This document shows positions 1 through 27,491 of a stretch of 27,491 nt of DNA, in pieces. The stretch is taken from IMG/VR virus record IMGVR_UViG_3300034656_000069; one strand, given 5' to 3'. The notes beneath the pieces were generated by a model. That model was not told where the DNA came from. It did not search any database and saw only the letters and a program-made list of their open reading frames with translations. Both the position numbers and the translations under genes were made by a program. This stretch comes from an uncultured virus (IMG/VR IMGVR_UViG_3300034656_000069). Lineage: Duplodnaviria > Heunggongvirae > Uroviricota > Caudoviricetes. Numbering within the stretch: position 1 is the first letter of the stretch; every line of letters begins with the position of its first letter.

Positions 1-539
1 ATCGTGACAAAGCATTCGTCAGAGACGGCCTCGAAAGCACCGGTAACGATCTCCCGCGCCTTGTCGGGGAACTTGGCGCATATCTTTCCGAACTCGGAAA
101 CATGAAGATAACGCAAGGTGCCGCCACGAAACGACGTGCTGATATAAAGCGAGCCGCCTTTAGAGAACACCAGCTCACCAGCGGCGTCATTGCTTGCCGG
201 GTTGGCCTGGCGTATCTCGATGGGCAGGTGCTTGTAGGCGTATTGGATCTTTTCACGGAATAGGCGCTTTGCATCGTTCAGCGTGTGGGCAATCAGGGCA
301 CACTTGGCCGACTCGAATAGCGCTGCATCAAGCTGGATGATGCATTGCTCAGTGGTAAAGCCAAGCTGGCGTGCTTTCAAGATCAGGTTGCGCGTGTGCA
401 TGCCTTCGTAATACGCCAGCTGCTCAGGCGTCATGCGGAAGCGAACCTTCTTGCCGCGCTTATCGGTGATGAAGTAGAGGTTGTTTAGCCGAAACAGCTT
501 GTCCCCGAGCTTCTTTAGGTGCTCAGCGGTCAATGCCAT
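1..539 (-). CDS. terL: Terminase large subunit, N-terminal ATPase part (runs off the window's left edge)
   Basis: Manual translation from ATG at 539: MALTAEHLKKLGDKLFRLNNLYFITDKRGKKVRFRMTPEQ...NLILKARQLGFTT (Walker A-like)...LRYLHVSEFGKI (Walker B-like); immediately follows terS. Confidence 0.92.
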   Translation of the reverse strand, partial: MALTAEHLKKLGDKLFRLNNLYFITDKRGKKVRFRMTPEQLAYYEGMHTRNLILKARQLGFTTEQCIIQLDAALFESAKCALIAHTLNDAKRLFREKIQYAYKHLPIEIRQANPASNDAAGELVFSKGGSLYISTSFRGGTLRYLHVSEFGKICAKFPDKAREIVTGAFEAVSDECFVT

Positions 540-542
540 GGC

Positions 543-1061
543 TTATGCCTCTTGGGATAGCGCGTCCATCAAGTCGGATAGGGCGCCTGTGTCTTTATCA
601 CCCTGAACGTCATCAAGGTTGTAGGCCTGACGCTCGCCTTTGATGACCTTCAGTTGGGCGTCTACACCTGCGTTAAGTGATCGGGCAAAGTCGTTGTGGT
701 TGCTAGCGTCTACTTCCATATCGCCCAGGGCATTCATGAGCTTCGTTGCTATGCCGCGCCACTGCGATAAATCTTGGCGATGATGCAGGACTATAGCGGC
801 TGCTTCAGTAGATGCCTCTTCGATTATTTCGGCATCGGTAACCACTCTTGGTTGGTTACCGTTAGTGGTTACCGCCGTGGTTACTTTCTGTTTCGTGGCA
901 GCCCTCACCTTATCGGTAAGATCTCGCTGCCAGCCCTCTTTCTTTGCTCGCTTTAGCACCGTGGCGTGATTAACGCCATGCTTGTCAGCGATAGCACGTA
1001 CAGACAAAGAGCCAGCCCGGAAAGCTGATTCTATTGCCTCCCAGTCTGGCTTCTTGCTCAT
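543..1061 (-). CDS. terS: Terminase small subunit
   Basis: MSKKPDWEAIESAFRAGSLSVRAIADKHGVNHATVLKRAKKEGW N-terminal HTH; SD GGAG before ATG 1061; directly upstream of terL. Confidence 0.85.
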   Translation of the reverse strand: MSKKPDWEAIESAFRAGSLSVRAIADKHGVNHATVLKRAKKEGWQRDLTDKVRAATKQKVTTAVTTNGNQPRVVTDAEIIEEASTEAAAIVLHHRQDLSQWRGIATKLMNALGDMEVDASNHNDFARSLNAGVDAQLKVIKGERQAYNLDDVQGDKDTGALSDLMDALSQEA

Positions 1062-1065
1062 ATCG

Positions 1066-1650
1066 TTACTCCGCTGCCAGTATCGGCAGAATCTTCTCGT
1101 TGGTGTTTTCAAGCCATTTTGAGACGCTAGGCATCAAACCGTACATTTCTTGATCTATCCACATAGCCAGCGCTATCTCGTACTTGCATCGTTCCAGGAT
1201 GCTCATAGATACCCGAGCCTCTTTTATCGAGCCGCGAACAGAAGGGCATCCATCGTTTCGCTTCATAAAAGTCAGCAGTAGGTCGCTAGGGCATTTCTTT
1301 CCCGGCCCCGCCATCCACGGCTGCGAGCTGTGCGCTTTCCACATATCGTCGCCGCCACCCATTAAGTTGAGCAGACTGCTTCGGCGCATCCGTATATGTC
1401 TACGCTCAGCCGCATTAAGGTCGGCCGGATCTGATTCAAGAATAGCCACGCGCCACATACCGTGGTTGTCGGCAAGCCATTCACCAAGCATCTTGTTGTG
1501 GCACATCGAGGGGGATGTATAGATCTGCAGCCTGTTAGCGGGATTAATAGTTTTCCCGACATACACAACGCGACCGTCGCCAGGATCTACTAGGCCGTAA
1601 ACGATAGGGCTTTGAATCTTTCGCGCTTCTTGGCGAGTTAATACTTTCAT
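1066..1650 (-). CDS. GIY-YIG family (homing) endonuclease
   Basis: IVYGLVDPGDGRVVYVGKT...R...AERRHI...LLN matches the GIY-YIG motif series; start set at ATG 1650 with SD GGTGA. Confidence 0.8.
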   Translation of the reverse strand: MKVLTRQEARKIQSPIVYGLVDPGDGRVVYVGKTINPANRLQIYTSPSMCHNKMLGEWLADNHGMWRVAILESDPADLNAAERRHIRMRRSSLLNLMGGGDDMWKAHSSQPWMAGPGKKCPSDLLLTFMKRNDGCPSVRGSIKEARVSMSILERCKYEIALAMWIDQEMYGLMPSVSKWLENTNEKILPILAAE

Positions 1651-1749
1651 AGCTATCACCGTATAGCTGCACCGATTGAGGGTGCAGGGCAACGAGTCGG
1701 TGAACTCGCTTTCGGATGGCCGTCCTAGCCCTGCCTCTTAATTATAACA
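1651..1749 (-). promoter_or_regulatory. Extended -10 promoter and structured 5' leader of the GIY-YIG gene
   Basis: Minus-strand TGTTATAAT at 1749-1741, then stems GCAGGGC/GCCCTGC, CGAGT-TCACCG-ACTCG and AGCTAT-ACGGTG-ATAGCT abutting the ATG. Confidence 0.65.
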
Positions 1750-1772
1750 CGAACGATAGTCGGGAAAATCGC

Positions 1773-1853
1773 TCATATCATCGCCTTATTATCAACGAAC
1801 TGAGACTGCCGTGCTGTCAGCGCGACAGCCTCCAGGGCAGTCTTCTTGGTCAT
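1773..1853 (-). pseudogene. Probable relic 5' end of a terminase small subunit gene (26 aa)
   Basis: MTKKTALEAVALTARQSQFVDNKAMI*; 1828-1861 matches the terS start region 1036-1069 at 27/34 nt. Confidence 0.5.
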
Positions 1854-2000
1854 ATCATTACCTATGGTCAATACACATTAGAGAGCGCCCAGGAAAACGG
1901 AACGCTCTTTGATGCGCATCTACGTCTCTCGACGTGGTGGCGGGATGAGTAGCCCGCCTCTCAGATGGATCACCCCCATTGCTAGAGACAATCAAAAATC

Positions 2001-2159
2001 TTACCGGCGTCGCTTACGGTGCCAGTAGCACGACAGCAGCCATACGGCGATGATGTAGCGGATGCGCAGCCAGGCGTAAGTGCGTCTACTTAGTGTCAGC
2101 TTCGCGGTACAGGCCAGCCCTAGCGCGCTCTTGCTCGACTTTTCCTTGCTGCCAACCAT
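2001..2159 (-). CDS. Small cationic/hydrophobic peptide (52 aa), candidate lysis accessory
   Basis: MVGSKEKSSKSALGLACTAKLTLSRRTYAWLRIRYIIAVWLLSCYWHRKRRR*; overlaps the 3' end of the preceding holin-like gene in the +1 frame; AGAAAGG upstream. Confidence 0.4.
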   Translation of the reverse strand: MVGSKEKSSKSALGLACTAKLTLSRRTYAWLRIRYIIAVWLLSCYWHRKRRR

Positions 2160-2544
2160 GAACGCCTTTCTCTACGCTACGCCCAGCTATGTACCCACCA
2201 ACGCCTAACGTCATCAGATCCCATAGCGCATCAGGCAGCGGTAGTGTCAGCCCAACACCAAACATCGCGCCCAGATAGGGGGCCAGCAAGTAGTTGTTCG
2301 CGATAATGGCGACGATCACTAGCATCAATACGGGACGCCAATTGCGCTGTGCCCAGCTTTCGCCTTGCGCCTCCGCAAGAATGATCTCCATCTGAGCCTT
2401 AACAACACTGTCTTTTGAGTCGATAAGCTGCGACTGGATCTGCTGCTTTAGCCGGTTGGCTTCATCCTTGTCGGTAACCGCTTTGTCGATAACGCCGAAC
2501 AGTGGGCCGACAATGGTGCTTAGGGCTTTCGATACAAGATTCAT
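2086..2544 (-). CDS. Holin-like membrane protein (3TM / GTA-type holin family)
   Basis: IDKAVTDKDEA...EAQGESWAQRNWRP + TM segments + GVGGYIAGRSVEK; ATGA overlap with upstream gene at 2541-2544. Confidence 0.8.
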   Translation of the reverse strand: MNLVSKALSTIVGPLFGVIDKAVTDKDEANRLKQQIQSQLIDSKDSVVKAQMEIILAEAQGESWAQRNWRPVLMLVIVAIIANNYLLAPYLGAMFGVGLTLPLPDALWDLMTLGVGGYIAGRSVEKGVHGWQQGKVEQERARAGLYREADTK

Positions 2545-2861
2545 TTCGCACCCCGCACGCGGTCGGCTACTGCCATCAGAATAATGTCGATACCGCGAGG
2601 GCCTACCCACCCGCAGATAACCGCTACCGCCGTCGATGGCCAGCCATCCAGGTCGAACCAGATGTTGATGCCAGCCGCGATAACGCACATGACGATAAGC
2701 GCCGGGACATCAAGCAGTAAGCGCTTCGTAAAGAACCTGTCCCGCTCACCGGTTTTGATCTCGGCGGTAACTTTAGCGATGAATCCCATAAATACCGCTC
2801 CCGCCAGCGTAATCGCCAGCAGTGCTTCCTGAAGCCACCCAGAGTTTCTCCATGGCATCAC
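2541..2861 (-). CDS. Holin (LydA-like, ~3 TM helices)
   Basis: 106 aa, three hydrophobic segments, AVICGWVGPRGI, basic C-terminus; adjacent to endolysin. Confidence 0.7.
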   Translation of the reverse strand: MMPWRNSGWLQEALLAITLAGAVFMGFIAKVTAEIKTGERDRFFTKRLLLDVPALIVMCVIAAGINIWFDLDGWPSTAVAVICGWVGPRGIDIILMAVADRVRGAK

Positions 2862-3484
2862 GCGCCCCCTGTATCAATTTCGGCATAGAGGGAAAGGGCG
2901 ATACGCTCGCCGTGGTCGCTCTCGACCTCCTGGCGTAGATGCACGACACGTTTAAACCATCCGTAAGCGAAATCCTCTTGCCGCTCGTCCCGCTCGGCCA
3001 GCCCGCGACAGAAGGCGATACGCACGCCGTTGATCGACTCGGCCAGGACGTAAACGCCTGCGCCGCCCCGGTGCTTTCGGTAGGCGTCGAGGGCGCTCAG
3101 GGTCGAGGGGCCTACTGCGCCGTCAACTTTGAGGTCAGGGAATAGACGCCCACGGTTATTGAGCACGTTCAATGTGCGCTGTAGTTCTTGAGCTGAGCGG
3201 CCTGGGCCAGAGTGGACGCCGTAATCAAACAGGTATTCGGCAAGCGTTGAGCTGATAGGCGCGATACGGTCCAGCCGAATGCTGTTCCAGTAGCGAGCCT
3301 CATAGATTTTTACCGCCAGAGAGCGGGGCAGATTGCGCATATCCCCGTGGTAGCCGTTCTCACGCGCCACGGCCTGGGTGATGCCGTAGTTCGTCGGGCC
3401 GCCACGGTCGGATTTATGGTCGACGTAACCGCCTTCGCGGTCGATGACCGAGGCCACCAACCGTTGTTTTAGGCTGGTAGCCAT
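2858..3484 (-). CDS. Endolysin, glycoside hydrolase family 108 with peptidoglycan-binding domain
   Basis: REGGYVDHKSDRGGPTNYGIT catalytic motif; LKVDGAVGPSTL; FAYGWFKRV; SD GAGGTG before ATG 3484. Confidence 0.92.
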   Translation of the reverse strand: MATSLKQRLVASVIDREGGYVDHKSDRGGPTNYGITQAVARENGYHGDMRNLPRSLAVKIYEARYWNSIRLDRIAPISSTLAEYLFDYGVHSGPGRSAQELQRTLNVLNNRGRLFPDLKVDGAVGPSTLSALDAYRKHRGGAGVYVLAESINGVRIAFCRGLAERDERQEDFAYGWFKRVVHLRQEVESDHGERIALSLYAEIDTGGA

Positions 3485-3496
3485 TGGACACCTCAG

Positions 3497-3526
3497 AAAT
3501 AAAAGAGCCGCCAAGGGGAGGGCGGC
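3497..3526 (-). terminator. Intrinsic terminator-like hairpin before the endolysin
   Basis: GCCGCC-N8-GGCGGC followed by TCTTTTATTT on minus strand. Confidence 0.55.
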
Positions 3527-3585
3527 AAGATCGAAAGGGGAGCCGCTCTGTGTTTGCCCGGGGTCATAGCCGGAGGCGGCATAAT

Positions 3586-3623
3586 AAAAAAACCCCCAAG
3601 CACTGCCGAGGCAATGATGGGGG
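3586..3623 (-). terminator. Intrinsic terminator in late leader
   Basis: CCCCCA...TGGGGG stem followed by T7 on minus strand. Confidence 0.65.
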
Positions 3624-3688
3624 CCAGGTTAAGACTGGCCGCGCATAACGGGGCCGTATCCGCTTCTACGCATGGTAGATCGGAAAGC

Positions 3689-3717
3689 AAAAAGGCCCGC
3701 CGGTTGGGGCGAGCCTT
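3689..3717 (-). terminator. tR'-like terminator
   Basis: GGCTCGCC-N6-GGCGGGCC followed by TTTTT, ~45 nt after the predicted pR' start. Confidence 0.7.
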
Positions 3718-3764
3718 AGAATCAAGGGCTGGTGAAGCGCAATTTGTCCAGCTTAGTGATTAAT

Positions 3765-3793
3765 ACTTTATCCGAACCTTATTTGGAGGTCAA
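3765..3793 (-). promoter_or_regulatory. Late promoter pR'-like
   Basis: TTGACC-17 bp-TAAAGT immediately after the Q-like stop codon and before terminators and lysis genes, as in lambdoid phages. Confidence 0.65.
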
Positions 3794-3796
3794 GGT

Positions 3797-4402
3797 TTAT
3801 GCTGCATTTTTGTACAGCCTGTTGGTCTGCTTAATCACTTGGTATATCGGCTCCATGGCCTGGCTTTCCAGTGAAGCCATAATGTCGCCGATCTTTGACC
3901 ACTCGCGGTGCCATCCATCCTGCAGCCAATTCTTAGAAACAATCTTCACGCCCATGTATTCCCGGCAATAAAATGCTATCTCCAATGGCTGCCATAGCGG
4001 CCTTGAGCCATCCATATCATTCCTATCCTGCATCATGCGCGCCTGAATAAGCGCCTCTACGCGCTCTTTGCGTGCAGTGCGGTAACTGGACCACTCGGGC
4101 GTTTTCTCGATGTACAGCGCAAGAATGGCCTCGGCTACGTCATCTAGGTGCTGGTTAGCTGCACCAGTGTCCGCTAAACAAAGCCAATGCCCAACGGAAG
4201 CCAGCAGGGGAGACTCCCGCTCCATGCGTCGGATGGCGGAATAAACGGGCGTGTACTCATCCCCAAAGCAGCCGCCACTCTTGGCCCCGCTGGTCTGCAC
4301 CTTTGCGCCTGCCTCTTCGAGATCGGCTGCCGCCTGGGTGCGTATACCCGATTCGAAGGCGTTTGCCCATGAGACGCGAGGATTACTGTCCAAATAGCTC
4401 AT
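3797..4402 (-). CDS. Putative late-gene antiterminator (Q-like)
   Basis: 201 aa; last gene of the nin region directly before pR'/tR' and lysis genes. Positional call. Confidence 0.6.
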   Translation of the reverse strand: MSYLDSNPRVSWANAFESGIRTQAAADLEEAGAKVQTSGAKSGGCFGDEYTPVYSAIRRMERESPLLASVGHWLCLADTGAANQHLDDVAEAILALYIEKTPEWSSYRTARKERVEALIQARMMQDRNDMDGSRPLWQPLEIAFYCREYMGVKIVSKNWLQDGWHREWSKIGDIMASLESQAMEPIYQVIKQTNRLYKNAA

Positions 4403-4590
4403 ACTGCCCCCTTATGCTTTTCCGCAATGCGCCGCGCTCCATTGCCGTTCTGTGCGTCACCAATCTCTTTTCCGCTGAAGTACACCGTGAACAGATCCGC
4501 GCCACCCAATGTGAAGCGGCTAATCTGGTAGTGGCCGCAATCGGAGACGATGCAGCGGTCGTTGTTGACGGTTTTCTGTTTCCACTTCAT
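4399..4590 (-). CDS. Hypothetical phage protein
   Basis: MKWKQKTVNN...; ATGA overlaps on both sides. Confidence 0.65.
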   Translation of the reverse strand: MKWKQKTVNNDRCIVSDCGHYQISRFTLGGADLFTVYFSGKEIGDAQNGNGARRIAEKHKGAV

Positions 4591-4733
4591 CGCGTCACCA
4601 TTCGCCAGCAGTACAGCGTGGTATGCCCGGCGTCGCGGCACTCGGCCCAGATGATGACGCCGGACGCAGCGCCCAACGCCAGCAGGGCTGTCGTGGTAAC
4701 GCCGAAGAAGATCAGGGCTGCTTTCTGGCTCAT
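4587..4733 (-). CDS. Small membrane protein
   Basis: MSQKAALIFFGVTTTALLALGAASGVIIW...; SD GAGGTGG; ATGA overlaps. Confidence 0.6.
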   Translation of the reverse strand: MSQKAALIFFGVTTTALLALGAASGVIIWAECRDAGHTTLYCWRMVTR

Positions 4734-5119
4734 GCCGCCACCTCGCCTACAGGAATGATCTCGACCCAAACGCCGGTATCGCCTTTGCGATCAATCAGCG
4801 CGGGCGTATTGGTCACGTTGCGCACGTACTCGTCGGTGTCGTCATGCAGCACCTTGGCCTTCACTAGCGCATCCTCGACCAACTTGGCCGTCATGCTGTT
4901 GTTGCTGGTGTCGCGCTTGCGGACGCCTTTCCCGAGCTGTGGCGTGAATACAAGGTCAACGCGGGTCGATATCGGTATGTCGATATCGAGCTGACGAACG
5001 ACCGCCTTGACCGCCTTCAGCGCACCATCCTTGGCGCGCTTGCGCACTGACCAATGCACGCCTGAGTAAATATCGTTGGTGCTTGGGCCGTAGAAGGGGA
5101 TGAATAGGCGCATGATCAA
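4730..5119 (-). CDS. rusA: RusA-like Holliday junction resolvase
   Basis: GPSTNDIY...RKRDTSN...KLVEDALVKAKVLHDD acidic catalytic pattern; nin-region position. Confidence 0.75.
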   Translation of the reverse strand: MIMRLFIPFYGPSTNDIYSGVHWSVRKRAKDGALKAVKAVVRQLDIDIPISTRVDLVFTPQLGKGVRKRDTSNNSMTAKLVEDALVKAKVLHDDTDEYVRNVTNTPALIDRKGDTGVWVEIIPVGEVAA

Positions 5120-5319
5120 TCCCCCTCGACTTCGTGATGGCGGTCTGCGATTAGCTCATCACACAGCGCAAGCGCGGCTTCTTGGGCTTCTTCTTTCGCG
5201 TTTTGCCATGCGTAAAAATCGCCCTGCATTTCGCTTACCTGAAAGCGCTCCATTGCAACGCGCTCTGCATGCCGTGCTTTTGCTGCCGCCTGTCCGGTTT
5301 TGCTTGAAATAGTGATCAT
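5116..5319 (-). CDS. Hypothetical phage protein
   Basis: MITISSKTGQ...; SD GGAGG; coupled by ATGA overlaps. Confidence 0.6.
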   Translation of the reverse strand: MITISSKTGQAAAKARHAERVAMERFQVSEMQGDFYAWQNAKEEAQEAALALCDELIADRHHEVEGD

Positions 5320-5435
5320 TGGTCGCAATCCTCCGGCTCGCCCTGGTCATCCAGGCCTTTGAAAATGAATGCGGTGAACGCGATCAACACCGCAGCGCCA
5401 ATGCCTAGCAAAGCGGGGATAATCCAGATGGTCAT
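5316..5435 (-). CDS. Small single-TM protein (39 aa)
   Basis: Manual translation MTIWIIPALLGIGAAVLIAFTAFIFKGLDDQGEPEDCDQ*; SD AGGAG; fills the gap with ATGA overlaps on both sides. Confidence 0.6.
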   Translation of the reverse strand: MTIWIIPALLGIGAAVLIAFTAFIFKGLDDQGEPEDCDQ

Positions 5436-5728
5436 TTGGTAGCTCCTACTAATCCGCGTCTTGTTAGTACATCGAGCGTCAGCACAATGGCGCGATCTAG
5501 GCGGGCGCGACGCTGCTCCTGTGTTAAGTGCCTGCCGTTATCAATCTCATGGTGGCAAGGCGGGCAAATCGCAGCACACAAGCTATCTGATGCCTTTTGT
5601 CCCATACCACGGTCTTGGTTGCTGTGGGCGGCTTGTACGCCCCAGCTTCCGCATAGGACGCAATGCTCGATCTCGTGCACGGCAGATAGCCATTTCCGCG
5701 AGCGGTAGGGTTTTGTTTTAAGCATCAC
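5432..5728 (-). CDS. Zn-binding HNH-like protein (DUF968/DUF1364-like)
   Basis: CVLCG...QAAH...RGMGQKASD...ICPPCHHEID. Confidence 0.7.
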   Translation of the reverse strand: MMLKTKPYRSRKWLSAVHEIEHCVLCGSWGVQAAHSNQDRGMGQKASDSLCAAICPPCHHEIDNGRHLTQEQRRARLDRAIVLTLDVLTRRGLVGATK

Positions 5729-6231
5729 GCGGCCCTCGCTTCTTTGTAATCCTGATATTCTCTTAGCGCTGGCTCCGACCAGTTCACGCCGCTAGCAGCA
5801 CCCAGCGAATACAAAAACTCGATAAAGTCGGACGTGTCTTTAACGCCCCATTGGGTGGTTGATGGCCGAATGGATATGCGCTCGCCTGTCATGGGGTCGA
5901 TCTCTGTGCGCGGCGGTCTCCGCAGCGGATCACCGTTCAGCTCACGCTCTTTGGCAAACCAAATAACCAAGAGCGCCTTACAGGTTTCGGCGTCGTATTT
6001 AGAGAGCGCGACTCGCTTGCCGGGCATAGTGATAACGGCCTGCTTGTTCAGGTCGCCAATCATTGCGTGGAATTTGGCGTTTGATAGGCTCCCGCGCTTG
6101 CTCTCTTGATGCTTCAGTGAGACCTCTACAGGAGCGCGATGAATGCCTCTACCGATTGCACTAGTGATGCGGGCCAATACACCTTGAACCTCGTCGGAGG
6201 TTCGAATGGTGTAGGTAAGTGGCTTACCCAT
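5725..6231 (-). CDS. ninB: NinB/Orf-like recombination protein
   Basis: KRGSLSNAKFHAMIGDL...STTQWGVKDTSDFIEFLYSLGAASGVNWS resembles NinB. Confidence 0.75.
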   Translation of the reverse strand: MGKPLTYTIRTSDEVQGVLARITSAIGRGIHRAPVEVSLKHQESKRGSLSNAKFHAMIGDLNKQAVITMPGKRVALSKYDAETCKALLVIWFAKERELNGDPLRRPPRTEIDPMTGERISIRPSTTQWGVKDTSDFIEFLYSLGAASGVNWSEPALREYQDYKEARAA

Positions 6232-6466
6232 GCTCCACCTCCAGCTCTTGCTCTTCGACGTTTAAATCATGATCGTCAATGCGAATCAGCCAGTCCTCGC
6301 AAGCCAAGTTTGGAATAGGTTTATCTAGCCGCCATGCTGGATTACCATCAAAAAAATGGTCTTTGTCTTGAGCGCGCTCAGTTACTTTCATCACTTTGCC
6401 GATCATGCTTCTGTCTTTATTCGCATTCACGACTAGGGCCATACACCCCGGCTCAATCGGCTTCAT
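6224..6466 (-). CDS. Hypothetical phage protein
   Basis: MKPIEPGCMALVVN...; overlapping neighbours. Confidence 0.6.
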   Translation of the reverse strand: MKPIEPGCMALVVNANKDRSMIGKVMKVTERAQDKDHFFDGNPAWRLDKPIPNLACEDWLIRIDDHDLNVEEQELEVEHG

Positions 6467-6678
6467 AGCTCACCCCGCTTGCGTAGAATCGAGCGGTGCT
6501 GCCAGACCGTGTTGAGGGCTAAGCCCCATTTAGCAGCCACTATCTTGCCCCTGGTTTTCTCCTTCAGGTCGGCAACGTAATCTGCGTTGTTGAGTATCGA
6601 CGGGCGGCTTCTGCTTCCAGGTAAGGGCGGCTGAGATAGCGCTGCCGTCATTGGTTTGTCGTATTTAGTTAGCCGCAT
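6463..6678 (-). CDS. Hypothetical protein, possible C-terminal HTH
   Basis: IVAAKWGLALNTVWQHR; overlapping neighbours. Confidence 0.55.
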   Translation of the reverse strand: MRLTKYDKPMTAALSQPPLPGSRSRPSILNNADYVADLKEKTRGKIVAAKWGLALNTVWQHRSILRKRGEL

Positions 6679-6865
6679 GACGCACCCCCATAAACGCGGT
6701 GAGGCGATCCATAAACCCAGGTTTCGCCAGCTGCACTAGGTCGCTTGCCGTGTAGTAGCGCTCACCATCAGGCGTGGAGCACTTCACCGAACCGTTGCCG
6801 TACTCGATGCGGACAACGATGCCCTTGGCTCGGAGCTGGGCGCGTTGTTTAATTGAAAGGGTCAT
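6665..6865 (-). CDS. Hypothetical phage protein
   Basis: MTLSIKQRAQLRAKG...; start at ATG 6865 with GGGG SD. Confidence 0.55.
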   Translation of the reverse strand: MTLSIKQRAQLRAKGIVVRIEYGNGSVKCSTPDGERYYTASDLVQLAKPGFMDRLTAFMGVRHAAN

Positions 6866-8153
6866 AGTTGGCCGCCCCCGTTTGTTGTGAGGTGAAAGCG
6901 AGGTCGCTAAAGGTGAACCAGCGAAGATGCCCGGCAGCGCGAACGGTGCCGATGTTGCCGCCACGGTGCTTACGAACGATCAGCTCAGCGATGCCTTCGT
7001 CTGGCGTTTGCTCGTTGTAAACTTCATCGCGGTAGAGCATCACGATCTTGTTCGCGTCCTGCTCGACACTTCCCGATTCGCGCAGGTCAGCCATGAGCGG
7101 GCGCTTGTCAGGGCGCGTTTCTACGTTACGGTTAAGCTGGGATAGCAGCAGAACGGGGCAACCAAGCTGCATGGCGAGCATCTTCAAGGCGCGGCTGTAT
7201 TCACCCACCTCGATAGCGCGGTTGGCGTTACGATTGCCTTTGGAGCCCACCAGTTGGAGGTAGTCAACAACGATCAGGTCAAGCGGCTTGCCCTGGTGAA
7301 GTGAGCGACACTTGGCGGTGATTCCCTCAATATCGAAAATGTTATCGAAGCAATGCAGGTCAGCCGCCTTGAGCGCTTTAACCGTCTCGCTGATATTTTG
7401 ATAGAGACGGTCATCATCCCGCGCCGGGGCTGCGTAGCGGTCGGCAAACACTTTGCCACCCTGGCAAAGCATCCGGTCGAACAGTTCGCCTGTGTCCATT
7501 TCCAGCGAGAAGAACGCAACACGCTTGCCCGCGACGGCATTGAGGCGGGCAGCTTGAAGGGCCATGGCGCTCTTGCCCATAGCAGGCCGTGCCGCCATCA
7601 CCACCAGCTCACCGGGGCGCATGCCATAGCTGAGGTTGTCGAGGTCTTTAACGCCGAATGTCAGGCCGATGTGAGAGGCTTTGCCTAGCATCCGGTCTTC
7701 AAGCGCCATGATGCGCTCGTCGATAATGTCCCGATTTGTGCGCTCTGCCTTGGGCGCATCGTCTTCAACACCCAGCAGAAGCTCACGGGCATAATGAAGC
7801 AGCATATCGGCGTCATGGTCAGAGTCGGCTAACGCTGCAAGGCCAGTAGCCAAGCGACGGCGGCGCGCCTTACTACAGATAACCTCAGACCACGCGATGA
7901 CCAGCTCCGGGCTTGTGCTGTAGCACTCACGCATAGCCTCGGCCATGACTCCAATAGGGGCGGCGCAACTGTCAGAGACAGACACCAAATCAGGAGTTTG
8001 CCCCTTCGCGATCAGCGCCTTCATCGTCTGCCAAATTTCTGCGTGAAACTCACCACTTAGGTCATCGGCGCGGACAAAAACTTGGCCTATTAACTCAGGG
8101 GAGCGTAGGCAGGCACCGATTAGCAGGGTTTCGTAGTGGAGTAGTTCGCTCAT
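6849..8153 (-). CDS. dnaB: Replicative DnaB-like helicase
   Basis: AARPAMGKS, FFSLEM, IVVDYLQL, LSQLNR, DLRESGSVEQDA, KHRGG; ATGA overlap with O. Confidence 0.95.
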   Translation of the reverse strand: MSELLHYETLLIGACLRSPELIGQVFVRADDLSGEFHAEIWQTMKALIAKGQTPDLVSVSDSCAAPIGVMAEAMRECYSTSPELVIAWSEVICSKARRRRLATGLAALADSDHDADMLLHYARELLLGVEDDAPKAERTNRDIIDERIMALEDRMLGKASHIGLTFGVKDLDNLSYGMRPGELVVMAARPAMGKSAMALQAARLNAVAGKRVAFFSLEMDTGELFDRMLCQGGKVFADRYAAPARDDDRLYQNISETVKALKAADLHCFDNIFDIEGITAKCRSLHQGKPLDLIVVDYLQLVGSKGNRNANRAIEVGEYSRALKMLAMQLGCPVLLLSQLNRNVETRPDKRPLMADLRESGSVEQDANKIVMLYRDEVYNEQTPDEGIAELIVRKHRGGNIGTVRAAGHLRWFTFSDLAFTSQQTGAANYDPFN

Positions 8154-9259
8154 CGCGTGGCACCTCCTTGGCTGCAGAGGTTGCCATTGGCGGCGCGGCC
8201 AAAGCGGCCCTTGTAAAACAGACTCCAAATGTCTGCATCAGCGCTACGGAAGTCCTGTTTGGCAGCGATGGTTTCTAACGCCATACGCCACCATTTCAAG
8301 CCGGTCTCCAGCGAGTCATAGCGAACGCGGCCATTAACCTCGACGCCGTAGAACTCTGCCCAGCGCTCAGCCAGTGCGTCAGCAGACTTCGTGCCTTGCC
8401 AGTCCAGCAGGTTAGGGGCCTTGCCTTTCACCTTGCCGCACGTCTCGTCCCAGATAGCGAGCAGGTCAGCATGGGGGCAGGCGGGGATATCGGGACTGTT
8501 TGCCGCAGGCGTCTGCCGCTCTTCGATATCGTCCAGCCAGCGCTCGTTGTTCAGGTACGTGGTGGGGTGAAGCAATTCAAAACCTTGTTGTTCAGCAGCA
8601 AGGCGCTTGCCAATGTCGCTAGCCAGGAATTCAGCAAACTCCATTGGCTCACGCTTTAGCCGCTTGGCGGTTTTCTTGAATTTGTCTTCAGCACGCTTGC
8701 GGTCTTTTTTCGGCAGACCGGCGTTGTAAAAAACCTCGAAGGCGTCACGCAGAATTTGCGCATTAACTACTGCGTCAGCAGTAGTTATGTCTTTCATGTC
8801 TTTAGAAGGTAGGTCGTTTTGACCTGAGTCAGATAGGTCGTTTTGACCTGAGTCAGTGCATTTTGTTAATGGCTCAGGAATGGCGCGTTTCGGCTGCTCA
8901 ACCTTCCATTCTTCAGCGTGCTTGTTTAACGATACTGGCGACCTGCTGCCACCCTTGCGAACGATGACGTCTTTCTCGATAAGGCTGGAAAGAACTTTTG
9001 CGCAAGTGGTCGCATGAATACCCGTCAGTTTTTCCAGCAGACCGCCTGTAACGCGAGCCTGCTTGCGATTCCAGCCATAGGTGAGGCGAATGACGGCCAT
9101 CACCACACGAAGCTCTCTCAGTGTGAAAGGCGCTGCCATGACCTGCTCTAGCAGCTCATTCGCGATGCGCGTGTATCCGTCCTCCACCTGCGGACCTCGC
9201 TTTTCCCTGACTTCGCCGGGAGGCGTTGAAGGGAATTGATATATCTCTGCGGATGACAT
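8150..9259 (-). CDS. Replication initiator (lambda O-like N-terminus)
   Basis: EDGYTRIANELLE...VIRLTYGWNRK; HPTTYLNNERW; internal direct repeats; followed by helicase. Confidence 0.88.
   Translation of the reverse strand: MSSAEIYQFPSTPPGEVREKRGPQVEDGYTRIANELLEQVMAAPFTLRELRVVMAVIRLTYGWNRKQARVTGGLLEKLTGIHATTCAKVLSSLIEKDVIVRKGGSRSPVSLNKHAEEWKVEQPKRAIPEPLTKCTDSGQNDLSDSGQNDLPSKDMKDITTADAVVNAQILRDAFEVFYNAGLPKKDRKRAEDKFKKTAKRLKREPMEFAEFLASDIGKRLAAEQQGFELLHPTTYLNNERWLDDIEERQTPAANSPDIPACPHADLLAIWDETCGKVKGKAPNLLDWQGTKSADALAERWAEFYGVEVNGRVRYDSLETGLKWWRMALETIAAKQDFRSADADIWSLFYKGRFGRAANGNLCSQGGATR
8764..8856. repeat. Putative replication origin inside O: two iterons and an inverted repeat
   Basis: TAGGTCGTTTTGACCTGAGTCAG at 8810-8832 and 8834-8856; TAACTACTGC-GTCA-GCAGTAGTTA at 8764-8787. 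Confidence 0.7.
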
Positions 9260-9409
9260 AAGCTTTCTCCATCAAGTTGCGATTCAAAGCCCGGCACGCT
9301 CCCCAGCAGCGCCGGGCTTTTCCGTTTTGGGCGTTTGCCCACCTAGCTGTAATTCTTACCAGCCCCTTCATTGCCGATGCGTCGAACCAGTGGTTCGTCT
9401 ATCATTCAG

Positions 9410-9637
9410 TTATGCAACGGCTTGATTTGGAGTGAATGCTTCCCGAATCTGGACGGCAGTTAAGCCTTCAACCAAGCCAGCAAGGGCTTCTGCATAATTC
9501 GTTTCACCGGTGTATTCAGTGCGCGGCAAAGCGTTACGAGAGGCCCATTTGTAGAGCGCCCGTGAAGAGATGCCGCACGCTTTAGCGCAGGCTTCGATAC
9601 CACCCGCTTTTTCAAATAATTCGCGCAAGGAATGCAT
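9410..9637 (-). CDS. cro: Cro-like repressor
   Basis: AGGIEACAKACGISSRALYKW...LPRTEYTGETNYA; divergent from cI. Confidence 0.85.
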   Translation of the reverse strand: MHSLRELFEKAGGIEACAKACGISSRALYKWASRNALPRTEYTGETNYAEALAGLVEGLTAVQIREAFTPNQAVA

Positions 9638-9656
9638 GAATGGAACCTCTCAAAAG

Positions 9657-9714
9657 TGTACTTACAGTACATGATAGACCTGTACTGACAGTACATTCAA
9701 GTACTGGCAACATT
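9657..9714. promoter_or_regulatory. OR operators with PR and PRM
   Basis: Palindromes TGTACTTACAGTACA (9657-9671) and TGTACTGACAGTACA (9681-9695), half-site at 9700; PR (minus) TTGAAT-18-TATCAT; possible PRM CTGACA-17-CAACAT placing +1 at the cI ATG (leaderless). Confidence 0.75.
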
Positions 9715-9720
9715 GAACGC

Positions 9721-10482
9721 ATGGTTCAAACTCAACAGTTACGCGATGAATTCACCTCGCGGCTCAAAAAAGCCATTGCCAGCAATGGGATACCTATCCA
9801 CGGATCGGGCGCGTACCTGTGCCGATTAACAAAAGTGACGCCAAAAGCAGCCAGCAAATGGCTTAACGCGGAGTCGATGCCAGGCGCCGCAAAGATGAAG
9901 GCTATTTCTGACGGCTTAGGCGTTAGGCTTGAGTGGCTGCAGTACGGCGTGGAGCCGATGACCTCAGAGGTCAAGACACTGCATAGGCGACCAATTACCT
10001 CCGAGCTAGAGCTGCACGACACCGAGATAGTCGAAGGTGATGGCCCGCTAGAATATGATGAGGTGGAATTGCCCTGCTTTAGAGAGGTAGAGTTTGCTGC
10101 TGGGGATGGGCGAACGCAGGTAATTGAAAACCACGGGGCATCAATGCGGTTTAGTCTGGCAAGGCTGTCTCGCGCTGGCGTGCAGCCTAGTCATGCCGCC
10201 TGCGCAACAGTGAAAGGCACTTCAATGGAGCCCACGATAGCTGACGGCTCGCCTATAGCGATTGATAAAGGCTCGGTACATATTGTTGACGGTAAGATAT
10301 ATGCGCTTGAGCACGGCGGAGAGCTGCGAGTTAAGCGGCTTTACAAGATGCCGTTGAACAGAATCAGGTTGGTTAGCGATAACGCAGAAGAGTACCCAGA
10401 AGAAGTTTATATGCTCGGCCATGAAGATGCGCCGCGTATTCTAGGCCGTGTTTTCTGGTGGGAAGTGTTCGATTCCGCCTAA
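9721..10482 (+). CDS. cI: CI-like repressor (HTH + S24 peptidase)
   Basis: N-terminal HTH; FAAGDG cleavage site; GTSMEP catalytic Ser; LRVKRL catalytic Lys; ILGRVFW. Confidence 0.93.
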   Translation: MVQTQQLRDEFTSRLKKAIASNGIPIHGSGAYLCRLTKVTPKAASKWLNAESMPGAAKMKAISDGLGVRLEWLQYGVEPMTSEVKTLHRRPITSELELHDTEIVEGDGPLEYDEVELPCFREVEFAAGDGRTQVIENHGASMRFSLARLSRAGVQPSHAACATVKGTSMEPTIADGSPIAIDKGSVHIVDGKIYALEHGGELRVKRLYKMPLNRIRLVSDNAEEYPEEVYMLGHEDAPRILGRVFWWEVFDSA

Positions 10483-10504
10483 ATAATCCGAATAGATAGC
10501 TCAT

Positions 10505-10528
10505 ACCCGCCCCAGAGGCGGGTTTTTT
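10505..10528 (+). terminator. Intrinsic terminator after cI
   Basis: CCCGCC-N5-GGCGGG followed by T6. Confidence 0.8.
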
Positions 10529-10600
10529 GTGCCTGCAATAAAATAATTTCCCTCCTAAGCCATTGATATACCAAAAGTACACGTTGCCACGCCGTTAAAT

Positions 10601-10642
10601 TGTACTTTTAGTCTTGACGATGTTGTACCTATGGTTCATATT
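10601..10642 (+). promoter_or_regulatory. PL promoter with OL operators
   Basis: TTGACG (10614)-17-CATATT (10637); operator variants TGTACTTTTAGTCTT (10601-10615) and TGTACCTATGGTTCA (10624-10638). Confidence 0.7.
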
Positions 10643-10676
10643 TAACTCACACAACGGCACAGCAGAAGGCCAGCAG

Positions 10677-11051
10677 ATGGAAATCACACAGGGCGAATGG
10701 GTGGCAGAAGTTGAAACCACCAAAGGCAGCGAAGGAATGACCCGCATGGAAGCCACCTATCTGCTGTGCGTTGCCAACGGAATGACCCACAAGGAAGTAG
10801 CTAGGCAGTTGGGGCGCTCACCGGAAACGGTAAGCAAAGGGCTGAAACGAGCCTACCACCGCCTAGGCGTCAGCAAGGCCACGGCAGCGGTAGCCAAGGC
10901 CCAGGCCAAAGGATGGATTCGATACGCAGGGAAGATCGCCATGTGCGCGCTGCTATCCGTAGCAATGCTCACAGGCACAGACGATGCGATGCGCCGTAGT
11001 GGCAAGACTCGTATCGCCCGAAAGGCGGAAGAGGTTCAAGCCATCGCCTGA
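10677..11051 (+). CDS. LuxR/GerE-type HTH protein, first gene of PL operon
   Basis: MTRMEATYLLCVANGMTHKEVARQLGRSPETVSKGLKRAYHRLGV. Confidence 0.85.
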   Translation: MEITQGEWVAEVETTKGSEGMTRMEATYLLCVANGMTHKEVARQLGRSPETVSKGLKRAYHRLGVSKATAAVAKAQAKGWIRYAGKIAMCALLSVAMLTGTDDAMRRSGKTRIARKAEEVQAIA

Positions 11052-11055
11052 CCGG

Positions 11056-11093
11056 AAGCTGACCGGACAACAGCTTGCTCTTTACACAATCTG
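11056..11093 (+). promoter_or_regulatory. Hairpin plus boxA (nut-like antitermination site)
   Basis: AAGCTG-N9-CAGCTT followed by TGCTCTTTACACAA, close to the rrn boxA consensus TGCTCTTTAACA. Confidence 0.65.
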
Positions 11094-11097
11094 CGAT

Positions 11098-11305
11098 CCC
11101 CCGGTGCTTGGGCCAATGCATCCACCTACAGGCTAGGTGATTCCAGCGATACCCAAGCGGGGCGGCCCCTAACAGACGTGGGGCAGCGGTTGGCACCAGG
11201 GCGTAGCGAGCCCATGTTGGATAAAGACCACGCCGGGGTCAGTACCGGCGAGCGCCTTCAACCGAGGGCGCCTTCCTGAGTCGATTCATGGGGAGTCGGC
11301 TGAGG
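11098..11305 (+). ncRNA. Structured non-coding segment of PL transcript
   Basis: Stems GCTTGGG/CCCAAGC, CACCTA/TAGGTG, GCCCC/GGGGC, CGCCGG-N8-CCGGCG, GCGCCTTC/GAGGGCGC; no convincing ORF. Confidence 0.45.
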
Positions 11306-11319
11306 TTGGGAGATAGCGC

Positions 11320-11496
11320 ATGACGACGCAATCAAGAATATCAGTAGCAGTAGATGAGTCGGTGGCGGTTAACGCTACCAAGGAATCGATAGCGAAGCGC
11401 ATTGATGAGCTGGCCAGCACGGCGGATCAGATCAGTAGCGACGATCTGCACGAGCTAGCCAACAAGGTACGAAGTGAGCCGGTTATTGTTTCTTAA
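11320..11496 (+). CDS. Hypothetical protein (58 aa)
   Basis: MTTQSRISVAVDESVAVNATKESIAKRIDELASTADQISSDDLHELANKVRSEPVIVS*; SD GGGAG. Confidence 0.5.
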   Translation: MTTQSRISVAVDESVAVNATKESIAKRIDELASTADQISSDDLHELANKVRSEPVIVS

Positions 11497-11695
11497 AGCC
11501 CTTGCCACTGGTTCCAAAGCCGCCTAGGGCGCTATCGCCAATCTCTTTGGCGGCTGAATCAAGGTGATCAAGGCATGCTCGCTTGGTGCCCATTTCAGAG
11601 CCACAAGCGGTGCAAGTTACCTGCTCATCATCATGGTCGGGAATATTGAATTCAGTATTGCGGCAGTCAGGGCATCGCGCCGTGATTGTTGTCAT
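11483..11695 (-). CDS. Small zinc-ribbon protein, inverted moron-like gene
   Basis: CPDC...CTAC; SD AGGAG; -10-like TATCCT upstream; opposite to operon direction. Confidence 0.7.
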   Translation of the reverse strand: MTTITARCPDCRNTEFNIPDHDDEQVTCTACGSEMGTKRACLDHLDSAAKEIGDSALGGFGTSGKGFKKQ

Positions 11696-11763
11696 CGTTT
11701 TTAGCTCCTGGTGTGTGGAAACTTCAGGATAGCTAAGACGCGGGAACTGCGATAGTGCCATTA

Positions 11764-11905
11764 GCCCGTTCACTGAGCGGGCATCGGGATGAATTTGGCG
11801 CGTGTCGGCTCGGCACGGTCGGCTAAATGTGAAGCGACGGCGGTGCCGCGCATGTCGTGGAGCGGCGGGGCCCATTGAACATCGCCCGCCGAGTTCATCC
11901 CGATG
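11764..11905 (+). ncRNA. Structured RNA module, copy 1
   Basis: Hairpin GCCCGTTC-ACT-GAGCGGGC, then 19-bp stem 11782-11800/11887-11905. Confidence 0.55.
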
Positions 11906-11931
11906 TTTGATCACGATCACAGGAGAGCGGT

Positions 11932-12126
11932 ATGGCGAACAGAGTTTTAGACCCAGCTATTTCGGCTCTAAAGTCGAGGGCGAGAGAGCTAGGCTCCGAA
12001 TCGGTGATGACGACCGACGAAAACGGTAACACGTTAATACTCATCGGAGCCGATGATCCTGATAAATCAGGCCGTTTGGCGGCATGCATGCTCCAGATAG
12101 AGCAGCAATCCAGAGCTAGCCGCTAA
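11932..12126 (+). CDS. Hypothetical protein
   Basis: 64 aa; SD AGGAG. Confidence 0.6.
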   Translation: MANRVLDPAISALKSRARELGSESVMTTDENGNTLILIGADDPDKSGRLAACMLQIEQQSRASR

Positions 12127-12142
12127 TCAACAGGAGGTGGGT

Positions 12143-12370
12143 ATGAAGACGAACGTAATAGAAATAACAGTTAGCGGAAAAGTCGGGTGCGGAAAAAGCG
12201 AAGTGCTTGAGGTTATCCGCAACGCTCTTGACGAGCACCTCGGCTATCCGCGAACGCACATTAAGATCGCTGGCGTTAACCCTGTGGGTGGAATAGAGGA
12301 AGCAAGGCACACAAGGCAAACCACGCGAAACGAAAAAACGGTATTTGTTCTAAGGGAAGAAGATTTTTGA
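12143..12370 (+). CDS. Small protein with P-loop-like motif (75 aa)
   Basis: IEITVSGKVGCGKSEV; SD AGGAGGT. Confidence 0.7.
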   Translation: MKTNVIEITVSGKVGCGKSEVLEVIRNALDEHLGYPRTHIKIAGVNPVGGIEEARHTRQTTRNEKTVFVLREEDF

Positions 12371-12407
12371 GCACCACCCGCTCCGCTGGGTAACGCGGCC
12401 TAGAGCC

Positions 12408-12733
12408 TGCCCGTTCGGCTGAGAATAGAGCGGGCATCGGGAAGCTGGGTGGTACTGGCGCGACGATGCCAGCGAAGGCATGGATGAAGTAATGAGCATT
12501 CTCGCCAGCCAGCTTCCCGATGCAGTGAAAGATACGCCCCGAAGCGGGTGCTCCCGTATGCCTTATCGGTGGGGGTTAATGGAACGAAAAGATAGGGCCA
12601 CTGCATCACGCTATCAGGGGATCAAACGGCATTGCGTCCGCCCCGATGACGGCAACCACTATCGCGACACCTAAAGCTCGGGCGTCACCGGCCAGCCCAA
12701 TGATCAAGAGCCGGATTTAGGGGGACCGCATCA
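12408..12733 (+). ncRNA. Structured RNA module, copy 2 plus a degenerate copy
   Basis: Hairpin 12408-12436; 15-bp stem 12434-12448/12509-12523; GATGCAGTG/CACTGCATC 12519-12607; degenerate unit 12613-12733. Confidence 0.55.
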
Positions 12734-12904
12734 TGCCCAGTATTTAATTAACACCTCGCTATGGAATTGTGTGCTGCGCCCTGGCGAGGTCAGGGCGCAT
12801 CGGAAAGGGTGAAGGGCAAGCGCCCTGTAGCGTGAGTAGCGCGTCTCGCATACATGACAAGCTGGATACTAGCCGTCTTAACGGTGAGGGGAAGGAGAGA
12901 TTCT

Positions 12905-13048
12905 ATGTGTGGGCATGAAAAGGAAAAAAGTCGATGTCGTGATTGTGGGAGGTTTGTCGAGAAAGCCCGGCGAAAACCAGCTTCATCAAACGCAGAGCCA
13001 TTATGTTGGAAGTGCTGGCTCGAATATGACGACCCGGCGTTTATGTAA
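12905..13048 (+). CDS. Small zinc-finger protein (47 aa)
   Basis: CRDC...CWKC; SD AAGGAG. Confidence 0.6.
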   Translation: MCGHEKEKSRCRDCGRFVEKARRKPASSNAEPLCWKCWLEYDDPAFM

Positions 13049-13055
13049 CACCGGC

Positions 13056-13330
13056 GCCAGCAGCGGCTCTGCTGGCCATCAGGAAGGGCTCTGTTGCCGA
13101 TAGCGGTCGGCAGGCATGGGTGCGGTGGAGCCAAGCGAAGGTTCGACAACTTCGGTCCATGTTCCGTGAAGCAGAGCCCTTCCTGATGCAGTGCGACGTG
13201 GAAAGCAGACGCGTTTGGAGATAAGCACCACTCACCAGTGAAAAATCGTACGCAAGTAGCTGGTGGGGCCAAAGCGGGGGCCCACCCCTGCGGTGTCAGC
13301 CGGAGTAGCGCCCGGCCACTGCATCACCCC
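13056..13330 (+). ncRNA. Structured RNA module with tRNA-like 3' domain
   Basis: Hairpin 13056-13076; perfect 17-bp stem 13077-13093/13172-13188; TGATGCAGTG/CACTGCATCA with stacked GCCGG-N8-CCGGC arm. Confidence 0.6.
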
Positions 13331-13480
13331 ATTCCGGCAACTCACAAGAAGTCCCTACCAGTTGGCATGGCCTCTTGCTGAGTCGCCATGCCCGCGCTGC
13401 TTCCCCTTTGCCGACTCACTGCACTGGCACTGCGAGGGGCGCAGATACAGCAGGCAGCGCGCCTAATTAGAGAGGTGTTT

Positions 13481-13828
13481 ATGAAAACGTTCGAAGCTGA
13501 TTTTGAAATGCAGATCAAGGTGGAGATTGAGAATCCCGAGGCGGTAAAGGCTTACTTCATCGATGGAAAATGGAGCGAGGTCTTTTGGGACATCGTCGAT
13601 CTTGAGGATTTCGTGGGCGACCTTTCCCGCGCATTCGAAGCTACACCCGAATATCTCCGCGAGGGCTTGTTCTTAAAGGAAGTTGAGGGCTTTGGTATTT
13701 ACAGCCGTAAGCCTGGGGAAAAAGGCTATCAGCTTAGCGCCGAAGGGGTTTTGGAGATAGGCAGCGCAATTGGGATAACTGTCGATGATCTGGAAGTGGC
13801 GTTTGTCACGGAGCGCACCGGTGGCTAA
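13481..13828 (+). CDS. Hypothetical acidic protein
   Basis: MKTFEADFEMQI...; SD GAGGTG. Confidence 0.7.
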   Translation: MKTFEADFEMQIKVEIENPEAVKAYFIDGKWSEVFWDIVDLEDFVGDLSRAFEATPEYLREGLFLKEVEGFGIYSRKPGEKGYQLSAEGVLEIGSAIGITVDDLEVAFVTERTGG

Positions 13829-13968
13829 CCGACCCCCTAGATAAAGAAGCGCTCGACAGCAAAGACAGGGCGGCGCAGCGGTTGCTCTATCGCCGCCGCA
13901 TTGAATCGGATCACAAGCGCGCTGATTTGGCGTTGCGGCGCGAACTGAAGGAGGTCTGGCAGATATGA
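13821..13968 (+). pseudogene. Small gene with +1 frameshift in a C5 run
   Basis: Removing one C at 13833-13837 restores MANRPLDKEALDSKDRAAQRLLYRRRIESDHKRADLALRRELKEVWQI*; SD GGAG; ATGA overlap with next gene. Confidence 0.5.
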
Positions 13969-14132
13969 CCACACGCTACCTGATCCGCGAAAAGCGCGGA
14001 GACATCATCACGCCACGCCCTGACTTGGGCGTTTTTTTTGGCCTGCGTTTAGCCCGCACCACGGCCAAGCGCCTGGGCTACCCGCCAAAACTGATCAAGA
14101 AGGTGAATCGCCATGGTCGCGATGGAAGTTAA
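13965..14132 (+). CDS. Hypothetical basic protein (55 aa)
   Basis: MTTRYLIREKRGDII...; SD AAGGAGGT. Confidence 0.55.
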   Translation: MTTRYLIREKRGDIITPRPDLGVFFGLRLARTTAKRLGYPPKLIKKVNRHGRDGS

Positions 14133-14367
14133 GGAGCGCAACGTTCACGCCAAGAATCTGGTTGTCGGAAAGCGTTACGCCTATCGATACGACCGCGGCG
14201 GCGTTCATTGCGGCCACTGCATTGTGGAGCATGTTCAAGACCAGCCTTTTTGGAAGCGAAAGCCGCTAACCGTCACGTTCAAGCCTGAGTTTGCAAAGCG
14301 CCTGACCATGCGCGCTGAGAACGTCGAATTCTTTGAGCCGGAGACACTTTATGAACGCACTACATGA
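14113..14367 (+). CDS. Hypothetical protein
   Basis: 84 aa; SD AGGTGA; overlapping neighbours. Confidence 0.6.
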   Translation: MVAMEVKERNVHAKNLVVGKRYAYRYDRGGVHCGHCIVEHVQDQPFWKRKPLTVTFKPEFAKRLTMRAENVEFFEPETLYERTT

Positions 14368-14536
14368 AGAGCTGCGCGCTCAGTTGCGCGCCAAGGGTGG
14401 ACAGGTCAGCGGACAGCCCAAGCCAGGAAGCCGCTTTGACCCCTCGAAGTTACGTGGCAAGAACGCGGCACGCTGGGCGGAGTACCGCAAGCGTCGCGGT
14501 GGAGCGCCTGCACCGCTGCAGCTATGGGAGGCATGA
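14351..14536 (+). CDS. Hypothetical basic protein
   Basis: MNALHEELRAQL...; SD GGAG. Confidence 0.55.
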   Translation: MNALHEELRAQLRAKGGQVSGQPKPGSRFDPSKLRGKNAARWAEYRKRRGGAPAPLQLWEA

Positions 14537-14537
14537 T

Positions 14538-15149
14538 ATGACAGCAATTCAAAAAACACCCCTTGAGCGCTTCCAAGAAACCATTGGCGAGCACCAGTTA
14601 ACGATCATTCGCGATGACGGCCTGCATCGCCACCTTCGCTGCGCCCGCCCTCAAAGCAGCGACCGTTATTTCAACATCACCACATGGCCGGGCTTCCTGT
14701 GCATCAGCGGTGATATGGGGTGCTACGTGTTCCAGCGTATTGAGGACATGTTCGCGTTCTTCCGTAATGACGAGATGGGCATCAGCCCTGGTTACTGGTC
14801 AGAGAAGCTACAGGCTGGGCCTCATGTGCCGCCCGATGAAATCACCCGCGAGTGGGTGTCTGAAAAGTTCGAAGCGAAGATCAAAGGCTGGTTCGAGCAG
14901 GCCACCGAGGAATGGGACGAAGAGAAAAAGGAAGAAGCCTGGGAGGAAGTGGAAAGCGAAGTGCTCAGTGAAAGCGAGCACGAGTATTCAGCAATCCGAG
15001 CTGCGATTGACTTCACTTTCGAAGGCAAAGAGCTGTTTCAAGACTTCTATGAAGTCGACTGCAAGCGGTGGAAAACCCACTACCTCTGGTGCTGCTACGC
15101 CATCGTGTGGGCTATCCAGCAGTACGACGCAGTCAAGCAGGAGGCATGA
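14538..15149 (+). CDS. Conserved phage hypothetical protein
   Basis: IRDDGLHRHL...TWPGFLCISGDMGCYVFQRIEDMFAFFR...YWSEKL...WCCYAIVWAIQQYD; SD GGGAGG. Confidence 0.8.
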   Translation: MTAIQKTPLERFQETIGEHQLTIIRDDGLHRHLRCARPQSSDRYFNITTWPGFLCISGDMGCYVFQRIEDMFAFFRNDEMGISPGYWSEKLQAGPHVPPDEITREWVSEKFEAKIKGWFEQATEEWDEEKKEEAWEEVESEVLSESEHEYSAIRAAIDFTFEGKELFQDFYEVDCKRWKTHYLWCCYAIVWAIQQYDAVKQEA

Positions 15150-15150
15150 C

Positions 15151-15405
15151 ATGAACATTGCTTATGCAGTACCCGATCAAACCGCCATCCGGTATCCGCA
15201 GTTCTCGCCCGAAGCGGACATGACGCCAACAGACTGCCTGGAGGCGGATCAGCCATGGGCGAGTCAGTCACTCATTCGCTGGGCCCAGCAGCCCGAGAAC
15301 GAACACTACCTGATGGACATCATGTTTGAGCGCAACGCTACGGCTATGCGTGATGTGGCTATCCAGGCGTGGGATGCGCAGGTGCGCAAGGGGGAGTGGT
15401 CGTGA
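15151..15405 (+). CDS. Hypothetical protein
   Basis: MNIAYAVPDQ...; SD AGGAGG. Confidence 0.6.
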   Translation: MNIAYAVPDQTAIRYPQFSPEADMTPTDCLEADQPWASQSLIRWAQQPENEHYLMDIMFERNATAMRDVAIQAWDAQVRKGEWS

Positions 15406-16082
15406 AAGAACGCCCGATTTTATTCAACGCCGATATGGTCAACGCCATTTTGGATGGTCGTAAAACGCAGACGCGGCGCATCGTTAAGCCGACCAAAGAC
15501 CGCAACGGCTCAGGCTGCCAGCTTGCACCTTGCGAAATTGCTGGTGAAGTCAATGGCGGCGATTACGCATTATGCCCCTACGGCCAGCCCGGTGACCGGC
15601 TCTGGGTGCGTGAAAACTTCCTGTACTTGATGCACGGCGATGTAACTGCGGGCGACATTAAATACTGCGCAAGCATTGATAGTCGTTCAGCCGCCGGATC
15701 GAAAAATCCTGGTTACTGGTGGCGCAAGCGACCATCAATCCACATGCCCCGCTGGGCATCCCGCATCACGCTAGAGATCGTCAGCGTTCGCGTGGAACGG
15801 CTGCTAAGTATCAGTGATGAAGATGCCATCGCCGAAGGCTGCTACACCGATGATGAATATAGCGACATGGCTGGTGGTGCCGATGTATGGCCCTGCCAAA
15901 TCTGCGACGGCTATCAGGTGCATGAGTACGGTAGTTTAGCGGGCGCATCTGAGGTTGATTGCCATAGCTGCAACTCACCAAAGAAGCGATTCAGTCAGCT
16001 ATGGCAGTCGATCAATGGCTTTGATAGCTGGGACGCCAATCCCTGGGTATGGGTCGTTGAGTTTCGGAGGGTTGAGCAGTGA
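15402..16082 (+). CDS. ASCH/PUA-like phage protein
   Basis: KERPILFNADMVNAILDGRKTQTRR...GDRLWVRE...PSIHMPRWASRI...WDANPWVWVVEF; GTG start with GTGA overlap. Confidence 0.8.
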   Translation: MKERPILFNADMVNAILDGRKTQTRRIVKPTKDRNGSGCQLAPCEIAGEVNGGDYALCPYGQPGDRLWVRENFLYLMHGDVTAGDIKYCASIDSRSAAGSKNPGYWWRKRPSIHMPRWASRITLEIVSVRVERLLSISDEDAIAEGCYTDDEYSDMAGGADVWPCQICDGYQVHEYGSLAGASEVDCHSCNSPKKRFSQLWQSINGFDSWDANPWVWVVEFRRVEQ

Positions 16083-16327
16083 GCAATTGGAAAGTAACCG
16101 GCGCTGGCGGCTGGAGCGAGGAAACCGGTGAGGCCGTATATCAGGTCACTAAGGGTAGTAAGCAGCTCTGCCGCCATGACCACGATGAGCTAGAGGCGCT
16201 GCTGGCGAATGCCAGCGAAGTGCGCGAGGCGCTTAGCAACATCGTTGGCTTAGCCAAGCTAGGCGCTGCACCGCTGCATCAGTACGAAGCGGCGATAAAG
16301 CACGCTGAGCAAGTGCTGAGCAAATAA
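16079..16327 (+). CDS. Hypothetical protein
   Basis: 82 aa; SD GGAGG; GTGA overlap. Confidence 0.6.
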   Translation: MSNWKVTGAGGWSEETGEAVYQVTKGSKQLCRHDHDELEALLANASEVREALSNIVGLAKLGAAPLHQYEAAIKHAEQVLSK

Positions 16328-16403
16328 AAGCCCGCTCCTACGCACATAGGAACGGGCCGTTCATCGATCCATCGCAAAACGAATCAATGAGGAGGGTAAC
16401 ACC

Positions 16404-16850
16404 ATGTTGCTTAAAAGCGAATGCTCAGAACATCAGTTTAAGTGTAGAGGCGCTGGATACGGCTACCTGCAACACCGAGGTAAGCAGGTTTTGGCTCATC
16501 GTCTCGCTTACTGCCAGGCCAACGGCCTAGACATTTCGGATATAGATGCGCAGGTAGTTCGTCACAAATGCGACAACCCAAAGTGCGTCAATCCAGAGCA
16601 CCTGGAGCTAGGAACGCAGGCTGACAATATAGCCGATATGCACTCAAGAGGTCGCGGGCTTAAAGGAGAGATGATTGGTAATTCAAAGCTGACAGATGAA
16701 CAAGCGGAAGAGATAAGGCGTCTCTACAAGCCTCGCTCAAAAGACCGCAATCAATACCAGCTAGCCAAGAGGTTCGGCATAACCCAGTCACAAGTCAGCA
16801 TGATAATTACCGGCAAGCGACGCAAACATCAATCAGGAGATGCAGCATGA
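16404..16850 (+). CDS. HNH homing endonuclease with C-terminal HTH
   Basis: LAHRLAY...RHKCDNPKCVNPEHLELGTQADN; SKLTDEQ...LAKRFGITQSQVSMI. Confidence 0.9.
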   Translation: MLLKSECSEHQFKCRGAGYGYLQHRGKQVLAHRLAYCQANGLDISDIDAQVVRHKCDNPKCVNPEHLELGTQADNIADMHSRGRGLKGEMIGNSKLTDEQAEEIRRLYKPRSKDRNQYQLAKRFGITQSQVSMIITGKRRKHQSGDAA

Positions 16851-17614
16851 GTCAATCAGCCCAAGTACATCAGCACCCAAGCCAACAGGTGCAGGCCACG
16901 AACCCATTTCAGGCAATGGCCAGCCGTATTAGCGTCGACCCTGACACTGTCCAGCAGATCATGACCAACACGCTGATGAAGGCGAAAGGCGGCAACCAAC
17001 AGGTCAGCCATGAAGAGCTGATGGTCTTTATGTCCATTGCCAACGAGTACCGTCTTAACCCGCTAACAAAAGAGATTTACGCGTTCAACAATCGCGGTGC
17101 CATTCAGCCCATTGTCAGCATAGATGGCTGGCTAAAAGTCATTAATACCCACCCGCAGTTCGATGGCATGGAGTTTGATGACAAGCTGAACGATAACGGC
17201 GGACTAATGGCGATCACTTGCCGCATTTACCGCAAAGATCGGGGACGCGCCACCGAGGTCACTGAGTATCTGAGCGAATGCCAGGGTAACTCTGAGCCAT
17301 GGAAGAAATGGCCAGTCCGCATGCTGCGCCACAAGGCCACAATTCAGTGCGCCCGCTACGCTTTCGGCCTCTCTGGGATTATCGACGAGGACGAGGCCGA
17401 CCGCTACCGCAGCGCCAACGTTGAGCGGGACGTTACGCCGCAGCGTGAGGCGTTGGAGTATTACAGCGACGTCGACTTTAAGAAGAACTTTCCCACTTGG
17501 CAGTCCGCCATTGAGTCAGGTAAGCGCACGCCCGATCAGATTATCGCCATGGTCAGCAGCAAGGCGATTCTCACCGACGAACAGAAGCAAGCTATTAACG
17601 AGGTGCAGGCATGA
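16847..17614 (+). CDS. bet: Single-strand annealing recombinase (Bet/RecT family)
   Basis: EYRLNPLTKEIYAF, IVSIDGW, PWKKWPVRMLRHKATIQCARYAFG; upstream of exonuclease. Confidence 0.92.
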   Translation: MSQSAQVHQHPSQQVQATNPFQAMASRISVDPDTVQQIMTNTLMKAKGGNQQVSHEELMVFMSIANEYRLNPLTKEIYAFNNRGAIQPIVSIDGWLKVINTHPQFDGMEFDDKLNDNGGLMAITCRIYRKDRGRATEVTEYLSECQGNSEPWKKWPVRMLRHKATIQCARYAFGLSGIIDEDEADRYRSANVERDVTPQREALEYYSDVDFKKNFPTWQSAIESGKRTPDQIIAMVSSKAILTDEQKQAINEVQA

Positions 17615-19266
17615 ACATCCATGACGTAGTTCAAGGCTCAACCGAATGGGGCGCGCTACGCGCCTCTTGTTTTACGGCTAGCGAAGCACCGGCAATGGCC
17701 GGAGTCAGCAAGTACCAGTCGCGCTCTGAGCTGCTCAAGCTCAAATACACTGGCGAAGTGCCGGAGGTAACGCCAGCGCAGCAGCGGATCTTCGATAAGG
17801 GCCATGCCGCCGAAGCCAAGGCGCGCCCGATTGCCGAGCGAATCATTGGCGAGGAGCTGTACCCCTGCACCGCCACCCACGACGACCATGATTGGATGCT
17901 GGCCAGCTTCGACGGCTGCACCATGATGGAAACCGTGATCTGGGAACACAAGCTCATCAACGACGAGCTGCGCACCGCCACGGCTGAAACGCTGGCCGAG
18001 CATTACAAGGTGCAAATGGATCAGCAGTTAGCGGTCAGCGGTGCCGAGAAGTGCCTGTTTATGGCGAGTAGCGGTACCGAGGAGGATTGCAACTGGTTCT
18101 GGTACACCACCACGCCGGAGCGCATCGCGGCGCTGTTTGCAGGCTGGGCGCAATTTAAGGCCGATATGGAAGCCTACCAGCCCCAGGCGCAAACAGTCGC
18201 ACCGCAAGGCGAAGCGCCGGACAAGCTGCCCGCGCTTAGCATTCAAATGACCGGCGGCGTGCAAGCCAGCAACCTACCCGACTTCAAAGCGCAAGCGCTG
18301 GCGATGATCGACGGCATCAAGACGGAGCTAGTCACCGACAAGGACTTTGCCGACGCAGAAAGCACGGTCAAGTTCCTGCAGAAAGGCGAAAAGCAGCTTG
18401 AAGAAAGCAAACAGCGCGCCCTTGAGCAAACCGCCAGCATTGCCGAGCTGTTCGACACGATAGACGAACTGCGCGAAACCATGCGGCAAAAGCGGCTCTA
18501 TCTGAACAAGCTGGTGAAGGCAGAGAAAGAAAACCGGCGCATCGAGATTCAGCTCAATGCGGCTGCAGCGTTTGATGCCTTTCTTGCCAAGCTGGATTGC
18601 CCGTTAGAGCCATCGCACAGCCTGGATATTGCAGGCGCGATGAAAGGCAAAAAGACCATCGCCACATTGCAAGCCGCCGCCGATGACGAAATAGCCCGCG
18701 CCAAAGTCGAATGCCAGCAGCTAGCAAACAAGATCAATGGCAACAAGGCGCTGCTAGATGCCGAGCAAGGCGAGTATGCCTTCCTGTTTAGCGATTGGCG
18801 CGATCTGATCCAGAAAAAGCGCGATGACTTGCAAGCCGTTATCGCCTCACGCATTGCGCAGCACAAAGAGGTCGAGCAGAAGAAGCAGGACGCCGAGCGC
18901 GAACGCATCCGCCAGGAGGAAGCGGCCAAGGCGCAGCGGGAAGCCGCCGAGGCAGAAGCCAAACGCCAAGCCGAGGAAGCCGAGAAGCGCAAGCCAGAGC
19001 CTCAGCCAGAGCCGGAACCGGAACCGGAACCGGAACCGGTGCCCGCCGCTGCCCAAGGCAAGCCGCTGGACGTCAGCCGCCTGAGTGCTGCCGCCGATAG
19101 CTTCCAGCGCGGCAGCCAGGTCAAAGCGCCAGAGCTAGTTACTATCACGCGCAAGGAGTACGACCGATTGCTCGCCGCCCAGGCCATGCTCGACGCCCTG
19201 GAAGCCGCAGGCGTGGATAACTGGTCAGGGTATCCCGAAGCCATAGCCCAACTGAACGCAGCCTAG
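17611..19266 (+). CDS. YqaJ/lambda-Exo family exonuclease with long coiled-coil C-terminal extension
   Basis: QGSTEW...R...FTASEA, GH..E, LASFDG, WEHK, Y..QM.QQL; helical extension and EP-repeat linker. Confidence 0.9.
   Translation: MNIHDVVQGSTEWGALRASCFTASEAPAMAGVSKYQSRSELLKLKYTGEVPEVTPAQQRIFDKGHAAEAKARPIAERIIGEELYPCTATHDDHDWMLASFDGCTMMETVIWEHKLINDELRTATAETLAEHYKVQMDQQLAVSGAEKCLFMASSGTEEDCNWFWYTTTPERIAALFAGWAQFKADMEAYQPQAQTVAPQGEAPDKLPALSIQMTGGVQASNLPDFKAQALAMIDGIKTELVTDKDFADAESTVKFLQKGEKQLEESKQRALEQTASIAELFDTIDELRETMRQKRLYLNKLVKAEKENRRIEIQLNAAAAFDAFLAKLDCPLEPSHSLDIAGAMKGKKTIATLQAAADDEIARAKVECQQLANKINGNKALLDAEQGEYAFLFSDWRDLIQKKRDDLQAVIASRIAQHKEVEQKKQDAERERIRQEEAAKAQREAAEAEAKRQAEEAEKRKPEPQPEPEPEPEPEPVPAAAQGKPLDVSRLSAAADSFQRGSQVKAPELVTITRKEYDRLLAAQAMLDALEAAGVDNWSGYPEAIAQLNAA
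19012..19039 (+). repeat. In-frame hexamer tandem repeat (CCGGAA)4 encoding a Pro-Glu linker
   Basis: ccggaaccggaaccggaaccggaaccgg within the exonuclease gene. Confidence 0.85.
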
Positions 19267-19287
19267 CCCCTCACGCAGGGGCTTTTT
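19265..19287 (+). terminator. Intrinsic terminator
   Basis: GCCCCT-N5-AGGGGC followed by TTTTT. Confidence 0.65.
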
Positions 19288-19303
19288 AATGCCAGGAGGG
19301 TTT

Positions 19304-19690
19304 ATGGCCGGAGGTCGCGAGTGGATGACAACAGAGGTGGCAACGCTGCGCTGGGGTTATGAGCGCGGCCTGCCAGCCAGAGAGATTGGCGCCATGATCA
19401 ATCGATCAGAAAGAGCGGTATTCGTCAAAGCCAGGAAGCTAGGCATTAAGCACAAGCATGGAAGCGTTTCAGAGGCTGTGCGGCTGTTTGAGGCTGAACG
19501 TGGCAAGCCTTTGATCGAGATAGCGCTGAGTTATTACGACCGCCGTTTATCGCGTTCGGAGCTAGCGGCGGATATTGGCATTGCTGATATTAGCCGCGAT
19601 CTAAAACGCCTATTGCCGCCCGAGCTATGGCAATCATGGCCCCGCAACACAGTCGGCAGGCAGCTAGCCAGCGAGCAGCGCAGAGCCTAA
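19304..19690 (+). CDS. HTH DNA-binding protein
   Basis: WMTTEVATL...AREIGAMINRSERAVFVKARKLGI; SD AGGAGG. Confidence 0.7.
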   Translation: MAGGREWMTTEVATLRWGYERGLPAREIGAMINRSERAVFVKARKLGIKHKHGSVSEAVRLFEAERGKPLIEIALSYYDRRLSRSELAADIGIADISRDLKRLLPPELWQSWPRNTVGRQLASEQRRA

Positions 19691-19691
19691 C

Positions 19692-19709
19692 GCCCCGCAT
19701 GGGGCTTTT
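19692..19709 (+). terminator. Intrinsic terminator-like hairpin
   Basis: GCCCC-GCAT-GGGGC-TTTT. Confidence 0.5.
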
Positions 19710-19726
19710 CTATATGGGAGGTGGCT

Positions 19727-21115
19727 ATGAATGTCGAATACCTAGAGTTCGTTAAGGGTAAAACGAAGCTGGATCAGCCCAGCGGCTTCACGATTGATCA
19801 TGACGCTATAGGATTCGGCGGCATGCAGTTGATGGAATTTCAGCGTCACATCGTGAAGTGGGCGCTAAGCCGTGGGCGCGCCGCCGTGTTCGCCAACACA
19901 GGGCTTGGCAAGACGGCCATGCAGTCCACGTGGGCCGGTCACGTTGCCGAGCATACCGGCAAGCCGGTATTGATTGCCGCACCGCTATGCGTGGCTCGCC
20001 AAACGGTTAGCGAGGCTGCCAAGTTTGGTGTGCACGCTGAATACGTCCGAGACATGCCCGGCAGCCCTGAGGGCATATACGTCACCAACTACGAAATGCT
20101 GGACAACTTCGAGCCTGACGCTTTCGCAGGCATCGTGCTGGATGAATCCAGCATCCTGAAAAACCGCGACGGCAAGACGCGAACCCGCATCATCACCGAG
20201 TGGAAGCGATGTCCCTACCGGCTGTCGTGCACCGCAACACCCAGCCCGAACGATTACATGGAGCTGGGTAACCAGTCTGAGTTCCTCGGCATCATGGGCA
20301 TGGATGAAATGCTGGCCATGTTCTTCACGCACGATGGCGGCGATACCGCCAAGTGGCGCTTAAAGGGTCATGGCCGAAAGAAGTTTTGGCAGTGGTTGGC
20401 GTCTTGGGCGGTCACTATCCGCATGCCTTCAGACCTAGGTTTTTCCGACGAAGGCTACATTCTTCCCACGCTTCACACCCACGAGCATCTGGTATCCAGT
20501 CAATACGGCAACGACATGTTCACCAGCATTGCTCAGAGCCTCACTGAGCGACGTCAGGCGAAGAAAGAAACGCTAGAGCAGCGCGTTTCCAAGGTGGCTG
20601 AAATAGTCGCTCATGAGCCTTCCGAGCCTTGGTTGATCTGGTGCCACACCAACGACGAATCCGATCTGCTGCGCAAATCAATACATGGCGCAGTGGAAAT
20701 ACGAGGCAGCGACAGCATCGAGCGCAAAGAGCAGGCCATCAACGGCTTTTTGGATGGCAGCGTTCGCGTACTTGTCACCAAGCCATCTATCGCGGGAATG
20801 GGCTTAAACCTTCAGCACTGCGCTCGCATGGCGTTTGTCGGACTGGATGACTCCTTCGAGCAAATGTATCAAGCCGTGCGCCGCTGCTGGCGTTTCGGCC
20901 AGACCCGAGAAGTGCATAGCCACATCGTCAGCGCTGAGAGTTTGGGCGCTATCAAAGCGAATGTAGAGCGCAAAGAGCGGCAAATGGAAGAAATGCAGGC
21001 GTCCATGGTCGAGCACATGGCCGGAATGATGCAGAAGCCTGTTTCCTCTGCTGCTATCGAGAAGACCGAATACGAACCACAGCAAGAAATGGTGCTGCCC
21101 GCATGGGTGGCATAG
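19727..21115 (+). CDS. SF2 (SNF2/DEAD-like) helicase
   Basis: TGLGKT, LDESS, CTATPSPND, GMGLNLQ, QAVRRCWRFGQ. Confidence 0.9.
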   Translation: MNVEYLEFVKGKTKLDQPSGFTIDHDAIGFGGMQLMEFQRHIVKWALSRGRAAVFANTGLGKTAMQSTWAGHVAEHTGKPVLIAAPLCVARQTVSEAAKFGVHAEYVRDMPGSPEGIYVTNYEMLDNFEPDAFAGIVLDESSILKNRDGKTRTRIITEWKRCPYRLSCTATPSPNDYMELGNQSEFLGIMGMDEMLAMFFTHDGGDTAKWRLKGHGRKKFWQWLASWAVTIRMPSDLGFSDEGYILPTLHTHEHLVSSQYGNDMFTSIAQSLTERRQAKKETLEQRVSKVAEIVAHEPSEPWLIWCHTNDESDLLRKSIHGAVEIRGSDSIERKEQAINGFLDGSVRVLVTKPSIAGMGLNLQHCARMAFVGLDDSFEQMYQAVRRCWRFGQTREVHSHIVSAESLGAIKANVERKERQMEEMQASMVEHMAGMMQKPVSSAAIEKTEYEPQQEMVLPAWVA

Positions 21116-21125
21116 CGAGGTGATC

Positions 21126-22004
21126 ATGAAAGTATTAAATCAGGAGTTTGGGCCCGATTGGGCTATGTACAACGGGGATTGCGTCAGCGTGATCGGCGGC
21201 ATGCCTGATGCAAGTATCGACTATACGATTTTTAGCCCGCCGTTCGCCTCGCTGTACACCTACAGCAACAGCGACTTTGATATGGGGAACGTCCAGAGCG
21301 ACGAGGAATTCAGCGAGCAGTTCTGCTTCCTGGTGCGTGAATTGATGCGGGTCACCAAGCCCGGACGCCTGCTTTCCTTCCATTGTATGAACCTGCCAGC
21401 CAGCAAGGTGCGCGATGGCTACATCGGACTGAAAGATTTTCGCGGGGAGTTGATTAAGGCGTTTATCGACGAAGGATGGATATTTCATAGCGAGGTATGC
21501 ATCTGGAAAGACCCGGTGACTGCTATGCAGCGCACCAAGGCGCTTGGCCTGCTCCACAAGCAAATCAAAAAAGACAGTGCCATGAGCCGTCAGGGCATTC
21601 CCGACTATCTGGTGACAATGCGCAAGCCGGGCGAGAACCCGGAGCCAGTCAGCCACACCAATGAGAGCTTTCCGGTCGAGCGCTGGCAGCGGTACGCATC
21701 GCCGGTCTGGATGGATATCAACCCAAGTCGAACGCTGCAATACCGAGAAGGGCGCGACCCTGACGATGAGCGCCATATCTGCCCTTTGCAGCTTGATGTT
21801 ATTGAACGCGCTATCGACCTATGGACTAACCCAGGCGACACCGTGCTTAGCCCATTCGGCGGCATCGGCAGCGAGCCAGTAAGCGCCATAAAGATGGGCC
21901 GCAAAGCTGTAGCGGTGGAGTTGAAAGAGAGTTACTGGAATCTCGCAGTACGCAATCTCCAAGATGCCCAGGCTGCGCCCATGGACATGTTTGCAGGAGC
22001 ATGA
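21126..22004 (+). CDS. DNA methyltransferase (N4-C/N6-A, beta-class order)
   Basis: FSPPF catalytic motif precedes HICPLQ and SAM-binding VLSPFGGIGS. Confidence 0.9.
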   Translation: MKVLNQEFGPDWAMYNGDCVSVIGGMPDASIDYTIFSPPFASLYTYSNSDFDMGNVQSDEEFSEQFCFLVRELMRVTKPGRLLSFHCMNLPASKVRDGYIGLKDFRGELIKAFIDEGWIFHSEVCIWKDPVTAMQRTKALGLLHKQIKKDSAMSRQGIPDYLVTMRKPGENPEPVSHTNESFPVERWQRYASPVWMDINPSRTLQYREGRDPDDERHICPLQLDVIERAIDLWTNPGDTVLSPFGGIGSEPVSAIKMGRKAVAVELKESYWNLAVRNLQDAQAAPMDMFAGA

Positions 22005-22204
22005 TTGTGCATGTATCCAGAAACCATACCGGCCACCGCGTCGGTGAATGCCATCATCGAGCCAAGCTTACCGATAGCCAAGTTCGCAGTATGCGTGCTG
22101 ATCGCGAAATGGGCATGAGCCTTCGAGCTCTGGCCAAAGCTTACGGATGCGGGTTGTCAACGGCCCGCGACATTTGCGATTACGCCACGCGGTATACGGC
22201 ATGA
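22001..22204 (+). CDS. Stand-alone HTH protein resembling HNH C-terminal domain
   Basis: GECHHRAKLTDSQVRSMR...SLRALAKAYGCGLSTARDI. Confidence 0.7.
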   Translation: MIVHVSRNHTGHRVGECHHRAKLTDSQVRSMRADREMGMSLRALAKAYGCGLSTARDICDYATRYTA

Positions 22205-22395
22205 AACCCACCACCAAACACTGCCCGCGCTGCGGCTGCACGCGCCTACGCCTCTACCGATCAATCAACGAAAAGCAGTGCGACCGCTGCCTGCACCGGT
22301 TCGACTGGCATTTAGAGCCCGGCCAGCAGCCGCTCATTGGCCCGAGCCGTGACCGTTACATCATTACTGGAGATACCCATGGGAGCCGTCAATAA
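22201..22395 (+). CDS. Zinc-ribbon protein
   Basis: CPRC...CDRC; ATGA overlap. Confidence 0.65.
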   Translation: MKPTTKHCPRCGCTRLRLYRSINEKQCDRCLHRFDWHLEPGQQPLIGPSRDRYIITGDTHGSRQ

Positions 22396-22900
22396 AACGA
22401 TTCTCGACCCCTGTTGTGGCGGCCGCATGATGTGGCACGACCGCGCTAATCCCGCCGTGGTGTTTGGCGACTGTCGATCAGAGACGATCACCGTAACCGA
22501 CCGCAGCCACGGCAATGCCGACGGCACGCGAACGCTGGTGATTGAGCCTGACGTGCTGCTCGACTTCCGCGACCTGCCTTATCCGGATGGCAGCTTCAAA
22601 CTTGTTGCCTTTGATCCGCCGCATCTATGCCGAGCCGGTCCGCGTAGCTGGTTAGCTGCCAAGTACGGAAAGCTGAGCGACAGCTGGCAAGACGATATTC
22701 GCCGCGGCTTTGAAGAGTGTCTGCGCGTGCTGGAACCCGGCGGCACCCTGGTTTTCAAGTGGAACGAAACGCAGGTGAAAATCGGAGAAGTCATCAAGCT
22801 GGCACCGCAGCCACCACTCTTTGGCCACTTGTCCGGCCGAAAAGGTCTGACTCACTGGCTCGTATTTATGAAGCAAGAAACTACTGGAGAGAAGCCATGA
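22379..22900 (+). CDS. SAM-dependent (probably adenine DNA) methyltransferase
   Basis: ILDPCCGGRM, FDPPHL, RVLEPGGTLVFKWNE. Confidence 0.85.
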   Translation: MGAVNKTILDPCCGGRMMWHDRANPAVVFGDCRSETITVTDRSHGNADGTRTLVIEPDVLLDFRDLPYPDGSFKLVAFDPPHLCRAGPRSWLAAKYGKLSDSWQDDIRRGFEECLRVLEPGGTLVFKWNETQVKIGEVIKLAPQPPLFGHLSGRKGLTHWLVFMKQETTGEKP

Positions 22901-23073
22901 TGATTGCCACCCACTGGGGCACCGGACAAAGCGACGGCACAACGATTGACCAGCTCCTGACGATGAACGAAGTGCTGCAGGATGAAAAGCAAGAGGTGCT
23001 TGCCGAGAATGCCCTGCTTCGCGCAGAGCTTGCCGAGCAGGCGAAACAGTTGGCAACGATGAGGGCGGCTTAA
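22897..23073 (+). CDS. Small coiled-coil protein
   Basis: MMIATHWG...LAENALLRAELAEQ; SD GGAG; ATGA overlap. Confidence 0.55.
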   Translation: MMIATHWGTGQSDGTTIDQLLTMNEVLQDEKQEVLAENALLRAELAEQAKQLATMRAA

Positions 23074-23074
23074 A

Positions 23075-23812
23075 ATGACACCAATGGAGCGAATAGAGGG
23101 CGAGTTGAGCGACGCACAGAAGCGCATTGCCGAGCTGGAGCGCTGCAATGTAGGGCTTGTTAAGGAATGCCAGGCACAGCAAGAGCAGATTGCTGAGCTT
23201 AAAAACGCGCTGACACGGCAGGCTAGAGCAGCCAAAACGGGCATGGACGCAGCCAAGAAGCACGGCTCGCACATGGAGTCCGAGGCAAAGCGACTGCACG
23301 CAGAGTGTAACCCCGAAGCCTTGGAAAGCGAGCGCGAAGCAAACGCCAAGCTGACGGAGCTGGTGGCCGAGCTTGAGCGCGAACGCGACGCCTACCGGAC
23401 GGCCGAGGAGCACCAGATAGCGCTGCGGCAGAAGTTGGAAGAGCGGGAGGCGGCGCTAGCAGCGCATGTTGAGCGGCTACAAGAAGCTGGCGATAAACTG
23501 CGAGAGCCATGGGATTTAAGCACAGTTCTTGGCGCAGAAACTCGCCGCCGCATCGAGGGATGGGATAAAGCGAGAGCCGAATCGCCTGTCACCTCTCTCG
23601 CCCGCCGTGACTCGCATCCTGATTGTGAGCTGGAATGCGGCGCTTATGGCACCTATTGCAAGTGTGCAGCCGAGAAAAGCCAGCAAGCAGCGTGGGATAA
23701 GGAGGAAGAGGACCTTAAGAAAGTCCGCGATGGCAAAATGTCCACCAACACATTTAGACGCATCCATTTTCCAGAGCTGGCCGCGAGTAGCAAAACTGAG
23801 GACCATCAATGA
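23075..23812 (+). CDS. Coiled-coil phage protein with Cys-rich insert
   Basis: Heptad-rich 245 aa; ALESEREANAKLT; CELECGAYGTYCKC. Confidence 0.7.
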   Translation: MTPMERIEGELSDAQKRIAELERCNVGLVKECQAQQEQIAELKNALTRQARAAKTGMDAAKKHGSHMESEAKRLHAECNPEALESEREANAKLTELVAELERERDAYRTAEEHQIALRQKLEEREAALAAHVERLQEAGDKLREPWDLSTVLGAETRRRIEGWDKARAESPVTSLARRDSHPDCELECGAYGTYCKCAAEKSQQAAWDKEEEDLKKVRDGKMSTNTFRRIHFPELAASSKTEDHQ

Positions 23813-24000
23813 CCCACCAGCCAAAAGGCAGCATGTGCATGGCCTGCCGCCGCACTTTCGATGACTGTAGCAAACTACCTTTTAACCAAATGCCCGCCAT
23901 GAGCAAGAGCAAGGGCCGCGTCATCGTGCGCTGCACGGAGTTTGAACATGCTCGATCAGCTACCCAATGCCCGCCGCATCTCCGCGCTGGCAGTGCGTAG
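23809..24000 (+). CDS. Small Cys-rich phage protein
   Basis: HQPKGSMCMAC...DCSKLPF...IVRCTEF; SD GAGGA. Confidence 0.65.
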   Translation: MTHQPKGSMCMACRRTFDDCSKLPFNQMPAMSKSKGRVIVRCTEFEHARSATQCPPHLRAGSA

Positions 24001-24154
24001 GCGCATACCGGATACGCTGCGTGGCGATTATCGACACGACTATTTAGAGACTATGGCCGCCGGTGAGCGGTTTTTTCATGCCTGGAGGTTTTATGCAGCC
24101 AGAACCACAACTCAACCGCTCCCAGCGCCGGGCCCGAGAAAAGCGCGCTGCTGA
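23948..24154 (+). CDS. Possible hypothetical protein
   Basis: MLDQLPNARR...; SD GGAG, but overlaps both neighbours and reads through a terminator. Confidence 0.35.
   Translation: MLDQLPNARRISALAVRRRIPDTLRGDYRHDYLETMAAGERFFHAWRFYAARTTTQPLPAPGPRKARC
24055..24076 (+). terminator. Intrinsic terminator
   Basis: CCGC-N6-GCGG followed by T6. Confidence 0.55.
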
Positions 24155-24542
24155 TCGGCGCTATGCGGGAATGTCACGCAAGCAGCGCGATGCGTACGAG
24201 GCCAGAGCAAAGCTATGGGCTAAGGGTGCCATGGCCACTGGTCGGCACATTGACGGCAAATTCGAGGGCGAGTGGGCGTTTCCAGTCCATGTGCCCGCCG
24301 ATAAACGGGCGTCAGTCGCGCAGTTTGCCGCTCATGCGCCAATGCGATGGCGAGTCACTGCGTGCCTGGTGCTGCGCTATGACGACGGAACCGAAACGCG
24401 CGAAAGCGAAGCGGTGTGCGGCCAGCGGCAGAAAGTGGCCGAACTGTACGAGCTGCGAGAGCAGTTGATGCGCGAGCTGAAAGCGACTGTGAATGCCCGG
24501 TATATCTGGGATGAATACTATGTCATGGAGTGTTTGGGATGA
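24093..24542 (+). CDS. Hypothetical protein
   Basis: MQPEPQLNRSQRR...; SD GGAGG. Confidence 0.65.
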   Translation: MQPEPQLNRSQRRAREKRAADRRYAGMSRKQRDAYEARAKLWAKGAMATGRHIDGKFEGEWAFPVHVPADKRASVAQFAAHAPMRWRVTACLVLRYDDGTETRESEAVCGQRQKVAELYELREQLMRELKATVNARYIWDEYYVMECLG

Positions 24543-24826
24543 ATGAGCAGCGAGAGCGGTTTGAGGCGTGGGCAGCGGGTCGATTTGAACTGCACTGGCA
24601 TGTCGATGCAGAACGATACGCTAGCGCCATAACGCAAGCCGCTTGGGAAGCATGGCAAGCCGCGTGCCCCGAGGGCTGGAAGGTAGCCCCTGTGGAGCCG
24701 ACGCAAGAAATGCAGAATCACGGCAGCGTGGCCCGATACCATGAGCGACTAGATTGCAAAGGGCTTTATAAAGCAATGCTATCAACCGCACCCAAGCCGG
24801 AGGACGCATGCAAAAGCCCCGGCTAA
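24539..24826 (+). CDS. Hypothetical phage protein
   Basis: RERFEAW...AWEAWQAA.PEGWKVAPVEPTQEM...YKAMLSTAPKP, a pattern common in lambdoid early regions. Confidence 0.75.
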   Translation: MNEQRERFEAWAAGRFELHWHVDAERYASAITQAAWEAWQAACPEGWKVAPVEPTQEMQNHGSVARYHERLDCKGLYKAMLSTAPKPEDACKSPG

Positions 24827-24975
24827 GCCCCTCAGCCTTTGCCCCGGCACGCTGGCAATGCCGAGGCGGCCCAATGAAGTACGGCGAGTATTTGACCGGC
24901 TATGGCAATACGCCTAATGAGGCTTGGTTGGCATGGCGAGTCAAGCAATTGGAATATGAGATGAACGAACGTTAA
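24808..24975 (+). CDS. Hypothetical protein (55 aa)
   Basis: Manual translation MQKPRLSPSAFAPARWQCRGGPMKYGEYLTGYGNTPNEAWLAWRVKQLEYEMNER*; SD GGAGG. Confidence 0.6.
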   Translation: MQKPRLSPSAFAPARWQCRGGPMKYGEYLTGYGNTPNEAWLAWRVKQLEYEMNER

Positions 24976-24976
24976 C

Positions 24977-25001
24977 AGCCGCCCAAGAGGCGGCTTTTTT
25001 T
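24977..25001 (+). terminator. Intrinsic terminator
   Basis: GCCGCC-CAAGA-GGCGGC followed by T7. Confidence 0.75.
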
Positions 25002-25016
25002 GTCTGGGAGGCGAAT

Positions 25017-25580
25017 ATGCGAATCAAGCCGATTGAGATAGAGCGCTTTCACGAAAAGTACATCGTCGATGAAGAGTCGGGCTGCTGGATATGGCAGGCG
25101 GCCACAAGCGGGCGCGGTTACGGAACGATGAAAATAGGCGGTAGGAAAGAGGCGGCGCACCGCATCTCTTATGAGATCCACAAAGGCCCAATACCGGAGG
25201 GTATGCTTGGCTGTCATGAGTGCGATGTACCGCTGTGCGTAAATCCCGATCATATTTTCCTGGGTACGAACCTGGATAACACTAGGGATATGATCAGCAA
25301 GGGCAGGGAACGATACGTTGGCCAGAAAGGCGCGAGCAACCCCAAGGCTATACTGGACGATAAGAAGGTTGTTGAAATCATCAAGCTGATTGCCAAAGGA
25401 ATGACCAACCGTGCCATTGCCAATCGGTTTGGCGTATCGCAAGGCACCGTCAGCTTGATCAGGTTAGGGAAGTGCTGGCCAGATATACCCAGGCCAGATA
25501 ACGAGAACTTCAAGCCATACCGATCACTTAGATCGACAGCCGCCAAAAAGGCGGCTTCTTTGTTTCTAGGGGATGCATAA
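25017..25580 (+). CDS. HNH homing endonuclease with C-terminal HTH
   Basis: CWIWQ...GYG...AAHRISYEIHKGPIP...CHECDVPLCVNPDHIFLGTNLDN. Confidence 0.9.
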   Translation: MRIKPIEIERFHEKYIVDEESGCWIWQAATSGRGYGTMKIGGRKEAAHRISYEIHKGPIPEGMLGCHECDVPLCVNPDHIFLGTNLDNTRDMISKGRERYVGQKGASNPKAILDDKKVVEIIKLIAKGMTNRAIANRFGVSQGTVSLIRLGKCWPDIPRPDNENFKPYRSLRSTAAKKAASLFLGDA

Positions 25581-25717
25581 TGAAAGCACAAGCCAATCAA
25601 GCTCAAATTAGCGAGGGGCAGGCCGCTATCATTAGAATGCTCGCCCGGCAGGCTGCCAATGATCATTTAAAGGGGAAGGATAATGCGCGCCGTAGTTTAC
25701 GCACGGTACAGCAGTGA
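25580..25717 (+). CDS. Small protein (45 aa), candidate recombination directionality factor
   Basis: MKAQANQAQISEGQAAIIRMLARQAANDHLKGKDNARRSLRTVQQ*; TAATG coupling to HNH; overlaps integrase start. Confidence 0.45.
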   Translation: MKAQANQAQISEGQAAIIRMLARQAANDHLKGKDNARRSLRTVQQ

Positions 25718-27214
25718 AAAACAAGACTCGACCAGCATTGATGACCAACTAAGCGTATGCCGCGCCCGAGCCAGTCGGGACGGCTTCGATATTATCGGCA
25801 TGCATCACGACGGCGCTGTATCAGGCTCTACGCAAGTCGGCAGCCGTGAAGGCGGCAAGGCGCTGCTAGCTGACGCTATGGCGGCGCGATTTGATGTGCT
25901 GTTACTGGAAGGGCTTGATCGCCTCAGTCGTGATCAAGTGGAGCAAGAGAGCATTGTTCGCCGCCTGGAGCATCGCAATATACGCATTATCGGCGTGTGT
26001 GATGGCTACGACTCAGAAGCGCCTGGGCGTAAAGTTATGCGCGGTGTGCGAGGTCTGATCAATGAGATTTATCTTGATGACCTGCGGGCTAAAACGCACC
26101 GGGGGATGTCAGGGCAGTTTGAGCGTGGCTTTATTGCAGGCGGAAATCTCTACGGCTATGACATCGTTAAGACCGAGCAGGGCAGCCATTACGTTATTAA
26201 TGAAACGGAATCCGCTGTAGTGCGCTGGATATTCCAGTCGGTGGCCGAAGGCAAGGGTTATCGATCCATTGCTCTGCGCCTAAATGAAGATGGCGTTCCC
26301 GCGCCAAGAGGTGGTAAGTGGTCGGTGTCTGCCGTGTACGGTTCGCCAGTGAAAGGCACTGGCATGATCAACAATAGCCTGTACGCGGGCATCTATACGT
26401 GGAACCGGTCGCAGTGGGTTAAAGACCCTGATACTGGCAAGCGCAAACGTATAGAACGGCCAGAGAGCGAATGGAAGCGCGTCGACATGCCTGATCTGCG
26501 CATCGTTGATAAAGCCACCTGGGCTAAGGTTCGCCACCGGATCGACAGCGGGCGTGACGAATACGGGCGCAAGGTTTCGGCGCGACCAATGAAAAGCCTG
26601 CTGGGCGGAATACTTCGATGCCCGCATTGTGGTGGTCCAATGGCTGGCCGTGACCGCAACTACTACGGATGTAGCGTGCATCACAACGTAGGTCCGTCCG
26701 CGTGCCCTGACTACCGCCTAAACCGTGCGCTGGTTGAAAAGCGCATCTTGACCATTGTGCGTAAAGACTTGCTATCCCCATCGGTAGCACGGCTTTACGA
26801 GAAAGAGTTTCGGCAACACCTAAAAGCTAATAGCACCGCAGAGAAAGTGCGGCAGGCAAGGGAACGGCTAGCCGAGGTTGAGAAAGAAATCACCCGCATG
26901 ATCGATGCTATCGTTTCGGTCGGGGCGTCACCAGCGCTGAGCGCAAGACTGAAAGCGGCAGAGCGAGAGCGTGACACGCTGAATGAAATAGCAGGCAGCG
27001 GTGACCAAATAGTCGAGGTGCCGGACATTCGCGGGATATTTAAGCGGCAGTTACTGAATTTAGGTGAAGCATTAAAGAGGGAGCCAGAAATTGCCAGGGC
27101 GGCAATGGGACAGATATTCGGGAAGGTGGGGCTTGAGCTTCGAGGGAATGAAGTGTGGGGGCAAATAAAAACATCGCCAGCACTGTTAAAGGTGTCTGGC
27201 GATGCTTTTGAAGA

Positions 27215-27236
<22 letters not shown>
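25683..27236 (+). CDS. int: Large serine recombinase (prophage integrase)
   Basis: YARYSS catalytic Ser, LDRLSRD, recombinase domain, Zn ribbon CPHC...C...C, coiled coil; at the prophage end. Confidence 0.95.
27163..27204 (-). terminator. Terminator downstream of the tRNA, located inside the integrase CDS
   Basis: CATCGCCAG/CTGGCGATG stem followed by TTTTTATTT on minus strand, ~10 nt after the tRNA CCA. Confidence 0.7.
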
Positions 27237-27291
<55 letters not shown>

Positions 27292-27305
27292 TCAACGTGT
27301 GGCGT

Positions 27306-27333
27306 ATTATACGCATTTTTGACGCTAAGTCAA
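27306..27333 (-). promoter_or_regulatory. Host sigma70 promoter of the tRNA
   Basis: TTGACT-16 bp-TATAAT followed by a GC-rich discriminator. Confidence 0.85.
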
Positions 27334-27491
27334 CCCCTCATATAAATCGCTTTCTTGCTGGCAGTCATCTTCATCGTGCTGCAACATTGAGGGAGTAAAG
27401 CTATGCTTTCAATCAGCATAACAAAAAGCTTACTGTCGGTGTGTCGCCCAATAGAACAAGCGGCGTGCTGTGAGTGAAAGAGGCGCGAATG

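Follow-up and report, generated by a model that had tools for sequence, protein, structure and literature searches.

What is the role of a folded element that is repeated between the small genes of a temperate phage? The question is raised by a stretch of 27,491 nt from an uncultured virus (the window), in which the initial annotation had noticed GC hairpins abutting long stems and interleaved with mini-genes. The array lies in the early-left (PL-type) operon of a lambdoid marine prophage, 3' of cI, and it is a family of structured intercistronic modules on the sense strand with covarying stems.

The array and its genomic setting

The order of features in the window is cI, a terminator (10505-10523), a PL-like promoter (10614-10642), a boxA-like nut site (11076-11088) and then the modules, which are present as several copies between genes at a distance of 1.1-2.5 kb from the PL-like promoter. 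No + strand terminators were detected between 10523 and 14015 in the terminator scan, and neither a promoter-like site nor a + strand U-tailed terminator was found in 11700-13400. The non-coding share of 11696-13480 is 68% (1219/1785 nt), and this region is heavily folded. All three complete window modules and their relatives have the same sense as the flanking genes.

Between modules A and B there is a two-gene cassette on the + strand (11932-12370; 64 aa at 11932-12126 and 75 aa at 12143-12370), which travels together in the relative L076. A 47-aa Cys-rich (zinc-finger-like) mini-gene, without a match in Pfam or PHROG, is located between C and D (12906-13048, + strand). RecT, RecE and NinB are among the proteins encoded by the window, and relatives of a sigma-like protein were absent from the genome contigs searched. 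Mini-ORFs within the stems (e.g. 11789-11878 and 13094-13186) were rejected as the cause of the structure, as their positions are not conserved between modules.

The array contains three complete modules (A, B and D), one 5' half (C) and one orphan 3' half, all on the + strand. Module A (11765-11905) begins with a 7-bp GC hairpin (11765-11781, loop ACT) abutting the long stem (11782-11905), which has arms at 11782-11804/11883-11905, the core CATCGG/CCGATG, a score of 59.8 bits and a branched interior of 78 nt. Its inverted repeat (11782-11800/11887-11905) is 19 nt at 89% and reaches 23 positions when G.U pairs are included. It is followed by a conserved 26-nt leader with a Shine-Dalgarno sequence (..GATCAC..CAGGAGAGCGGT; 11906-11931) before the 64-aa gene, and the same leader heads unrelated genes in relatives.

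Upstream of module B (12410-12607) is a small hairpin, CCGC...GCGG (12383-12398), which goes with B-type hairpins in relatives. The 5' GC hairpin of B (12410-12434) has the conserved loop GGCTGAGAATA, and the long stem (12435-12522; arms 12435-12453/12504-12522; 72.8 bits) encloses 50 nt, with an inverted repeat (12434-12452/12505-12523) of 19 nt at 95%. Module D (13056-13325) has an 8-bp GC hairpin with the loop CGGCT (13056-13076) and a long stem (13077-13188; arms 13077-13097/13168-13188; core CATCAG/CTGATG; 63 bits) around a 70-nt interior, and its inverted repeat (13077-13093/13172-13188) is 17 nt at 100%. As had been proposed initially, the GATG of these two copies opens a second helix, GATGCAGTG/CACTGCATC and then AC. 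In B this helix occupies 12519-12609 (arms 12519-12527/12599-12607), with GATG common to the long stem, and in D it occupies 13185-13327 (arms 13185-13193/13317-13325). Beyond D, a conserved leader before the next gene (13362-13480) is common to relatives with different genes behind it, and homology resumes here.

Module C (12777-12887) consists of a hairpin (12777-12797), then CATCGGAAAGGG from 12798 and an interior ending at 12887 without a local 3' arm, as the initial annotation had described. Module C is truncated, because its relative in L074 is closed, and only there does the 3' arm survive. The degenerate unit suggested at 12613-12733 was borne out in part: an orphan 3' half-module is present at 12643-12734, with CCGATG at 12643-12648 and GCATCAT at 12728-12734 (CATCAT from 12729), but the covariance model gives it no score.

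The four units listed at the outset lie at the positions given there, with the hairpins abutting (the gap between GC hairpin and long stem is 0 in A, B and D). Among the five best short-range inverted repeats in the window, three are those of A, B and D, which are also the only ones of at least 17 nt at 89% or more, all inside 1.4 kb. A, B and D folded better than shuffles, with z = -4.2, -2.7 and -3.65, respectively, and the covariance model found exactly these three in the window, on the + strand, at E < 1e-11. The helices next to the hairpins are 15-23 bp long, and the long stems of the window have 19-23 positions, including 0-2 mismatches. The inserts, of 52-86 nt, had been described as unrelated and are not wholly so: an 11-nt word is common to B and D, and tRNA-like T-arms occur in some relatives.

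Covariation and distribution of the family

A further 34 modules were gathered from IMG/VR contigs, metagenomes and Halomonadaceae genomes, giving 37 in all. Each has a GC hairpin, followed without a spacer by a helix of 10-26 positions and then an interior of 18-216 nt, and the module size ranges from 38 to 246 nt. The first six helix pairs, CAUCGG/CCGAUG, are kept in 31-34 of 34 sequences per pair (34 distinct modules); past the sixth pair the sequence varies and the pairing is retained. The hairpin starts 8-70 nt past a stop codon or gene edge. On the 3' side the module continues either into a second helix, GAUG(C)...(G)CAUC then AC, or into a conserved leader of 20-26 nt with a Shine-Dalgarno sequence. 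A second helix of at least 7 bp is present in 20/37 modules, compared with 21% of background GATG sites, and a Shine-Dalgarno sequence with a start codon is found 20-26 nt 3' of the module in 9/37, where the leader is common to unrelated genes.

The claim that the stems differ yet keep pairing was upheld in two module sets. In 17 hand-anchored modules, 94.7% of cells were paired, falling to 35-50% when the partner was slid, and there were 40 double-changed cells compared with 13.0 +/- 2.7 in shuffles (0/500 reached 40). In the 34 distinct model-aligned modules, 97.8% were paired (33-50% with the partner slid), with 84 double changes against 22.9 +/- 3.6 in shuffles. At positions 7-14 a module's own arms pair in 132/136 cases, whereas arms taken from different modules pair in just 57%. 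Over the 37 modules, G.U outnumbers A.C (50 vs 14); therefore, it is the gene-sense strand that folds. These covariation counts are not each independent selection events, because close relatives carry wholly different stems, which is swapping and not slow compensatory change.

The family is specific to lambdoid prophages of Halomonadaceae, where it occupies the early-left (PL-type) operon. Under strict filters, a module match was listed for 11/151 Halomonadaceae genomes, one per genome (these are matches, not copy numbers), and for 0/151 genomes of the order-level sample under the same kind of filters. The matches in host genomes follow a cI-like repressor or phrog_3282 gene of the same strand, at a distance of about 1 kb or less. 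Among the 12 host loci scanned (the 11 genomes and L146), six adjoin a repressor-like or phrog_3282 prophage gene and a seventh is with a holin. Close Vreelandella/Halomonas prophages (L001-L006, found via the phrog_4657 protein) contained no modules.

This distribution bears on whether the modules could be selfish repeats of a MITE, REP or REPIN-like kind, spreading in host or phage genomes while doing nothing for the phage, which we consider extremely improbable. The terminal inverted repeats, with their tips most conserved, the size and the intergenic position would all suit such elements, and REP elements have a tetranucleotide adjoining a hairpin, as is seen beside the module hairpin. However, many near-identical chromosomal copies would be expected and only one match per genome was listed, half of the scanned host loci adjoin a prophage gene of the kinds named above, and no target duplication was seen. 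Moreover, arms that vary from copy to copy could not all be recognised by one transposase, and the orientation is always with the genes.

Database searches agree with the initial annotation, which could assign the array to no named family. Rfam 15 at the gathering score gave only the tRNA at 27218-27291 in the whole window, and for 11400-13600, with E relaxed to 10, nothing but a 14-bit fragment of nuoG. For the relative L073 at E up to 10 there were three chance-level sRNA matches, over a terminator, and with E limited to 0.1 the nine related loci yielded only the tRNA of L071. Near and distant DNA searches of the phage GenBank collection were without a match, and nothing relevant was found in the literature on intergenic stem-loops of Halomonas prophages. 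The folded element is previously uncatalogued and is a candidate new RNA family.

Pattern searches returned several candidates that were rejected. A genome-wide search with the A/B core and 3' core gave 64 chance-like loci, none in Halomonas, of which 63 had stems of 8-14 pairs; the one with the longest stem (17 pairs, in a Dyella genome) was a low-complexity GGGAAT-type repeat. The same pattern gave nothing in viral contigs. Matches to the B-type hairpin pattern in ribosomal-protein-like coding sequence and in Nitrospirae, cyanobacterial and other MAGs were without the hairpin and stem, and a generic scan for long stems of at least 12 pairs was too permissive for use. The 8-mer GSCATCRG is strand-skewed over whole phage records, probably from codon use, and was left out of the evidence.

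Exchange of cassettes at the modules

The initial annotation had suggested exchange sites for accessory genes as one possible role, and in the comparison of relatives the modules do behave as exchange borders. Of 22 breakpoints or joints of homology in 11700-13500, 11 coincide with module landmarks, which span about 10% of that interval. A 718-nt cassette (12596-13313, + strand) is missing from the contig of a relative, with a joint 12595->13314 and 14 letters in common; it is bounded by the 14-nt direct repeat GGCCACTGCATCAC at 12596-12609 and 13314-13327. The hairpin of L074 has a 5' arm of the L073 type and a 3' arm of the L079/L087 type, with the crossover in the 10-nt loop, and one stem was found behind three different hairpins. 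The crossover sites include the hairpin loop, the core, the 14-nt repeat and the leader of the next gene. The alignments clearly indicate that the modules are where related phages swap gene cassettes. Since the ends, unlike the interiors, resemble one another in every module, it is these ends that serve as short homologies, at which recombination of the phage's RecE/RecT type swaps, inserts or deletes cassettes.

The nearest analogues, by comparison of anatomy and placement, are the RNase III sites of T7 and lambda, considered below, and the PeSL cassettes of T4. The PeSL (promoter-early stem-loop) of T4-type phages is a strong sigma-70 promoter joined to a terminator stem-loop; copies of this small regulatory motif are interspersed among non-essential small genes and act as recombination points for insertion, deletion and replacement of genes between close relatives (PMC2839356, PMC4122927). 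The modules are similar in being repeated conserved motifs between the small genes of a plastic region, at the borders of indels and replacements. They are unlike PeSL in that the array has no promoter-like site and its stems no U-tailed terminator, that conservation resides in an RNA-type helix whose arms covary, and that the phages are temperate and lambdoid and not T4-like.

Another reading, which we regard as unlikely, places the function in the DNA. The modules would be recombination sites similar to the attC sites of integrons, with a single-stranded fold recognised by a recombinase or nuclease that cuts at CATCGG/CCGATG and moves cassettes. An attC site is an imperfect palindrome, one per cassette, in which only the short core boxes at the ends (RYYYAAC/GTTRRRY) are conserved and one strand folds better. 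The modules likewise provide one imperfect palindrome per cassette, with short fixed boxes at the ends, a remainder that is variable as long as it is self-complementary and a variable centre, and one strand is the better folder. Orphan half-sites (C at 12798 and 12643-12648) and the cassette-sized indels and replacements that terminate at modules would also fit. However, the core differs from that of attC, and the 30 window proteins scanned include no tyrosine recombinase, HUH enzyme or integron integrase; the sole recombinase among them is a large serine integrase, which adjoins a tRNA attachment site. No window protein is common to all five module-bearing phage records, and crossovers at several places resemble short-homology recombination more than one fixed cut. 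The module unit also includes an extra hairpin and a Shine-Dalgarno leader, and the conservation of this leader, together with the constant orientation with the genes, suggests expression.

A bolder, decidedly unlikely version would be a dedicated hairpin-defined cassette system of temperate phages, a counterpart of the integron, in which a candidate enzyme reads the folded top strand or the RNA and cuts at CAUCGG/CCGAUG. The units passed between Halomonadaceae phages would then be accessory genes, tRNA genes and tRNA-mimic RNAs, and the box would be conserved for that enzyme and not for RNase III.

Proposed processing of the early transcript

The reading that we prefer, with a probability of about one half, is that the modules are intercistronic RNA processing and stabiliser elements of an RNase III-like kind, and that their conserved ends also provide the short homologies for cassette shuffling. 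As part of the antiterminated early transcript, they would serve as punctuation of the RNA. An endonuclease specific for double strands, with host RNase III the most likely one, would cut near the fixed base of the long helix. The upstream message would then end in the GC hairpin, which protects its 3' end, and the downstream message would begin either in a paired 5' end or in a defined leader.

The early RNA is probably cleaved at the modules, as suggested by their anatomy and by one weak transcript hint. In one sample, metatranscriptome contigs without loose ends start at 12519 in module B (two runs) and at 13185 in module D (one run), in each case the G of GAUG directly after CC or CU, while a contig from a DNA run passes through both positions. 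A 2-nt staggered cut at this site would fall exactly after CAUCGG and before GAUG. The runs were compared as assembled contigs, which cannot prove RNA ends, and the starts might instead reflect breaks of the assembly graph at mosaic borders, or DNA present in the RNA library. Upstream RNA contigs end at 12360-12372, ahead of the hairpin, which goes against the prediction of a hairpin-protected 3' end. RNA contig cover is lacking at 12373-12518 and 12994-13184, which is not readable as absence of RNA. The RNA-labelled X15 was rejected as evidence of transcription, its 11.3-kb contig covering genes of both strands.

T7 early and late transcripts contain intercistronic RNase III sites, and the lambda N leader contains an RNase III hairpin, which is located in the PL operon behind the nut site. 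The modules similarly fold between the cistrons of a long polycistronic phage transcript, on the sense strand, and a cut would leave a hairpin upstream and a short defined leader downstream; like the N-leader site, they lie in the PL operon behind a nut site. Compared with the about two turns of dsRNA of an RNase III site, the window stems have 19-23 positions and those of the family 10-26, and some family stems (10-16 positions) are short for RNase III. The modules differ from the T7 and lambda sites in the extra hairpin that abuts the stem, in the fixed box of 6 bp, in interiors that branch and reach 216 nt, and in a second helix sharing GAUG with the long stem. RNase III is not known to require a fixed 6-bp box; the conservation of the six pairs is unexplained by this enzyme and may reflect another protein or a role at the DNA level.

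It is very unlikely that the modules work on transcription itself, as put-like antiterminators, pause sites, terminators or structures that exclude Rho from long untranslated stretches. The large non-coding, heavily folded share of the region would agree with this, and in L073, L074 and L089 a true U-tailed terminator is found right behind a module. However, no U-run follows the hairpins or stems of the window, and the fixed core with its covarying long stem would be left unexplained. The put element of HK022 occurs once, as a pair of stems immediately after PL or PR. The put-like antiterminators of the initial annotation are not supported, since the modules are found repeatedly between genes and a long way from the promoter, and the boxA-like site upstream of them already indicates a nut-type system.

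The possibility that the inserts are the product is also rather unlikely in our assessment. The long stem would act as a processing stalk, as the stalks of rRNA do in releasing pre-rRNA, and would release a small stable RNA, for example one that mimics tRNA or acts as a decoy for defences aimed at tRNA, or one that resembles Y RNA. T-arm-like hairpins (4 bp + UUCRANN) occur five times, in 4/37 interiors, compared with 0.2 expected; in three of these the distance to the 3' end of the module is 15-21 nt, roughly the distance between T-arm and acceptor in tRNA, and a 5-bp T-arm in L156 directly abuts the 3' arm. The interior of L073 is a predicted four-way junction, and in L071 a true tRNA gene (Rfam, 45 bits) occupies the same variable slot. 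YrlA and bacterial Y RNAs join a long stem, formed by both ends, to a tRNA-like domain (PMC4201824). The likeness lies in module ends that form a long stem and in a few interiors with T-arm and D-arm-like features, and the unlikeness in modules embedded in an operon between genes, mostly without a tRNA-like part, with no Rfam match to tRNA, Y RNA or YrlA and with no Ro60 (TROVE) protein among the window proteins scanned. ARAGORN calls no tRNA within any module, 33/37 interiors are without a T-arm, and the interiors have no common fold. Some consist of just 18-20 nt (L157, L150), which speaks against the released variable inserts that the initial annotation had offered as a purpose.

To summarise, the family is a concrete case of how temperate phages arrange and renew their accessory early genes, in which a single small folded element seems to serve as punctuation in the early transcript and also to show where cassettes are exchanged. 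Its covariation support, its absence from Rfam and its restriction to the prophages of one bacterial family make it a candidate new RNA family. In the genomes of marine phages the modules could be used to mark the borders of cassettes, within which defence or counter-defence genes are often found, and the fixed six-pair box may point the way to a particular protein that recognises RNA or DNA.

Conserved modules of the early region

The three long stems of the initial annotation proved to be the best near-perfect short-range inverted repeats of the window, all within 1.4 kb (modules A, 11765-11905; B, 12410-12607; D, 13056-13325). A GC hairpin abuts each with a spacer of 0 nt, and the second helix claimed for B and D was recovered as 9 bp (GATGCAGTG/CACTGCATC), sharing its GATG with the long stem. 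Against shuffles, the module folds gave z values of -4.2, -2.7 and -3.65. Unit C (12777-12887) is indeed locally unclosed, being a hairpin and a 5' arm without a partner. Because window 12792-12887 is 92% identical to an element of the outside locus L074 that is closed by a 3' arm, C is a module truncated at 12887, beyond which a 47-aa gene and module D follow. The proposed degenerate unit stood only in part, with an orphan 3' core (12643-12648) and a CATCAT (12729) but no covariance-model score.

Among 34 distinct sequences, helix pairs 1-6 (C-G, A-U, U-A, C-G, G-C and G-C) are each found in 31-34, and pairs 7-14 show two to six pair types apiece. The predicted covariation of the stems was borne out. 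A MAFFT alignment of 17 sequences gave 94.7% pairing and 40 double-change cells (13.0 +/- 2.7 when shuffled), and the model-fitted alignment, which leans towards structure, gave 97.8% pairing and 84 double changes against 22.9 +/- 3.6, with slid partners pairing at 33-50%. The two arms of one module pair with each other at 132 of 136 positions, compared with 57% for a 5' arm and another module's 3' arm. The abutting hairpins also show compensated variation in their stems, with constant loops such as GGCTGAGAATA. As G.U exceeds A.C by 50 to 14 across 37 modules, the folding strand is the gene-sense strand, on which the structure is conserved. At arm positions 5-12, the 5' arms are purine-rich and Shine-Dalgarno (SD)-like (GGGAAG, GGAGAGGG, GGGATGG), and the 3' arms are pyrimidine-rich and anti-SD-like.

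No Rfam match was found for the module region, which the initial annotation had assigned to no named family, and a search of the phage GenBank collection left it without a match. Four IMG/VR contigs were reached through the proteins of the two-gene cassette between A and B (64 and 75 aa; 11932..12370, + strand), and further viral and metagenome contigs through the B-type hairpin pattern, whose matches without hairpin and stem were dropped as chance; 37 modules were examined in total. A covariance model trained on 14 modules recovered held-out members at 30-38 bits and, under strict filters, matched 11 of 151 Halomonadaceae genomes, once each, and none of the 151 genomes searched in the order sample. 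The modules form a real family of structured elements, hitherto uncatalogued, whose known range is so far the lambdoid prophages of Halomonadaceae. In G003, a 57-kb IMG/VR record, the module region is present at both ends (L133, 1237-1439, equals L135, 14840-15044), which is terminal redundancy or circular permutation of the assembly.

The insert is dispensable, since some interiors are only 18-20 nt long. Five T-arm-like hairpins occur in four of the 37 interiors (0.2 expected); in the L156 locus a 5-bp T-arm abuts the module 3' arm in tRNA fashion, and the L073 interior folds as a four-way junction. A long stem combined with a tRNA-like domain is described for YrlA-type Y RNAs; the modules gave no YrlA-type match, and ARAGORN called no tRNA inside them. 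Locus L071 carries a tRNA-Met(CAT) gene in the variable slot (3807-3883; ARAGORN; Rfam 45 bits), with an encoded CCA end, an unusual T-loop and a hairpin plus CATCACC before it.

Prophage setting

The window is a lambdoid prophage. Its + strand encodes a cI-type repressor at 9640-10482, followed by a U-tailed terminator at 10505-10523, a PL-like promoter at 10614-10642 and, at about 10677-11051, a sigma-r4/LuxR-like first gene. Beyond these come a boxA-like word, GCTCTTTACACAA (11076-11088), small genes and then HNH, RecT, RecE, helicase, methylases and serine integrase. This layout places the modules in the early-left operon, oriented with its transcription. The - strand encodes replication O, DnaB, NinB, lysis genes and terminase. 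The word was named for its likeness to the boxA consensus, exact copies of which occur in L074 (about 3852-3864) and a further locus, L089 (about 1969-1981). Placed beyond the PL-like promoter and, in the window, also beyond the first gene instead of ahead of it, the word suggests a nut-type antitermination system. For one neighbouring protein, the relatives come from Vreelandella and Halomonas prophages. By our own count, 1219 of the 1785 nt in 11696-13480 are non-coding, which is unusually high for a phage.

A 70-aa zinc-ribbon protein (11483-11695, - strand) is encoded against the early operon; its gene overlaps the end of a 58-aa ORF (11320-11496) and is missing from the contig of L071, which becomes homologous again at 11700. 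The 551-aa RecE/YqaJ-like protein (17611-19266) is, judged by its domains, a recombination exonuclease fused to a predicted anti-RecBCD module, residues 509-546 at its C-terminus matching the T7 gp5.9 RecBCD inhibitor (PF25708, E 9e-18; PHROG 6234). Three free-standing homing-type endonuclease genes (1066-1692, 16404-16850 and 25017-25580; one GIY-YIG under the Pfam cut-off, two HNH_3 with HTH) may contribute to the mosaicism. The gene of the large serine integrase (25683-27236) runs 22 nt into a tRNA-Met gene of the opposite strand (27215-27291), which probably marks the attachment site where the prophage ends.

Leaders and proposed transcript processing

In 9 of the 37 modules, the 3' GATG is followed by a common 20-26 nt leader with an SD sequence and start codon, behind which lie unrelated genes. 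This leader (..CAC GA...CAGGAGAGCGNT ATG; window 11906-11931, L156, L071, L087, L133, L137 and L153) is portable between genes and looks like a translation-start cassette attached to the module. Most other modules have a second helix, GATG(C)...(G)CATC, and then A/C-rich sequence; this helix reaches at least 7 bp in 20 of 37 modules, compared with 21% of the 2829 GATG sites taken as background.

The modules stand between cistrons, downstream of the nut-like site. We infer that an endonuclease would cut the transcript at the base of the long helix, that the GC hairpin would stabilise the 3' end of the upstream message and that the GAUG...CAUC helix would stabilise the 5' end of the downstream one. 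In one metatranscriptome sample, contigs lying wholly on this stretch begin at 12519 in runs X16 and X17 and at 13185 in X16, the same motif nucleotide in B and D. A contig of a DNA run covers 12351-13385, past both positions. RNase III cuts typically have a 2-nt stagger, and such a cut at these starts would sit exactly after CAUCGG and before GAUG. Being contigs rather than reads, and from a single sample, they hint only weakly at RNA cleavage. The starts could instead be assembly graph breaks at mosaic borders. Against a hairpin-protected end, the upstream contigs stop at 12360-12372, near the stop codon and not past the hairpin. Under the processing reading, the modules would work like the T7 and lambda intercistronic processing sites but are not members of them. 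The fixed six-pair box may point to a dedicated recognition system.

Modules as cassette borders

Breakpoints were taken from BLAST of the window against relatives and from contigs of public runs, a landmark being the hairpin plus 5' core, the 3' core or the CACTGCATCAC word. By our own count, 11 of the 22 breakpoints and joints in 11700-13500 fall on landmarks, which span about one tenth of the stretch, upholding the earlier suggestion of exchange borders for accessory genes. Homology is lost just past the CATCGG of module B in L071 (12445), L073 (12451) and L074 (12444), the last picking up again from window 12792 onward, and L076 is homologous only over 11901-12402. In a DNA contig the interior of module A is replaced (joint 11786 to 11905). 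In the contig of run X15, 12595 is followed directly by 13314, with 14 letters shared at the joint, so that it lacks a 718-nt cassette made up of the orphan half, C, the zinc-finger-like gene and D.

Exchange also reaches into the modules. The L074 hairpin has a 5' arm of L073 type and a 3' arm of L079/L087 type, leaving only 4 of 7 pairs; the crossover lies in the 10-nt loop, which is conserved. The stem CATCGGAGAGGG... is found behind three different hairpins, and L079 has a different stem between an A-type hairpin and an A-type leader. No protein is common to all five module-bearing records. The reading we favour is short-homology recombination at conserved regulatory sequence, since crossovers occur at several positions, no protein is shared and the window encodes RecT, RecE and NinB. 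Such recombination is described for the PeSLs of T4-type phages; the modules work like these shuffling cassettes but do not belong to them. On comparative sequence evidence, the modules serve as borders at which these prophages exchange their cassettes.
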